The notes under the pieces were generated by a model, which was not told where the DNA came from, did no database searches, and saw only the letters and a program-made list of their open reading frames with translations. DNA of 51,039 bases from Candidatus Giovannonibacteria bacterium RIFCSPLOWO2_12_FULL_44_15 (GTDB lineage Bacteria > Patescibacteriota > Minisyncoccia > JACPKW01 > UBA11713). Shown one piece after another: positions 1-51,039 of the stretch (the first letter of the stretch is position 1; the number at the start of each line of letters is the position of its first letter). The DNA is taken from positions 9,539 to 60,577 of the forward strand of contig MFIQ01000001.1 in assembly GCA_001778905.1 (NCBI GenBank), in the 5' to 3' direction. The translations under genes and the position numbers were made by a program.

Positions 1-1
1 T

Positions 2-118
2 TTGAAAATGGATTTTGGAAAGATTAGCTTCTCCCACGTACCCAGAGCGCAAAATAAGCATGCCGACCAGATGGTCAATGACGCCCTTGATGGAGGCAAC
101 GCCGCAACTCTTTTTTAA
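2..118 (+). CDS. 3' end of an upstream gene; the C-terminus resembles an RNase H (type 1) domain
   Basis: The frame is open from the window edge: ...KISFSHVPRAQNKHADQMVNDALDGGNAATLF*. The stop TAA at 116-118 overlaps the next ATG (TAATG). The pattern HV.R..N..AD....A resembles the C-terminal catalytic-Asp region of RNase HI-like domains. Only 38 codons are visible. Confidence 0.3.
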   Translation: MKMDFGKISFSHVPRAQNKHADQMVNDALDGGNAATLF

Positions 119-1452
119 TGAGGAACCTCGCGATAATATCGATATTTGGATTTTTTTCCGGAGTTGTCCTTCGGTCTTTTTTTGTCTTTAATTTTGAATT
201 TACTTTCTTAATTTTTGCTGTTGCTTTTGCACTCGGATTAATTTTTTGGTGCGGGGTTGATTTTGGATTTATTTTGATACAAACCGCGATATTTCTAGTC
301 GCGCTCGGCTTAGGCGTTTTAAGATACGAAATCCAGGATAATACGGAATATATATCGGAATTCAAAACCAAAATCGGCCAGAATATGGAAATATCAGGAA
401 TGGTAATCGAAGATCCGCAAAAATTGGATAAATTTACTAGGGCGGTTTTTAGAAAAGATAAAATCAAGATTTTATTGACCTTGCCGCATTACCCGGAAGT
501 GAATTACGGGGATAATTTGACGATTTTGGGAAAACTCGAAGAACCGGAGAACTTTTCGGATTTTGATTGGAAAAATTACCTCGCCAAGGACGATATTTAT
601 TTTGAAATGTTTTTGCCGAAAATTATAACAAAGGAAAGCGGAGACGGGTCGGGAATTAAGAGATTTCTATTCTCGGTGAAGCATAAATTTTTGGATAATC
701 TTTCAAGAGTCCTGCCCGAACCACACCGATCATTTTTGGCGGGAGTTACGATAGGAGAAAGGACTTCGCTTCCGGATGAAATTGAGGAGGATTTCAGGAA
801 TATTGGCGTTATCCATCTTGTGGTCCTTTCCGGGTACAATATTTCAATTGTCTCCGAAAATACGATTAAGATTTTAAGTTATCTGCCGGTCGCAAAAACT
901 ATAAGGGCGCTTATTGCGACCGCAGGCGTAATTCTTTTCGCGATTATGACCGGTGGTTCGGCAACGGTTGTCCGCGCGGCAATAATGGGAGTCCTTATAT
1001 TATGGGCGCGTGAGACTGGGAAAATTTATCAAGCGCTCTCCGCGCTCATTTTCGCGGCCTTTTTAATGGCATTAGTAAATCCAAAAATCATCCGCTTTGA
1101 TGCTTCTTTCCAGCTTTCATTTTTGGCGACAGCGGGACTAATTTTCGTATCGCCGAGGATCGAGAAATACTTTTCGTGGTTTCCGAATTTCTGGAAATTG
1201 CGAGAAAATCTCATCTCGACCCTCTCGACGCAAATTTTTGTCCTGCCGCTTTTAATATATTTAGGTGGCAATTTTTCATGGAGGACTATTCCGGCGAATC
1301 TCTTGATATTAAGCGCAATGCCGGTTACCATGTTTTTCGGATTCTTAACTGGCCTTGCCGGATTCGCTTCGCATTATCTTTCCTGGGTTCTCGCTTGGCC
1401 CGCTTATTGGCTTTTGGCCTACGAACTTTGGGTTGTAAAAATATTTTCGTGA
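118..1452 (+). CDS. comEC: ComEC/Rec2-type DNA-uptake channel protein, membrane portion only
   Basis: A 444-aa polytopic membrane ORF with an N-terminal TM hairpin plus a soluble insert. It then carries the competence-domain signature IGVIHLVVLSGYNISIV and multiple TM helices. The metallo-beta-lactamase part follows 3 nt later as a separate ORF. Confidence 0.8.
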   Translation: MRNLAIISIFGFFSGVVLRSFFVFNFEFTFLIFAVAFALGLIFWCGVDFGFILIQTAIFLVALGLGVLRYEIQDNTEYISEFKTKIGQNMEISGMVIEDPQKLDKFTRAVFRKDKIKILLTLPHYPEVNYGDNLTILGKLEEPENFSDFDWKNYLAKDDIYFEMFLPKIITKESGDGSGIKRFLFSVKHKFLDNLSRVLPEPHRSFLAGVTIGERTSLPDEIEEDFRNIGVIHLVVLSGYNISIVSENTIKILSYLPVAKTIRALIATAGVILFAIMTGGSATVVRAAIMGVLILWARETGKIYQALSALIFAAFLMALVNPKIIRFDASFQLSFLATAGLIFVSPRIEKYFSWFPNFWKLRENLISTLSTQIFVLPLLIYLGGNFSWRTIPANLLILSAMPVTMFFGFLTGLAGFASHYLSWVLAWPAYWLLAYELWVVKIFS

Positions 1453-1455
1453 TAT

Positions 1456-2307
1456 ATGAGAAGAAATTTTAAATATATATTTATATTGTTTTTACTGATT
1501 ATTGCGGTTTTGGCGTCCCGGGAGACATTTAGTCTTGGTGACGGAAATCTAAAATTTTATGTGCTGGATATCGGACAGGGAGACGCGATTTTTGTCCAGA
1601 CTCCTTCCGGAAATCAGATTTTAATTGACGGAGGCCAGGACAGAAGAATTTTAGAGGAGCTCGGGAAGGTCATGCCTTTTTACGACCGCTCCATAGATTT
1701 GGTAATTTTAACCCATCCGCATTTGGATCACGCTGGCGGGCTTCTCGAAGTTTTAGAAAATTACAAAGTTTGGGAATTTGTGGACGGGGGAGATATATAT
1801 AATCTCGCGGAATACGGCGAGCTGAAAAAATTAGTTGAAGAGAAAAAAATAAGCTACAGGACTGTGCAACGTGGTATGCAAATATCTTTGGATAAAGGCG
1901 TTAGCCTTTTGGTTTTAACTCCTGAGAAATTAGTTAAAAGCGACAATCCGCACAATAATAATGTCGTCGTGCGCCTTTCATATGGCAAGGTGGATTTTCT
2001 TTTAATGGGCGACGGGGAGAAAGGCGAAGAACTCAAGCTTGTTCAAGCCGGAGACAATCTCGAAAGCGAGGTCTTGAAAGTCGGCCATCACGGCTCAAAA
2101 ACTTCTTCCAACCCATTATTTCTGGAAAAAGTAAATCCAGAGTATGCTTTAATATCTGCTGGCGTCAAAAACAGGTACGGCCACCCCGCGCAGAGTACTT
2201 TGGATAATCTTCTAGCGGCGGGCGCAAAAATATTACGAACCGATGTAGATTCAACTATTGAATTTAAAACCGACGGAAATAACTTGACTTTAACCGAAGA
2301 AAAATAG
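1456..2307 (+). CDS. ComEC C-terminal-type metallo-beta-lactamase (MBL) domain protein with its own N-terminal TM anchor
   Basis: It has the MBL motifs LDIGQGDA, ILTHPHLDHAGG and KVGHHGS, plus the ending RYGHP typical of ComEC C-domains. An N-terminal hydrophobic anchor is present (IFILFLLIIAVLAS). Confidence 0.8.
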   Translation: MRRNFKYIFILFLLIIAVLASRETFSLGDGNLKFYVLDIGQGDAIFVQTPSGNQILIDGGQDRRILEELGKVMPFYDRSIDLVILTHPHLDHAGGLLEVLENYKVWEFVDGGDIYNLAEYGELKKLVEEKKISYRTVQRGMQISLDKGVSLLVLTPEKLVKSDNPHNNNVVVRLSYGKVDFLLMGDGEKGEELKLVQAGDNLESEVLKVGHHGSKTSSNPLFLEKVNPEYALISAGVKNRYGHPAQSTLDNLLAAGAKILRTDVDSTIEFKTDGNNLTLTEEK

Positions 2308-2328
2308 TATCATCTAAGGTACTTATTT

Positions 2329-3405
2329 ATGAAAGGATTTGATTTTCCAGTTTTCAAGACAAAGACCACAGGGGTAACGGAAAAATTTTCTTTGGAGGAT
2401 CCGGTTGGGCGCCGGAAATATTTCGAGGCGAAGGCTGGGCCGGAGATAGAAAAATTGAGAGATTATCTGCGAACGGGCACTTTCGTGGCATTTTTGCTCG
2501 GCCCGAAAAATTCTGGAAAGGGCACCTACACAAAGCTTTTTATGGAAGCTTTGGGCGACGATAGAGCTGGGCATATCTCCGTGGGAGATGTTGTTCGCGG
2601 CGCCCACAAAGACCTAGAGAACGATAAATCTAAGAAAGAGCTTATGCAATTTCTAAAAGAGAGGTATAGGGGCGGTGCTTCTCCAGAAGAAATTATCGAA
2701 CTTATACGAAGCTGGGGGGTATCAAACCCACTTCTCCCGACAGAAGCAATTTTGGCCTTGGTGGAACGCGAAATTTCAAAACTTGGCCGCAAAGCCATTT
2801 TTATAGACGGTTTCCCTAGGAGCCTGGACCAAATCTCAAACGCACTATACTTCCGCGCGCTAATGGGATATCGTAGTGATCCAGACTTTTTTGTTTTTAT
2901 TGACGTGCCGGAATCGGTGATAGACGAAAGGATTAAATACCGAGTCATCTGTCCCATTTGCCACACGCCGAGAAATTTAAAACTTCTTCGCACAAAAGAT
3001 ATTAAATATGATAAAGAGAGCAAAAACTTCCAACTTCTTTGCGACGACACATCTTGCAAAGGCGCGGTTATGGTTCCGAAAGAAGGGGATGAGCTCGGGA
3101 TTGAACCAATTCGTGACAGAATCGAGGCTGACAGAGAAGTCATGAAAACCCTCTTGGATTTTCATGGCATTGATAAGATTTATCTTCGTAATAGCGTTCC
3201 AGTTGATAAGGCCCAGGAATATGTAGATGATTACGAGCTCACGCCAGCATATAGTTACAAATGGGATGTGAAAAAAGGCGAAGTTATTGTGGAAGAGAGT
3301 CACTGGACGGTAAAAGATGAATCCGGTACGGAAGTGTATAGCCTTCTTCCTGCGGCCGTAGTTTTAGCTTTAATTAAGCAAGTTGCCAAAGTCCTTGGTT
3401 TGTAG
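2329..3405 (+). CDS. Adenylate-kinase-like nucleoside monophosphate kinase, atypically long (358 aa)
   Basis: It has a P-loop (LLGPKNSGKGTY), an NMP-binding/LID junction (FIDGFPRSLDQ) and a Cys-containing LID (VICPICH...CDDTSCKG). Extensions of about 50 aa (N-terminal) and about 90 aa (C-terminal) are absent from classical Adk. Confidence 0.6.
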   Translation: MKGFDFPVFKTKTTGVTEKFSLEDPVGRRKYFEAKAGPEIEKLRDYLRTGTFVAFLLGPKNSGKGTYTKLFMEALGDDRAGHISVGDVVRGAHKDLENDKSKKELMQFLKERYRGGASPEEIIELIRSWGVSNPLLPTEAILALVEREISKLGRKAIFIDGFPRSLDQISNALYFRALMGYRSDPDFFVFIDVPESVIDERIKYRVICPICHTPRNLKLLRTKDIKYDKESKNFQLLCDDTSCKGAVMVPKEGDELGIEPIRDRIEADREVMKTLLDFHGIDKIYLRNSVPVDKAQEYVDDYELTPAYSYKWDVKKGEVIVEESHWTVKDESGTEVYSLLPAAVVLALIKQVAKVLGL

Positions 3406-3439
3406 TTGTTTAATCCACAGGCTGTAAACATATTTTCTA

Positions 3440-3670
3440 CAACTTTCTAAGAAGATTTCCACACTAGCTGCTTTTTTGAAGCCAATTAGAGCATAGAATT
3501 TTTTAGCTGGGAACTTCTTATTGGAATCGGCTGGATTATACTAAAACTGAGGATATCGTCCAACGCTACTACACTAAATTATTCCATCAATTAAATCCCT
3601 TTGTGTAGCCTCGCCCGTGGGCAGGCGCCAAGGAAATTTTGGAGAAAAAGTAGTCTAGCAAGGACGGTAT
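3440..3670 (-). pseudogene. Possible degraded GNAT-family N-acetyltransferase remnant
   Basis: Minus-strand translation across several frames, broken by stops, gives ...SLAPAHGRGYTKGF* (GNAT motif A-like R/QxxGxG, about 3597-3629). About 25 codons later it gives NPADSNKKFPAKKFYALIGFKK (motif B-like N..A..FY...GF, about 3472-3537). There is no start codon or intact frame. Confidence 0.3.
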
Positions 3671-3691
3671 CTTTGTATTATAATTAGATGA

Positions 3692-4108
3692 ATGCTGAAT
3701 TTTACTGTTTCTGGTAAGCTAATTCTTATAATTTTTCTGGCGATTTTTCTTGTTCACGGGTGGGCTACGCTAAGCGCGGCCTATTTTTATTATTGGTGGT
3801 TAGATTTGGTTCTGCACGGCGCCGGGGGGCTATGGGTTGGGATGACAGCTCTGTATTTGATAAGAAATGAAAATTTTTCTCCGATTATAATTTTCTGGCT
3901 TGTTTTTGGTTCGGCCGCGATAGTCGGTCTTTTCTGGGAGTTTTTTGAATTTGCGCTAGCCCACCTTCCTGGTGAATTGAGTAAATTTGGATTTATCCAG
4001 CAGGGGATTGAAGATGTGTTAAGTGATCTCCTCTCCGATCTCATCGGAGGAATAATTGCATTTTCCCTTTTTCGAACACAGCAAAAAAATTATAATAATA
4101 AGCAATGA
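3692..4108 (+). CDS. Small integral membrane protein, unknown function (4 predicted TM helices)
   Basis: A 138-aa hydrophobic ORF. A TATAAT box at 3679-3684 lies only 7 nt before the ATG. The stop overlaps the next start (ATGA at 4105-4108). Confidence 0.5.
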   Translation: MLNFTVSGKLILIIFLAIFLVHGWATLSAAYFYYWWLDLVLHGAGGLWVGMTALYLIRNENFSPIIIFWLVFGSAAIVGLFWEFFEFALAHLPGELSKFGFIQQGIEDVLSDLLSDLIGGIIAFSLFRTQQKNYNNKQ

Positions 4109-5451
4109 AGATTTCTTTTTACGGAGGTTCGCAGGAGGTAACTGGATCATGTTTTCTTTTTGATTCTGGCAGAACGAAGATACTTGTCGATTGCGGTCTT
4201 TTCCAATGTCCCAGGTTTTGCGACCTAAGATCTAGAGATCCTTTCCCATTTGACCCCAAAGACATCAAAGCGCTTTTCGTAACGCACGCGCACATTGATC
4301 ATACGGGCAGAATTCCCAAGCTTGTTAAGGAAGGGTTTTCTGGAAAAATTTATTCAACCCCCCCGACAAAGGAACTTGCCTTGCTCATGCTTGAAGATAG
4401 TTTGGGCGTTTTGGAAAAGGAATCACGGCACCATAAAGAAGAATTAATGTTTGGCCCGGAGGATATAGCTTCCGCGTTCAAAATTTGGGAGGGGGTAGAA
4501 TACCATAAAACAATCGAAATCGGCGACTTGAAGATACGCCTGCTTGATTCAGGACATATATTGGGCTCATCTATGATCGAAATCAATGCGGGCGGGAAGA
4601 AAATTGTCTTTACTGGAGATTTGGGAAATCCGCCGACCCCTCTTTTGAATAATCCTGAAGAAATTAAGGATGCCTCAACCTTGCTCGTAGAATCAACTTA
4701 CGGGAATCGTGTCCATGACGATAAAAAAGAGAGAAAGGTAAAATTGGAAAGAATTATCGAAGATACAATACACTCTAAGGGCGTATTGATGATTCCGGCT
4801 TTCTCGCTTGAGCGCACCCAAGAACTCCTTGCGGAAATAGACGATCTTCTGGAATCAGGAAGAGTACCCAGAATCCCTATTTTTTTGGATTCGCCTTTGG
4901 CCATTAAAGCCACTGCGGTTTATAAAAAATACGAAAATTATTTTAACAGCCAAGCGCATAAGAAAATAAAATCTGGAGATGATATTTTTCGTTTCCCAGG
5001 GCTTAAGTTTACTTTGACGACAGAGGAGTCTAAAGCGATAAATGAAATAAAGGCGCCTAAGATTATAATCGCGGGTTCGGGTATGTCCAATGGAGGAAGA
5101 ATTTTGCATCATGAAAAAAGATATCTTTCCGATCCGAACTCGACATTGCTTCTTGTTGGGTACCAAGCCGCGGGTTCATTGGGGAGGATGCTCCAGGACC
5201 ATGTGGGAGAAGTCACCATACACGGCGAGAAAGTTTTGGTTCGCGCCAAGATAAAAACTCTGCAGGGATATTCTTCACATCCGGATCGCGAGCAGTTGAT
5301 GGAATTTATATCAAAGAGCAAGGATACGCTGGAGAAAGTTTTTGTGATCACGGGCGAGCCAGCTTCCGCGCTTTTTTTAGTCCAGCGCGTTCGCGATTAT
5401 CTCGGCATACCTACAGAGGCCCCCCGCTACGGGGAGACAAAAGAAATTTGA
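4105..5451 (+). CDS. MBL-fold beta-CASP family ribonuclease (RNA-metabolising metallo-beta-lactamase)
   Basis: It has the MBL motifs ILVDCG, THAHIDHTG and SGHILGS. A beta-CASP region and the C-terminal GYSSHPD motif typical of CPSF/RNase J-like beta-CASP proteins are also present. Confidence 0.8.
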   Translation: MKISFYGGSQEVTGSCFLFDSGRTKILVDCGLFQCPRFCDLRSRDPFPFDPKDIKALFVTHAHIDHTGRIPKLVKEGFSGKIYSTPPTKELALLMLEDSLGVLEKESRHHKEELMFGPEDIASAFKIWEGVEYHKTIEIGDLKIRLLDSGHILGSSMIEINAGGKKIVFTGDLGNPPTPLLNNPEEIKDASTLLVESTYGNRVHDDKKERKVKLERIIEDTIHSKGVLMIPAFSLERTQELLAEIDDLLESGRVPRIPIFLDSPLAIKATAVYKKYENYFNSQAHKKIKSGDDIFRFPGLKFTLTTEESKAINEIKAPKIIIAGSGMSNGGRILHHEKRYLSDPNSTLLLVGYQAAGSLGRMLQDHVGEVTIHGEKVLVRAKIKTLQGYSSHPDREQLMEFISKSKDTLEKVFVITGEPASALFLVQRVRDYLGIPTEAPRYGETKEI

Positions 5452-5473
5452 AATATATGTTAAAATTTGCTTT

Positions 5474-6049
5474 ATGAAACCCTCACCACATTCCCATCTT
5501 AAATTTAAAATTTGCGTCTCTGGAGCGGCCGAGACGGGGCACTGTGGGGACGACGCTTTAAATATGGCAAAAGAAGTCGGGAAAGAAATCGCCAAGCATA
5601 AGACAGTTTTGGTTACGGGAGCGACCACCGGGGTCCCTTTCTGGGCCTGCATCGGGGCTAAAGAGGAGGGCGGCATATCGATAGGCCTTTCCCCCGCCAA
5701 AAACGAAAAAGAGCACATTGAGGAATACAAATTACCGGTGGATTACATGGATATCATTGTCTATACGGGATTTGGATATTCCGGGCGAAATCTTTTATTG
5801 ACCCGTTCTGCCGATGCGGTTATTTTCGGATGCGGCAGGATGGGGACTTTAAACGAATTTACCATTGCGTATGAAGACGACAAGCCGATAGGTGTTTTGA
5901 TGGGGGATTGGGAAACCGGTAATCTTTTCAAGGAAATTGTGGAGAAATCTCACCGCGGCCCTGGGAAAATTGTTTATGATTCGGATCCCAAAGCTTTAGT
6001 TGAAAAAGTAATCGAACTTGTCCGAAAAGAGAAAATAATTGAGATATGA
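5474..6049 (+). CDS. LOG/TIGR00725-like (SLOG Rossmann) family protein
   Basis: Motifs VTGATTGVPFWACIGAKEEGGISIGLSP and GCGRMGTLNEF match the LOG / DprA-related Rossmann family pattern (GG..G.M......GG..IG..P ... GG.GTL.E). Confidence 0.55.
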   Translation: MKPSPHSHLKFKICVSGAAETGHCGDDALNMAKEVGKEIAKHKTVLVTGATTGVPFWACIGAKEEGGISIGLSPAKNEKEHIEEYKLPVDYMDIIVYTGFGYSGRNLLLTRSADAVIFGCGRMGTLNEFTIAYEDDKPIGVLMGDWETGNLFKEIVEKSHRGPGKIVYDSDPKALVEKVIELVRKEKIIEI

Positions 6050-7161
6050 AAACCCTTGAGGGATTTGGGATTTTGGTCGGGGTCATAATCGGCGCGGGAA
6101 TTTTCGGTCTGCCGTATAGCTTTTCCGGAGCCCCTCTTTCATGGAACATATTTCTTTTTCTGGGCGTATTTTGTTTAAGCGTTTTGCTGCATCTTCTTTT
6201 TGCCGGAATTATCTATACGACTCCTGGAAAGCATCGTTTCCCTGGCTATGTCCAGATTTATTTAGGGCCGAGAGCGGAGACCATCGCCACAATTTTTGCC
6301 GCTTTGAGCTCGTATGGCGCGATGCTCGCGTACGGAATCCTTGGAGCAACTTTTCTGCAAAATATTTTCGGTATAGATTTTTTTATTGGAGGAATTTTGT
6401 TTTTTATTCTGGGCGGGGCTCTCTTTTTTCTGTCTATAGACGAGATAGGGAAAATTAATTTTTATCTGACCCTCCCTCTTGTCTGTTTCATATTACTGAT
6501 GGCATTTAAAATTTTTCCGGATATTCATCCCGAGAACTTTTTAGTTGATGGCCATTCGTGGTTTCTTGCTTACGGTATTTTGGTTTTTGCTTTTGGAGGA
6601 TATTCGGCCTTGCCGGATCTGCGCGACATATTGGGAGCGCGCAACCGATCGCTCCCTAAAAAAATTATTTTATGGAGCCTTGTTGCCGCAGCTCTGGTAT
6701 ATTTGGTTTTCATTTTTACGGTACTTGGAGTTTCTGGAAGTTTTGTCACGCCGGATGCCATTTCTGGATTGCCCTCGGCCCTGGGGAAAGGAATTTTGGT
6801 GATAGGATCGCTCATCGGCATTTTTACGGTTTTCCGCGCGTATATCGGCTTCGGCGCGGATTTAAAACTTACTTATAAATATGATTACGAAATTCGTGAA
6901 GTTAGCGCCTGGTTTTTATCTTTTCTCCCTCCCATTTTTTTATTTATTCTGGGATTTGTCGATCTAGTCCGGGTATTAAGCGTTGTGGGCTCCGTTGGTT
7001 TGGGTATTTTTGCAGTTTTTATACTATTGATGGTATGGGAAAGAAAGGGAGATGTTTCGACTTTTCTAGGATTTAGAGTACGGGGCTGGTGGCTCTCTAT
7101 CATTGGAATTTTAGTGGTATTGGGAGCGCTTCAGGATTTATTTGCCGGGTTTATTTTTTGA
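6046..7161 (+). CDS. Amino-acid permease-like transporter (about 11 TM helices)
   Basis: A 371-aa polytopic ORF. The N-terminal GAGIFGLPYSF motif is typical of amino-acid / aromatic amino-acid permease families. There is an ATGA overlap with the upstream gene. Confidence 0.55.
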   Translation: MKTLEGFGILVGVIIGAGIFGLPYSFSGAPLSWNIFLFLGVFCLSVLLHLLFAGIIYTTPGKHRFPGYVQIYLGPRAETIATIFAALSSYGAMLAYGILGATFLQNIFGIDFFIGGILFFILGGALFFLSIDEIGKINFYLTLPLVCFILLMAFKIFPDIHPENFLVDGHSWFLAYGILVFAFGGYSALPDLRDILGARNRSLPKKIILWSLVAAALVYLVFIFTVLGVSGSFVTPDAISGLPSALGKGILVIGSLIGIFTVFRAYIGFGADLKLTYKYDYEIREVSAWFLSFLPPIFLFILGFVDLVRVLSVVGSVGLGIFAVFILLMVWERKGDVSTFLGFRVRGWWLSIIGILVVLGALQDLFAGFIF

Positions 7162-7166
7162 GTTTA

Positions 7167-7787
7167 ATGAATAAAGAAGAATCCCTTCTCCTACTTAAAA
7201 AAGAGATTGAGGAAAATCAGAATCTCCCGCTTTATGGAGAGGGGAATTTAGTTTTCGGGGAGGGGAGCGCCGATGCAGAAGTTTTGTTTATTGGAGAGGC
7301 GCCGGGGTTTCACGAAGACAAATTATCCCGACCATTCGTCGGGCAAGCGGGGAAGCTTCTCGATAAATTACTTTTGATGATAAAATGGCCCCGCGAATCG
7401 GTTTATATAACGAATATTGTGAAGCGCCGCCCTCCCAGCAACCGCGACCCCCTGCCGTCCGAAATCGACGCCTATAAGCCTTATTTAGAAAGACAAATTA
7501 AAATAATCGATCCAAAGATAATTGCGACCTTGGGGAGATATTCCATGAATTATTTCCTGCCCGAGGCCAAAATTTCCCGCGATCACGGAGTTGCACAATT
7601 TGCAGGAGAATATCTCATTTTGCCCCTATACCACCCCGCGGCTGCCCTCCGCGCGACAGCCGTTTTGAAAGACCTCGAGACCGACTTCAAAAAACTTCCC
7701 GATATCCTAAAAAATCCCCTTATGCGTCCAGAGACTGCTAAAATACAAAAGCTGACTGAAGAAGACAAACAAACAAAGTTATTTTGA
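7167..7787 (+). CDS. Family-4-type uracil-DNA glycosylase (cysteine-free)
   Basis: It carries motif A (FIGEAPGFHEDKLSRPFVGQAGKLLD) and motif B (LYHPAAALR). The start is taken at ATG 7167 (MNKEES...), because the longer ORF from 7089 overlaps the permease. The protein contains no Cys residues. Confidence 0.85.
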   Translation: MNKEESLLLLKKEIEENQNLPLYGEGNLVFGEGSADAEVLFIGEAPGFHEDKLSRPFVGQAGKLLDKLLLMIKWPRESVYITNIVKRRPPSNRDPLPSEIDAYKPYLERQIKIIDPKIIATLGRYSMNYFLPEAKISRDHGVAQFAGEYLILPLYHPAAALRATAVLKDLETDFKKLPDILKNPLMRPETAKIQKLTEEDKQTKLF

Positions 7788-7800
7788 CCAAATAAAAAAT

Positions 7801-7857
7801 GCTCCTGTACCAGTTTTCGGGCATCAATGATTGATGACCAAGAATCGGTACAGGAGC
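7801..7857. repeat. Long nested inverted repeat / hairpin (possible bidirectional terminator)
   Basis: GCTCCTGTACC (7801-7811) pairs perfectly with GGTACAGGAGC (7847-7857). Inside is the palindrome CATCAATgATTGATG and partially pairing flanks. On the minus strand the hairpin is followed by ATTTTTTATTT (7791-7800). Confidence 0.5.
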
Positions 7858-8107
7858 TAATTCCATCCCGCTAGGCGGGACATAGAGAAATATTTTGTTA
7901 TAAGGAACCAATTAAGCGACTTTAGAAAATTTCTTTTATCCAAACGCTTGCGTGCTATTACTTCTTGCCCCGCATCCTTCCCCAGGAACGCGAAACCATT
8001 TGGCACAGGCACTTTTGGCTTAAAGGCATTCTTAAAGGAGCTTACATATATAATAGCAGATGAGTATAAATAATGATGTTAATAAGTATAGATGATAGAA
8101 TAAAGCT

Positions 8108-9823
8108 ATGAAAAATAAGGAGATAGTGGATATACTTTTCGAGCTTGCGGAACTCTACGAGATGAAAAATGTACCCTTCAAGCCGAGGGCACTCGAACGC
8201 GCTTCGGAGACGATAGATTCGCTCGGGGAGGACGTCGCTGATATTTATAAAAAAGGAGGAATTAAAGAGCTTCAAAAAATTCCGGGCGTTGGGCTGGGTA
8301 TCGCCGAGAAAATTGAAGAGTATTTAAAGTCCGGGCACGTTAAAGAGTACGAGAGCATGAAGAAAAAATTTCCGGTTGATATCAGGGAACTTTCTTCCAT
8401 CGAAGGCGTCGGCCCAAAGCATATAGCGCTTCTCTATCAAAAACTAAAAATAAAAAATGTTTCCGATTTGGAGAAGGCCGCCAAGGAAGGAAAATTGCGA
8501 AAGTTGCCGAGGATGGGGGAGAAACTTGAAGCAAAAATTTTAAAAGGCATCGAATTTAAGCACGAGGGAGGAGGGCGATTTGCTTTGGGCGAGGTTCTGC
8601 CTTTGGCTCGGGAGATTAAAGCGAGGCTACTTAAAGTTAAAGGGGTAGAGGCGGTTGAAGTCGCGGGTTCTTTGAGGCGCATGCAAGAGACAATCGGAGA
8701 TCTTGATTTTCTCGCTGTATCGGAGCATCCTAAGGCGGTCGCGGATTTTTTTTCGGGAATGCGGGAAGTTGAGCATGTTTACGCCCACGGGGAAACCAAA
8801 GTCCTTGTCAGGTTGAAATCGGGAATAGACGCCGATCTAATTATTTTGCCTAAAAAATCTTTTGGCGCTGCACTCCAATATTTTACGGGCTCGAAAGACC
8901 ATAATGTCGAAGTGCGCAAGCTCGCGATAAAAAAGGGATGGTCGTTAAACGAACACGGCCTCACGAAGGGAAAGAAAGTGATTGCATCCGCGACCGAGGA
9001 AGAAATCTATGGGAAGCTGGGCATGCCGAAGGCTCCGCCCCCCGAGATTCGCTTAAACAAAGGTGAAATCGAAGCTGCGCTTGCGAGTAAGCTCCCGCAC
9101 CTCATTGAATACGGGGATCTAAAGGGAGATCTGCAAATTCAAACATCTTGGACCGACGGAAAAAATTCTATTGAGGAGATGGCGCGGGAAGCGGAGAGGC
9201 TTGGGTATGAATATATTGCGATAACTGACCATACACGTTCTTTGGCGATGACCGGAGGTGCTGACGAAAAAAAACTTTTGCGTCAGATTGCGGAGATAGA
9301 TAAAGTTCAGAAAAAATTTAAAAAAGTAAAAATTCTTAAGGGAGCAGAAGTAAATATAATGAAGGACGGATCTCTCGATATCAATGACGAAACTTTGGAG
9401 AAGTTAGATGTCGTAGGGGCGGCGGTGCATTCGCTTTTCAATCTTTCAAAAGCCGAACAGACAGAGCGCATTATTAAAGCGATGGAAAATCCCAATGTGG
9501 ATATTTTATTTCATCCAACAGGCCGTGTTATTAATAAGAGAAAGCCGTACGACGTGGATATGGAAAAAATTATCAAAGCCGCGAAGCGCACAGGAACGAT
9601 TTTGGAGATCGATGGGCATCCTTGGCGGCTCGATTTAAAAGACGAACATATTAGAATGGCGCGAGAAGCCGGGGTTAAGATGATTATCGACACCGACGCG
9701 CATTCCGTTCCCGAGATGAGTTATCTCGAATACGGTATCGCGCAAGCCAGGCGCGGCTGGTGCGAGAAAAAAGACATAATAAATACTTTGCCGCTGAAGG
9801 AATTTTTAAAGGCGCTAAAATAA
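8108..9823 (+). CDS. polX: Family X DNA polymerase with C-terminal PHP (histidinol-phosphatase-like) domain
   Basis: There are helix-hairpin-helix repeats (GVGLGIAEKI, GVGPKHI) and the nucleotidyltransferase catalytic region GSLRRMQETIGDLDFL ... DADLII. The PHP motifs ITDHT and DTDAH are also present. Confidence 0.9.
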   Translation: MKNKEIVDILFELAELYEMKNVPFKPRALERASETIDSLGEDVADIYKKGGIKELQKIPGVGLGIAEKIEEYLKSGHVKEYESMKKKFPVDIRELSSIEGVGPKHIALLYQKLKIKNVSDLEKAAKEGKLRKLPRMGEKLEAKILKGIEFKHEGGGRFALGEVLPLAREIKARLLKVKGVEAVEVAGSLRRMQETIGDLDFLAVSEHPKAVADFFSGMREVEHVYAHGETKVLVRLKSGIDADLIILPKKSFGAALQYFTGSKDHNVEVRKLAIKKGWSLNEHGLTKGKKVIASATEEEIYGKLGMPKAPPPEIRLNKGEIEAALASKLPHLIEYGDLKGDLQIQTSWTDGKNSIEEMAREAERLGYEYIAITDHTRSLAMTGGADEKKLLRQIAEIDKVQKKFKKVKILKGAEVNIMKDGSLDINDETLEKLDVVGAAVHSLFNLSKAEQTERIIKAMENPNVDILFHPTGRVINKRKPYDVDMEKIIKAAKRTGTILEIDGHPWRLDLKDEHIRMAREAGVKMIIDTDAHSVPEMSYLEYGIAQARRGWCEKKDIINTLPLKEFLKALK

Positions 9824-9826
9824 AAA

Positions 9827-10255
9827 ATGCCGGTTTTACGTTCAGCGGGGATAATCCTTTTTAGAGAGACCAAAGAGGGCAGGAAGTATTTAATTTTAAG
9901 GGCATCACGTAAAGACGATCGCCCTGAGTTTTGGGATATTCCAAAAGGCGAGCTTGATAAAGGAGAGAAGGGGATTGATGCCGCAAGACGTGAGGCTAAT
10001 GAAGAAACAGGAATGGATAATTTTGAATTAAACCCGGATTTTAAAGAAACTGTGCAGTATTTTACCCGGCGCGAGGGGAAACCAGTTCCCAAATACGTCG
10101 CTGTTTTTCTCGCCGAGGCCAAAAACGATACGGTTACGCTTTCGTGGGAGCATGATGCATACGAATGGCTTTCGCTCGAAGAAGCATTGAAAAAATTAAC
10201 CACGATGAAAAAAGCGGTGCAGCATGCCGATGAATTTCTCACGAAGAGTGCTTAA
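9827..10255 (+). CDS. NUDIX hydrolase
   Basis: It carries the Nudix box GELDKGEKGIDAARREANEETG (G.5E.7REUXEEXGU pattern). Confidence 0.8.
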   Translation: MPVLRSAGIILFRETKEGRKYLILRASRKDDRPEFWDIPKGELDKGEKGIDAARREANEETGMDNFELNPDFKETVQYFTRREGKPVPKYVAVFLAEAKNDTVTLSWEHDAYEWLSLEEALKKLTTMKKAVQHADEFLTKSA

Positions 10256-10478
10256 CATCGTCCGGAAAATTCCGAGGGGCAAAACCCTTACATATAAAGA
10301 AGTGGCTATCAGAGCCGGCAAGCCGCGGGCTTATAGGGTGGTAGGAAATATTTTAAACAAAAATTACGACCCAAAGATCCCGTGCCACCGCGTTATCCGT
10401 TCGGACGGAAAAATCGGCGGATATAATCGCGGCACGAAAAATAAACTTTCTCTCCTTAAAAAAGAAAAAGCTATTTAA
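10224..10478 (+). CDS. MGMT-family protein (methylated-DNA-protein-cysteine methyltransferase DNA-binding/active-site domain only, 84 aa)
   Basis: It has IPRGKTLTYKEVA ... the RAVG-like stretch YRVVGNIL ... and the active-site motif IPCHRVIRSDGKIGGY, with the acceptor Cys retained. The N-terminal Ada/Ogt domain is absent. The start could be 10224 or 10230. Confidence 0.75.
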   Translation: MPMNFSRRVLNIVRKIPRGKTLTYKEVAIRAGKPRAYRVVGNILNKNYDPKIPCHRVIRSDGKIGGYNRGTKNKLSLLKKEKAI

Positions 10479-10815
10479 CTTTCTCGATAAGCGCCGAAAA
10501 TGCTTTCGGATATTCTTGCGCAAGTTGGGCGAGGACTTTCCTGTCCAATTCTATGTTTGCTTTTTTGAGCTTGTCGATAAAAACGCTGTAAGACATTCCG
10601 CGTTCTCTAGCGGCCGCGTTTATCTGGATCTGCCAAAGCTTGCGGAAATTTCTTTTCTTTTTTCTGCGATCCTGAAAAGAATGTTTGGCCGCGTGGAGCA
10701 AGCGCTCTCTAGCTATGCGTTCTTTTGATTTAGCTCCCCAGCGGAAACCTTTTGCGCGCTTTAAAATTTTTCTCCGCTTCTTTAACGCTATCGTCGCTTT
10801 TTTTACTCTTGGCAT
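10471..10815 (-). CDS. rplT: 50S ribosomal protein L20
   Basis: MPRVKKATIALKKRRKILKRAKGFRGAK-type N-terminus and INRKVLAxLA-like C-terminus (LDRKVLAQLA). Operon position infC-rpmI-rplT. Confidence 0.95.
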   Translation of the reverse strand: MPRVKKATIALKKRRKILKRAKGFRWGAKSKERIARERLLHAAKHSFQDRRKKKRNFRKLWQIQINAAARERGMSYSVFIDKLKKANIELDRKVLAQLAQEYPKAFSALIEKVK

Positions 10816-10818
10816 GTT

Positions 10819-11007
10819 TTATTTTGTCGGAAGAAAATGATTAAGCTCGTTTTTTGGAATACGAAAATTAACGAGGCCTTTTTGGCGAAGCTGTTTGGCT
10901 CTGCGCACTTTTGCGTTGAAATGGTTTTGTCCTGGAATTCGAGCAAGGACTTTCCCCGTGCGCGTTAGCTTGAGGCGCTTTCTAAATGATTTGTTTGTTT
11001 TGTTCAT
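10819..11007 (-). CDS. rpmI: 50S ribosomal protein L35
   Basis: A 62-aa basic protein (KSFRKRLKLTRTGKV...) lying between infC and rplT. Confidence 0.9.
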   Translation of the reverse strand: MNKTNKSFRKRLKLTRTGKVLARIPGQNHFNAKVRRAKQLRQKGLVNFRIPKNELNHFLPTK

Positions 11008-11603
11008 TTTTTCTCTACAAGCACGTATATACCCCGCGGGCCTTGCTTGGGCCCATCACTGATTTTATAGTCCCGGGGGATAAAATGCAGTATTCGCTCT
11101 ATTCTCTCGTTTTTAAAGTTTTTGTCAAGATATTTGGCCCTTCCGCGAAGCACCAGGTCTATCTTTACCTTATCCCCAGCATCAAGGAATTCGCCCACTT
11201 TTTTAGCCTTCATCTCCAAATCATGCTCCGATGTGTTGAGGCCGATCCGGACTTCCCGCACTTCAGAGGTGTGCGCTTTCTTATTTGCCTCCCTGCGCTT
11301 TTTTTCTTCCTGATAGGACCATTTGCCGTAGTCCATTATTTTGACAACAGGCGGCTTGGCGGTGGGGGAAATTTCAATAACATCGAGCCCCGCATCTTTT
11401 GCAATGTCAATTGCACGCGCGATCTCTATAATACCGTAGTTTGTCCCATCATCCCCAATTGCCCGCACGGGGGTGGCGGTTATTTGGCTATTTACTCTTG
11501 TGCGCTTTGTAACCAGAGATTTAAATATAGCTTTTTTGGATATTTTTGTGAAGAGCCGCCCCTTTTTTGAGTTATCCACTAATCTTAATTTTGCGGCGAG
11601 CAT
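11004..11603 (-). CDS. infC: Translation initiation factor IF-3
   Basis: INSQITATPVRAIGDDG ... AKDAGLDVIEISPTAKPPVVKIMDYGKWSYQ ... VKIDLVLRGRA matches the IF3 N- and C-domains. The ATG-initiated ORF is about 30 aa longer than usual. The true start may be a downstream non-canonical codon, as is common for infC. Confidence 0.9.
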   Translation of the reverse strand: MLAAKLRLVDNSKKGRLFTKISKKAIFKSLVTKRTRVNSQITATPVRAIGDDGTNYGIIEIARAIDIAKDAGLDVIEISPTAKPPVVKIMDYGKWSYQEEKKRREANKKAHTSEVREVRIGLNTSEHDLEMKAKKVGEFLDAGDKVKIDLVLRGRAKYLDKNFKNERIERILHFIPRDYKISDGPKQGPRGIYVLVEKK

Positions 11604-11633
11604 ATAATTAATTTAAGTTCCACGGTTAAATCT

Positions 11634-12167
11634 ATGAAAAAGAACTGGCCAAAATTTATACTAGGCTGGGTTATTTCCTTCCTCATCCGCCTAGTTCCCT
11701 TCCGCCCACCGAACGTTGAGCCGATTTTGGGAATACAAATGCCCTTCAGCAAAGCTTACGGATACGCGCCCGCTTTTCTTTTTGCATTTTCAAACATCGT
11801 TTTATTCGATCTCTTGGTAAATAAATTTGGAGAGTGGACTTTAATAACAGCGCTCGCATACGGATTTTTGGGAATTTGGGGCGTTAAATATTTTCAGAAC
11901 AGAAAAAATTCATCACTGAATTATCTTAGATTTTCCGTAATGGCAACTCTGGCGTATGATGCCGTAACAGGCCTTTCTATAGGGCCTATATTTTTCAATC
12001 AGCCCCTTATGGCGGCTGCAATCGGCCAAATTCCCTTTACTTTACTACATCTTTTGGGCAATTGCTCATTTGCTGTATTGGCAAGTCCTCTTATTTACCG
12101 CTACGCCGTCTCGAAGCGCAGCTTTAGGGGGATATATTTATTAAATTTAAAGCCACTGGCTAACTAA
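11634..12167 (+). CDS. Small polytopic membrane protein, ECF S-component-like / DUF6580-like putative vitamin (B12?) transporter
   Basis: A 177-aa ORF with 5-6 TM helices. The N-terminal LIRLVPFRPPNVEPI motif resembles the RL.PH.PNF.P signature I associate with DUF6580 putative transport proteins. It lies immediately upstream of B12-dependent NrdJ. The function is inferred from context only. Confidence 0.45.
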   Translation: MKKNWPKFILGWVISFLIRLVPFRPPNVEPILGIQMPFSKAYGYAPAFLFAFSNIVLFDLLVNKFGEWTLITALAYGFLGIWGVKYFQNRKNSSLNYLRFSVMATLAYDAVTGLSIGPIFFNQPLMAAAIGQIPFTLLHLLGNCSFAVLASPLIYRYAVSKRSFRGIYLLNLKPLAN

Positions 12168-12179
12168 TTTTCTATAATT

Positions 12180-14471
12180 ATGGAAACTTTTGTTGAAAAA
12201 AAGACAAGGACCCTCTCTCATATTGAACTTACTCAAATCAAAAAGCGCGATGGGACCGTTGTTCCGTTTGACTTGGCTCGGATCAAAAATGCGATTATGC
12301 GCGCTTTCGAATCAACAAAAGAAGGAGGAGAAGAAGAGGCGAGGCTGGTGGCGTTTCGCGTTTATGACATATTAAGGCAGATGAAATTGACCAGCCCTCA
12401 ATTTGTGCCCTCAGTCGAACAAATTCAGGATCTGGTAGAAAAAGAACTTATCTTGGATAAATTTGCAGTAACCGCTAAGTCGTACATTCTTTATCGCGAA
12501 AAACATGCCGAGATGCGGAGAGAAGCGGGACCGGTATCCGAGCGCCTGCGCGCCCTTGCCAAAGAGAGCAAAAAATATTTTAGAAATCCTCTCGCGGAAT
12601 TCATATATTACAGATCATACGCCAGATGGGTAGAGACAGAAGGAAGAAGGGAAACGTGGATTGAAACAGTGGATAGATATATGAGCTTTATGAAAGAAAA
12701 GTTGGCTGGCGCACTGACGGAGAACGAATATTCGGACGTCCGGGAGGCCATTTTGAAACACGAAGCTATGCCTTCTATGCGCTTACTCCAGTTCGCGGGG
12801 CTTGCCGCCAAGGCAACCAACGTTTGTGCCTATAATTGCTCCTTTATAGCCCCCAGATCCTTCCAGGATTTCGCCGAAATTATGTATATTTCTATGTGCG
12901 GAACGGGGGTAGGGTGGTCTGTTGAGAGCGAAAATATCCAGTCTTTGCCTCAAGTAAAGAGGCAAAGCGGCAAAAAGCTCTCGGCCTATGTCATTCCGGA
13001 CAGCAAGGAGGGGTGGGCGGACGCTTTCTCCTTCGGGCTCAAGACTTGGTTTGATGGAGAGGATGTAGAATTTGATTACTCAAAGTTGCGTCCCGCGGGC
13101 GCACGTTTAAAGACGATGGGAGGCAAGAGTTCGGGTCCCGAACCGCTGAGGAATCTTTTGGAATTTTCCAGAGAGCGAATTTTAAAAAGGCAGGGAAGGC
13201 GCCTTTCCAATATCGATGCCCACGATATCATCTGCAAGATAGGAGATTGTGTCGTTTCGGGCGGAGTCAGGAGAAGCGCCATGATTTCACTTTCGGATTT
13301 GGAAGACGAAGAGATTCGCGATTCGAAGAAAGGGCAATTTTATGTGAATGATCCTCAGCGCAGTTTAGCGAATAACTCCGCTGTCTATTGGCAGAGGCCG
13401 ACTACAAAAGAATTTTTGGACGAGTGGACAGCCTTGATTAAAAGCGGAAGCGGGGAGCGCGGAATTTTTAACCGCGGTGGGCTTGCAAAAACTCTTCCGG
13501 AGCGTAGGCTCGAACAATTTGGGGGCATCCATCCTTCTTGGGGAACAAACCCATGCGGAGAGATTGTCTTGCAATCGAAACAATTCTGCAATCTTACCGA
13601 AGTCGTCGCGAGGGAAAATGATACCGAGGAAACCCTTTTGAGAAAAGCAAGAATTGCGACGATACTCGGGACCTACCAATCTACGCTGACTTATTTTCCA
13701 TACCTTTCGAAAGAATGGCAGGAGAACTGCGAGCAAGAGAGGCTGCTCGGCGTATCGATTACTGGCCAATGGGATTCGCCTGCGGTGCGCGATGAAGCGG
13801 TTTTAAAGAAAATAAAGGATATGGTGATTAAAACCAATAAAGAATACGCGGCTAAATTCGGAGTCAGCCAATCGACCTGTACAACCTGCGTTAAGCCATC
13901 TGGAACCGTCTCCCAACTCGTAGACTGTTCCTCCGGCATGCATCCCAGGCACGCGCAATACTATGTCCGACGTGTCCGCATCTCCGCGACAGACTCCCTA
14001 TTTAAGATGCTAAAGGACCAGGGCGTGCCTTTTTATCCGGAAGTGGGGCAGACTATGGAGAGCGCTTCCACATTTGTCTTGGAATTTCCGATTAAAGCCC
14101 CCGAAGGCAAGATTTTCCGCGACAATCTTACGGCGATGGACCAATTAAAGCATTGGAAAATGGTCAAAGAAGGATACACGGAGCACAATCCGTCGGTGAC
14201 GGTTTCGGTAGGGGACGACGAATGGGTGGCCGTTGCCAACTGGCTTTACGAGAATTGGGATATCGTAGGCGGGCTTTCTTTCCTGCCCCGATTGAACCAC
14301 GTCTACCGCTTGGCTCCATATGAAGCAATAAAAAAAGAGGAATACGAGGAGCGCGCCAAGAAATTGGAACACATTGATTTTTCCAAAATCTATACGTACG
14401 AGATCGAAGACGAAACGGAAGTGAAAAAGGAACTCGCCTGCGTCGCGGGAGTTTGCGAAATAGAAATGTAA
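12180..14471 (+). CDS. nrdJ: Adenosylcobalamin-dependent (class II) ribonucleotide reductase with N-terminal ATP-cone
   Basis: It has an ATP-cone (IKKRDGTVVPFDLARIKNAI) and the class II active-site region WGTNPCGEIVLQSKQFCNLTEV. At 763 aa it is the size of the monomeric type. Confidence 0.9.
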   Translation: METFVEKKTRTLSHIELTQIKKRDGTVVPFDLARIKNAIMRAFESTKEGGEEEARLVAFRVYDILRQMKLTSPQFVPSVEQIQDLVEKELILDKFAVTAKSYILYREKHAEMRREAGPVSERLRALAKESKKYFRNPLAEFIYYRSYARWVETEGRRETWIETVDRYMSFMKEKLAGALTENEYSDVREAILKHEAMPSMRLLQFAGLAAKATNVCAYNCSFIAPRSFQDFAEIMYISMCGTGVGWSVESENIQSLPQVKRQSGKKLSAYVIPDSKEGWADAFSFGLKTWFDGEDVEFDYSKLRPAGARLKTMGGKSSGPEPLRNLLEFSRERILKRQGRRLSNIDAHDIICKIGDCVVSGGVRRSAMISLSDLEDEEIRDSKKGQFYVNDPQRSLANNSAVYWQRPTTKEFLDEWTALIKSGSGERGIFNRGGLAKTLPERRLEQFGGIHPSWGTNPCGEIVLQSKQFCNLTEVVARENDTEETLLRKARIATILGTYQSTLTYFPYLSKEWQENCEQERLLGVSITGQWDSPAVRDEAVLKKIKDMVIKTNKEYAAKFGVSQSTCTTCVKPSGTVSQLVDCSSGMHPRHAQYYVRRVRISATDSLFKMLKDQGVPFYPEVGQTMESASTFVLEFPIKAPEGKIFRDNLTAMDQLKHWKMVKEGYTEHNPSVTVSVGDDEWVAVANWLYENWDIVGGLSFLPRLNHVYRLAPYEAIKKEEYEERAKKLEHIDFSKIYTYEIEDETEVKKELACVAGVCEIEM

Positions 14472-15013
14472 TGTATTGGACTGGAAAAGGAGATGACGGG
14501 ACGACGAAATTATTTAACTCGCCGCCTGGTTGCCGTATTCCAAAAAGTTCTCGGGTAGTCAAGGCGTTGGGCTCTCTCGATGAAGTAAATTCGTATTTAG
14601 GATTGGCGAAAGCGCTCGCTCGCGAGCAAAAACTAGATCTCGAATCTTTCGTAAATTTTTTACAGGAACAACTTTTTATATTACAAGCCGAGCTTGCTGG
14701 AGCAGAAAAGACAGTTTCAAAGGAATCTCTAGAGAAAATGGAATCGAATTTGCATATTTTCTCGCAAAATATTCCCGAGATTAAATCTTTCTCGATTCCC
14801 GGAGGAACGGTTCTCTCGGCGCATTTTGATGTAGCAAGGACGATGGCGAGGCGAGCCGAGAGGGAAGTTGTTGCGCTAAGGGATGACAAAGAAAAAGCGC
14901 TCGGCGAGAAAAGCTACGCATTTTTAAACCGCCTTTCTAGCGCGTGCTTCATCTTGGCGAGATATGTAAATTCGGTCCAAGGCGTGGCTGAAACCCCACC
15001 GAGTTATAACTAA
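14471..15013 (+). CDS. PduO-type ATP:cob(I)alamin adenosyltransferase
   Basis: MYWTGKGDDGTTKLF ... LGSLDEVNSYLGLA ... FSIPGG matches the PduO-type ATR pattern (TG.GD.G.T.L ... DELNS.IG ... FILPGG). The start is taken at ATG 14471, overlapping the nrdJ stop (TAATG). The longer ORF starts at 14453. Confidence 0.85.
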   Translation: MYWTGKGDDGTTKLFNSPPGCRIPKSSRVVKALGSLDEVNSYLGLAKALAREQKLDLESFVNFLQEQLFILQAELAGAEKTVSKESLEKMESNLHIFSQNIPEIKSFSIPGGTVLSAHFDVARTMARRAEREVVALRDDKEKALGEKSYAFLNRLSSACFILARYVNSVQGVAETPPSYN

Positions 15014-15088
15014 GGCGAGTAAGATGCCTTGACAGAAGGGCATATAATATGCTATCTTTATAGCGAAATATAGAGTTTTTTGATATTG

Positions 15089-15141
15089 GCTTTCCTTCCC
15101 CGCCCAACGTCAAATTTTGGTGTATGGCGGGGAGGGAAAGC
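15089..15141. repeat. GC-rich 16-bp inverted repeat / hairpin
   Basis: GCTTTCCTTCCCCGCC (15089-15104) pairs with GGCGGGGAGGGAAAGC (15126-15141), with one G-U pair and a 21-nt loop. No U-tract follows. Confidence 0.5.
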
Positions 15142-15210
15142 TGCGATTAGCAGTAGGTGCCTATAGTTGAGAGGCGCCATCAGGTCCCTCTCAAAAAAAT
15201 TGGAGAACAT

Positions 15211-15375
15211 ATGAAAATTCTCCGTGCTATAGGTTTACTGCTCGCAATCTTAGGGCTCAAATTCTTCTTGATGTGGGCTGTGTTTCGCGCTTTCGAGGGT
15301 TCCTTGATCGCGCTCTTCACGACCTTCTCATCATTGATGAGTTCAGTCCAAACTACTCTCCCCGCGTCGTTTTAA
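15211..15375 (+). CDS. Hypothetical 54-aa membrane peptide
   Basis: A GGAGA Shine-Dalgarno sequence lies 6 nt before ATG 15211. The product is hydrophobic (MKILRAIGLLLAILGLKFFLMWAVF...). I recognise no homology. Confidence 0.3.
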   Translation: MKILRAIGLLLAILGLKFFLMWAVFRAFEGSLIALFTTFSSLMSSVQTTLPASF

Positions 15376-15395
15376 ACGATGCGGAATAAATATGT

Positions 15396-15431
15396 CAGAG
15401 ACGAGTCTGATTTCAGTCAGATTCGTCTCTG
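15396..15431 (+). terminator. Strong 15-bp hairpin downstream of the small ORF (terminator-like, no clear U-tract)
   Basis: CAGAGACGAGTCTGA (15396-15410), loop TTTCAG, then TCAGATTCGTCTCTG (15417-15431), with one G-U pair. A second 7-bp stem pairs CCTCTGA (15436-15442) with TCAGAGG (15465-15471). Confidence 0.4.
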
Positions 15432-15499
15432 GCTTCCTCTGAGCGCTTCAAGGATTTGGAGAATTCAGAGGAAGTACTTTAGGAATGGAGGGAGGGCTC

Positions 15500-15820
15500 A
15501 TGGCGATAAGGCGTTTTACTCAGCATGCAACTGACAGGGTCCGTTTAGGCGACGAAAATGGGCTAAGAACTACGTTAACTTTGGATGAAATCGCCGAAAT
15601 TTTAGACTCAGGGGAATACGCATATTACGGAAGCGGCGAAAGGATTTTCTACAGCAAGAAGGATAAAAAGTTTCTAGTGGCAGTAGTTACGCCCGATGGC
15701 ACTGTTGTTACAGTGAAGCCAGGAGACTCCGCCCCTGATAAACTCCGAGCACTGGCCATCATGCGAACGGCGGGATTAATGAAGCCTCTAGTTCGCGAAG
15801 AAAAGAAAGACTCAACGTAG
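15500..15820 (+). CDS. Hypothetical protein, weak DUF4258/BrnT-like (RelE-fold toxin-like) pattern
   Basis: A GGAGGGA Shine-Dalgarno sequence lies 5 nt before ATG 15500; an alternative ATG is at 15485. MAIRRFTQHATDRV ... FLVAVVTPDGTVVTV resembles the F..HA..R ... VVV...G.VITV pattern of DUF4258-type proteins. The resemblance is weak. Confidence 0.35.
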   Translation: MAIRRFTQHATDRVRLGDENGLRTTLTLDEIAEILDSGEYAYYGSGERIFYSKKDKKFLVAVVTPDGTVVTVKPGDSAPDKLRALAIMRTAGLMKPLVREEKKDST

Positions 15821-15844
15821 TGATGCGTTGGGCCTTTTTTATTT

Positions 15845-16159
15845 TGGTGGAGATGGCGGGAGTTGAACCCGCGTCAGGAAAGCTTTTGAGGGATGGTTGA
15901 CAAGCTTAGGTGAAATCCTGAATTAACTCTCAGGAAAAAAGTTTTCTCGCTTATGACACCCGCGATCCCGTAGCGAGAATCAAGGACGGATGGCTCCGAC
16001 GCGAGGTCGGAGCGTTGCCATTAAGCTACTGCCAAGGCAGGCTCTCTGGTTCCAAATAAGTTTGCACTTATTATGTTCCCATGGGAGATATTTAGCTCCG
16101 CCATGGCGGAGCGCCTGAACATCATCTCAAAGTTCTTCCCCTCGAGGCCTATCATCCCC
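15845..16159 (-). ncRNA. ssrA: tmRNA (SsrA), one-piece
   Basis: The minus-strand 5' end GGGGAUG pairs with the 3' CAUCUCC-ACCA, including the G3:U alanine identity pair. The T-arm is GCGGGUUCAACUCCCGC. The resume codon GCA at 16065 opens the tag reading frame ANLFGTREPALAVA followed by UAA (16065..16021). It lies directly downstream of smpB. Confidence 0.9.
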
Positions 16160-16595
16160 GTAGGTTGCGGCCGACTTCGCGCTCGATGTCGCGTTTTTTT
16201 ATTTTGTCGCGTTTTTCGTACTTCTTCTTTCCGCGGACAATTGCGATCTCGATCTTAATTCGGCCGCTTGTAGTATACACCTTTATTGGGATGATTGTCA
16301 ACCCGCGCTTCTCGGCATTTCCTGCGAGAGAGGCTATCTCTTTCTTGTGGAGCAAGAGTTTTCTAGTTCGTTCGCGCACGTACCCCTCAGGCGTATTATT
16401 CGGCTGATAGGGAGGTATATCCATGCCGACGAGAAATGCTTCGTCCCCGCGGATTAAAACGCGTGCCCCGGAAATATTTCCATTTTTATTTTTAAGCGAT
16501 TTTACCTCGAGTCCCAGCAATGATAAACCCGCCTCGAATTTCTCAAGGATTTCATAGTTGAAATATGCTTTTTTGTTTTCGAGCAGGGCGGGCAT
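16152..16595 (-). CDS. smpB: SsrA-binding protein SmpB
   Basis: NKKAYFNYEILEKFEAGLSLLGLEVKSL ... LLLHKKEI ... GLTIIPIKVY is the canonical SmpB sequence pattern. Confidence 0.95.
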   Translation of the reverse strand: MPALLENKKAYFNYEILEKFEAGLSLLGLEVKSLKNKNGNISGARVLIRGDEAFLVGMDIPPYQPNNTPEGYVRERTRKLLLHKKEIASLAGNAEKRGLTIIPIKVYTTSGRIKIEIAIVRGKKKYEKRDKIKKRDIEREVGRNLRG

Positions 16596-16634
16596 AAATT
16601 CATAATAACATTCTTGCTGTGCTAAACTAAAAAC

Positions 16635-18089
16635 ATGCTTCGGGATGAATTAATAAAAGAAATCTCTAAAGCCGTTGGCGCGGATGTCGATATTAAGTTA
16701 GCCGAACCGGAGCGTTCGGAAAACGGAGATTATTCGACAAATGTCGCATTTAGAGTTGCAGGAGACCCGGAAGCAATTGCGGCTGAATTGAGGAAAAGTA
16801 AGTTGATTAAAGACGTTGAGGTTAAAAACAAATTCATAAATATTTTTTTGAAAGATGATGTTTTGATTAAAGAACTCGGTCGAGAATTAAAATGTGAGAA
16901 AAAAAATAAAAAGATTAACGTCGAATTCGTGTCCGCGAATCCGACGGGGCCTTTGACGATGGCCAACGGCCGAGGAGGATTTTACGGGGATGCCCTTTCA
17001 AATATTTTGGAAAAGGCCGGCTACAGTGTCACGCGGGAATACTATATTAACGATGCGGGCAATCAAGTCCGGCTTTTGGGTGAATCCATTCAAGCCGCTG
17101 AAGGAAAGATCCCCGATCAAGAAAATTATTACAAAGGCGAATATATAAAGGGATTGATCGGAAAATCCGGAAAAGAGGCGGTAGAAATTTTGCTTGGGCG
17201 GATAAAGGAGTCTCTCGAGAAGTCCGGAATTAAATTTAATGTTTGGTTTTCAGAGGGAGGGCTTCGCGAAAAAAAAGAGCCGGAGAAAGTTTTGAAATTT
17301 TTGGAAGAAAAAAAACTTATAGAGAAAAAAGATGGAGCAGTGTGGCTTGGCGATGCTGTGCTTGTAAAATCTGACGGAGAATATACGTATTTTTTAGTGG
17401 ACTTAGCGTATCACTGGGATAAATTTATAGAAAGAAAGTTTGATTTGGGCGTAAATATTTTGGGGCCGGATCATCATGGTTATGTTGAGCGAATAAGAAA
17501 AGGAATTGAAGCGCTTGGAATCGAGCCAGAACGCTTGAGAATCATAATTATGCAACTTGTCAGGCTTATTTCAAAAGGGAAGGAGGTTAAAATGTCGAAG
17601 CGCACAGGGCAATTTGTGACTATGGACGAGCTTTTGGAGCAAGTCGGTGTTGATGTCGCGCGGTGGTTTTTTCTTGAGCGCTCGCCGAATACCCACATGG
17701 ATTTCGATTTGGATTTGGCAAAAGAGAAGTCCGAGAAAAACCCGGTTTACTATGTGCAATACGCGCACACGCGTATTGCTGGTATTTTGAATAAATCCGA
17801 TGCAAAGCCCGGTACGCTTACCAAGTTTAGTAATTTTGCAGAGCGCTCACTTGCGCTTAAAATTTTACGCTTCTTGGAGTTACTCGAAGACATTTCCAAA
17901 GACTATCAAGTCCATCGCCTGACTACCTATGCTTACGAACTCGCGCAAACTTTCTCCGCTTTTTACCGCGATGTCAAAGTCATCGGCTCGGACCGCGAAG
18001 CGGAACTTCTATATTTAGTTTCAAAAACAAAGGAAACGCTGGCCACCGTTCTAAAGCTTCTCGACATTTCCCAACCAGAGAAAATGTAA
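16635..18089 (+). CDS. argS: Arginyl-tRNA synthetase (compact, 484 aa; non-canonical HIGH)
   Basis: It has the Arg-tRNA synthetase N-domain, then VEFVSANPTGPLTMANGRGG (the HIGH position reads TMAN). YINDAGNQ, a KMSKRTG loop and the DALR anticodon-binding C-terminus (YVQYAHTRI) follow. Confidence 0.9.
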   Translation: MLRDELIKEISKAVGADVDIKLAEPERSENGDYSTNVAFRVAGDPEAIAAELRKSKLIKDVEVKNKFINIFLKDDVLIKELGRELKCEKKNKKINVEFVSANPTGPLTMANGRGGFYGDALSNILEKAGYSVTREYYINDAGNQVRLLGESIQAAEGKIPDQENYYKGEYIKGLIGKSGKEAVEILLGRIKESLEKSGIKFNVWFSEGGLREKKEPEKVLKFLEEKKLIEKKDGAVWLGDAVLVKSDGEYTYFLVDLAYHWDKFIERKFDLGVNILGPDHHGYVERIRKGIEALGIEPERLRIIIMQLVRLISKGKEVKMSKRTGQFVTMDELLEQVGVDVARWFFLERSPNTHMDFDLDLAKEKSEKNPVYYVQYAHTRIAGILNKSDAKPGTLTKFSNFAERSLALKILRFLELLEDISKDYQVHRLTTYAYELAQTFSAFYRDVKVIGSDREAELLYLVSKTKETLATVLKLLDISQPEKM

Positions 18090-18881
18090 TCAAAGAACAA
18101 TTTTTTCTGCAACAATTTCCATATTCAAAAACTCTTTCGCGAATTTAGAAAATTTCTCCGGGTCGCCGGTTGTGATATAGCGCCTCACATCATTTTTTGA
18201 GAGGTGTTTTTCTATTTCGGGATGGCGGGATAAATAATTTTTTAACGATGCCGGAATTACGGACGGGGACTCAAAAATTTTTGCATCTGGAAGTTCAGCC
18301 TGAATTAAATCTTTTATCAAAGGATAATGCGTGCAGCCGAGAATAATATTTTTTATTCCACCTCTTTCGAATTCTTTTAAATATTCGCGAATCGCTTCTT
18401 TTATTTCTGGGCCATCGATTTTTCCCGCCTCGATCAGCGGGACCAAGAGAGGAGTAGCAACCTGCAAAATGTTGAACATCGGATGTTCAACAGCGTTCAG
18501 TTTCTGAATTTCTCTAACATATGCGCCTGACTCAACGGTAGCTTTGGTGGCAAGAATCCCAATTTTCCCATCGAGCTTTGCGACGGCCTCGGCTACCAGA
18601 ATCAAAACACCCAAGACTTTTATATCGGGTGTCTCTTGTTGTATTTTTCGAAGGGCTTGCGAAGACGCTGTGTTGCAGGCAAGAATGACAAGCTCGCAGC
18701 CGTTTTTAGAAAGCCAATCCACAGCTTGGCGAGTATATTTGTGGATTTCTTCTTGGGAGCGCGAGCCATAGGGCGCGCGGGCGTTATCACCGAAATATAT
18801 AAAGTCGTATTTTGGAAATTTTTCCGCCAATGGCTTAAAAACCGTAAGTCCGCCGTATCCAGAATCAAAAACCCCGATCAT
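18090..18881 (-). CDS. murI: Glutamate racemase
   Basis: IGVFDSGYGGLTV, ILACNTAS and GCTHYPL motifs are present. The start is taken at the internal ATG (MIGVFDSG); the ORF extends to 18917. Its stop codon abuts the argS stop with no intergenic base. Confidence 0.9.
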   Translation of the reverse strand: MIGVFDSGYGGLTVFKPLAEKFPKYDFIYFGDNARAPYGSRSQEEIHKYTRQAVDWLSKNGCELVILACNTASSQALRKIQQETPDIKVLGVLILVAEAVAKLDGKIGILATKATVESGAYVREIQKLNAVEHPMFNILQVATPLLVPLIEAGKIDGPEIKEAIREYLKEFERGGIKNIILGCTHYPLIKDLIQAELPDAKIFESPSVIPASLKNYLSRHPEIEKHLSKNDVRRYITTGDPEKFSKFAKEFLNMEIVAEKIVL

Positions 18882-18963
18882 ACTCTGACTATAAGCAAAA
18901 AGAAAAACTCCCGCCACACTTTTCAGTATGACGGAAGTTTCTATGGTTGGCGGCTTAGCTCGA

Positions 18964-19305
18964 TTATTCGAGCTGTAGATTGGCGTATTGCCGGACAGCT
19001 CGGTAATAACTTACCCACCTTGCCCAATCAGCAGTGGACGCTTCTTGAGGGGTAAAGTCCACTCGCTTCCCGTCCTTATCAAGAACGCTTACGCGATCAA
19101 GCGTTCCGTCAAAGGAATAATCGTAAAAAGAGAAACGGATTTCTAACGCATCGGCACGGCGAACATCGAACGCTATTCCAGCTGGCCGCTCTGTTATTCG
19201 GACAACTGAAGGCGGGGAACTCTTCCCCATTTGGTATGTCCCGAAAAGTACGGCCGCAATGGCGACCGCGATTATTGAGCCAATAAACGCACTCTTTTTA
19301 TTCAT
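18964..19305 (-). CDS. Hypothetical membrane-anchored/secreted protein (113 aa)
   Basis: It has an N-terminal anchor (SAFIGSIIAVAIAAVLFG) followed by a soluble domain. I recognise no family. Confidence 0.4.
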   Translation of the reverse strand: MNKKSAFIGSIIAVAIAAVLFGTYQMGKSSPPSVVRITERPAGIAFDVRRADALEIRFSFYDYSFDGTLDRVSVLDKDGKRVDFTPQEASTADWARWVSYYRAVRQYANLQLE

Positions 19306-19364
19306 GAGAACACCTCCTTCAAAATTTTACTAATTATACACCCGTTATATAATTTTGTCAATAG

Positions 19365-19395
19365 TATAGGCAAGAAACTCATAATCTTGCCTATA
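19365..19395. promoter_or_regulatory. Perfect 11-bp inverted repeat in the ileS leader (candidate operator or RNA hairpin)
   Basis: TATAGGCAAGA (19365-19375), spacer AACTCATAA, then TCTTGCCTATA (19385-19395). It lies 28 nt upstream of the ileS ATG at 19423. A possible -35 TTGTCA sits at 19355-19360. Confidence 0.5.
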
Positions 19396-19422
19396 AGACA
19401 GCATTTGCTAGACTTTACCTAT

Positions 19423-22400
19423 ATGGCCGATGAGAAAGGCTTTCCAATGTATGGTTCCGTTTCTCCTCGCTCTGAAGAGGAGATTCTTCGTTTTTGGAAA
19501 GATAATAAAATATTCGAGAAGTCTCTGGAGTCCAGGAAAAAAGAGAAGAAATTCGTCTTTTTTGAAGGCCCTCCTTATGCCAACGGTATTCCCGGGATTC
19601 ACCACGTAGAATCGCGCTCGTTTAAGGATATTATTTTACGCTACAAGACCATGCGCGGATTTTTTGTACCGCGCAGAGCGGGATGGGATACGCACGGCCT
19701 TCCGACGGAAATGGCGGTTGAAAAAGCGCTCGGTATAAAATCGAAAAGGGAAATCGAGGAGAAAATCGGCGTTGAAAAATTTGTTGAAGAGGCGAAGAAA
19801 AATGTTTTCACGTTCATAGACGCTTGGGAAAAATTGACCGACCGCATGGCATACTGGCTCGATTTGAAAAATGCCTATGTGACGATGACCAATAATTATA
19901 TTGAATCTCTCTGGGCTGTCATTTCCGAAATTTCCAAAAAAAAATTGCTTTATGAAGATTATAAAGTTCTACCGTGGTGCCCGCGCTGTGGAACATCGCT
20001 TTCTTCGCACGAATTGGCGCAGGGGTACCAGAAAGTAAAAGAAAATTCGATTTATGTTAAGTTCCAACTTGCAGGCGATAAGTCGCAAAATCAGCGGGTA
20101 AGTTGTCTAGTTTGGACGACAACTCCATGGACGCTTCCCGGAAACGTAGCGCTCGCGGTAAATCCAAAAATAGATTATGTGACGATAGAACGCGCCGATA
20201 ATTCCGGTGAGTGGCTGATTTTGGCCGAATCTCGTCTTGGCGTAATCGAGGGAGAGTACAAAATTATCAATCGCGAGAAGGGCGCCGCGCTAGTCGGAAC
20301 AAAATACAAGGCTTTATATCCTTATCCTGCTGCGACGGAAAATAGTTATTGCGTTGTCGCGGCCAGTTTTGTATCAACCGAGGACGGCTCGGGAATAGTC
20401 CATATAGCGCCCGCTTTCGGGGGAGACGACTTAGCGGTTGGGAAAAAAGAAAAGTTGCTGACGCTCGTAACTGTAACGGAGGAAGGAAAAATGAATACTC
20501 CGGGTGCTACGTGGGATGGAAAATTCATCAAAGACGCGAACCAACTAATATGCGAAGATTTAAAAAATCGCTCGCTTTTATTCAGTGTCGCTTCTTATGA
20601 ACACGATTATCCTTTCTGCTGGCGGTGCGGCACGGCTTTGATGTACTACGCGAAGACTTCCTGGTTTTTCAAAACTACGGCCGTCCGCGATCATATGCTT
20701 CAGGAAAACAAGAAAATTAGTTGGCGCCCGGAATACTTGCGGGACGGCCGCTTTGGAAGCTGGCTTAAAGAAAATGTTGATTGGGGAATTTCCCGCGAGC
20801 GTTATTGGGGGACTCCGTTGCCGGTTTGGAGATGCGGGAAGTGTAAAAATATAAAAGTTGTTGGATCATTGGAAGAACTTGATGAAGCAAATCCAAGCGC
20901 CGCAAGCATAATTTTCATGCGACATGGCGAAGCATTGCATAATATCAAAAACAGAGTAAATCCATTTTCTCCTGAAAATGACAGCAAAGATGAACTTACT
21001 GAAAAAGGGAGAAGGGATGTTATCGCTTCGGCAGAGAAGCTCAAAAAGGAGAACATAGAAGTCATTGTTTCTTCGCCATCAGCTCGCGCTAAAGAAACTG
21101 CTGAGATAGTTGGCAACATTTTGGGTATTAAAAATATCGAAATAATCCCTGAACTGTACGATGTTATGATTGGAAAGTTTGAGGGGGAGCCCATTAGTGA
21201 GTTCAAAAAGGAGTTTTCAAATTTTGAGGAGCGTTTTACAAAAAAACCCGGTGGAGCGGAAAATTCGCGGGAGCTGAGAAAACGCGTGATGAAAGCCCTT
21301 GGAGAGGTGAGAGTGAAATGCGCTGGCAAGAAAGTTTTGGTTGTGAGCCATGGGGATCCAATTTGGGTTGCAATCGCTACATTGGAAGGACTCAAGGAAA
21401 AAGGCTACAAAGAATCTTTTTACCCAAGCCCCGCGGAATTCAAAAAAATTAAATTGCACAACTGGCCGTATAATCCGGCGGGTGAACTAGATCTTCATAA
21501 GCCGTATATAGACGAAATAAAATTGAAATGCGAAAAGTGTTCGGGCGAGATGGCGCGCGTGAAAGAAGTTGTAGATGTCTGGTTTGATTCCGGAGCGATG
21601 CCGTTTGCCTCGCAAGGCTGGCCCTTCGACTCCGCTCAGGGCAAGCCGCCTGCATTGTATCCGGCTGAATATATTTCCGAGGCGATCGACCAGACGCGGG
21701 GGTGGTTTTATACATTGCTCGCGGTCTCATCGCTTTTGGGATTGAAATCATCATTCAAGCGGGTTTTGTCGCTTGGTTTGGTGTTGGATGAGAAGGGCGA
21801 GAAAATGTCGAAATCAAAAGGAAACGTTGTCGATCCGCAAATGCTTATGGAAAAATATGGGGCGGATGCGGTCAGATGGTATTTTTATACTATCAATCAG
21901 CCTTGGGACGACAAGCTTTTTCGCGAGAAGGACATTCAGGATGCCCAAAGGCGTTTCCTTATGATTCTATGGAATTCGTTTGTGTATTGGCGAACTTACG
22001 GCGCAAAATCAAAAGGCAAAAGTCAAAATGCAAAATTAATTATAAACAAATGGCTTCTTTCAAAATGGAACGAAGTTTTAAGTGAGGTTGAGAAAAAGTT
22101 AGATGCATATGATATTGTTTCGGCCGCACGTGCGCTTGAAAATTTTGTTGTTGAAGATTTGTCGCATTGGTATATCAGGCGGATCCGCGAACATATGAAA
22201 CACGAGAAATCGGAAGCGGCGAAAGAATGTTCGGCAACTCTCGGTTTCGTTTTACTAGAGCTTTCAAAAGCTTTAGCTCCTTTTGTGCCTTTTATTTCCG
22301 AAGGGATTTACAAAAGTTTAGAAGGCAATCACGAGAGCGTGCATCTGGAGGATTTTCCCGCCTTCGCCAAGGCTTCGGCGGGCAAGCCCGAAGAAAAAAT

Positions 22401-22911
22401 TATTAAAGAAATGGAGGTGGTGCGAGAGATAGTTTCGAAAGGCTTGGAGGCACGGCAGAAAGCGGGGATTAAGATCAGACAGCCGTTGTCAGATTTACGA
22501 TTTAAGATTTACGATTTAGGAGATAAAGAGCTTTTGGACTTGATTAAAGGGGAAGTGAATATAAAAAGCGCGATTTTCGATAAAAATCTTAAAGACGACG
22601 TTGAGCTCAATACGGAAATTACGGATGAACTCCGCGAGGAGGGTTTTGTTCGCGAATTTGTGCGGGCTGTTCAGGATTTCAGAAAAGAATTAAAACTGAC
22701 TCCGCAGGAGAAAGTAGAGTTGTCCGCGAAAGGGAAGAAAGAGTTCGAAAAAATTCTCACCAAGCATGAATTGCTCATCAAAAAGGAGATAAACATTTCC
22801 GATTTATTGATAGGTAAGACTGCAGGCAATGCGAAAGAAATTTCCCTCGACGGCGAGAAACTAGAAATAGGAATCAATCACACACATCATCTAAAAATAG
22901 AAAATGCCTGA
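19423..22911 (+). CDS. ileS: Isoleucyl-tRNA synthetase with an inserted histidine-phosphatase-like domain
   Basis: PPYANG...(GIHH), the editing domain (TTTPWTLPGN, GSGIVHIAPAFG), WCISRQ-like DWGISRERYWG, DQTRGWFY and KMSKSKGN are all present. The ORF is open from a TTG at 19387, and the first ATG is at 19423. See the separate feature for the insertion. Confidence 0.95.
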   Translation: MADEKGFPMYGSVSPRSEEEILRFWKDNKIFEKSLESRKKEKKFVFFEGPPYANGIPGIHHVESRSFKDIILRYKTMRGFFVPRRAGWDTHGLPTEMAVEKALGIKSKREIEEKIGVEKFVEEAKKNVFTFIDAWEKLTDRMAYWLDLKNAYVTMTNNYIESLWAVISEISKKKLLYEDYKVLPWCPRCGTSLSSHELAQGYQKVKENSIYVKFQLAGDKSQNQRVSCLVWTTTPWTLPGNVALAVNPKIDYVTIERADNSGEWLILAESRLGVIEGEYKIINREKGAALVGTKYKALYPYPAATENSYCVVAASFVSTEDGSGIVHIAPAFGGDDLAVGKKEKLLTLVTVTEEGKMNTPGATWDGKFIKDANQLICEDLKNRSLLFSVASYEHDYPFCWRCGTALMYYAKTSWFFKTTAVRDHMLQENKKISWRPEYLRDGRFGSWLKENVDWGISRERYWGTPLPVWRCGKCKNIKVVGSLEELDEANPSAASIIFMRHGEALHNIKNRVNPFSPENDSKDELTEKGRRDVIASAEKLKKENIEVIVSSPSARAKETAEIVGNILGIKNIEIIPELYDVMIGKFEGEPISEFKKEFSNFEERFTKKPGGAENSRELRKRVMKALGEVRVKCAGKKVLVVSHGDPIWVAIATLEGLKEKGYKESFYPSPAEFKKIKLHNWPYNPAGELDLHKPYIDEIKLKCEKCSGEMARVKEVVDVWFDSGAMPFASQGWPFDSAQGKPPALYPAEYISEAIDQTRGWFYTLLAVSSLLGLKSSFKRVLSLGLVLDEKGEKMSKSKGNVVDPQMLMEKYGADAVRWYFYTINQPWDDKLFREKDIQDAQRRFLMILWNSFVYWRTYGAKSKGKSQNAKLIINKWLLSKWNEVLSEVEKKLDAYDIVSAARALENFVVEDLSHWYIRRIREHMKHEKSEAAKECSATLGFVLLELSKALAPFVPFISEGIYKSLEGNHESVHLEDFPAFAKASAGKPEEKIIKEMEVVREIVSKGLEARQKAGIKIRQPLSDLRFKIYDLGDKELLDLIKGEVNIKSAIFDKNLKDDVELNTEITDELREEGFVREFVRAVQDFRKELKLTPQEKVELSAKGKKEFEKILTKHELLIKKEINISDLLIGKTAGNAKEISLDGEKLEIGINHTHHLKIENA
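20899..21471 (+). other. Histidine phosphatase superfamily (branch 1, dPGM/CobC/SixA-like) domain inserted in-frame in IleRS
   Basis: Residues about 505-695 of the ORF (numbered from 19387) carry IIFMRHGEALHN, LTEKGRRD, SSPSARAKETAE, IGKFEGE and VVSHGD. The insertion lies between WRCGKC (20827-20844) and KCEKC (21526-21540), the two halves of the IleRS zinc knuckle. Confidence 0.75.
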
Positions 22912-24640
22912 AACTCGATCCTGCCAAAACTGCAAACAAAACTTTGCAATCGAACCGGAGGATTTTAAGTTTTATGAAAAAATTTCTGTCCCGCCGCCGA
23001 CATTTTGCCCAAAATGCAGAATGACGCGGCGTATGCGTTTTGGCAATCACTTAAATATGTATAAAAGAAGGGATGATTTAGGTAATAAGGAAATACTATC
23101 AGTTTATGACAAAGACGTCCCCTTCCTAATTTATAAAGCCGAAGATTGGTGGTCTGACAAATGGGACCCAATGCAATTTGGTAAGGAATATGATTTTGCT
23201 ATTCCATTTTTTTCTCAATTTCTGGCTCTTTATCGCAGCGTACCGCAAATGAATCTTGTAAATATTAATTCAGTTAACTGCAATTACTGTCCTAAAATAA
23301 TGAACGCAAAAAATTGTTATCTTTCTATTGGGTTGGGAATAGAAAATTGTATTTATGGCTACTACTCGCGATATTCTAAAGATTCTATTAGTTATTTCAA
23401 TTTGAATCTTTCCGAGAAATGCTACGAGTGCGTTGATTGTTATAAATGTAATTCTCTTTTTTTCTCGCAGGACTGTGTCGAATGTTATGACTCAAAATTT
23501 CTAATAGATTGCCGAAATTGCCACGATTGTTTTGGATGCGTTAATTTACGAAATAAATCATTCTGTATATTAAATAAACAATATACGAAAGAAGAATATA
23601 AAGAAATAATTAATGAATATGATTTCGGGAGCAACGAAGGTATTAAACAAGCAATAGAAAAACTTAACAATCTTAAAGTTCACTTACCGAGACGCTACTC
23701 TATTTTAAATAAATGCGCTAATGTCACAGGAAATCACTTGTCAAATTCTATCAATTCATTTGATTGTTTTGACATCTCCGAAGATAGTAGCTTGGAAAGA
23801 GTTAAATATGGAATTATTGGAAGCTCTATGAGAGATTGTTATGATTTTTTTACTGGCGGAGAAGACATTGAATTATCGGCAGAATTCATGCTGACCGTTG
23901 GAGGCAGTAATAACTTCGCAACCATTAATGTTCCTGAATCGCATAATGTTAAATATTCTATTGATTGTTATAACTCGAGTAATTTGATTGGATGTGTTGG
24001 CCTGCGTAAAAAAGAATATTGTATTCTCAATAAACAATTTACCAAAGAAGAATACGAAGAGCTCATTCCAAAAATCATCCAGCATATGAAAGATATACCA
24101 TACATAGATAATAAGAAAAGAGTTTATGCGTACGGCGAATTTTTTCCGGAGGAATTTTCTCCTTTTGCATATAATGAAACCGTTGCCCAAGAAAATTACC
24201 CTTTAACAAAGGGGCAGGCGCTTGATATGGGATATTCTTGGAAAGATTCAGAAAAAAGAAATTATCAAATTAGTGTGAAATCTCAGGATCTCCCAGATCA
24301 TATCCGGGATGCAAAAGATGATATTTTAAATCATATAATTGGATGTGAACATGAAGGAAAATGCAACGAGCAATGCACAGAAGCATTTAGAATTATTTCC
24401 CAAGAACTCGATTTTTATCGAAAGCAAAATTTTCCCTTGCCACGACTCTGTCCTAACTGTCGCCATCACCAAAGGCAGAAACAACGCAATCCCTTAAAAC
24501 TCTGGCATCGCGCGTGCATGTGCGAGTTGGAAAACCATGGGCACGATGGAAAATGCCCCAACGAATTTGAAACTTCATATTCTCCGGAAAGGCTAGAAAT
24601 TATTTATTGCGAGAGTTGTTATAACAAAGAAGTCGCATAA
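22904..24640 (+). CDS. Cysteine-rich (multi zinc-ribbon-like) protein of unknown function, 578 aa
   Basis: The start ATG overlaps the ileS stop (ATGCCTGA). The N-terminal module CQNC...FKFYEKISVPPPTFCPKCRMTRRMRFGNHL recurs near the C-terminus as FRIISQELDFYRKQNFPLPRLCPNCRHHQRQKQRNPL. The central region has two homologous Cys-rich lobes, ending FGCVNLRNKSFCILNKQYTKEEYKE and IGCVGLRKKEYCILNKQFTKEEYEE. Confidence 0.7.
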   Translation: MPETRSCQNCKQNFAIEPEDFKFYEKISVPPPTFCPKCRMTRRMRFGNHLNMYKRRDDLGNKEILSVYDKDVPFLIYKAEDWWSDKWDPMQFGKEYDFAIPFFSQFLALYRSVPQMNLVNINSVNCNYCPKIMNAKNCYLSIGLGIENCIYGYYSRYSKDSISYFNLNLSEKCYECVDCYKCNSLFFSQDCVECYDSKFLIDCRNCHDCFGCVNLRNKSFCILNKQYTKEEYKEIINEYDFGSNEGIKQAIEKLNNLKVHLPRRYSILNKCANVTGNHLSNSINSFDCFDISEDSSLERVKYGIIGSSMRDCYDFFTGGEDIELSAEFMLTVGGSNNFATINVPESHNVKYSIDCYNSSNLIGCVGLRKKEYCILNKQFTKEEYEELIPKIIQHMKDIPYIDNKKRVYAYGEFFPEEFSPFAYNETVAQENYPLTKGQALDMGYSWKDSEKRNYQISVKSQDLPDHIRDAKDDILNHIIGCEHEGKCNEQCTEAFRIISQELDFYRKQNFPLPRLCPNCRHHQRQKQRNPLKLWHRACMCELENHGHDGKCPNEFETSYSPERLEIIYCESCYNKEVA

Positions 24641-24651
24641 TTTATATTCAC

Positions 24652-24679
24652 TTGACACATATCCTATATGATATACAAT
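24652..24679 (+). promoter_or_regulatory. Candidate sigma70-type promoter for the toxin-antitoxin pair
   Basis: -35 TTGACA (24652-24657), a 16-nt spacer, then -10 TACAAT (24674-24679). It overlaps the first ATG of the higB-like ORF (24668). If the promoter is used, the real start may be the in-frame GTG at 24701. Confidence 0.4.
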
Positions 24680-25048
24680 GAAGATGGATCTAGTTATAAG
24701 GTGAAGTTTTACCTTGATATAAAAAGTGGCCGTAGTCCAGTCAAAGATTATATCGACAAACTCAATGATAGAGAAAGAGCGAAAGTATTGAAATATATTG
24801 AGTTTCTTCGCGAAAATAAGGGCGTTCTCGACGAACCGTATTCAAAACATATCAATGGCAAAGTTAGAGAGCTTCGAGTTGACTTTGCGCGACAGCACCA
24901 TAGAATTTTTTACTTTATTTTTGTCGGACGAAATATCATTTTGCTCCACGCTTTTTTGAAGAAAACTCCGAAGACCCCGACTGGCGAAATAAAAAGAGCA
25001 GAGGAGCGTTATAAAAATGTAATATCCAATCAAAAACTCTATGAATAA
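24668..25048 (+). CDS. higB: RelE/ParE-superfamily toxin, HigB / phage Gp49-like
   Basis: PVKDYIDKL...RAKVLKYIEFL ... KHINGKVRELRVDF...HRIFYF...NIILLHAFLKKTPKTPTGEIKRAEERY is the Gp49/HigB-type pattern. It overlaps the downstream HTH gene by 8 nt. Confidence 0.75.
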   Translation: MIYNEDGSSYKVKFYLDIKSGRSPVKDYIDKLNDRERAKVLKYIEFLRENKGVLDEPYSKHINGKVRELRVDFARQHHRIFYFIFVGRNIILLHAFLKKTPKTPTGEIKRAEERYKNVISNQKLYE

Positions 25049-25343
25049 ATCAAAAAAACAATACAAAGTAGTAGATTTTCAAAAATATCTCGCGAGCGAG
25101 CTTAAAAATCCAAAGATACGAAAATATTACAATGAATACGGCAAGCAACTAGAAATTGCGTATCAGATTTTATTGTTGCGCAAACAGGAAGGCATTTCCC
25201 AGTCCGAACTCGCGCAAAAAATCGGCACTACTCAAAGCAATATTGCTCGCATGGAGCAAGGTAAGCAAAACTTTACCACGGAAACACTTCAAAAAATTGC
25301 CTCAGCGCTTAGGCATGATTTGAAAGTAGAATTTGTAAAATAA
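25041..25343 (+). CDS. higA: XRE-family helix-turn-helix antitoxin (HigA-like)
   Basis: It carries the HTH LLRKQEGISQSELAQKIGTTQSNIARMEQGKQNFTTETLQKIASAL. Confidence 0.8.
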   Translation: MNKSKKQYKVVDFQKYLASELKNPKIRKYYNEYGKQLEIAYQILLLRKQEGISQSELAQKIGTTQSNIARMEQGKQNFTTETLQKIASALRHDLKVEFVK

Positions 25344-25352
25344 GGAGGCTGT

Positions 25353-25841
25353 ATGGCAAACGGACTATATCAAACCGAAGGAATTATTTTTAACTCGCAG
25401 GACCAAGGAGAGGCGGATAAGGTTTTGACTATATATACGAAAGAATTCGGGATGTTGAAACTCTTTGCGCGGGGGACTAGAAGATCGAGTTCTAAGCTGA
25501 ATAAATTTTTGAACCTTTTTACATATGGGAAATTCGGTTTTGTTTCCGGAAAAGATTCGTGGCACCTGATTGATGCCGAAGATTTGGGGCGTTTTGATAA
25601 AATTTACGAACCGGAATTCGGCAGGGTATCCAATTTTATAAAAAGATTTTCTCCAGGCGAGGGCGAGGAGCCAAAGCTTTGGGATGCATTTTGGGATTTT
25701 ACAAGAACAGGGGACGAGCTTTTATTCTACGCCAAAGCGCTTTCTATTTTGGGATATTTGGACGAAAAAGAGATCCAGACGCATTCGCGGGAAAATTTAG
25801 CGCAATTGATTTCTGGCGCTATCGCGTCCTCCCAGCTTTGA
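25353..25841 (+). CDS. recO: DNA repair protein RecO, short form (162 aa, no zinc finger)
   Basis: It has the N-terminal OB-fold pattern TEGIIFNSQDQGEADKVLTIYTKEFGMLKLFARGTRRSSSKL. The protein contains no Cys. Confidence 0.65.
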   Translation: MANGLYQTEGIIFNSQDQGEADKVLTIYTKEFGMLKLFARGTRRSSSKLNKFLNLFTYGKFGFVSGKDSWHLIDAEDLGRFDKIYEPEFGRVSNFIKRFSPGEGEEPKLWDAFWDFTRTGDELLFYAKALSILGYLDEKEIQTHSRENLAQLISGAIASSQL

Positions 25842-25927
25842 GTAATTAGATGTCGCCGACTTGGTAGCCGGATGCGCTAATTTTACTAATAATTAAATAA
25901 TTAAAGAATTAGTGGTAAAATTGGCAA

Positions 25928-27802
25928 GTGAGCGAGCATCTCGAAGAACTTAAAAAGCGCCTTTATAAGTCGGGGGAATCTTTTGATGCCAGGTTGCGCC
26001 GCCCGGAATTGACTCCACGGCCCCAGAAGCCCCCAGTTTCTTGGCAGGAGGAAGCCGAGCCCGTTGTTATGATGGAGCCGAAGCATAGCGGGAAAATATG
26101 GTGGATTTTAGGCGCAGTTTTTTTTATAGCCGCGATAGGGGCGGGCGCTTATTATTATTTGAGCAATAATGCAATTTCTAACGAGAGAATTAAGATCAGC
26201 ATTTCCGGCCCAGATGGAGCAGTCGGCGGGGAGAGGGCTACCTGGGAAGTCGCTATCACTAATAACAACAGCAAAGAACTTTCGGGAGCGGCATTGATTT
26301 TCGAATACCCCGCAGGCTCGAAAGTTTTGGACGAAGGAGTTAAGGGATTGCGTTCGAGAAAAATTTTAGAAAATATCGGGCGAGGCCAGACGGTGCGCCT
26401 TTCTTTTAGCGCCTTTATCTACGGCTTTGAAAACGAGTCGAAGGATATTCGAGCGACACTGGAATATACCCCGTCTGGGTCAAGCGTATCTTTTTCAAAA
26501 GAGGAGCTCGCCAAGATTACGGTAACGCGTTCCCCGGTCGGAGTTTCTTTTGATCTTCCATCGGAAATCCGCGCAGGGCAGGAAGTCGAGATTAAGATAA
26601 ATTACGTATCCAATTCATCAAGTGTTCTGGAAAATCTTAATTTGAACCTAGAAGTTCCTTCGAGATTCGTTTATAAAAGCGCAGATCCGAAACCGGATAC
26701 CGGCGGAGGAACATGGTTTTTATCCCCGCTAAATCCTGGAGAAAAAAGAACCATTTCGGTCAGAGGCATTTTAAGCGGGGGCGAGCTTGAGGAAAAAAGC
26801 TTTAAAGCTTCGGTCGGTATTAAAGATCTATCCGGAGAGTTTAGTATTTACGGCCAGGGGGTCGCCACGATTCAGCTGAAAAAACCTTTCTTGGAAGTTG
26901 ATGCAAAGATAAACGGGCAGGATTCCTATGCCGCGCGCCCGGGAGAGTCTGTTTATGTTGAGCTTACATATAAAAACAATTTGACCGTACCGGTGGAGAA
27001 CGCGATTATCGAGGCTGTTTTATCCGGAAAAATATTTAACGAAAGCAAGACCATTGTTCGCCTCGGAACCTATAGATCAATCGATAAAAGAATAATATGG
27101 AATTCTTCTCTGAATAATTCTTTAGCTAGAATTGATCCGGGAGAATCCGGGACTGTGAGCTTCCAGTTGGAAATGCTGGAAAAGATTACGATAAAAACAG
27201 CTGCCGATAAAGAATTCAGTTTGCCGATGCATTTTGAAATCAGGCCTGGGGTAAAGCCCCCCGGGTATGAAGGGGTGGACTTAAAAGGGGAGGATAGTTT
27301 GGATATAAAACTGATCTCGCGCCTTCAGCTTGTTCGAAGAGGGTTTTACTATTCAAAAACCATGCCCAATACGGGCCCGATCCCAGCGAAAGTCGGGCAG
27401 GAAACAACGTTTACCGTAATACTGTCTCTTACAAATTCAACGAATGACCTTGAAGGGGTTAAAGTTCGCGCCTTTCTCCCGCCGTATATGAGCTGGAAAA
27501 ATAAAATTATCCCGTCCTCCACCGTTTCTTACGATCCTAATACGGGAGAGTTGATATGGGATGTCGGAGATTTGAAAGCGGGGGTAGGCTATACTTCTCC
27601 GGCAAAAGAAATAACATTCCAGGTCGGATTTATTCCTTCGGCAAACCAAGTCGGTCAGGTTCCAGATCTTGTTACTAATATCTCGGCCGAAGGGCACGAT
27701 AAATTTACCGATCAAAATCTCCAGGTATCGGTTCCGGCATTAACGCTTAAACTCGAATCTGACCCAAAGATTGATATGCGGAAAACTACGGTGATAAAGT
27801 GA
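25928..27802 (+). CDS. Large membrane-anchored extracytoplasmic protein with repeated beta-sandwich-like modules
   Basis: It starts at GTG. There is a charged N-terminus, one TM helix (IWWILGAVFFIAAIGAGAYYY), then about 540 aa rich in beta-strand-like repeats (patterns such as GE..T..V.I.N / G.......F). I recognise no enzyme motifs. Confidence 0.55.
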   Translation: MSEHLEELKKRLYKSGESFDARLRRPELTPRPQKPPVSWQEEAEPVVMMEPKHSGKIWWILGAVFFIAAIGAGAYYYLSNNAISNERIKISISGPDGAVGGERATWEVAITNNNSKELSGAALIFEYPAGSKVLDEGVKGLRSRKILENIGRGQTVRLSFSAFIYGFENESKDIRATLEYTPSGSSVSFSKEELAKITVTRSPVGVSFDLPSEIRAGQEVEIKINYVSNSSSVLENLNLNLEVPSRFVYKSADPKPDTGGGTWFLSPLNPGEKRTISVRGILSGGELEEKSFKASVGIKDLSGEFSIYGQGVATIQLKKPFLEVDAKINGQDSYAARPGESVYVELTYKNNLTVPVENAIIEAVLSGKIFNESKTIVRLGTYRSIDKRIIWNSSLNNSLARIDPGESGTVSFQLEMLEKITIKTAADKEFSLPMHFEIRPGVKPPGYEGVDLKGEDSLDIKLISRLQLVRRGFYYSKTMPNTGPIPAKVGQETTFTVILSLTNSTNDLEGVKVRAFLPPYMSWKNKIIPSSTVSYDPNTGELIWDVGDLKAGVGYTSPAKEITFQVGFIPSANQVGQVPDLVTNISAEGHDKFTDQNLQVSVPALTLKLESDPKIDMRKTTVIK

Positions 27803-29088
27803 AGGACATGGTTGATTTGGATAAAATCGTTTCTTTAGCCAAGCGCCGCGGTTTTGTTTTCCCGGGCTCGGAGATTTACGGCGGACTTGCGGGGACTTGG
27901 GATCTTGGGCCGCTGGGAGCCGAGATGGCGCACAATATCAAAGAACTTTGGTGGAATCATTTTGTGCGCGCGCACGAAGAGAATTACGGTTTGGCTTCGA
28001 GTATTTTGATGCCAGAGAAAGTTTGGGAAGCGTCAGGACATCTCGAGGGCTTCGCCGATCCTTTGGTAGAATGCAATAAATGTAAGCGCAGGTTTAGGGC
28101 GGATCAACTTGAAGATAAAGAGAAAGGAAAATGTCCCGAATGTGTCGGCGTGCTTTCCGAACCGCGGCAATTTAACCTGATGTTCAAATCACAGGATGCT
28201 TATTTGCGCCCAGAGATTGCGCAGGGCATGTTCGTTAATTTTAAAAATATCTTGGATACAATGCATCCGGAGCTTCCTTTCGGCATTGCTCAGATCGGGC
28301 GCGCTTTTCGAAATGAAATCGCGCCGCGGGATTTTTTGTTTCGCGTACGCGAATTCGATTTGATGGAGTTTGAATATTTTGTCCGCGAAGAGGAATGGGA
28401 AAAAAATTTTGAAAAGTGGAGGGGCGAAATCTGGTCCTGGATTGAGAAAGTCGGGATTAATAAAGATATGGTCCACGAGCTTGAGGTTTCAAAGGAAGAC
28501 CGCGCTCACTACTCCAAGAGGACAATTGATTTTGAATTTGACTACCCATTCGGCAAAAAAGAATTATACGGCCTCGCTTATCGCGGAGATTACGATCTTT
28601 CCGCGCACGAAAAAGCCTCCGGAGCGGATCTGCGTTTTATTGATCAGGCATCCAGCGATAAATTTATTCCGCACGTGATCGAACCAACCTTCGGTTTAGG
28701 CAGAACAATTTTGGCGGTTCTACTATCGTCTTACGCTGAAGATGAGTTAGGCGGGGAGAAAAGAATATTCTTAAGATTAAAACCTGCCATCGCCCCAGTT
28801 ACGGTTGCCATTTTCCCGCTTGTAAAAAATAAGCCTGATTTGGTCGCAAAAGCGCGCGAGATTTATTCCAGCCTCAAGCAATGTGCAAAAAGCGTACAAT
28901 TTGACGACAACGGCAATATCGGTAAGCGATATCGCAGGCAAGACGAAATCGGCACACCATGGTGCGTAACTGTTGACTACCAAACCCTCGAAGACGGCAC
29001 AGTTACCATCCGCGATAGGGATACGGGGGAACAGATTAGAAAGGACCAAAAAGAGCTGGAAAAGTATTTTCCCGAGAGGATTTCATGA
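27799..29088 (+). CDS. glyQS: Glycyl-tRNA synthetase (class II, alpha2 type)
   Basis: IVSLAKRRGFVFPGSEIYGGLAGTWDLGPLG, the motif 2 region FRNEIAPRDFLFRVREFDLMEFEYF, and an anticodon-binding C-terminus are present. The start is GTG 27799 or ATG 27808. Confidence 0.9.
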   Translation: MKDMVDLDKIVSLAKRRGFVFPGSEIYGGLAGTWDLGPLGAEMAHNIKELWWNHFVRAHEENYGLASSILMPEKVWEASGHLEGFADPLVECNKCKRRFRADQLEDKEKGKCPECVGVLSEPRQFNLMFKSQDAYLRPEIAQGMFVNFKNILDTMHPELPFGIAQIGRAFRNEIAPRDFLFRVREFDLMEFEYFVREEEWEKNFEKWRGEIWSWIEKVGINKDMVHELEVSKEDRAHYSKRTIDFEFDYPFGKKELYGLAYRGDYDLSAHEKASGADLRFIDQASSDKFIPHVIEPTFGLGRTILAVLLSSYAEDELGGEKRIFLRLKPAIAPVTVAIFPLVKNKPDLVAKAREIYSSLKQCAKSVQFDDNGNIGKRYRRQDEIGTPWCVTVDYQTLEDGTVTIRDRDTGEQIRKDQKELEKYFPERIS

Positions 29089-30314
29089 GAGAGCGGTTCA
29101 ACACAACTTTCCGCGCCTTGCGGTCGCGCAACTTCCGGCTGTTCTTATTTGGGCAGGGGATTTCGGTTATTGGTACCTGGATGCAGAGGGTGGCCTTGAG
29201 TTGGCTTGTATACAAACTTACAAGCTCAGCTTTGCTCCTGGGTGTGGTAAATTTTGCGAGCTACATCCCGCTACTCGTCGTCTCTCCAATTGCCGGAGTA
29301 TGGATCGATCGGTACCCCAAGATAAAAATTGTAATCGCAACGCAGATTTTATCCATGATCCAAGCGCTTCTCCTCGCCTTTTTAGTACTCTCGGGCAAAA
29401 TCGAAATTTGGCACGTGATTATTTTAAGTTTGTTTTTGGGCGTGATAAATGCCTTCGATGTTCCAGGAAGGCAGTCATCGTATATCAATTTGATAGATAA
29501 TAAAGAGGATCTGCCTAATGCGATAGCGCTTAATTCTGTCGCATTTCATCTTTCGCGCTTCATTGGCCCTTCCGTTGCCGGGGTGATAATCGCGGCATTT
29601 AGCGAGGGCATTTGTTTCCTGGTTAACGGCCTAAGCTATATTCCGGTTATTATCTCGCTTTTTATGATCCGAGCTGTCGACGATGCTAAAAGCGGAGAAG
29701 GGAAGCACGCGCTGGAAGAATTGAAAGATGGATTTAGATATATTTCCGCGAAGCCTGCCTTAAAAAATATACTACTGCTTGTCGCGGCAGTAAGTTTTTT
29801 CGGATGGTCGTATACAATTTTATTGCCGGTTTTCGCGAAAGATATTTTGGGCGGAGGCGCTCTTACTTTTGGATTTCTTAATTCCGCGACTGCTGTCGGG
29901 GCAGTCGTAGGAGCTTTTTACGCGGCATCGCGAAAAAATCTTTTTGGGCTCGAAAGGAGAGCTGTCTTTTTTGCTTCCGTATTCGGCGTTGCCATCGTTT
30001 TATTTGCCTTCTCGAAGATGCTTTGGTTCTCTATGATTTTTGTCGCTCTCTCCGGCTTGGGCGCGATGTTGCACAACACTTCAGCGAATTCATATGTACA
30101 GACATCAGTCAATGATAAAACGCGTGGCAGAGTTATGAGCATCTATGCCTTTGGGCACCAGGGATTGATCCCGGTAGGTAGCTTACTTCTCGGCTGGGCG
30201 GCGTCGTCTTACGGCGCACCAATCGCAATGATGGCCGCTGGAATATTCTGCATCATCTCCATTTTATTTTTAGGCCCGAGGATAGTTACGTCGCCCGCCA
30301 AAAATTCCAGTTGA
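29085..30314 (+). CDS. MFS transporter (MFS_3 / enterobactin-exporter-like topology)
   Basis: A 409-aa ORF with about 12 TM helices. FRLFLFGQGISVIGTWMQ ... G.W.DR are typical motifs. There is an ATGA overlap with glyQS. Confidence 0.8.
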   Translation: MRERFNTTFRALRSRNFRLFLFGQGISVIGTWMQRVALSWLVYKLTSSALLLGVVNFASYIPLLVVSPIAGVWIDRYPKIKIVIATQILSMIQALLLAFLVLSGKIEIWHVIILSLFLGVINAFDVPGRQSSYINLIDNKEDLPNAIALNSVAFHLSRFIGPSVAGVIIAAFSEGICFLVNGLSYIPVIISLFMIRAVDDAKSGEGKHALEELKDGFRYISAKPALKNILLLVAAVSFFGWSYTILLPVFAKDILGGGALTFGFLNSATAVGAVVGAFYAASRKNLFGLERRAVFFASVFGVAIVLFAFSKMLWFSMIFVALSGLGAMLHNTSANSYVQTSVNDKTRGRVMSIYAFGHQGLIPVGSLLLGWAASSYGAPIAMMAAGIFCIISILFLGPRIVTSPAKNSS

Positions 30315-30394
30315 GCCTTATTTTTCCATTGCATTTTCCTTAGTAAGATGCTAATTTTATATTACTTTATTATTTAAGAATTTAGGCGGGTCAA

Positions 30395-31666
30395 ATGAAA
30401 TTCGAGAAAAAGACATTCAAGAACGGGCTTCGGGCGGTGGTGGCGCCGATGATAGATACTCAAGCTATGACCTTGCTTGTGCTTTTTGGGACGGGTTCGA
30501 AATACGAAATAAAGAAATTAAACGGCATTTCGCATTTTTTGGAGCACCTTTTTTTCAAAGGAACGAAGCACCGCCCAAAGGCCGGGCAGGTTAATTTGGA
30601 GCTGGATCGCTTGGGAGCCGAATCAAACGCGTTTACCTCAAAAGAATATACCGGCTATTATGTCAAAGCCGCGGCAAAACATTTCGAAGTCGCGCTTGAT
30701 ATTGTTTCCGATATATTGCTCGAACCGCTTTTCAAAGCCCAAGAAATCGAAAAGGAGAGAGGAGTCATTTTACAGGAACTTTCAATGTATGAGGATAATC
30801 CGCAAAGACAGGCCTATGAAATTTTTGAGGACTTGCTTTATGGCGACCAGCCCGCGGGATGGATGACTGGAGGGTATCCGGAAACTGTAAAAAATATAAA
30901 CAGGGATGATATTATCCACTACAAAAATAGCCACTATCTTTCCTCCAATGCCGTTGTCGCCGTTGCCGGCAACGTGGATCAGGCAAATGTGTTTAAGAAA
31001 ATAGGGAAGGTTTTTTCAAAGATGCCGCAGGGCAAGAAGATCGAGAAGCTAAAAGTAACGGAAGCGCAAGCAAGGCCGCAGGTTAAATTAAAGAAAAAAG
31101 ATGTTGATCAGACGCACATACGTTTAGGCGTGCGCTCCTATGATATGTATGATGAGAGGAGATACCCACTCACAGTTCTAAACACAATAATCGGGGGAAA
31201 CTGGTCCTCGCGCCTATTTACGGAATTAAGGGAAAAGCTCGGGCTTGCTTATTATGTCCGATCTTCAATCGAGCAATACACAGATACGGGATATCTCATT
31301 GCTTCCGCGGGGATTCCTCACGGAACTTTGGGAAAAGTTTCCGAAAAAATTGTGCAGATTTTATCCGGCGCCAGAAAAAAGGGCGTCTCCCCGCAAGAAA
31401 TCAAATTTGCCAAAGAGTATATACGCGGTTCAATGGGCTTGGCTTTCGAATCGTCCGATGAGGTCGCGATGTATCTTGCCTCGCAGGAGCTTTTTTATAA
31501 AAAAATACTGACCCCCGAGGAGGTTTTATTAAAGATTGAGAAGGTTGGAAGAAGCGATATTTCGAGCGTGGCCAAGGATATATTTTCCCCGGGAAAAATC
31601 AATCTTGCCGCTATAACTCCAGACGATAATATAAAGCCGTTTGAAAAAATATTAGCAAAAATATAA
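30395..31666 (+). CDS. M16-family (pitrilysin/insulinase-like) zinc peptidase
   Basis: It has the inverted zinc motif HFLEHLFFKGT (HxxEH) and the downstream ERGVILQE glutamate. Confidence 0.85.
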   Translation: MKFEKKTFKNGLRAVVAPMIDTQAMTLLVLFGTGSKYEIKKLNGISHFLEHLFFKGTKHRPKAGQVNLELDRLGAESNAFTSKEYTGYYVKAAAKHFEVALDIVSDILLEPLFKAQEIEKERGVILQELSMYEDNPQRQAYEIFEDLLYGDQPAGWMTGGYPETVKNINRDDIIHYKNSHYLSSNAVVAVAGNVDQANVFKKIGKVFSKMPQGKKIEKLKVTEAQARPQVKLKKKDVDQTHIRLGVRSYDMYDERRYPLTVLNTIIGGNWSSRLFTELREKLGLAYYVRSSIEQYTDTGYLIASAGIPHGTLGKVSEKIVQILSGARKKGVSPQEIKFAKEYIRGSMGLAFESSDEVAMYLASQELFYKKILTPEEVLLKIEKVGRSDISSVAKDIFSPGKINLAAITPDDNIKPFEKILAKI

Positions 31667-32701
31667 ATGAACGAAGAAAAAATAACAATCGATATCTCAA
31701 TCCTATCTTTGATAAAAATTTTACTCTTTGTTATTTTGGCTTGGGTTGTTTTCGAGTTGCGCGCAGTTATAGGGGTTCTCTTGGCTTCGGTAGTAATCGC
31801 GTCCTCGGTGGATCCGGCAGCGCGCTGGTTTTCCGCCTATAGAATTCCTAGAGTTATCTCGGTTGTCTTGGTGTATTTGGCCGCATTTACAATTTTGGGG
31901 CTGGTTTTTTATCTTATCCTTCCGCCGCTTGTCTCGGAGATGGGCGGTTTTTTGACGGATCTCCCGGACAATATTGAGACTTTTGAGCCAAAAAATATTC
32001 TATCTTTCTTGCCAGAATTGCCTAAGAGTTTCAATAACGTATTGAGGGACGCCATTTTAAATTTCCGAGATTATTCTTTCGAGAGCACATCAGGGCTTCT
32101 TGCCGGAATCGCGAAAATATTCGGAGGAGCCGTTTCATTTATTATGATTATAGTAATTTCGTTCTATCTGTCGGTTGAGGAGCGCGGCATCGAGAATTTT
32201 CTGAAAATAGTTACCCCAAAGGAGTACGAGGGATACGCGCTTGATCTATGGAATCGCTCGAGAAGAAAAATCGGGCTTTGGTTCCAAGGCCAGTTGCTCC
32301 TGGGCTTATTGGTTGGGATCCTCGTTTTTTTGGGCCTTACCATACTCGGCGTTAAATATGCCCTCCTGCTTGCGATCCTTTCCGGAATTTTGGAGATTAT
32401 CCCAGTATTTGGCCCGATAATATCCGCAGTGCCTGCGATCGGAGTTGCGTTCACTCAAAAACCTGTTCTTGGTATAGCCGTCCTTGTCTTGTATGTAATC
32501 ATCCAACAGTTTGAAAACCATCTTATTTACCCATTGGTCGTGAGGAAAACTATCGGGATCCCCCCGCTTCTGGTAATTTTGTCGATTTTTATAGGCGGGG
32601 TGCTGGCGGGGTTTTTTGGGATCATGCTTGCGGTGCCCGTAGCGACTGTGCTTGTTGAATTTATTAATGACTTTGCCAGGCGAAAGCAGATAGAATTTTA
32701 A
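31667..32701 (+). CDS. AI-2E family transporter (PerM/UPF0118)
   Basis: A polytopic 344-aa ORF with the C-terminal motif ILEIIPVFGPIISAVPA typical of the family. Confidence 0.8.
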   Translation: MNEEKITIDISILSLIKILLFVILAWVVFELRAVIGVLLASVVIASSVDPAARWFSAYRIPRVISVVLVYLAAFTILGLVFYLILPPLVSEMGGFLTDLPDNIETFEPKNILSFLPELPKSFNNVLRDAILNFRDYSFESTSGLLAGIAKIFGGAVSFIMIIVISFYLSVEERGIENFLKIVTPKEYEGYALDLWNRSRRKIGLWFQGQLLLGLLVGILVFLGLTILGVKYALLLAILSGILEIIPVFGPIISAVPAIGVAFTQKPVLGIAVLVLYVIIQQFENHLIYPLVVRKTIGIPPLLVILSIFIGGVLAGFFGIMLAVPVATVLVEFINDFARRKQIEF

Positions 32702-34246
32702 ATGGCTAAATTTTATATAACAACGACTCTGCCGTATGTAAATGCGCCACCGCATATTGGTTTTGCCCTCGAGCTTGTGCGAGCTGATATAATCGCACGG
32801 TATCATAGGCTTTTGGGAGATGAAGTCATTTTTAATACCGGGACCGATGAGCACGGCCTGAAGGTTTACCGCAATGCTTTAAAAGAAAATAAAGATCCTA
32901 AGGAATATGTAGATATGCTCGTCAAGCGTTTTGTGTCTCTAAAATCTACTCTAAACGTAAGTTATACGAATTTCATCCGGACGACCGATCCTCATCATAA
33001 AAAAGCCGCCCAGGAATTTTGGAATCGCTGCTCGGCTTCAGGCGATATATATAAACAACTTTATTCTATAAAATATTGCGTCGGATGTGAGCTTGAAAAA
33101 ACGGAATCAGAACTTGATGAATATGGCCGTTGCCCCATCCATCCAAATTTGGAAATCGAGATTATAGAAGAGGAGAACTATTTTTTTCGATGGTCAAAAT
33201 ATCAGGAAAAACTGCTTGAATTGTATTCCTCAAGGCCAGATTTCGTTTTGCCATCTTTCCGCATGAATGAACTTCGCAATTTTGTCTCCTCGGGACTCCG
33301 GGATTTCAGCATCACGCGCAGGCGCGAGAAAATGCCTTGGGGGGTTGCTGTTCCGGAGGATGACGAACATGTGATGTATGTATGGTTTGATGCGCTTGTA
33401 AATTATATTTCAACTTTGGGTTGGCCGGAGGACGAAAAGAAGTTTAAGAATTTTTGGCCAGGCATCCAGATTGCCGGAAAAGACAATCTGCGCCAGCAAG
33501 CCGCGATGTGGCAAGCTATGTTGATGTCGGCTGGGTTACCGTGCTCGAAGCAGATCCTGATTAACGGCTTCATTGAGAGCGGCGGACACAAGATGTCAAA
33601 AAGTTTGGGCAATGTTGTGGACCCAACGGATGTAGTCGGACAATATGGCACGGACGCGCTTCGATATTGGTTTGCGCGAGAAGTGCCAGCTTTCGACGAT
33701 GGGGATTTCACACAAGACAAATTCGCCTTCGCTTACGAGGGAAATTTGGTAAACGGACTTGGAAATTATATCCAGCGCGTTTCAACTATGGTTAAAAATT
33801 ATTTTCCTGAAGGAATCGCGAGGCCAAGCACCGAAGATTTGCTGAAAGTTGCCCTAAAAAGGGGAGATTCGGAATATGTTGCGCTTGAATATTTTATTAA
33901 GAGAATAATTGCCAAAGAATACAGGGAAGCTATGGAAAAGTTTGAGCTTACTAAAGCGATCGACAAAATTTTCGAGCTCTTAAAAGAGCTGGATGTTTTT
34001 GTTCAGGTCCACGAGCCTTTTAAGCTCATAAAAAAAGACAAAGAAAAAGCCAAAGTTATTTTATGGAATTTATGCTATGGCGCCGTCGGACTAGCTTGGC
34101 TGCTTATCCCGTTTTTACCGGAAACATCGGATAAAATATTTGATATATTTGGGATCACGGAGAAAAATCCGCCAGCTGGCGGACCTAAATGGGATAATTT
34201 TAAGGCAAAAGAGCACAAGGCACTTTTCCCGCGAATTGAAAAATGA
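32702..34246 (+). CDS. metG: Methionyl-tRNA synthetase (no C-terminal dimerisation/tRNA-binding domain)
   Basis: FYITTTLPYVNAPPHIGF (the HIGH position reads HIGF), TGTDEHGLKV, a zinc knuckle (CVGCE...CPIH) and KMSKSLGN are present. Confidence 0.95.
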   Translation: MAKFYITTTLPYVNAPPHIGFALELVRADIIARYHRLLGDEVIFNTGTDEHGLKVYRNALKENKDPKEYVDMLVKRFVSLKSTLNVSYTNFIRTTDPHHKKAAQEFWNRCSASGDIYKQLYSIKYCVGCELEKTESELDEYGRCPIHPNLEIEIIEEENYFFRWSKYQEKLLELYSSRPDFVLPSFRMNELRNFVSSGLRDFSITRRREKMPWGVAVPEDDEHVMYVWFDALVNYISTLGWPEDEKKFKNFWPGIQIAGKDNLRQQAAMWQAMLMSAGLPCSKQILINGFIESGGHKMSKSLGNVVDPTDVVGQYGTDALRYWFAREVPAFDDGDFTQDKFAFAYEGNLVNGLGNYIQRVSTMVKNYFPEGIARPSTEDLLKVALKRGDSEYVALEYFIKRIIAKEYREAMEKFELTKAIDKIFELLKELDVFVQVHEPFKLIKKDKEKAKVILWNLCYGAVGLAWLLIPFLPETSDKIFDIFGITEKNPPAGGPKWDNFKAKEHKALFPRIEK

Positions 34247-35088
34247 AATTATTCGACGTACATACGCACGTTCAGTTCGCGGCTTTCAATGAAGATAGAG
34301 AAGATGTAATAAAGCGGGCGCAAGAAAAGGAGGTCTACATGATTAATGTTGGGACCCAGTGGGATACGTCTTCGGCGGCTATTGATTTAGCAAAAAAATA
34401 CGAATCAGGAGTTTGGGCTACGGTTGGGTTGCATCCTATTCATACTTCAAAATCTTTTCATGATAAGGAGGAATTGGGAGGCGGAGAAGAAGCTCGAGAG
34501 TTTACTTCGCGTGGGGAAGAATTTGATTATGAAAAGTATAAGAAGCTTGCATTGGATGGGAAAGTAGTCGCACTTGGGGAATGCGGTTTAGATTATTACA
34601 GGCTTGAAGAGGGTACGCGGCATAGGCAAGAGAAAGTATTCATAAATCATATTGAACTTTCTCGCGACGTCAAAAAACCGCTAATGATACATTGCCGCCA
34701 AGCTTTTCCAGACCTGATTAAAATTCTCGAATCTTATCGTTCCTCGCTGATAGCGAAGCCCGGAGCGGTCCACTTTTTTTCCGGTACTACAGATAATGCC
34801 AAGAAATTAATGGATCTAGGCTTTTCTTTTTCTTTCGGAGGAGTTCTAACTTTTACGCATGAGTATGAAGATGTTGTAAAATATATCCCGCTCGACAGGA
34901 TTTTACTCGAAACCGACGCTCCTTACGTTGCGCCAGAGCCATATCGAGGAAAACAAAACGAGCCGAGTTATGTAATTGAAGTCGCAAAGAAAATAGCTGA
35001 AATTAAGGGGGACACCACTGAGGAGGTTATTGAAATAACTTTCAAAAACGCCGAAACGCTTTTTCTTGAAAAAAATCCTGAAAAATAA
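34243..35088 (+). CDS. TatD-family metal-dependent hydrolase (DNase)
   Basis: LFDVHTHV, GECGLDYY, MIHCR, SFGG and ETDAPY motifs are present. The metG-tatD adjacency is common in bacteria. Confidence 0.9.
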   Translation: MKLFDVHTHVQFAAFNEDREDVIKRAQEKEVYMINVGTQWDTSSAAIDLAKKYESGVWATVGLHPIHTSKSFHDKEELGGGEEAREFTSRGEEFDYEKYKKLALDGKVVALGECGLDYYRLEEGTRHRQEKVFINHIELSRDVKKPLMIHCRQAFPDLIKILESYRSSLIAKPGAVHFFSGTTDNAKKLMDLGFSFSFGGVLTFTHEYEDVVKYIPLDRILLETDAPYVAPEPYRGKQNEPSYVIEVAKKIAEIKGDTTEEVIEITFKNAETLFLEKNPEK

Positions 35089-35102
35089 TAGAATTCTGGG
35101 AT

Positions 35103-37580
35103 ATGTCGGCGTATTCCAAGATCGAAAATAAATGGAGAAAATTGTGGCTAAAAGCAGGGGTTTACGAACCGGATTTAAAGAAAGCAAAAAAACCTTTCTA
35201 TAATTTGATGATGTTCCCATACCCTTCAGCGGAAGGGCTTCATATTGGGAGTGTCAGGACTTTTACAGGAGTTGATATCTATGGAAGGTTTAAAAGAATG
35301 CAGGGGAACGATGTTTTTGAGCCGATTGGACTGGATGGATTCGGGATCAATTCGGAGAATTTCGCGCTGAAAATCGGTGTGCATCCTTCGAGACAGGCGA
35401 AAATTTCCGAAAAAAATTTTTACCGCCAACTCGAAATGATCGGGAACAGCTTTGCATGGAGAGAAAAACTTGAAACTTACGAACCGGAATATTACAAGTG
35501 GACGCAATGGGTTTTTGTCCAAATGTTTAAAAAGGGTCTCGCTTACCGCAAGCGCTCTCCTGTGAACTGGTGTCCATCCTGCAGGACGGTTTTAGCGGAC
35601 GAACAAGTAATATCCGGGGAATGCGAAAGGTGCAGTGCGAAAATAGAGAAAAAAGATTTGGAGCAATGGTTTTTCAAAATTACCAACTATGCTGAAAGGC
35701 TTTTGGCGGGCTTGGACAAAATTAATTGGACAGAAAGCGTTAAAACCACGCAGAAAAATTGGATTGGCCGCTCCGAGGGATATTCTCTCAAATTTCCCTT
35801 AATCGGCATCCCAGGCGAGGAAGATAGGAAACACTCGATTGATATTTTTACAACGCGGCCGGATACTCTTTTTGGGGTGACTTTCATTGTGATTTCCCCC
35901 GAACTCGCAAAAAGATGGATTAACGACGGATGGCAAGTGTCGGGCGATGTCAAAAAATATATTGCGCACGCTCTTTCTTTACGCGGGAATATAAAACGAG
36001 GAGAAGAAGAAAAGTCAGGGGTATTTCCCGGGATACACGCGATTAACCCAGCCAATCAGGAGAAAATTCCCGTATGGATTTCTGATTACGTTTTGGACGC
36101 ATACGGAACAGGGGCGGTAATGGCTGTGCCGGCGCACGACAGCCGAGATTTTGAGTTTGCAAAAAAATTCAATTTAACTATTCGCGAAGTAATTTCTCCT
36201 GATGGGCGGGATCACGATTTAAGAGCGGCGTATACAGACCCGGGAGTTTTGATAAATTCCGCAAAATTCAATGGGACCAATTCCGAGAAGGCAAAGATTG
36301 AAATAACTAAGTTTGCAGGAGGGGATAGAAAAATAAACTACCGCTTGCGGGATTGGCTCATCTCACGCCAGCGCTATTGGGGTCCGCCCATCCCGATGAT
36401 ATTTTGCGATTTCTGCCATAAGTCTGGGAAGGGAGAAAGAAAAGAAATGCCTGGGTGGCATTCCGTTCCCGAAAAAAATCTCCCGGTCAAGTTGCCTTTT
36501 ATCAAAGATTACAGGCCGCAAGGGACGGGAGAATCCCCGCTGGCAAAAGAAAGAAAATTTTCCAAAGCGAGGTGTCCCATGTGCAAGAATTGGGCGCGCC
36601 GCGAAACAGATGTATCCGATACTTTTTTGGATTCAACGTGGTACTTTTTCCGCTATCTGGATACAAAGAATAAGAATAAGCCATTCGATAAGCAGAGCGC
36701 AAAAAAATGGTTGCCGGTTAATATGTATATTGGAGGGGCGGAGCATTCCGTTCTACACCTTCTTTATTCCCGTTTTATTACCAAAGCTTTTTTCGACTGG
36801 AAAATAATTAATTTCGACGAACCGTTTAAAAAATTTAGGGCGCATGGGCTTATCATCAAAGACGGCGCCAAGATGTCCAAGTCAAAAGGGAATATTGTCA
36901 ACCCGGACGGCTATTTTAAGGATTTTGGCGCGGATGTGATGAGGATATACTTGGCATTTATGGCGCCTCTGGAGCAAGGCGGGGATTTTCGCGATCAAGG
37001 TATTTCCGGCATTGACCGATTTCTTGTCCGCGTCGGTAAATTGAAAGCCAAATTAGCGAAAACTTCAAAAGAGGGGCTTAGTGAGAATTCAGAAAAACTG
37101 CTCCATAAATCCATAAAAAAAATCGGGGAGGATATTGAAAACCTTCATTATAATACGGCTATCTCGCAGCTGATGATTCTTTTAAGCGAGCTTGAAAAAC
37201 TGGCATCTCTGCCATGGCATTCTTACGATATATTTTTAAAACTGCTTGCGCCATTCGCACCGTATTTAAGCGAGGAACTTTGGCAGGAATTTTCCGCCAA
37301 AGGCGGACCAGCCTCTGGCTGGAAAAAGCAAAATTCTATTCATCTCGAACCTTGGCCAAAATTCGACCCAAAAAAAATAAAGGACGAAAGGTTTAAATTA
37401 ATTATTCAGGTAAATGGGAAAGTCCGCGCGGTTTTGGATGCCACAATCGGTATTTCGGAAAAGGCGGCGCTTGAAATGGCCATGGAAGATGAAAGCGTCA
37501 AAAAATATATTTCCTCGCTCGCCGGCTCTCCAAAGAAAACGATTTTCGTCCCGGACAAGTTATTAAATCTTGTGATATAA
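35103..37580 (+). CDS. leuS: Leucyl-tRNA synthetase
   Basis: MFPYPSAEGLHIGS (the HIGH position reads HIGS), the CP1 editing domain (TTRPDTLFGVTF), RDWLISRQRYWG and KMSKSKGN are present. Confidence 0.95.
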   Translation: MSAYSKIENKWRKLWLKAGVYEPDLKKAKKPFYNLMMFPYPSAEGLHIGSVRTFTGVDIYGRFKRMQGNDVFEPIGLDGFGINSENFALKIGVHPSRQAKISEKNFYRQLEMIGNSFAWREKLETYEPEYYKWTQWVFVQMFKKGLAYRKRSPVNWCPSCRTVLADEQVISGECERCSAKIEKKDLEQWFFKITNYAERLLAGLDKINWTESVKTTQKNWIGRSEGYSLKFPLIGIPGEEDRKHSIDIFTTRPDTLFGVTFIVISPELAKRWINDGWQVSGDVKKYIAHALSLRGNIKRGEEEKSGVFPGIHAINPANQEKIPVWISDYVLDAYGTGAVMAVPAHDSRDFEFAKKFNLTIREVISPDGRDHDLRAAYTDPGVLINSAKFNGTNSEKAKIEITKFAGGDRKINYRLRDWLISRQRYWGPPIPMIFCDFCHKSGKGERKEMPGWHSVPEKNLPVKLPFIKDYRPQGTGESPLAKERKFSKARCPMCKNWARRETDVSDTFLDSTWYFFRYLDTKNKNKPFDKQSAKKWLPVNMYIGGAEHSVLHLLYSRFITKAFFDWKIINFDEPFKKFRAHGLIIKDGAKMSKSKGNIVNPDGYFKDFGADVMRIYLAFMAPLEQGGDFRDQGISGIDRFLVRVGKLKAKLAKTSKEGLSENSEKLLHKSIKKIGEDIENLHYNTAISQLMILLSELEKLASLPWHSYDIFLKLLAPFAPYLSEELWQEFSAKGGPASGWKKQNSIHLEPWPKFDPKKIKDERFKLIIQVNGKVRAVLDATIGISEKAALEMAMEDESVKKYISSLAGSPKKTIFVPDKLLNLVI

Positions 37581-37581
37581 C

Positions 37582-38274
37582 ATGAAAGCAGTAATACCTT
37601 CGGCGGGAGAGGGAATCCGCCTGCGCCCACTTACTCTTGATACACCAAAACAGCTTTTGGAGCTTCATGGGAAGCCTATCCTGGAGCATATTTTTGACTC
37701 ACTTCCGGACGAGATTGACGAGATAATTCTTGTTGTTGGCTATCTTGGGGATAAGATAGTTAAGCATTTTGGCACGAATTTTAAAGGTAGGAAAATTAAA
37801 TATGCTTGGCAGAAACAAAAGCGCGGCACATGGGATGCCCTATTGGCAGCGCGCAAGCATATCGGGAAGGGAAAATTTTTAATGCTTTACGGCGACGACA
37901 TCATCGATAAAAAAAGCATTAAAAAACTTTTAAAGCATGAGTTGGCGGTTCTGGCCAAAGAAGTTCCAGATCCTAGGAGATTTGGGGTAGTGGTTAAAGA
38001 TAAAAAAGGAAGGCTTTTGGAGTTGGTTGAAAAGCCGGAAAATCCGAAATCAAAATTAGCATTGACTGGTGTGAAAATATTGGACGAAAGGATTTTTCGC
38101 TATCCGGCCGCTAAACATAAAAACGGAGAATATTATGTGACGGATTCGGTTTCTAAGCTTGCCCGAGATCACGCGGTGATTGTGGAGGAGGCGGATACGT
38201 GGCTTTCTATTGCAACTCCCGAAGAATTAGCGCGTCTCAATGAAGATTTTAAAAATAAAAAAAGAAAAGCTTAA
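37582..38274 (+). CDS. Sugar-phosphate nucleotidyltransferase (NTP_transferase family)
   Basis: It has the N-terminal MKAVIPSAGEGIRLRPLTLDTPKQLL signature (G.G.R..PLT...PK). Confidence 0.8.
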   Translation: MKAVIPSAGEGIRLRPLTLDTPKQLLELHGKPILEHIFDSLPDEIDEIILVVGYLGDKIVKHFGTNFKGRKIKYAWQKQKRGTWDALLAARKHIGKGKFLMLYGDDIIDKKSIKKLLKHELAVLAKEVPDPRRFGVVVKDKKGRLLELVEKPENPKSKLALTGVKILDERIFRYPAAKHKNGEYYVTDSVSKLARDHAVIVEEADTWLSIATPEELARLNEDFKNKKRKA

Positions 38275-38761
38275 AGAAGCAGTCCAGGAAGCGGTTTTAG
38301 CGCTTGAGGCGGGGGAGGTTGTAAAAGTCCCGACGGATACCGTCGCCGGCTTAATTTGCGATTACTATAATAAAAAAGCAGAGAAGGAGATATTCAGGTT
38401 AAAGAAGCGCCCGGAGGAAAAAATACTTTCGATTTTTGTTTCTTCTATCGCAGAAGCGAAAAAACTTGTTCCGGTAATTGAGCGCCAAGAAAAATTTTTA
38501 GCTAGAGTATGGCCTGGAAAAGTAACCTGCGTACTAAAAAAAGATATCGGAGGATTCAGAATTCCAAATGATGAATTTATTTTAGGACTTCTTCAAAAAT
38601 TTGGCGGCCCGCTTTTGCAGACTTCTGCTAATATTTCAGGCGAGCCAGCAGTAGGCGGATTGCCTTCGACAGTAGTGGATATAAGCGGCGATAAATTGAA
38701 AATTCTCCGAGAAGGCGCTGTTTCTGGAACCGAATTACAAAAAATCTGGGATATGCTATAA
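38240..38761 (+). CDS. tsaC: L-threonylcarbamoyladenylate synthase (YrdC/TsaC domain)
   Basis: VPTDTVAGLICD, LLQTSANISGEP and PSTVVDI motifs are present. Confidence 0.8.
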   Translation: MKILKIKKEKLKEAVQEAVLALEAGEVVKVPTDTVAGLICDYYNKKAEKEIFRLKKRPEEKILSIFVSSIAEAKKLVPVIERQEKFLARVWPGKVTCVLKKDIGGFRIPNDEFILGLLQKFGGPLLQTSANISGEPAVGGLPSTVVDISGDKLKILREGAVSGTELQKIWDML

Positions 38762-38768
38762 ATTTTAT

Positions 38769-39944
38769 ATGCGCGATAAAGAAGTAGAAAAACTTATCAA
38801 AGCCGAAGAAAAGCGCCAAAAAAGCGTTATTAATTTAATACCGTCCGAGAACTATGTTTCGGATGATGTTCTGCGCGCACTAGGCTCGGTGTTGAATAAC
38901 AAGTATTCCGAGGGGTACCCTGGAGCGAGATATTATGGAGGGAATATTATCATCGATAAAGTTGAAGAGCTTTGCAAAAAACGCGCGCTTAAGCTTTTTA
39001 AATTGAATCCAGCCGAATGGCACGCGAATGTCCAGCCGCTTTCAGGATCTCCGGCGAATCTCGCGGTATATTCTGCGTTGGTCCCAATCGGCGGGAAAAT
39101 TATGGGCCTTCTTCTATCTTCGGGAGGGCATTTGACCCATGGGCAGAAAATGTCCATGACGGGGAAAATTTGGCAGCAAGTGCCTTACGAAGTTGATCCG
39201 AAGACAGAGACCCTTGATTATGAAGCGCTAAAAAAACTTGCGATAGCAGAGAAGACAAATATAATCGTCGCGGGATATACTGCGTACCCAAGATTTGTCG
39301 ATTGGAAAAAATTTAGGGAGATTGCGGATGCAGCGGGAGCGATTTTGATGGTTGATATGTCCCACATGGCAGGGCTTGTTGCAGGGGGAGTTTACCCAAG
39401 CCCCTTTCCTTATGCCGATGTTGTAACCACGACGACGCATAAGACTCTCCGCGGACCAAGATCAGCAATAATTTTTGCGAAGAAAGACGAACGGAGTTTT
39501 GATAAAAAAATTGATAAGGCAATTATTCCGGGACTTCAGGGAGGGCCGCACGAAAATGCTATAGCGGGGGTTGCAGTATGCCTGAAAGAGGCCATGAGCC
39601 CATCTTTTAAAAAATACGCCAAACAGATTATAAAAAATGCAAAGATTCTTGCGGGCGAACTTAAAAAAAGAGGATGGCGGATAATTTCCGGCGGAACCGA
39701 TTCGCATTTGCTCCTCGTCGATACTTGGATGAACGGAAAAGGATTATCCGGCAAAGACGCGGAAAGAGCTTTGGAGAAAGGCGGAATTATTGTAAATAAA
39801 AACACAATCCCGGGGGACCCCCGCGGGCCATTGGATCCCTCCGGAATCCGCCTCGGCACCCCTGCCATTACCACCCAAGGTATGAAAGAAAAAGATATGG
39901 CCAAAATCGCGGAGAAAATAGACAGGATTTTACACAAAAAATGA
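38769..39944 (+). CDS. glyA: Serine hydroxymethyltransferase
   Basis: INLIPSENYVS, SEGYPGARYYGG and VVTTTTHKTLRGPR (PLP lysine) are present. Confidence 0.95.
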   Translation: MRDKEVEKLIKAEEKRQKSVINLIPSENYVSDDVLRALGSVLNNKYSEGYPGARYYGGNIIIDKVEELCKKRALKLFKLNPAEWHANVQPLSGSPANLAVYSALVPIGGKIMGLLLSSGGHLTHGQKMSMTGKIWQQVPYEVDPKTETLDYEALKKLAIAEKTNIIVAGYTAYPRFVDWKKFREIADAAGAILMVDMSHMAGLVAGGVYPSPFPYADVVTTTTHKTLRGPRSAIIFAKKDERSFDKKIDKAIIPGLQGGPHENAIAGVAVCLKEAMSPSFKKYAKQIIKNAKILAGELKKRGWRIISGGTDSHLLLVDTWMNGKGLSGKDAERALEKGGIIVNKNTIPGDPRGPLDPSGIRLGTPAITTQGMKEKDMAKIAEKIDRILHKK

Positions 39945-40756
39945 TTGTAGACGGAAAGGCCATCGCCCAGAAAATAAAATCCGCGCTCAAAGAAGAAATA
40001 TCTAGGTCCAAACGGAAAATACGCTTGGCGGTTTTGAAAGTTGGGGACGATCCCGTGACGGCAAAGTATCTCGAAGTGAAAAAGAAATTTGCTGAGGCGA
40101 TAGGGGTGGACGTGCGTATTTACGAAGTACCAGTTGATATTTCAAACAATAAATTACGAGAGAGATTATCTGAGATAGTGCATATCGAAGAAAATGACGG
40201 GGTAATCGTTCAACTTCCAATGCCGGCAGGGATAAATATGCAGTATATTTTGGATGCGATAACTCTGGAAAAAGATCCGGATATGCTCTCATCGAAAAGT
40301 TGGGGAAAATTCTCGACGGGTAAATCCAAAATTTTTCCGCCGGTCGTTGGCGCCATTAAAACTATTTTTGACGAGAATAAAACAGAATTGAAGGGGAAAA
40401 ACGCGGTTGTTGTCGGCGCTGGACGGCTTGTCGGGAAACCCGTTGCAGCTTGGCTTATTGGGGAAGGGACTACCGTTTCGGTGATTGATGAAAATACCAA
40501 AAATCCCGAGGATTACACAAAAAAAGCGGATATAATAATTTCAGGAGTTGGCAAGCCCAGACTAATAAAAGCGGATATGGTTCGGGACGGAGTCGTCGCG
40601 ATAGATTGCGGGACTTCCGAATCGTCTGGCACTGTTTCTGGGGATATTGATCTGGATGTTTCCAAAAAAGCTTCCACATTCGCTCCGGTTCCGGGCGGTG
40701 TCGGCCCGATAACGATCGCGATGCTTTTTAGAAACTTAATCGAGCTTTCGAAATGA
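39941..40756 (+). CDS. folD: Bifunctional methylenetetrahydrofolate dehydrogenase/cyclohydrolase
   Basis: VGDDPVTAKYLEVKKK, VVGAGRLVGKPV and PVPGGVGPIT motifs are present. There is an ATGA overlap with glyA. Confidence 0.95.
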   Translation: MIVDGKAIAQKIKSALKEEISRSKRKIRLAVLKVGDDPVTAKYLEVKKKFAEAIGVDVRIYEVPVDISNNKLRERLSEIVHIEENDGVIVQLPMPAGINMQYILDAITLEKDPDMLSSKSWGKFSTGKSKIFPPVVGAIKTIFDENKTELKGKNAVVVGAGRLVGKPVAAWLIGEGTTVSVIDENTKNPEDYTKKADIIISGVGKPRLIKADMVRDGVVAIDCGTSESSGTVSGDIDLDVSKKASTFAPVPGGVGPITIAMLFRNLIELSK

Positions 40757-41235
40757 TTTACAGCAACCTCGTCATATTTTTCGGCAATTATCTGGCATGG
40801 ATTCTGGGCGCCGGCCTCGTTTTTTTTGTGATTTCGCAAAATAGAGAAAATTTCCGTGTTGCTATAGAAGCGCTTTTTGCCGGAATTCTTTCGCGTTTTG
40901 TTTTCGCGGAGATAATAAGATATTTTTATGATAAGCCGAGGCCGTTCGAAGTTGACGTTTCAATTCCCTTAATATTGCACGAAGTCGGGAAGTCGTTTCC
41001 ATCTGGGCACGCCGCATTCTTTTTTGCCGTTGCCACGACGCTATTTATTTATAACCGCAGATGGGGAATTGTATTTTTTATTGGGGCGATCGCGATGGGA
41101 ATCGGGCGCGTCTTGGCTCATATCCATTGGCCCATCGATATTTTAGGCGGGGCTTTGATAGGAATTGCGTCCGCCGCGATTATATGGAAAGTTATGCACA
41201 AACGGGGTTTGACGCGCAAAAGTGAAATAGCTTAG
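40753..41235 (+). CDS. PAP2-family membrane phosphatase (undecaprenyl-diphosphatase-like)
   Basis: The three acid-phosphatase motifs KPRPF, PSGHAA and GRVLAHIHWPIDIL are present within a membrane protein. Confidence 0.8.
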   Translation: MIYSNLVIFFGNYLAWILGAGLVFFVISQNRENFRVAIEALFAGILSRFVFAEIIRYFYDKPRPFEVDVSIPLILHEVGKSFPSGHAAFFFAVATTLFIYNRRWGIVFFIGAIAMGIGRVLAHIHWPIDILGGALIGIASAAIIWKVMHKRGLTRKSEIA

Positions 41236-41257
41236 TCTAATAGAGTTCTTCTTAAAA

Positions 41258-41372
41258 CTGGTGCAGATTCTTGATTACGGGCGTAGGTTGGGGAAGTAGG
41301 TGCGAATCCTACACAGTGCCGCTACGGTAATCCGCCAATTAGGCGGAAAGTCCGATGGCCAACCCTGCACGA
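41258..41372 (+). promoter_or_regulatory. Cobalamin (B12) riboswitch aptamer, compact variant
   Basis: The outer helix pairs GGTGCAG (41260-41266) with CTGCAC (41365-41370). The conserved core is GGGAAGTAGGTGCGAATCCTACACAGTGCCGCTACGGTAA (41290-41330), with stems GCGTAG/CTACG and GTAGG/CCTAC. The hairpin TCCGCC-AATTA-GGCGGA sits at 41331-41347. A B12-box-like AAGTCCGATGGCCAACCCTGC is at 41348-41368. The downstream genes contain DUF4430. Confidence 0.75.
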
Positions 41373-41424
41373 ATAGCATGTAACCCTCGAGCAAGGTCTA
41401 AACTTTATCAGATTTATTTTTGGT

Positions 41425-41446
41425 ATCCGCCTCGGGGCGGATTTTT
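41425..41446 (+). terminator. Intrinsic terminator forming the riboswitch expression platform
   Basis: ATCCGCC (41425-41431), loop TCGG, GGCGGAT (41436-41442), then TTTTT. It ends 5 nt before the ATG at 41452. Its stem sequence is identical to the aptamer hairpin at 41331-41347. Confidence 0.7.
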
Positions 41447-41451
41447 GCGTT

Positions 41452-43038
41452 ATGAGTATAAAAATTAAAAATTATTTAGTTACCTCCGCACTTTTATCGG
41501 CTTTAATTTTATTGCCGTTATTTCCTGTTCGAGGGGATATTGATCAATCCCTAGTGTATCTAAAAACCAAAACTCAAAATCCATGGGTCACGATGGCTCT
41601 TTTTGCGGCTGGAGATAATTCTGACGTGGATTATCTCAAGTCGTTTATTGGCACTAACGCTTCTGATTATGAAGCCGCTATTTTAGCTTTAACGGCGGCA
41701 GGCAAAGACCCCAGATCTTTCCCGAACGAAAATTTAATCCAAAAACTTAAAAATTTTTACTCAAATGGACAAATCGGCGATCCGTCTTTACTGAACGATG
41801 ATATCTTTGGCTTGCTTGCCCTTTTGTCGGCCGTAGAGCCTATTAGCGATGAAGTGTTAAGCGGAGCAAGAGATTTTATTGTTAAAAATCAAAATGTGGA
41901 CGGGGGCTGGGCTTTCGCGCTGTCATCGGGAAGCGATACAAATATGACCGCGATGGCTATAATGGCTTTGCTCGAAGCCGGGGCCTCCAAGACAGACGCG
42001 AATATCTCCAAGGCGCTCATTTATCTCAAGAGCGCGCAGAATTCTGACGGAGGATTCCCTTATGATCCAAAAAGCCCCTTTGGGACAGATTCAGACGCTT
42101 CGTCAGACGCATGGGTGCTATCTGCCTTGAATAAACTTGGAGAAAATTTAAATGACTGGAAAAAAGACGGTCAAGGCTTATCCGAACATTTGTTAAGCCT
42201 TCAGACACCCGCCGGATATTTTGAATATCAAAAAGGCAGCGGTGAGGATGCTTTCAGCCCCATAACAACTTCTTATGCCGTAATTGCGCTTAGCAGGAAA
42301 TATTATCCGGTGTCAAAAAGTGCGCCTGCAGCGGATCCAGCAATAGGTTTTAAAATCGAAGGAAAAACTAAGGTATATTGCGAGGGCGAAGCGCAAGCTT
42401 CAGATGCTTTGGAATTAGTGAAAATAGCCGCTTCGAATTGCAATTTTACTTATAATATCAAAGATACTTCTTTCGGGCCGTATTTGGAACAGATTGGGGA
42501 TGATACGGTCTCTGGAACTGATGGCTGGCTCTATGCGGTGAACTTCATCTTGCCAAATATCGGCGCAGCGGATTACAAGCTAAAGAGCGGTGACTATGTT
42601 TTATGGCATTTTGGAGCATTTGATTGGCAGCCGCAAAGCACCTCAATAACTTTAAAAACAAAAGTTGGCGGCACTTCAGGAAGCCCAGGAGAAAATAATC
42701 CAAATCCGCCCGAGGACGAGATTTCGTTGAATTTATCAATCCCAGGAGCTGGGGGCAATTTGGATTTCGGAGATATACTGCCGGGTGATGCCAAAACTAA
42801 ATCCGTTAAGATTACAAATTCCGGGGATGTCCAGCTCTTTATTGAGGGGATCGTCACTGGGGATGGTATATTCAGAGATTATCTTAAGATAAACGATTTA
42901 TCTTGGCGGGATTTTGGGGCAAATCTTGGCGCTGGCGCGAGCGAAACCGAGAAGATTGGAATACAAATTCCAAGTTCGTATGCGAATCCCGGCGAGAAAG
43001 AAGGCCTCCTTATTTTTTGGGGAACATCCGGACAATGA
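41452..43038 (+). CDS. Secreted/anchored protein: alpha/alpha-toroid (prenyltransferase/terpene-cyclase-like repeats) + DUF4430 + Ig-like domain; putative extracellular cobalamin-binding protein
   Basis: It has a signal/anchor (YLVTSALLSALILLPLFPV). Toroid repeat motifs VDGGWAF, SDGGFPY and TPAGYFEY occupy aa about 30-285. A DUF4430-like segment, GWLYAVNFILPNIGAADYKLKSGDYVLWHFG, occupies aa about 297-390. The C-terminal beta-sandwich reads LDFGDILPGDAKTKSVKITNSGDV. It is the first gene after the B12 riboswitch. Confidence 0.6.
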   Translation: MSIKIKNYLVTSALLSALILLPLFPVRGDIDQSLVYLKTKTQNPWVTMALFAAGDNSDVDYLKSFIGTNASDYEAAILALTAAGKDPRSFPNENLIQKLKNFYSNGQIGDPSLLNDDIFGLLALLSAVEPISDEVLSGARDFIVKNQNVDGGWAFALSSGSDTNMTAMAIMALLEAGASKTDANISKALIYLKSAQNSDGGFPYDPKSPFGTDSDASSDAWVLSALNKLGENLNDWKKDGQGLSEHLLSLQTPAGYFEYQKGSGEDAFSPITTSYAVIALSRKYYPVSKSAPAADPAIGFKIEGKTKVYCEGEAQASDALELVKIAASNCNFTYNIKDTSFGPYLEQIGDDTVSGTDGWLYAVNFILPNIGAADYKLKSGDYVLWHFGAFDWQPQSTSITLKTKVGGTSGSPGENNPNPPEDEISLNLSIPGAGGNLDFGDILPGDAKTKSVKITNSGDVQLFIEGIVTGDGIFRDYLKINDLSWRDFGANLGAGASETEKIGIQIPSSYANPGEKEGLLIFWGTSGQ

Positions 43039-43559
43039 TAAGGCCCACTCTGGTTATTGCAATCTTTTTTCTTGCCGTATCAAGCGTATATGCAATCGGA
43101 TTATCCGTATCTCCGCCCGAATTAAACGCTTCCGGAACGATTTTTAAGGCGGCATCTGCGAAATTCACCGTTAAAAATTCTTCGAACGAAGTTGCGCTTT
43201 TTGAAATTTATCCGGATGACTTTACGGGCGAGATAAAAATTTCTCCCGAAAGTTTCGTTTTGAATCCGGGGGATAAAAAAGAAATTTTAGCCGAGGCCGG
43301 CTTTAAAAAATCTGGCAAATATAGAACCGATATTTCCGTTGTCGCAAAACCGATGACTGGATCTTCCTTGAAGGCGGCCGGGGGGTTAAAAATCCCGTTC
43401 ACTGCCGATATAGGCGAGGAGAGATCTACGCAGTTGGGGCTCCTTATGTCTTCTATAAACATGGAGACCTTGATAATCCTCTCTGCAATATTTGCGCTTG
43501 GAATTTTGGTTTTCGGTTTGAAATATGGTTTTCAAAAGTTCAAAAAAGCTAAAAACTAG
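43035..43559 (+). CDS. Secreted Ig-like (PapD/MSP-like pattern) protein with C-terminal TM anchor
   Basis: The start is taken at ATG 43035, overlapping the upstream stop (ATGA). It has a signal peptide (LVIAIFFLAVSSVYA), then FTVKNSSNEVALFEIYPDDF, and a C-terminal TM helix (LIILSAIFALGILVFGL). Confidence 0.55.
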   Translation: MIRPTLVIAIFFLAVSSVYAIGLSVSPPELNASGTIFKAASAKFTVKNSSNEVALFEIYPDDFTGEIKISPESFVLNPGDKKEILAEAGFKKSGKYRTDISVVAKPMTGSSLKAAGGLKIPFTADIGEERSTQLGLLMSSINMETLIILSAIFALGILVFGLKYGFQKFKKAKN

Positions 43560-43953
43560 TTTAGGAATCGGGGCAGTAGTTTTATTGTTAGTCGGTGGTG
43601 CGTATTTATATCCCCGCGTTTATTCGCCTACAGAAAATTTTGGCTCCGGGACAGCGTCTTTAATTGTCGATTTTGGCAATGGCCAGCGCGAGGTTTTTAC
43701 TGATGAGGAATTTAAGCAAGGCGAAAATTTGTTCGATTTCACGAAAAACGAACTTGAGCGAAAAAATATAAATTTCGAATTCCTGGAATACCCGTCTTTG
43801 GGGAAAATGGTGACCAAAATTGGGGACAAAAAAGGTAGCGCCGAGGATGGATATTGGCAGTATTGGGTAAATGGTGAATACGCATCTGTTGGAGCTTCGG
43901 ATTATTTGCTCAAACCCGGAGACAAAATCGAGTGGAAATTTTCTAAGTTGTAG
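43525..43953 (+). CDS. Membrane-anchored DUF4430 domain protein (putative B12-binding, transcobalamin beta-domain-like)
   Basis: An N-terminal anchor (LGIGAVVLLLVGGAYLY) is followed by GYWQYWVNGEYASVGASDYLLKPGDKIEWKF, the characteristic DUF4430 C-terminal pattern. Confidence 0.65.
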   Translation: MVFKSSKKLKTSLGIGAVVLLLVGGAYLYPRVYSPTENFGSGTASLIVDFGNGQREVFTDEEFKQGENLFDFTKNELERKNINFEFLEYPSLGKMVTKIGDKKGSAEDGYWQYWVNGEYASVGASDYLLKPGDKIEWKFSKL

Positions 43954-44028
43954 CTTGTGCAGTATTCTTAAATTAGTCCGAACGCATTTTTCCGAAAAAA
44001 TCCCCCCGCGAAAATTCGGAAAGGCGGC

Positions 44029-44051
44029 GGCTTGTACTGAGCGAAGTCGAA
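44029..44051 (-). repeat. Copy C of a CACTTCGACnnnGCTCAGTnCAAGC motif
   Basis: The minus strand reads CACTTCGACTTCGCTCAGTACAAGCC. It is inverted relative to copy B at 44800-44823, and the two bracket the 44101-44775 gene. Confidence 0.35.
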
Positions 44052-44100
44052 GTGAGCCGTGCCGCTGACAATTTCAAGTTTTTCTTTGGCGGCAAATTCT

Positions 44101-44775
44101 CTAGGGTAGAGCACATTGGTAATTAGTCGTTTGCCATTCACACTTAAAAGGGAATTCACCGCTTGAATATGAAATACATTGTTCTTGAGACAATAACTTG
44201 ATACAGTCCTGCTCAACCTTAGACGAAGGCCTGGCTCCGGTACACACTACGCGACAATTATATCCGACTTGACTATCTGTTACATAAAAAAAGTGTTTGT
44301 TGCTCTCTCCATTCGTATTCATCACATAGACTTCATACCGACCAGCAGTAACCGGAATGTTTCTTATCTCATAGCAGGGACTGCCGCCTGGATGACACTC
44401 GTCTTGTTCGGCAGGAACAGCAAAAGATAACGTAACGCCGTCTGCAGAATTAAGATACCCAGAATAGTCTGTGCCGAATCTTACAACATTTTGAGTAGCA
44501 GTAAAACCAGAGCCTTTTATTGTCACCGACGTACCAATGGTACTAGAAGATGGAGAAAGATTATAAATTTGAGGACTCACTTTGTTTTTCTTCTGTGATG
44601 TCGTAGTTGTTGATGTTTGGGTCGGTGTTGTAGAGGTGGATATCGGCGGTGTTGGGGTAGAAGTTGGTACTGGTGGGGTTGTTGTTCGCTGGCTCAAAAC
44701 AAAATACCCAGCTATCCCAGCAATAACAACAATTCCTATGATAACTACAATATTTATAAATCCCTTTTGATTCAT
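44101..44775 (-). CDS. Cell-surface protein: N-terminal anchor, Thr/Pro-rich linker, IPT/TIG-like Ig domain, Cys-containing C-terminal domain
   Basis: MNQKGFINIVVIIGIVVIAGIAGYFVL is followed by TTPPVPTSTPTPPISTSTTPTQTSTTTT. Next comes NLSPSSSTIGTSVTIKGSGFTATQNVVRFG (IPT/TIG pattern). Confidence 0.6.
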   Translation of the reverse strand: MNQKGFINIVVIIGIVVIAGIAGYFVLSQRTTTPPVPTSTPTPPISTSTTPTQTSTTTTSQKKNKVSPQIYNLSPSSSTIGTSVTIKGSGFTATQNVVRFGTDYSGYLNSADGVTLSFAVPAEQDECHPGGSPCYEIRNIPVTAGRYEVYVMNTNGESNKHFFYVTDSQVGYNCRVVCTGARPSSKVEQDCIKLLSQEQCISYSSGEFPFKCEWQTTNYQCALP

Positions 44776-44799
44776 ATGATTAAAAAATTTTCTTCCCCC

Positions 44800-44823
44800 A
44801 CTTCGACCCTGCTCAGTGCAAGC
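44800..44823 (+). repeat. Copy B of the CACTTCGACnnnGCTCAGTnCAAGC motif
   Basis: The plus strand reads CACTTCGACCCTGCTCAGTGCAAGC, matching 21 of 25 positions with copy C. A related copy lies inside ileS at 21625-21647 (TTCGACTCCGCTCAGGGCAAGCC). Confidence 0.35.
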
Positions 44824-44834
44824 AAAATTAAAAT

Positions 44835-44948
44835 ATGGTTCCCTCCAGAGGCGGGCAGGCGAGCCGACCCGCTTGCCAGTCGCTATCGCTCTAGGCGATT
44901 GCGGGCCGATGTTTTTCTCTAGGTTCTAGCGATGCGACTTGGAACCAT
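44835..44948 (-). other. Highly structured region between tRNA-Leu and the surface-protein gene (candidate 5' leader or small RNA)
   Basis: The outer 8-bp stem pairs ATGGTTCC (44835-44842) with GGAACCAT (44941-44948). The inner 12-bp stem pairs AGTCGC-T-ATCGCT (44878-44890) with AGCGATGCGACT (44928-44939). There is a GCGGG/CCCGC helix and a CTCTAGG direct repeat (44889-44895, 44917-44923). A possible extended -10 (TGTTATAAT on the minus strand, 44947-44955) overlaps the outer stem. Confidence 0.3.
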
Positions 44949-44968
44949 TATAACACACTTTTCCAACG

Positions 44969-45055
44969 TGGTGCCGCGGGAGGGGGTCGAACCCTCATGA
45001 GCTTGCGCCCGCAGGATTTTGAGTCCTGTGCGTCTGCCAATTCCGCCACCGCGGC
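44969..45055 (-). tRNA. tRNA-Leu (anticodon CAA), CCA encoded
   Basis: The minus strand reads GCCGCGGTGGCGGAATTGGCAGACGCACAGGACTCAAAATCCTGCGGGCGCAAGCTCATGAGGGTTCGACCCCCTCCCGCGGCACCA. It has a 7-bp acceptor stem, anticodon loop CU-CAA-AA, a long variable arm and a T-loop GGTTCGA. Confidence 0.93.
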
Positions 45056-45057
45056 AA

Positions 45058-45294
45058 TTACTTTAAATTATTTAAAAATTCTCTACCTTGCCCACTTTTT
45101 AAGAATTTTTCTCTTTTTCTTGCTTCTTTATAATCTGTATAATTTTCTACCAAGATTAATTCATAGGGAGTATTTGGCTTTGTAGACTTATTATACCCTA
45201 GATTATGACGTCTAATTCGCTCGTTGACGTTGTTTGTTATACCTACGTATCTGAAGGATTTATTTATACTTTCTATAACGTAAACATAGATCAT
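45058..45294 (-). CDS. Small stand-alone GIY-YIG nuclease-domain protein (78 aa)
   Basis: IYVYVIES...FRYVGITNNVNERIRRHN.G...YELILVENYTDYKEARKREKFLK carries the GIY, YIG(YVG), R and E core residues. Its stop codon lies 2 nt from the tRNA-Leu 5' end. Confidence 0.85.
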   Translation of the reverse strand: MIYVYVIESINKSFRYVGITNNVNERIRRHNLGYNKSTKPNTPYELILVENYTDYKEARKREKFLKSGQGREFLNNLK

Positions 45295-45322
45295 ATACTG
45301 CGCGGTCGCCGGAGGCGACTAA

Positions 45323-45363
45323 ATCTGCCATCCGCTTTATCCGCCTGTGGCGGGCACCGCGGC
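45323..45363 (-). other. Partial tRNA-Leu 5'-half-like sequence interrupted by a 19-nt hairpin
   Basis: The minus strand reads GCCGCGGTG [CCCGCCACAGGCGGATAAA] GCGGATGGCAGAT. The tRNA-Leu 5' end reads GCCGCGGTG GCGGAATTGGCAGAC. That gives 9/9 plus 12 identical positions with a 2-nt gap. It lies 29 nt upstream of the GIY-YIG ATG. Confidence 0.35.
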
Positions 45364-45428
45364 ATGTATAGAATTTATTAAGTTTTTCGGTTATTGTCAA
45401 TTTAATAAATTTCATATATTCTCTAACT

Positions 45429-46376
45429 ATGACCGATTTCCCCGAACCAAAAAGAAGCTCAAGCGTTTTCTTTTTGGAAATAGATAAAGTAAAGGCAAAT
45501 CCGCTCCAGCCGAGAAAAGAATTCGATGAGGGTCGCCTTTCCGAATTGGCGGAATCCATCAGGCAGTATGGGATCTTGCAGCCCCTCGTCGTAGCACGAA
45601 AAGAAATTCCGACAGCGTCCGGAGGGGTTATTACCGAGTACGAACTTATCGCAGGAGAGAGGCGTCTTCGCGCTTCCCGTTTGGCGGGATTACGCGAAGT
45701 CCCGGCACTGATCCGCGAAGAACCGACGGAGAAAATTAAATTGGAGCTCGCCCTGGTTGAAAACGTCCAGAGAGAAGATTTGAATTCGGTTGACCGCGCC
45801 ATGGCATTTGATCGCTTAAATAGGGAATTCAATCTTTCCCACCGGGATATAGGCGCACGAATCGGCAAATCGAGGGAATATGTTGCAAATTCGGTTAGGC
45901 TATTGGGCTTGCCGGATGAAATCCAGGCGGCGCTTCGCGAAGGGAAGATTACAGAAAGCCATGCCCGCTATCTATTGGTGATTCAGGATAGGCCGGCGGA
46001 GCAAAAAGCCTTACTCGACGATATAGTTTTTAGAGGACTTAATGTCAGGGAAACAGACCGCATTTTGAAGGAAATAATTTCTCGGGATAAAAAGAATATT
46101 AGCACTCCCGATCCTGGGACAAAAAATATGGAGGAAAAACTTGCTCAAACATTTGGAGCCAGGGTTTATATATCGAAGAATCCGAATGGCGGGAGGGTTT
46201 CTCTGGAATTTTTTTCACCCGAAGAGCTTAATTCTTTCCTGGGACGCTTTGCCGAGCAGGAGAGAGAAGATTTTCAAAGTACCCCGGATAGTTTTGCGGG
46301 AGCGGACGAAGGGATAACTGCCCCTACGCTGGTTTCTGCACCGAGCCAGGACGAATTGGAAGAGTTCACTATTTAA
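45429..46376 (+). CDS. parB: ParB/Spo0J chromosome-partitioning protein
   Basis: ANPLQPRKEFDEGRLSELAESIRQYGILQPLVV ... ELIAGERRLRASRLAGL and an HTH region are present. There is no adjacent parA. Confidence 0.9.
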   Translation: MTDFPEPKRSSSVFFLEIDKVKANPLQPRKEFDEGRLSELAESIRQYGILQPLVVARKEIPTASGGVITEYELIAGERRLRASRLAGLREVPALIREEPTEKIKLELALVENVQREDLNSVDRAMAFDRLNREFNLSHRDIGARIGKSREYVANSVRLLGLPDEIQAALREGKITESHARYLLVIQDRPAEQKALLDDIVFRGLNVRETDRILKEIISRDKKNISTPDPGTKNMEEKLAQTFGARVYISKNPNGGRVSLEFFSPEELNSFLGRFAEQEREDFQSTPDSFAGADEGITAPTLVSAPSQDELEEFTI

Positions 46377-48084
46377 GTATAAAGGCAACTTTTCGGACAC
46401 CTTCTATTTTTTTCAAGCGCAACACGATATTTTCAAGTTCGACTTTATCTTTGGGCACGCAAGTTACCCTTATTGGGACTTCTTCGCTTCCGGATCGGGC
46501 AGAGATTAGGTTTTGTATATTTATCTTGCGCTTGGCAAAAACGGACGTGATGTCTTTAATAAAACCTATCCTATTTTTTCCGTAAATTCTTATTTCAGCG
46601 AGCTTTTTGTCCGAAGACAGAAAAGATTTTTTGGGATATATTCGGAGCGCTTGGCGTATTTTACTTTTAGCCAGGGCTGTCCTGACCAAGGTTAACCATT
46701 CCACTGAAGGTTTCTTATTTTTCTGGGTTATTATTTCGACCACATTGCCGGATCTAAGTTCCCACGAAAATGACATCATCCTCCCATTTATTTTTGCTCC
46801 GGACGCATGATTTCCGATCTCGGAATGGATGTGATAAGCGAAATCAAGGGGGGTTGATCCCTTGGGCAGGTCGATAACATCTCCCTTGGGCGTTAAGACG
46901 AATATCCTGTCCTTAAAAAAATCAATCTTGAGTGCTTCGAGAAATTCTTCGGAGGAGGTATTTTCTTTTTTTAATTCCTTATTCCAATCCTGCAGTTGCG
47001 AGATCCAGTTAAATTTTTTACCCATCGACTTGAACCCTCTTTTTGGCTTTCCGGCTTCGGAATAGGCCCAGTGCGCCGCTATGCCAGACTCCGCTTCGCG
47101 ATGCATTTCGAGTGTCCTGATCTGGAATTCGACTATGACGCGAGGTTCTGTAAAAACACTGGTGTGCAAACTTTGGTACCCATTAGGCTTTGGAAGCGCT
47201 ATGTAATCCTTAAATTTCCCCGGGACAGGCTTCCATAATTTATGCACTACCCCCAGCGCCCCGTAGCAGCTTTTAATATCAGGAACTATTATCCTGAGTG
47301 CAATCAGGTCAGAAATTCTTGACCAATCTCCTTCATAACGCTCAAGTTTTTGCCATGCCGAATACAAATGCTTTTCCCTGTAATTTATTTCAACCGGCTT
47401 AATTTCCGCTTTTTTTAATTCAACTTCAAGTACCCGCAATATCTTCTTTAAATATTTTTCGCGTCCCGGGGCGAATTTTTTAATTTCGTTTGAGATATAT
47501 TCATATTCTTTAGGGTAGAGATATTTCATTGACAGGTCTTCCAGTTGCGCCTTTATGTTCCACATTCCCAGCCGATCGGCAATCGAGGCGTATAAAGTAA
47601 GCGTTTCTCTCGCGATCCTCTCCCTTTTTTCTTGCGGAAGTGAGCCAACCGTCTCCATATTATGGAGACGGTCCATCAATTTTATTATAACGACTCTTAT
47701 ATCTTCAGCGACGGCCAAAAACATTTTTTTGACCGACTCGAGCGCGCGGTCTGCGCCTGTCGCGTGGATCCTATCTACCTTGGTCACCCCATCAACAAGA
47801 AAAGATAATTCTTCCCCAAAATTTTTCTTTATGGTCTTGAGGGTTTCCGGGGAACATTCGACGGCGTCGTGCAGAAGGCCTGCGGCTATTGTGTTTGCAT
47901 CCATTTTTAATTTTGCCAGTTTGAGCGAAACCGCGATTGGATGGGTAATAAAATCTTCTCCCGAAAGGCGTTTTTCGTCCTTGTGAACCCTCAGGGCAAG
48001 TTCAAACGCTCTTTTTAAAAATTCCTTGTCTTTTTCGGCAACATTAAATTTGGATAATTTCTTTTCATATTCTTCCCAAGTCAT
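46369..48084 (-). CDS. rel: Bifunctional (p)ppGpp synthetase/hydrolase, RelA/SpoT (Rel) family, compact 571 aa
   Basis: It has the HD hydrolase motif (HPIAVS...LLHDAVE), the synthetase motifs (DYIALPKPNGYQSLHT, EFQIRTLEMH), a TGS domain (IFVLTPKGDVIDLPKGSTPLDFAY) and an ACT-like C-terminus. Confidence 0.9.
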   Translation of the reverse strand: MTWEEYEKKLSKFNVAEKDKEFLKRAFELALRVHKDEKRLSGEDFITHPIAVSLKLAKLKMDANTIAAGLLHDAVECSPETLKTIKKNFGEELSFLVDGVTKVDRIHATGADRALESVKKMFLAVAEDIRVVIIKLMDRLHNMETVGSLPQEKRERIARETLTLYASIADRLGMWNIKAQLEDLSMKYLYPKEYEYISNEIKKFAPGREKYLKKILRVLEVELKKAEIKPVEINYREKHLYSAWQKLERYEGDWSRISDLIALRIIVPDIKSCYGALGVVHKLWKPVPGKFKDYIALPKPNGYQSLHTSVFTEPRVIVEFQIRTLEMHREAESGIAAHWAYSEAGKPKRGFKSMGKKFNWISQLQDWNKELKKENTSSEEFLEALKIDFFKDRIFVLTPKGDVIDLPKGSTPLDFAYHIHSEIGNHASGAKINGRMMSFSWELRSGNVVEIITQKNKKPSVEWLTLVRTALAKSKIRQALRIYPKKSFLSSDKKLAEIRIYGKNRIGFIKDITSVFAKRKINIQNLISARSGSEEVPIRVTCVPKDKVELENIVLRLKKIEGVRKVAFILK

Positions 48085-50153
48085 TCCTTTTTTTCTATCT
48101 CTTTTCCTTCAAAAGTGCAGGATTTCGATGAGCACTTTATGGAATTTTTGGCTTGCACCAGAGGGGAGGAACATTCCGGGCAGAGATCCCCGGTTGGTTT
48201 TAGCCAAGATGCAAAATCGCATTTAGGCCAGAGGGAGCATCCATAGAACATTTTTCCGCGCTTAGTCGATCTTTCGACTATTTCTCCTTCGTGGCACTTC
48301 AAGCATTTCATATTCAGGGAAACCGGCGGGAGAGGCTTCGCGTTTTTGCATTCTGGAAATCCCGAACATGCCATAAAGCGGCCGAATCTTCCACGTTTGA
48401 TTACCATTGGCTTCCCGCATTTGTCGCATTTTTCGTCGGTTTTTTCCTGAAAATCCCGCTTCTCTACGCTCTCATATTTTTCGGAAAGATGCTTGGAGAA
48501 AGGTTCGTAGAAATCTTTAATTACGTTTTTCCACTGGATCCCGCCCGAAGCGATCTCGTCGAGCTCCTCCTCCATTTTCGCCGTAAATTGTATATCGACG
48601 ACTTCTGGAAAATTTTCAACCAGCATATCGTTTACCAAAAACCCAACCTCTGTCGGCGCCAGTCTCTTTTTATCGTCCCTCTGCACGTAATTCCTGCTCT
48701 GGATCGTTGAGATAATCGGCGCGTAAGTAGAAGGCCTCCCTATTCCGTTTTTTTCCAGTATTTTTACTAGGCTCGCTTCTGTATATCGTGGGGGAGGTTC
48801 GGTAAAGTGTTGCAGGGGATCAAGTTTTTCGAGATTCAGCTTCTCTCCCGGGGAAAGTTCCGGAAGCAGGGCTTCCGAAAATTTAATCGGGTATATTTTG
48901 AGAAAACCGTCGAACTTCATAGTTTGCCCATTCGCTCTGAATGTGTATTCGCCCACATTTACGTCCGCGGAAGTTGAATCAAAAACGGCTTGAGGCATCT
49001 GCGAGGCCACAAACCTTCTCCAAATCAGTTCGTATAATTTCAATTGCCGTTTGTTTAGGAAATTTTTTATTGAATCCGGGGAACGCGAAGGGGAAGTTGG
49101 GCGTATTGCCTCGTGCGCCTCCTGGGCTCCTTTGGACTTTGTTTTGAATCTGCGGGGAGAGGAGAGCGCATAAGTTTTGCCTATCTCCGCTTCGAGATAA
49201 TCTTTGGCATCAGCCAAGGCGCTTTCGGCAACGTTAAGCGAATCAGTCCTCATATATGTTATAAGTCCGGAGGCGCCTTTTTCTCCCAAGTCGATCCCTT
49301 CGTAAAGTTGCTGGGCCAAAAGCATCGTTTGTTTTGCGCTAAAGCCCATCCTGCGGAAAGCTTCCTGCTGGAGGGTTGAGGTTGTAAAGGGCGCTGGCGG
49401 ATTTTTTATTGTTTCTTTTTTTTCGACTGCCGAAACAACCCATTCTTTATTTTCAAGCTCTTTTACGATTCTCGACGCATCATTTTTATTTTTAATAGCA
49501 AATTTATCTAAGGCCTCGCCGCTTTTTTTGGAAAGAAAAGCCTCGAATTTTCCCTTGCCCCCCTCTTTTTCGAGCAGGGCTCCTATACTCCAATATTCCT
49601 CGGGCTTGAAATTCTGTATTTCCCTCTCGCGCTCTACAATCAGCCGGACTGCCACGGATTGGACTCTTCCTGCCGAAAGGCCGCGATAGAGTTTTTTCCA
49701 TAAAAACGGAGAAAGCTTATACCCGACAAGCCTGTCTAAGATGCGGCGAGCCTGCTGGGCGTCCACAAGTTTTAGGTCAATGTCGCGCGGAGCTTTCAAG
49801 GCGGCGTCTATTGCGCTCTTGGTTATTTCATGAAAAACTATTCTATCTACTTTGAGATTTCTCAGTGATAAAGCCTCTGTGAGATGCCAAGCTATCGCTT
49901 CTCCTTCTCGGTCTTCATCGGTGGCCAGTATCACCCCGTCCATTTTTTCTACCTCCTTTTTCAATACGTTAACTTTTTTTCTGGCCATCGTCGGTATTAC
50001 ATATTTTGGCTCAAAACTTTCCTCATCAATTCCCAGCGCGGATTTAGGCAGGTCCCTGACGTGCCCATACGACGAGAGCACCTTAAAGCCCTTTGGCACG
50101 AAGCCGGAGATAGTTTTTGCTTTTGTCGGAGATTCAACGATAATTAATTTCAT
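48081..50153 (-). CDS. topA: DNA topoisomerase I
   Basis: It has the TOPRIM domain (KLIIVESPTKAKTI, ATDEDREGEAIAWH), the active-site region (GLITYMRTDS) and C-terminal zinc ribbons (CDKCGKPM...CSGFPEC, CLKCHEG, CPECSSPL). Confidence 0.95.
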   Translation of the reverse strand: MKLIIVESPTKAKTISGFVPKGFKVLSSYGHVRDLPKSALGIDEESFEPKYVIPTMARKKVNVLKKEVEKMDGVILATDEDREGEAIAWHLTEALSLRNLKVDRIVFHEITKSAIDAALKAPRDIDLKLVDAQQARRILDRLVGYKLSPFLWKKLYRGLSAGRVQSVAVRLIVEREREIQNFKPEEYWSIGALLEKEGGKGKFEAFLSKKSGEALDKFAIKNKNDASRIVKELENKEWVVSAVEKKETIKNPPAPFTTSTLQQEAFRRMGFSAKQTMLLAQQLYEGIDLGEKGASGLITYMRTDSLNVAESALADAKDYLEAEIGKTYALSSPRRFKTKSKGAQEAHEAIRPTSPSRSPDSIKNFLNKRQLKLYELIWRRFVASQMPQAVFDSTSADVNVGEYTFRANGQTMKFDGFLKIYPIKFSEALLPELSPGEKLNLEKLDPLQHFTEPPPRYTEASLVKILEKNGIGRPSTYAPIISTIQSRNYVQRDDKKRLAPTEVGFLVNDMLVENFPEVVDIQFTAKMEEELDEIASGGIQWKNVIKDFYEPFSKHLSEKYESVEKRDFQEKTDEKCDKCGKPMVIKRGRFGRFMACSGFPECKNAKPLPPVSLNMKCLKCHEGEIVERSTKRGKMFYGCSLWPKCDFASWLKPTGDLCPECSSPLVQAKNSIKCSSKSCTFEGKEIEKKE

Positions 50154-50154
50154 T

Positions 50155-51039
50155 TTATATGACTTTAAAAATTTCTCCTCCCGAGTCTTTTATAGCGCCT
50201 TTTATTTCGAGCAAGGAAAGTACCGGGATTAATTCTGACGGGGTAAGGCCAAGTTTTCTCATCAAGTCATCTTTTAATATAGGTTCCGCCACGCCGTCTA
50301 AAATCTTTTTCTCCATGTCTGAGAACTCCACATAAGATTGCGGAAGTGAATCGCCCGATTCTACTCCGAATACGTTTAATATGTCAACTGAAGACGTTAT
50401 CGGCGTAGCGCCTTCCTTTATTAGTTTGTTGGTTCCCTTGGCATTCTCTAGGAATATTGAACCCGGCAAAGCCATGACTTCGCGGTTAAAATCTAAGGCG
50501 TACCTGGCTGTTATGAGCGCCCCGGATTTTTCTTTCGCCTCCACTATCCAGACTGCCCTGGAAAGCCCCGCAATTATACGGTTTCTTTGCGGGAAGGTAT
50601 TAATGTTTGCCTTCATTTCATAAGGGTATTCCGATATGACGGCGCCCCCGCCTGAAGCGATTTTATCCGCGAGCCTCAAGTTTTCTTTGGGGAAAAGGGC
50701 CTTAGGGGAAAGGCCTGAACCAAGAACCGCGATAGTCTTCATTTTATTTTTTAACGCTGTCTCGTGGGAGAAAGAGTCTATCCCTTTAGCGAGCCCGGAT
50801 ACTATTACGAAATTTCTCCCAGAAAGTTCGCTTAGTATACCTACGCAAGCTTCTTTGCCATATGTTGAATATCTTCTGGTGCCGACGACGCCGAGATGGT
50901 GCGAATCTTCTTCTGGCAATATCCCTTTTACATAAAGAACCTCCGGAGGAGCCGGGGTTTCTTTGAGCATTGCGGGCAATTCGCCTTGGAGCAGAAGGGC
51001 GACACCTTCTCTTTCAAGATTTCTAAATTCTTTCTCCGG
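50155..51039 (-). CDS. dprA: DNA-processing protein DprA (Smf), N-terminus runs off the window
   Basis: PPEVLYVKG ... GVVGTRRYSTYG ... VSGLAKGIDS ... PQRNRIIAGLS match the DprA Rossmann domain, and the C-terminus is winged-helix-like. The frame stays open upstream of ATG 50979 to the window edge (...FRNLEREGVALLLQGELPAMLKE). Confidence 0.9.
   Translation of the reverse strand, partial: PEKEFRNLEREGVALLLQGELPAMLKETPAPPEVLYVKGILPEEDSHHLGVVGTRRYSTYGKEACVGILSELSGRNFVIVSGLAKGIDSFSHETALKNKMKTIAVLGSGLSPKALFPKENLRLADKIASGGGAVISEYPYEMKANINTFPQRNRIIAGLSRAVWIVEAKEKSGALITARYALDFNREVMALPGSIFLENAKGTNKLIKEGATPITSSVDILNVFGVESGDSLPQSYVEFSDMEKKILDGVAEPILKDDLMRKLGLTPSELIPVLSLLEIKGAIKDSGGEIFKVI

What the first reader, a model, noticed from the sequence alone, without database searches (positions are those of the whole stretch)
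20899..21471. Isoleucyl-tRNA synthetase carries an inserted, apparently intact histidine-phosphatase domain inside its zinc knuckle
In IleRS sequences as I recall them (for example the Thermus type), the two CxxC halves of the zinc knuckle are a few tens of residues apart. Here WRCGKC (20827-20844) and KCEKC (21526-21540) are about 230 residues apart. The extra 190 aa or so contain every signature of histidine phosphatase superfamily branch 1 (dPGM, CobC, SixA, PhoE). These are IIFMRHGEALHN (catalytic RHG), LTEKGRRD, SSPSARAKETAE, IGKFEGE and VVSHGD (second catalytic His). The insertion is in frame, has no stops and uses the same codon style as its flanks. The synthetase and editing motifs on both sides are intact. 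It therefore looks like a functional fusion by domain insertion rather than decay. I know of no described aaRS with a phosphatase embedded in its catalytic body. Possible roles are pure speculation: acting on a phosphorylated nucleotide or tRNA end, Ap4A or alarmone turnover, or alpha-ribazole-phosphate-type chemistry given the B12 salvage genes nearby.
Basis: partly seen in the sequence, partly recalled or inferred. Interest (0 to 1): 0.85.

Follow-up and report, generated by a model that had tools for sequence, protein, structure and literature searches.

The report
Phosphatase domain embedded inside isoleucyl-tRNA synthetase
The isoleucyl-tRNA synthetase in this window really does carry a complete, apparently active histidine-phosphatase domain spliced into one of its zinc-binding loops; the same build is conserved across a whole group of ultra-small (CPR) bacteria and recurs in their valyl-tRNA synthetases, but I found no paper describing it and its substrate is unknown.

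Summary
ORF 19387-22911 (+; likely start 19447) encodes a type-2 IleRS (TIGR00392, 861 bits against a cutoff of 621). A His_Phos_1 domain (PF00300, E 1.7e-32) occupies residues about 505-690. It lies in the loop between C483xxC486 and C715xxC718, which is about 45 residues long in solved IleRS2 structures.

It is not an artefact. Of the 120 closest full-length homologues (47-100% identity, Paceibacteria), 119 carry the same insertion. R512, H513, R567, E625 and H655 are essentially invariant, and position 592 is always Glu or Asp. One close relative (P0195, 61% identity, same synteny) lacks the domain cleanly, so aminoacylation does not need it.

The isolated domain models as a complete PhoE/CobC-like small-molecule phosphatase (pLDDT 94). 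The phenomenon is wider than the finding:
- 73 of 120 ValRS homologues from Peregrinibacteria/Gracilibacteria carry 1-4 such domains, mostly in the equivalent loop.
- Some IleRS carry 2-3 copies at other loops, or GNAT or P-loop-kinase inserts.

The held literature contains no description of this.

Best reading: an active accessory phosphomonoesterase tethered to a housekeeping editing synthetase, acting on a small phosphorylated compound. AMP or another nucleotide is my guess; the substrate is unproven. The B12/alpha-ribazole idea is not supported.

The parts
19387..22911 (+). ileS gene: type-2 isoleucyl-tRNA synthetase with the embedded phosphatase. The ORF begins at TTG 19387; the probable real start is ATG 19447.
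   Evidence: TIGR00392 ileS, 861 bits against a cutoff of 621. Best solved relatives are P. megaterium IleRS2 (8c8w) and T. thermophilus 1ile. P0121 is 100% identical and starts at M21. An RBS-like GAGAAAGG lies upstream of 19447.
19594..19605 (+). Class I signature motif in its non-canonical form GIHH (GXHH instead of HXGH), residues 70-73.
   Evidence: Sequence. G70, H72 and H73 are at least 90% conserved in the clade. GXHH is the mupirocin hyper-resistance motif of IleRS2 described in PMC10485003.
19978..20628 (+). First zinc knuckle (C198xxC201 and C411xxC414), which brackets the CP1 editing domain containing TTTPWTLP (residues 244-251).
   Evidence: All four Cys and W243-W248 are invariant in 119 sequences. 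The editing-domain fragments of T. thermophilus IleRS (1wk8, 1ue0) align to residues 213-409.
20833..20844 (+). First half of the second zinc knuckle, C483-G-K-C486.
   Evidence: C483 and C486 are invariant in 121 of 121 sequences. In the model the flanking strands are E480-483 and E489-491.
20899..21456 (+). Inserted histidine-phosphatase (His_Phos_1, branch 1) domain, residues about 505-690. The Pfam envelope is residues 508-676 (nt 20908-21414).
   Evidence: PF00300, E 1.7e-32. AF2 pLDDT is 92-97 in the full-length model and 94.2 alone. Foldseek TM is 0.79-0.85 to ~200-aa phosphatases. The family profile hits PhoE 1ebb/1h2e at E 1.5e-28.
20920..20928 (+). R512-H513-G514: phosphate-binding Arg and the nucleophilic His.
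   Evidence: R and H are present in 120 of 120 insertion-bearing sequences. They align to RHG of PhoE.
21085..21087 (+). R567, the second phosphate-binding Arg (SSPSAR).
   Evidence: Present in 120 of 120 sequences. It aligns to the Arg of 'STSGRALETAE' in PhoE.
21160..21162 (+). D592, the probable general acid/base.
   Evidence: This column is Glu in 64 and Asp in 56 of 120 sequences. It aligns to the Glu of 'LREI' in PhoE.
21259..21261 (+). E625 of the conserved P-x-G-E motif.
   Evidence: Present in 119 of 120 sequences.
21349..21351 (+). H655 (VVSHGD), the second catalytic His.
   Evidence: Present in 120 of 120 sequences. It aligns to THG of PhoE.
21529..21540 (+). Second half of the second zinc knuckle, C715-E-K-C718.
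   Evidence: Invariant in 121 of 121 sequences.
21574..21816 (+). Second half of the Rossmann fold: DVWFDSG (730-736), DQTRGWF (768-774) and KMSKS (806-810).
   Evidence: Motif positions. D730, W732, G736, D768, T770-G772, K806 and K809 are invariant; M807, S808 and S810 are at least 90% conserved.
22045..22878 (+). Anticodon-binding domain (residues 887-1035) and type-2 C-terminal domain (DUF5915, residues 1072-1164).
   Evidence: PF08264, E 9e-33, and PF19302, E 1.5e-16.

Best explanation
The gene encodes the organism's housekeeping type-2 IleRS. The distal loop of its second (CP3-type) zinc knuckle has acquired a complete PhoE/CobC-like histidine phosphatase.

The synthetase part works as usual: Ile activation, transfer to tRNA-Ile and CP1 editing.

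The inserted domain is a catalytically competent phosphomonoesterase.
- H513 attacks the phosphate and forms a phospho-histidine intermediate.
- R512, R567, H655 and N519 form the phosphate pocket.
- D592 (Glu or Asp in orthologues) protonates the leaving group.

The domain is an accessory. Aminoacylation does not need it, but it is kept under purifying selection and is tethered to the synthetase.

Its fold, including the cap sub-domain, points to a small phosphorylated molecule as substrate rather than a macromolecule. My committed guess is a nucleotide monophosphate such as the AMP released by aminoacylation and by editing.

What is shown: the architecture, the borders, the conservation, the fold and the dispensability. 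What is inferred: that the domain is active, that its substrate is a small molecule, and the AMP/nucleotide guess, which taken alone deserves only about 0.15-0.2. The stated confidence of 0.55 applies to the general statement (an active accessory small-molecule phosphomonoesterase tethered to a functional housekeeping IleRS).
For: - Profile and family hits support both halves: His_Phos_1 at E 1.7e-32 and IleRS above the curated cutoff.
- Borders are defined against solved IleRS2 structures.
- 119 of the 120 best homologues carry the insert.
- R512, H513, R567 and H655 are present in 120 of 120 sequences, E625 in 119 of 120 and N519 in 100 of 120. Position 592 is always Glu or Asp. Overall insert identity is only 39%, against 53-66% for the synthetase core.
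- Models are confident: full length pLDDT 90.2 and pTM 0.84; insert alone pLDDT 94.2.
- The best structural and sequence neighbours are ~200-aa small-molecule phosphatases: PhoE, the phosphoserine phosphatase of Hydrogenobacter thermophilus (4ij5/4ij6), GpgP, HFP and CobC.
- P0195 is 61% identical, has the same GIHH motif and the same argS-ileS-recO synteny, and lacks the domain cleanly.
- The same domain sits in the topologically equivalent loop of ValRS in 73 of 120 Peregrini/Gracilibacteria homologues, and 88 of 90 of those domains keep RH[GAS]. This argues that selection favours pairing this phosphatase with IleRS and ValRS, the two most closely related editing synthetases.
- LeuRS, MetRS and ArgRS in the same window have no insert.
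Against: - No activity or substrate was tested.
- Related proteins carry the domain at several different loops and in 2-4 copies. That fits generic tethering better than precise substrate channelling.
- Dephosphorylating AMP would be wasteful for an organism that probably cannot make purines.
- The domain falls below the cutoff of every curated functional equivalog, so no specificity can be transferred by homology.
Confidence: 0.55

Rival explanations
1. Hitch-hiking enzyme. The phosphatase performs an unrelated housekeeping or metabolic dephosphorylation. It is embedded in an abundant essential protein only for guaranteed co-expression in a minimal genome, with no mechanistic link to aminoacylation.
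For: - The domain is found at several different loops and in 1-4 copies.
- Other unrelated domains (GNAT, AAA_18 P-loop kinase, IS200-like Y1_Tnp, DUF559, HU) are also found inserted in, or fused to, CPR IleRS and ValRS. This suggests that these proteins tolerate added domains generally.
- The domain can be lost cleanly.
- Close standalone-size relatives of ~190 aa exist.
Against: - The same domain type recurs at the same topological loop in two paralogous synthetases in different CPR classes.
- LeuRS, MetRS and ArgRS of this window lack it.
- 119 of the 120 closest homologues retain it.
Confidence: 0.2
2. tRNA end-healing. The domain removes a 3'- or 2'-phosphate from damaged tRNA acceptor ends, for example after nuclease or toxin attack, so that the tRNA can be repaired and charged on the same enzyme.
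For: - The host proteins bind the tRNA 3' end.
- The insertion lies in the connective-peptide region of the catalytic domain.
- The best NCBIfam hit of the insert is the phosphatase half of the 'bifunctional RNase H/acid phosphatase' family.
- One relative combines the phosphatase with a P-loop kinase whose weak PDB hits include Pnkp1 (E 0.055).
Against: - The fold retains the cap sub-domain typical of small-molecule enzymes.
- Surface charge is not consistently basic. IleRS inserts have a median pI of 9.3, but so do standalone-size relatives (9.1), while ValRS inserts are acidic (5.8).
- To my knowledge, no histidine phosphatase is known as an RNA 3'-phosphatase.
- The kinase match is not significant.
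Confidence: 0.12
3. Cis-acting protein phosphatase. The domain removes regulatory or toxin-installed phosphates from the synthetase itself, for example on the KMSKS loop. HipA and HipT kinases phosphorylate GltX and TrpS in this way.
For: - Several insertion sites in relatives cluster in the second half of the Rossmann fold, near KMSKS.
- From my own knowledge, some branch-1 members (SixA, PGAM5, Sts-1) are protein phosphatases.
- A toxin-antitoxin pair lies just downstream in this window.
Against: - Multiple tandem copies, and sites in CP2 and in the anticodon-binding domain, do not fit a fixed cis geometry.
- The SixA model scores below its cutoff.
- No kinase partner was identified.
Confidence: 0.06
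4. Non-catalytic module. The conserved pocket only binds a phosphate group, either of a metabolite acting as an allosteric signal or of the tRNA 5'-phosphate or backbone.
For: - The insert evolves faster than the synthetase core.
- Pseudo-enzymes that keep their binding residues are known in many families.
Against: The nucleophile His, both Arg, the second His and also the general acid (always Glu or Asp) are retained in 120 of 120 sequences, and 88 of 90 ValRS-embedded copies keep the RH[GAS] motif. Simple binding would not need the acid.
Confidence: 0.06
5. Artefact: a chimeric assembly, a frameshifted fusion of two genes, or an intein-like selfish element.
For: None, beyond the unusual length of the protein.
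Against: - The reading frame is uninterrupted.
- The same architecture appears in more than 100 independently assembled homologues, on contigs up to 837 kb.
- A 100%-identical protein exists on another contig.
- Composition is ameliorated.
- Pfam finds no Hint, intein or homing-endonuclease domain.
- The residues at the junctions are not conserved in the intein pattern.
Confidence: 0.01

Closest known systems
Type-2 (eukaryote-like, mupirocin-resistant) bacterial IleRS, e.g. Priestia megaterium IleRS2 (8c8u/8c8w) and Thermus thermophilus IleRS (1ile)
   Same: - Same overall fold (Foldseek TM 0.83-0.93 on the target).
- Same domain order, both zinc knuckles, the editing motifs, KMSKS and the type-2 C-terminal domain.
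- The GXHH variant of the HIGH motif is the one described for hyper-resistant IleRS2.
   Different: The loop between the two CxxC pairs of the second knuckle holds about 45 residues in those enzymes. Here it holds a whole 185-190-residue phosphatase.
PhoE (YhfR) of Geobacillus stearothermophilus and related ~200-aa branch-1 histidine phosphatases (CobC, the H. thermophilus phosphoserine phosphatase 4ij5/4ij6, GpgP, HFP)
   Same: - Same fold, with TM about 0.8-0.85.
- The best sequence hit of the family profile, E 1.5e-28, with RHG, Arg, Glu and His aligned.
- Similar size, including the cap region.
   Different: - Those are free-standing enzymes, whereas this one is nested in a synthetase loop.
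- It scores below the curated cutoff of every functional equivalog (CobC, dPGM, PspA, SixA), so its substrate cannot be inferred.
- The loop after RHG is atypically long.
IleRS with an inserted GNAT domain (NCBIfam NF040702, ileS_w_GNAT) and other synthetases with accessory catalytic domains
   Same: It sets a precedent that an IleRS can carry an extra enzymatic domain and still be curated as an isoleucine--tRNA ligase. One CPR relative here (P0330) carries both a His_Phos and a GNAT insert.
   Different: - The domain type is different.
- The window protein scores 318 bits against a cutoff of 1999 for that family.
- I did not determine where the GNAT sits in NF040702 members.
Bifunctional RNase H / acid phosphatase (NF005567, Rv2228c type)
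   Same: It is the best NCBIfam hit of the insert (E 1.6e-21). It also pairs a histidine phosphatase with a nucleic-acid enzyme.
   Different: It is an end-to-end fusion rather than a nested insertion. The score is 77 against a cutoff of 326, so the window protein is not a member.

Membership tests
Isoleucine--tRNA ligase (TIGR00392 equivalog) | Whole-protein score above the curated cutoff | tested here: met
   861.3 bits against a cutoff of 621.4. The match is split into two stretches around the insert.
Isoleucine--tRNA ligase (class Ia) | HIGH and KMSKS signature motifs, plus the CP1 editing motifs | tested here: met
   KMSKS is at residues 806-810 and TTTPWTLP at 244-251; both are conserved. 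HIGH is present as the known non-canonical IleRS2 variant GIHH.
Type-2 IleRS (IleRS2) | Closest to IleRS2 structures; type-2 C-terminal domain without a C-terminal zinc-binding domain | tested here: met
   Best PDB hits are 8c8w/8c8u/1ile at about E 1e-234, against about 1e-95 for IleRS1. DUF5915 is present at residues 1072-1164.
MupA/MupB acquired mupirocin-resistance IleRS (NF000257/NF000258) | Score above the curated cutoff of 1900 | tested here: not met
   751 and 771 bits.
ileS_w_GNAT (NF040702) | Score above the curated cutoff of 1999; GNAT domain present | tested here: not met
   318 bits. There is no GNAT hit in the window protein.
Histidine phosphatase superfamily, branch 1 (PF00300) | Profile score above the gathering threshold | tested here: met
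   113.1 bits against 21.7, E 1.7e-32, covering profile positions 1-168 of 194.
Histidine phosphatase superfamily, branch 1 | Catalytic set: RHG nucleophile motif, second Arg, general acid, second His | tested here: met
   R512, H513, R567, D592 and H655 are present, align to the PhoE residues and are conserved in 120 homologues.
Histidine phosphatase superfamily, branch 1 | Phosphatase activity through a phospho-histidine intermediate | not testable with these tools
   This needs enzymology.
Alpha-ribazole phosphatase CobC (TIGR03162) | Score above the curated cutoff; cobalamin lower-ligand genes in the genomic context | tested here: not met
   65.5 (whole protein) and 69.6 (excised domain) bits against 162.9. 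The window has only a class II RNR and a PduO-type adenosyltransferase, with no cobS, cobT or cobU.
Cofactor-dependent phosphoglycerate mutase (NF038349, TIGR01258) | Score above the curated cutoff | tested here: not met
   71-73 bits against 225, and 25 bits against 81.7.
Phosphohistidine phosphatase SixA (TIGR00249) | Score above the curated cutoff; minimal fold without a cap | tested here: not met
   34.6 (whole protein) and 39.1 (excised domain) bits against 74.5, and only the N-terminal half aligns. The model matches full-size ~200-aa enzymes.
Intein / homing element | Hint domain and conserved splice-junction residues | tested here: not met
   Pfam gives no Hint, intein or LAGLIDADG hit. 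Junction columns are variable. The fold is His_Phos.

The most novel reading that the evidence does not exclude
The embedded phosphatase is mechanistically coupled to the synthetase. It acts on a product or substrate of the IleRS/ValRS reaction: clearing AMP generated by aminoacylation and editing, or healing phosphorylated tRNA 3' ends. Its placement in the CP3 knuckle loop would then be functional. CPR bacteria would thus have evolved, more than once, a new class of bifunctional editing synthetase.
Probability: 0.3. Interest if true: 0.85.

Novelty: new variant of a known kind. Interest (0 to 1): 0.72.

Why it matters
Aminoacyl-tRNA synthetases are among the best-studied enzymes, and their accessory domains often reveal new biology such as editing, signalling or resistance. 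I found no report of a catalytically intact phosphatase nested in the catalytic body of IleRS.

Three features make this hard to dismiss as a one-off curiosity:
- It is conserved across a whole class of CPR bacteria.
- It recurs at the equivalent loop of ValRS in another CPR class.
- It is sometimes multiplied to 2-4 copies.

If the phosphatase is coupled to aminoacylation, it defines a new type of bifunctional synthetase. It could also say something about nucleotide economy or tRNA repair in organisms with minimal genomes. If it is uncoupled, it is still a clear natural example of permissive domain-insertion sites in class Ia synthetases, which is useful for protein engineering.

The clean natural deletion (P0195) and the invariant H513 give ready-made controls for experiments.

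Tried and rejected
- **Locus search with the insert alone.** The search for related loci with the insert-only alignment failed because no stretch was conserved enough. Only 10 insertion-bearing genomes were recovered, so no proper taxonomic census is possible.
- **Geometry.** The structure tool returns no coordinates. I therefore could not measure the distance or orientation between H513 and the synthetic or editing sites.
- **Surface charge as a test for RNA binding.** This was not discriminating. IleRS inserts have a median pI of 9.3, standalone-size relatives 9.1 and ValRS inserts 5.8.
- **Co-inserted kinase and GNAT of relatives.** Characterising them to infer a pathway was inconclusive. 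The kinase gives only weak, generic P-loop small-molecule-kinase hits (APS kinase, shikimate kinase, Pnkp1; E 0.02-0.06), and the GNAT is generic.
- **B12/alpha-ribazole idea.** Rejected: the domain is below the CobC cutoff and no cobS, cobT or cobU is nearby.
- **Intein or selfish-element idea.** Rejected.
- **Neighbour-joining tree of the domains.** The tree is rough, with long branches and no support values. I use it only for the point that the ValRS-embedded copies sampled group apart from the IleRS knuckle copies.
- **Literature.** Nine searches and three targeted paper reads found nothing on this architecture. The library lacks most subscription-journal papers, so absence is not proof.
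- **Second ileS.** I did not test whether genomes with the insert also have a second ileS, because only one genome-collection scan was allowed.
Full report
**1. The observation**

The window holds one uninterrupted ORF, 19387-22911 on the + strand, of 1174 codons.
- NCBIfam identifies it as isoleucine--tRNA ligase: TIGR00392, 861 bits against a cutoff of 621.
- Pfam finds, besides the class I catalytic, anticodon-binding and DUF5915 domains, a His_Phos_1 domain (PF00300) at residues 508-676. Its E-value is 1.7e-32 (113 bits against a cutoff of 21.7). The excised segment 20899-21471 alone gives E 5.8e-34.

The two CxxC pairs, C483/C486 and C715/C718, are 232 residues apart. Against solved structures, the protein aligns best to type-2 IleRS: P. 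megaterium IleRS2 (8c8w) and T. thermophilus 1ile, at about E 1e-234. Query residues 27-499 match chain residues 11-475, and query 682 onward matches chain 468 onward. About 185-190 residues are therefore pure insertion in a loop that is otherwise about 45 residues long.

The insert's GC3 is 0.41, against 0.47 for the rest of the gene. It lies within the range seen along the gene (0.39-0.55), and its codon preferences correlate with the rest (r = 0.64). It therefore looks old and ameliorated.

The real start is probably ATG 19447.

**2. It is not an artefact, and it is clade-wide**

A search with the full protein returned 120 best homologues at 47-100% identity and 986-1217 aa. Of these, 119 carry PF00133 plus PF00300.
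- They come from many independent assemblies, on contigs up to 837 kb.
- Their sources name them Giovannonibacteria, Niyogibacteria, Tagabacteria and Parcubacteria.
- Fragments from Colwellbacteria and Paceibacterota show the same junction.

Ten genomes of the GTDB set also have the insert in IleRS. They include Yanofskybacteria, Spechtbacterales, Minisyncoccia, Paceibacteria and one Peregrinibacteria genome.

The closest named relative is a Giovannonibacteria protein at 68% identity. Gene order argS-ileS-recO-DUF11 protein-class II synthetase is conserved in these relatives. This fits a housekeeping ileS.

**3. The domain looks catalytically alive**

Conservation across 120 insertion-bearing sequences:

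| Residue | Conservation |
|---|---|
| R512, H513, R567, H655 | 120 of 120 |
| E625, R633 | 119 of 120 |
| G514 | 117 of 120 |
| N519 | 100 of 120 |
| Position 592 | Glu in 64, Asp in 56 |

The four knuckle cysteines are invariant.

A profile of the inserts hits PhoE of G. stearothermophilus best (E 1.5e-28). RHG, the second Arg, the 'LREI' Glu (D592 here) and the 'SHG' His are all aligned.

The insert evolves faster than the synthetase core. Mean pairwise identity is 0.39, against 0.53-0.66 for the core and 0.40 for the C-terminal tRNA-binding domain. The strict retention of the catalytic set is therefore the result of selection, not of recent ancestry.

**4. Structure**

- AlphaFold2 on the 119-sequence alignment gives a confident full-length model: pLDDT 90.2, pTM 0.84, and 92-97 across the insert.
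- The knuckle strands (480-483, 489-491, 712-714, 721-724) flank a complete alpha/beta domain.
- The whole model superposes on IleRS2 structures with TM 0.83-0.93 relative to the target. No solved synthetase has the extra domain.
- The insert alone models at pLDDT 94.2.
- It matches ~200-aa small-molecule phosphatases at TM 0.79-0.85: GpgP (Rv2419c), the H. thermophilus phosphoserine phosphatase, PhoE, the riboflavin-pathway HFP and CobC.
- It falls below the curated cutoff of every functional equivalog, namely CobC, dPGM, PspA and SixA. No substrate can be transferred by homology.

**5. It is dispensable for aminoacylation**

P0195 (940 aa) is 60.6% identical to the window protein, closer than most insertion-bearing homologues. 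It has the same GIHH motif and lies in the same argS...ileS-recO synteny. Its knuckle loop reads ...KVVGSIDE-LGIKDE-IDLHRPYID... with no phosphatase. This is most simply a secondary clean loss. It shows that the synthetase works without the domain.

**6. The phenomenon is broader than the finding**

An exhaustive search with the insert found 480 representative clusters at E below 1e-10. Many are 1100-1200 aa long with the domain at about residues 480-700.

Variants in related proteins:
- IleRS with two or three phosphatase domains. These sit in the knuckle, just after the second CxxC, between 'MPYA' and 'DQTRGWF', and at the start of the anticodon-binding domain.
- An IleRS with a phosphatase plus an AAA_18 P-loop kinase.
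- An IleRS with an IS200-like domain in the editing domain, plus a phosphatase and a GNAT.
- ValRS with two or four phosphatase domains.

A search with one such ValRS showed that 73 of its 120 best homologues carry 1-4 His_Phos domains.
- Their sources name them Peregrinibacteria and Gracilibacteria.
- Most inserts lie in the loop between WCISRQ...IPVW and DTWFSS, the topological equivalent of the IleRS knuckle.
- 88 of 90 domains keep RH[GAS].

A Nomurabacteria (Paceibacteria) ValRS has no insert. In this window, LeuRS (825 aa), MetRS (514 aa) and ArgRS (484 aa) have none either. In a rough neighbour-joining tree, the ValRS-embedded copies sampled group apart from the IleRS knuckle copies.

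**7. Mechanism**

Shown:
- An intact type-2 IleRS.
- A complete histidine-phosphatase fold in its CP3-type knuckle loop.
- An invariant catalytic set.
- The domain is dispensable.
- The same domain recurs at the equivalent site of ValRS.

Inferred:
- The domain is an active phosphomonoesterase, with H513 as nucleophile, D592 as general acid, and R512, R567, H655 and N519 forming the phosphate pocket.
- It acts on a small phosphorylated compound.

My best guess at the substrate is a nucleotide monophosphate such as the AMP that IleRS and ValRS release in aminoacylation and, in excess, in editing. This is weakly supported.

Rivals:
- A hitch-hiking, mechanistically unrelated phosphatase. It is favoured by the multiple sites and copies and by the other inserted domains.
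- tRNA 3'/2'-phosphate end healing.
- A cis-acting protein phosphatase.
- A non-catalytic phosphate sensor.

Surface charge did not discriminate between these. The co-inserted kinase and GNAT of relatives are generic. The alpha-ribazole idea has no support. The nearby 'B12' genes are a class II ribonucleotide reductase and a PduO-type adenosyltransferase. No cobS, cobT or cobU is present, and the CobC model is not met.

**8. Novelty**

Nine full-text searches found no description of a histidine phosphatase embedded in a synthetase. Neither did targeted reading of the 2023 IleRS2 hyper-resistance paper, a 2026 preprint on IleRS domain evolution and a 2024 yeast IleRS-tRNA structure paper.

The sequences themselves have long been public. 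Pipelines label them 'class I tRNA ligase family protein', or even 'histidine phosphatase family protein, partial'. Synthetases with accessory domains are a known kind, and NCBIfam even curates an IleRS with a GNAT domain. I therefore class this as a new variant of a known kind, not as categorically new. The held library lacks most subscription-journal papers, so a prior description cannot be excluded.

**9. Verdict**

The feature is more general, and more interesting, than a single odd gene. The function of the phosphatase remains open. Interest 0.72.

Noticed in passing
window 19594-19605 (residues 70-73 of IleRS): The class I HIGH signature is the non-canonical GIHH (GXHH). PMC10485003 links this motif to mupirocin hyper-resistance in IleRS2. 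It is conserved through the insertion-bearing clade and also in the insertion-less P0195. Multi-insert IleRS from other lineages have the canonical HYGH.
   Followed up: partly
window 22904-24640 (+): A 578-aa, very cysteine-rich ORF with many CxxC pairs has no Pfam or NCBIfam hit. Its start overlaps the ileS stop by 8 nt. It is absent from the syntenic ileS-recO interval of ten related genomes, so it looks like a lineage-specific insertion together with the toxin-antitoxin pair that follows it.
   Followed up: partly
window 24668-25343 (+): A HigB-like toxin (Gp49/DUF891) and an HTH_3 antitoxin gene overlap by 8 nt and lie between ileS and recO.
   Followed up: no
P0330, P0325, P0413/P0494, P0463 (relatives, not in the window): Other domains are found inserted in, or fused to, CPR IleRS and ValRS. 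Where I read the sequence, the position is clear: an IS200-like Y1 transposase domain inside the editing domain plus a GNAT after 'MPYA' (P0330), and an AAA_18 P-loop kinase (P0325). For DUF559 (PF04480) and an HU-like domain (PF00216) in ValRS, I saw only the precomputed Pfam lists and did not determine where they sit. The surface loops of class Ia synthetases seem to tolerate added domains in these bacteria.
   Followed up: partly
P0195 / L081 7539-10361: A close relative (61% identity, same synteny) lacks the phosphatase cleanly, leaving only 'LGIKDE' in the loop. It is a natural deletion control. Its locus also has a reverse-transcriptase gene just upstream of ileS.
   Followed up: partly
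P0393 and P0504: An IleRS with two phosphatase inserts and an insert-free ValRS both list a longest contig of exactly 439,541 bp (ENA). They may therefore come from one genome. This hints that a genome may carry the phosphatase on only one of the two synthetases.
   Followed up: no
window 2329-3405 (+): An adenylate-kinase-like ORF of 358 aa is much longer than the usual ~190-215 aa and scores below every curated adk cutoff. It may carry an N-terminal extension or internal insertions.
   Followed up: no
window 12180-15013 (+): A class II (B12-dependent) ribonucleotide reductase with an ATP-cone is followed by a PduO-type cob(I)alamin adenosyltransferase, whose ORF overlaps the reductase's 3' end by 19 nt.
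   Followed up: partly
window 15845-16595 (-): A tmRNA gene (tag peptide ANLFGTREPALAVA) lies directly next to smpB.
   Followed up: no
window 20802-21395 (-): A 197-aa antisense ORF lies entirely inside the phosphatase-coding segment. It is most likely a by-product of the codon composition of the sense strand, not a gene.
   Followed up: no

Follow-up and report, generated by a model that had tools for sequence, protein, structure and literature searches.

Patescibacteria have minimal genomes and obtain most of their cofactors from other cells. The locus described here raises the question of how one of these bacteria might obtain vitamin B12. It lies in a 51,039-nt window (the whole stretch of DNA that was analysed) of contig MFIQ01000001.1 from Candidatus Giovannonibacteria bacterium RIFCSPLOWO2_12_FULL_44_15, a groundwater bacterium with a tiny genome. 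A first-pass annotation of the window had described a riboswitch-controlled operon of three secreted proteins, the first of which was likened to transcobalamin (TC) and intrinsic factor (IF), in an organism that needs B12 and with no transporter gene beside the operon. The claim of a B12 requirement was based on NrdJ, which is encoded outside the operon and is identified by Pfam and HMM matches as a class II, B12-dependent ribonucleotide reductase. Its Pfam domains (ATP-cone, RNR_Alpha, Ribonuc_red_lgC, and RNR-II_ins_dom, the last at 31.8 bits against a cut-off of 27) agree with that reading, and an HMM built from the NrdJ genes that adjoin the operon in relatives matches the window NrdJ at 1.6e-155. 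We noticed no other type of ribonucleotide reductase in the window, and DNA synthesis may therefore depend on scavenged B12. NrdJ is the likely client enzyme of the operon.

RESULTS

A translationally coupled operon preceded by a cobalamin riboswitch

The main features of the locus are as follows.

12180-14471, + strand: NrdJ, class II B12-dependent ribonucleotide reductase
41264-41406, + strand: cobalamin (AdoCbl-type) riboswitch aptamer (Rfam RF01482, lineage model R1, and covariation)
41425-41447, + strand: expression platform hairpin (terminator scan and sequence)
41452-43038, + strand: g1, 528 aa, transcobalamin-like, predicted to be secreted
43035-43559, + strand: g2, 174 aa, PapD/MSP/ASH-like Ig protein with a predicted type-I membrane anchor (signal peptide; beta-sandwich, aa 23-127; C-terminal TM helix, ~aa 143-165; AF2 pLDDT 82)
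43525-43953, + strand: g3, 142 aa, stand-alone SLBB/DUF4430 protein, transcobalamin beta-like (N-terminal TM anchor, ~aa 13-29)

The three genes are translationally coupled and are preceded by the riboswitch and its hairpin: the g1 stop codon and the g2 start codon overlap in the sequence ATGA, and g3 starts 35 nt inside the end of g2. The default Rfam scan missed the riboswitch because its score against the AdoCbl model RF01482 (41269-41408, 45.7 bits, E = 2.7e-7) is below the gathering score of 50, and its detection in the window required the permissive Rfam mode together with a lineage-specific covariance model, R1. With R1, the element scored 121 bits and was both the top match and the sole one in the window. 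Of 80 related Patescibacteria loci, 74 had exactly one R1 match. In every case it was on the same strand as the g1 homolog and, by hit-table coordinates, 5' of it, with nothing in between in most loci. Among 17 related loci, 10 had a homologous element that passed the Rfam gathering score for RF00174, RF01482, or RF01689 (clan CL00101). In an alignment of 75 aptamer sequences, 94.2% of cells were paired, compared with at most 46% in slid controls, and both sides had changed in 16 of 20 pairs (404 such cells). At the level of sequence, the lineage covariance model and the covariation settle the status of the window element as a cobalamin riboswitch, though the RF01482 score itself is subthreshold. 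The description of the locus as a three-gene operon under such a riboswitch is supported. The ~75 divergent aptamers, many of them below threshold in Rfam, could improve riboswitch models for the phylum.

The end of the aptamer lies 46 nt from the ATG of g1. This interval holds a GC-rich hairpin of 7 bp (ATCCGCC-TCGG-GGCGGAT) followed by a T-run, and the whole element ends 4 nt 5' of the ATG. The sole SD-like stretch is GGGGCGGA, the 3' arm of the hairpin, and the hairpin is therefore likely to act as a combined terminator and sequester of the ribosome binding site. Of 71 related loci, 50 have an analogous hairpin with a T-run between aptamer and start codon; there it typically ends 8 to 12 nt 5' of the ATG, and its 3' arm is rich in purines. 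The arms of P6 are identical to the terminator arms, and we considered an antiterminator formed through them. We dropped this model, as the identity, judged by eye, is not conserved in relatives and is thus probably due to chance. A search by eye for complementarity in an L5-L13 kissing loop gave no clear covariation.

g1 combines a cyclase-like toroid with a transcobalamin-type beta-domain

The predicted parts of g1 are listed below.

41452-41535, + strand: signal peptide (aa 1 to ~28; hydrophobic N terminus)
41539-42306, + strand: alpha/alpha toroid (aa 30-285; Pfam, AF2, and Foldseek)
42334-42636, + strand: SLBB/DUF4430 beta-domain (aa 295-395; Pfam, AF2, and profile)
42727-43035, + strand: ASH/PapD-like Ig domain (aa 426-528; AF2 and profile), with a low-confidence linker before it

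Pfam matches to SQHop_cyclase_C (1.7e-8), Prenyltrans (1.2e-6), and DUF4430 (PF14478; aa 337-388, 2.1e-8, 34.9 bits against a cut-off of 23.8), together with an AF2 model (pLDDT 86) that is helical over aa 31-280 and then forms a beta-domain (aa 297-387) and a beta-sandwich (aa 426-526), place the toroid, the DUF4430 module, and the Ig-like domain where the first-pass annotation had put them. It had also compared the order of an alpha/alpha barrel followed by a small beta domain to that of TC, IF, and haptocorrin (HC), and the model is in agreement: the best 15 Foldseek matches in the PDB were all TC, IF, or HC (E = 2.5e-14 to 2e-11), with 400 to 430 aligned columns that span both the alpha and the beta domains. 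The TM-scores against TC were 0.3 to 0.46 with an rmsd of ~23 A, so the g1 model either orients its domains to each other in a way unlike TC or does not fix their orientation; the packing of the domains is likewise uncertain because the pTM of the model is 0.60.

By sequence, g1 matches TC through the beta-domain only. Transcobalamin was not found in a single-sequence PDB search with g1, and a profile of the beta-domain (A6) was required; nine of the ten PDB matches of this profile were TC2, IF, or HC beta-domains (E = 1.1e-5 to ~6e-3). The kinship between DUF4430 and the beta domain of these proteins, which the first-pass annotation had suggested, is thus borne out, and by this profile evidence the g1 beta-domain is homologous to those of TC, IF, and HC. 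The toroid grouped with squalene-hopene-cyclase and prenyltransferase repeats in both single-sequence and profile searches, and Cobalamin_bind (PF01122) was not among the Pfam matches listed for g1. By sequence the toroid is nearer to repeats of the squalene-hopene-cyclase type than to the TC alpha-domain, and the likeness of g1 to TC is one of architecture and of the beta-domain. Residues that are invariant or nearly so in the g1 family include N115, D116, D117, F119, D162, T163, N164, W359, and Y361. A profile of the full-length g1 family (A1) matched CEP192 through the C-terminal domain (profile positions 429-525, 3.4e-4). Proteins of the g1 type would be soluble bacterial relatives of human transcobalamin and suited to expression.

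g2 and g3 are predicted to be membrane-anchored partners

The middle gene had been described as encoding an Ig-like protein with a C-terminal anchor, and its AF2 model, its Foldseek matches, and its predicted topology all fit that description. The matches were to HYDIN, CEP192, VAP-MSP, and Caf1M (E = 5e-9 to 5e-6); the 50 listed included no B12 binder, and Pfam gave only weak Ig_CFAP65/HYDIN matches. g2 follows g1 in 40 of the 59 related loci that have enough downstream sequence. We rejected the possibility that g2 is a paralog of the C-terminal Ig domain of g1, as BLASTP gave no significant match and the hhalign probability was 15%; the two have a fold class in common and nothing more.

g3 matches Pfam DUF4430 at 5.3e-15 (56.1 bits against a cut-off of 23.8) and shares 34% identity with the g1 beta-domain (E = 6e-12). 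Its UniRef name is "Transcobalamin-like C-terminal domain-containing protein," and a single-sequence PDB search gave a weak direct match to the haptocorrin beta-domain (E = 0.75). By these sequence comparisons, g3 is paralogous to the g1 beta-domain, of which it forms a second, anchored copy, as expected from its earlier description as a membrane-anchored, stand-alone DUF4430 protein. Signal peptide and anchor predictions for g1, g2, and g3 are also consistent with the view that all three products are extracytoplasmic.

A CbrT-like gene usually follows g3 in relatives and was not found in the Giovannonibacteria loci

The first-pass annotation had stressed the lack of a transporter gene. Around this operon the statement holds. 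The window contains no ABC ATPase, ECF, or BtuCDF gene and no open reading frame in which a Walker A motif and an ABC signature occur together, and no translocator gene was present in the ~65 kb around the operon (the window, 10 kb upstream, and ~3.7 kb beyond the far end) or in the inspected flanks of three other Giovannonibacteria assemblies. For the family as a whole it does not hold. In relatives that carry g3, the next gene usually encodes a DUF6580 (PF20221) membrane protein: such a gene is present in 16 of 21 loci with g3 and in 4 of the 38 that lack g3 (odds ratio 27, p = 5.6e-7), for an overall count of 20 of the 59 related loci with enough downstream sequence. This protein is homologous over its full length to the S-component CbrT (6fnp; E = 2.2e-6). 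An HMM of the DUF6580 neighbors of relatives found no match in the six frames of the window or in the Giovannonibacteria loci L081 to L086, and a profile search showed no DUF6580 protein named for Giovannonibacteria among the 120 matches listed of ~5900. Four Giovannonibacteria assemblies have kept the riboswitch-g1-g2-g3 arrangement without DUF6580. The absence of a transporter is thus a local feature of Giovannonibacteria and not a property of the whole system. Transporters of the S-component type are generally thought to operate without binding proteins. The linkage between g3 and DUF6580 leads to the hypothesis that a tethered beta-domain may be a substrate-delivery partner of such a transporter.

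Two other candidates for transport genes were rejected. ABC genes located 3' of g2 in some loci belong to ABC-2/GldG-type or binding-protein-dependent systems and not to ECF modules, and in the closest relative the gene that comes next after g3 (172 aa) encodes a soluble HExxH-type protein and not a divergent S-component. The commonest form of the system in the phylum is riboswitch-g1-g2 alone. Genes within 6 kb of the operon in relatives encode NrdJ (8 loci), CobA/BtuR (5 loci), and B12-binding radical-SAM proteins (4 loci).

DISCUSSION

A model for B12-repressed corrinoid capture

The riboswitch, the TC-type architecture, and the beta-domain homology make a role in B12 capture the best reading of this locus, and we consider that the operon is probably a B12-repressed module for corrinoid capture on the cell surface. 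We found no report in the literature of any bacterial member of the family shown to bind B12; we infer B12 binding by g1 and g3, tethering by g2, the order of hand-off, and that the switch is of the OFF type. With little AdoCbl in the cell, the aptamer would be empty and the hairpin unformed, and the three coupled genes would be transcribed and translated. With enough AdoCbl, ligand binding to the aptamer would favor the hairpin and T-run, leading to termination and burying the SD-like 3' arm. Once exported, g1 would hold a corrinoid with its alpha/alpha toroid on one side and its beta-grasp (SLBB) domain on the other, as in transcobalamin. The membrane-anchored, PapD-like g2 probably keeps g1 at the surface, and the corrinoid is probably handed on to a membrane translocator by g3, whose copy of the beta-domain is tethered to the membrane. 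For most g3-bearing relatives, the neighboring CbrT-like DUF6580 protein would fill the translocator role; the Giovannonibacteria translocator may be encoded elsewhere, or something else may take its place. The imported B12 would then serve NrdJ. The operon is a compact and well-delimited candidate for B12 scavenging in Patescibacteria.

The Giovannonibacteria loci also allow bolder interpretations. The trio could be a complete acquisition device that needs no translocator of the CbrT/ECF or BtuCDF type and might, for example, feed corrinoid into an unrecognised import route, which we regard as distinctly improbable. Direct cell-cell contact with a host is typical of Patescibacteria episymbionts, and such a route might use this contact or the single-pass anchors of g2 and g3. 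If true, the translocator-free trio would represent a new way for B12 to cross a membrane. An unlikely alternative is that g1, g2, and g3 hoard corrinoids as a surface reservoir or for competitive sequestration, with entry by an unrelated and unlinked route. This would explain why the trio is kept without a linked translocator in four Giovannonibacteria assemblies, it is in keeping with the prevalence of the riboswitch-g1-g2 form, and Bacteroides offers a precedent in the extracellular B12 reservoir formed by BtuG/BtuJ lipoproteins. A reservoir would nevertheless still require an importer in order to be useful, the tight linkage of g3 to a CbrT-like gene in other lineages argues for delivery, and riboswitch repression under replete B12 suits an economy of uptake.

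Two further alternatives concern the ligand and the activity of g1. A different tetrapyrrole as the ligand, for example heme or an incomplete corrinoid, as was proposed for the split alpha/beta proteins of Lactobacillus sakei, seems to us very unlikely. Deletion of lsa1836-1840 in that organism, the sole knockout of a related system, cut heme uptake 5- to 8-fold, a reviewer of Burroughs et al. (2007; PMC1796856) cautioned that the ligands of SLBB domains may be diverse, and ECF-CbrT also carries cobinamide. However, the L. sakei study examined the locus only as a whole and its heme docking was done in silico, we saw no heme-related gene near the Patescibacteria operons, and the AdoCbl-type riboswitch in 74 of 80 loci and the neighboring NrdJ, CobA/BtuR, and B12-radical-SAM genes point to corrinoids. 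Least credible, with only a slight chance of being correct, is the idea that g1 is an extracytoplasmic isoprenoid enzyme, similar to a terpene cyclase or prenyltransferase, that acts on envelope lipids together with an upstream PAP2 phosphatase. The best sequence matches of g1 are indeed squalene-hopene cyclase (SHC) and drimenyl-diphosphate synthase, and the PAP2 gene is the immediate upstream neighbor of the operon in all four Giovannonibacteria assemblies. The SHC similarity, however, reflects one repeat unit of ~60 aa aligned with five QW repeats and is not an alignment of the active site. The DxDD acid of SHC (D374-V-D376-D377-T) is opposite a near-invariant Asn of the g1 family (D162-T-N164-x-T166) in a weak local alignment of only 1.6 bits. 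In addition, the PAP2 gene sits 5' of the riboswitch and is not conserved beside g1 in other lineages, and an isoprenoid enzyme gives no rationale for fusion to a TC-type beta-domain or for regulation by B12.

Comparison with known systems

Our preferred reading, corrinoid capture on the cell surface, places the operon among several characterised or predicted systems. TC, IF, and HC (PDB 2bb5, 2pmv, and 4kki) provide the best structural matches of g1 and share with it an alpha6/alpha6 toroid followed by a beta-domain, but the identity is 15 to 17%, g1 adds a C-terminal Ig domain, and its toroid, unlike theirs, has the QW-type DGGW/DGGF repeats typical of terpenoid cyclases. A bacterial donor has been proposed for animal transcobalamin. 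The Bacteroides proteins BtuG, BtuH, and BtuJ1/J2 are likewise riboswitch-regulated extracellular B12 binders that supply a transporter. They differ from the trio in the folds named for them (DUF4465 in BtuJ1/J2) and in being outer-membrane lipoproteins that work with the TonB-dependent BtuB. The earlier suggestion that Bacteroides surface binders contain DUF4430 gained no support: DUF4430 and transcobalamin are both absent from the BtuH and BtuJ1/J2 papers, and the literature found to mention DUF4430 included no paper on B12 in Bacteroides. The ECF-like operon of L. sakei also co-encodes secreted toroid and beta-domain proteins, whose suggested role is to capture a tetrapyrrole and supply it to a membrane transporter. 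In contrast to g1, the alpha and beta parts are separate proteins there, a full ECF module is part of the operon, and the phenotype is heme uptake; the word "riboswitch" is absent from the lsa1836-1840 paper.

CbrT was reportedly first predicted by Rodionov et al. in 2009. ECF-CbrT of Lactobacillus delbrueckii (6fnp) is a characterised B12 transporter (Santos et al. 2018, eLife), and its S-component is homologous to the DUF6580 protein of the relatives. Its gene context, with NrdJ and an adenosyltransferase, resembles that of the Patescibacteria loci. Unlike ECF-CbrT, the window has neither CbrT/DUF6580 nor EcfA/A'/T genes.

The closest precedent is the work of Burroughs, Balaji, Iyer, and Aravind (2007, Biol Direct 2:4; PMC1796856), who described bacterial toroid-SLBB fusions with Ig domains and signal peptides, found operons with a second paralogous SLBB protein, and predicted a role in B12 scavenging. 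The architecture, the paralogous beta-domain protein, and the idea of B12 scavenging were therefore already published in 2007. Their set and ours are alike in the toroid with a TC-type beta-grasp domain, the signal peptides, the Ig-fold domains, and the second SLBB protein. Theirs is drawn mainly from Firmicutes and archaea, with operons that generally include ECF genes of the CbiO/CbiQ type, whereas the present operon is from a patescibacterium and has no linked ECF ATPase or T gene. In the present system, moreover, the PapD-like anchored g2 is a core partner, and the riboswitch, which PMC1796856 does not mention, is nearly universal. What is new here is the linkage to a riboswitch, the g2 protein, the connection to DUF6580, and the spread of the system in Patescibacteria.

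RESULTS

An operon of three overlapping genes. An ORF search placed three same-strand ORFs at 41452-43953, as the first-pass annotation had described, and public gene calls on identical DNA give the same limits:

41452-43038, plus strand, g1, ORF of 528 aa (transcobalamin-like)
43035-43559, plus strand, g2, ORF of 174 aa (Ig-like)
43525-43953, plus strand, g3, ORF of 142 aa (stand-alone DUF4430)

The host belongs to Candidatus Giovannonibacteria (Patescibacteria/CPR). The encoded proteins are identical to NCBI OGF69953-55 and related entries, and the base composition of the operon is not unusual. The stop codon of g1 overlaps the start of g2 (ATGA) and the ATG of g3 lies inside the 3' end of g2, by 35 nt, so that g1, g2 and g3 are, on the layout of the ORFs, predicted to be translationally coupled.

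The g1 product begins with a hydrophobic, signal-peptide-type N terminus that has no lipobox cysteine, and it matches the terpenoid-cyclase and prenyltransferase toroid families of Pfam as well as DUF4430. In its confident AlphaFold model (mean pLDDT 86), a helical toroid spans aa 31-280 and an alpha/beta domain aa 297-387; a disordered linker then leads to a beta-sandwich at aa 426-526. When this model was compared with the PDB by Foldseek, hits 1 to 15 were transcobalamin (TC), intrinsic factor (IF) and haptocorrin (HC), with E values of 2.5e-14 to 2e-11 and alignments of 400 to 430 columns, which therefore cover both domains. The next-ranked matches, squalene-hopene cyclases (SHC) and prenyltransferase beta-subunits, extend over ~300 columns and cover the toroid only. 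TM-scores against TC are modest (0.3 to 0.46) and the rmsd is ~23 A, so the likeness seen in the model is one of architecture and not of relative domain pose. A profile of the beta-domain, built from g1 segments and g3-type proteins and searched against the whole PDB, found the beta-domains of TC2, IF and HC in 9 of its 10 hits (E 1.1e-5 to 6e-3). By sequence, the toroid is nearest to SHC, through one repeat unit of ~60 aa that matches five QW repeats of that enzyme; the acid of the SHC DxDD motif is apparently Asn in the g1 family, at a place where the local alignment is weak. The C-terminal domain of g1 matches CEP192 (3.4e-4) and shares its broad fold class with g2.

The g2 model (pLDDT 82) is an Ig sandwich of the PapD/MSP/ASH type, flanked by a signal peptide and a C-terminal TM helix. 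The 50 structural matches listed include HYDIN, CEP192, VAP and pilus chaperones but no B12 binder. Sequence comparison gave no demonstrable paralogy between g2 and the C-terminal Ig domain of g1. The g3 domain, which is preceded by an N-terminal TM segment, shares 34% identity with the g1 beta-domain (E 6e-12) and is, as judged from sequence, clearly its paralog.

A cobalamin riboswitch in the g1 leader. An Rfam scan of the window at default settings returned only a tRNA and a tmRNA gene (15845-16159, minus strand, 76.9 bits) and no riboswitch. In permissive mode, the g1 leader (41269-41408) matched the AdoCbl riboswitch RF01482 with 45.7 bits (E 2.7e-7), just missing the gathering score of 50. 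We compared it with 80 loci that carry g1 relatives. Record titles or close protein similarity place nearly all of them in Patescibacteria; a few are titled Gammaproteobacteria or Chloroflexia. Rfam scans of 17 of these loci gave a riboswitch of clan CL00101 (Cobalamin, AdoCbl or AdoCbl-II) above the curated threshold in 10, each time a short way upstream of the g1 relative and in the same orientation. A lineage covariance model built on 19 leaders of such loci had exactly one match in each of 74 of the 80 loci. Every match shares the strand of g1 and lies 5' of the g1 homolog, immediately so in most loci, and the 928 kb searched held none elsewhere; of the six loci that lack a match, two or more begin at a contig edge. 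The window leader is the best match of this model (121 bits) and the only one in the window. Across 75 aptamer sequences, 94% of pair cells hold standard pairs (at most 46% in slid controls), and 16 of 20 pairs have changed on both sides, in 404 cells. The leader element is thus a true cobalamin riboswitch that belongs to a divergent lineage, and its initial identification stands. The aptamer is closed by a conserved CTCGAGCAAGG hairpin (41384-41396).

Between the aptamer and the g1 ATG, a terminator scan and the sequence itself reveal a 7-bp GC-rich hairpin (41425-41442) followed by TTTTT. Its 3' arm, GGGGCGGA, is the sole purine-rich stretch at Shine-Dalgarno distance from the ATG. A comparable hairpin and T-run occur in 50 of 71 relatives, where the 3' arm resembles AGGAGA or GGGAG and the hairpin usually ends 8 to 12 nt 5' of the start codon. 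From the purine-rich arm and this conservation, the expression platform looks like a combined terminator and ribosome-binding-site sequester. By analogy with the usual working of cobalamin riboswitches on uptake genes, B12 would be expected to turn expression off. The arms of the P6 hairpin (TCCGCC...GGCGGA, 41330-41346) are identical to those of the terminator hairpin (41426-41441), which would permit an alternative long-range pairing (an antiterminator); the identity may be chance, because by eye relatives do not conserve it. In many relatives (e.g., loci L027, L054, L056 and L021), the loop of the terminator/sequester hairpin carries CTCGAA or CTCGAG, which suggests that there the tertiary-contact hairpin and the platform have merged, while in the window they are separate.

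A CbrT-like partner in relatives. The conserved core of the loci is riboswitch-g1-g2, with g2 after g1 in 40 of the 59 loci that have enough downstream sequence. A polytopic membrane protein of ~185 aa accompanies g3, usually right after it, in 16 of 21 loci, and it occurs in 4 of the 38 loci that lack g3 (odds ratio 27; Fisher p 5.6e-7). The protein after g3 is Pfam DUF6580 (E 1e-47 to 1e-50), which has a weak link to ECF S-components and is labeled "DUF6580 family putative transport protein" by NCBI. The single PDB match of the DUF6580 profile, over its full length, is 6fnp chain A (E 2.2e-6), the S-component CbrT of the characterized ECF-CbrT vitamin B12 transporter. ABC genes that follow g2 in some loci were rejected as ECF modules; they belong to ABC-2/GldG-type or binding-protein-dependent systems.

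Other recurrent neighbors are NrdJ (8 loci), B12-binding radical-SAM enzymes (4 loci) and the corrinoid adenosyltransferase CobA/BtuR (5 loci, 4 paired with NrdJ). In L011, L019, L028 and L047, NrdJ adjoins CobA/BtuR, and both are at most a few kb from the operon. The order on one strand of L011, g1-g2-g3-DUF6580-NrdJ-CobA, would amount to a near-complete cassette for capture, import, activation and use.

At 50% identity and E <=1e-30 the family comprises 364 clusters, a moderately large number, and its members vary. In L053 and L058, g2 and g3 are fused (~330 aa) and followed by DUF6580. L030, L042 and L052 have longer g1 homologs, and some homologs reach 700 to 890 aa, having apparently absorbed extra domains. 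L079, titled Chloroflexia, combines a riboswitch match with a toroid protein of 388 aa and could be a real case from outside Patescibacteria. Some titles (Chloroflexia for L079, Gammaproteobacteria or Saccharibacteria for several others) seem at odds with Patescibacteria-like gene content, perhaps because the bins received their taxonomic labels automatically.

The Giovannonibacteria locus. No DUF6580 gene lies in the window, and none of its ORFs combines a Walker A motif with an ABC signature; the polytopic proteins that it encodes are ComEC, a Trp/Tyr-type permease, an MFS protein and an AI-2E family protein. Longer contigs with the same genes, which extend the view by 10 kb at one end and ~3.7 kb at the other, still show no transporter. 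The order PAP2, riboswitch-g1-g2-g3, variable segment, ParB is kept in three other Giovannonibacteria assemblies (g2 52 to 65% identical to that of the window), again with no DUF6580 near the operon. The claim that the operon is without a transporter gene thus holds locally and is stable in Giovannonibacteria, but it fails for the family as a whole, where the CbrT-like DUF6580 partner exists.

The PAP2-family phosphatase gene (40753-41235) is a conserved upstream neighbor of the riboswitch in the four Giovannonibacteria assemblies and not in other lineages; its adjacency probably reflects synteny, not function. The segment between g3 and parB (43954-45428) varies between strains and species. 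In the window it contains:

44101-44775, minus strand, secreted T/P-rich ORF of 224 aa
44969-45055, minus strand, tRNA-Leu(CAA)
45058-45294, minus strand, GIY-YIG ORF of 78 aa

Relatives have instead an HExxH-type ORF or a DUF3800 gene with an Exo_endo_phos gene, and in one contig with identical g1-g3 neither the 224-aa gene nor the GIY-YIG gene is called.

DISCUSSION

The operon and its riboswitch are real, and their reading as a B12 capture system is largely right. The proposed presence of DUF4430 in Bacteroides surface B12 binders found no support: two papers on these binders, which cover BtuH and the DUF4465 proteins BtuJ1/J2, mention neither DUF4430 nor transcobalamin. Our searches found no published report of a bacterial toroid-DUF4430 protein binding B12, no literature on cobalamin riboswitches in Patescibacteria and no paper that mentions DUF6580. 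The system is of interest mainly because it is readily testable.

Related systems have been described before. Burroughs, Balaji, Iyer and Aravind defined the SLBB superfamily in 2007 (PMC1796856) and reported bacterial fusions of an alpha/alpha toroid with a transcobalamin-type beta-grasp domain, fusions that often also carry Ig-fold domains, signal peptides and anchors. Their operons also encode a further SLBB paralog and CbiO/CbiQ-type genes, and the hosts lack B12 synthesis. The paper proposes a role in B12 scavenging and a bacterial source for animal transcobalamin; riboswitches are not mentioned (PMC1796856). The domain is covered by Pfam DUF4430, and g3 already bears the UniRef name "Transcobalamin-like C-terminal domain-containing protein." The one functional study of a related system that we found concerns lsa1836-1840 of L. 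sakei, which encodes separate alpha-like and beta-like secreted proteins with a full ECF module and whose deletion reduced heme uptake. The operon is a rediscovery of a class that was predicted in silico and is still uncharacterized. New here are the finding that riboswitch control is near-universal in Patescibacteria, the recognition of g2 as a PapD-like anchored partner, the lineage-specific absence of DUF6580 beside the Giovannonibacteria operon, and the statistical coupling of the tethered g3 to a CbrT-like DUF6580 membrane protein.
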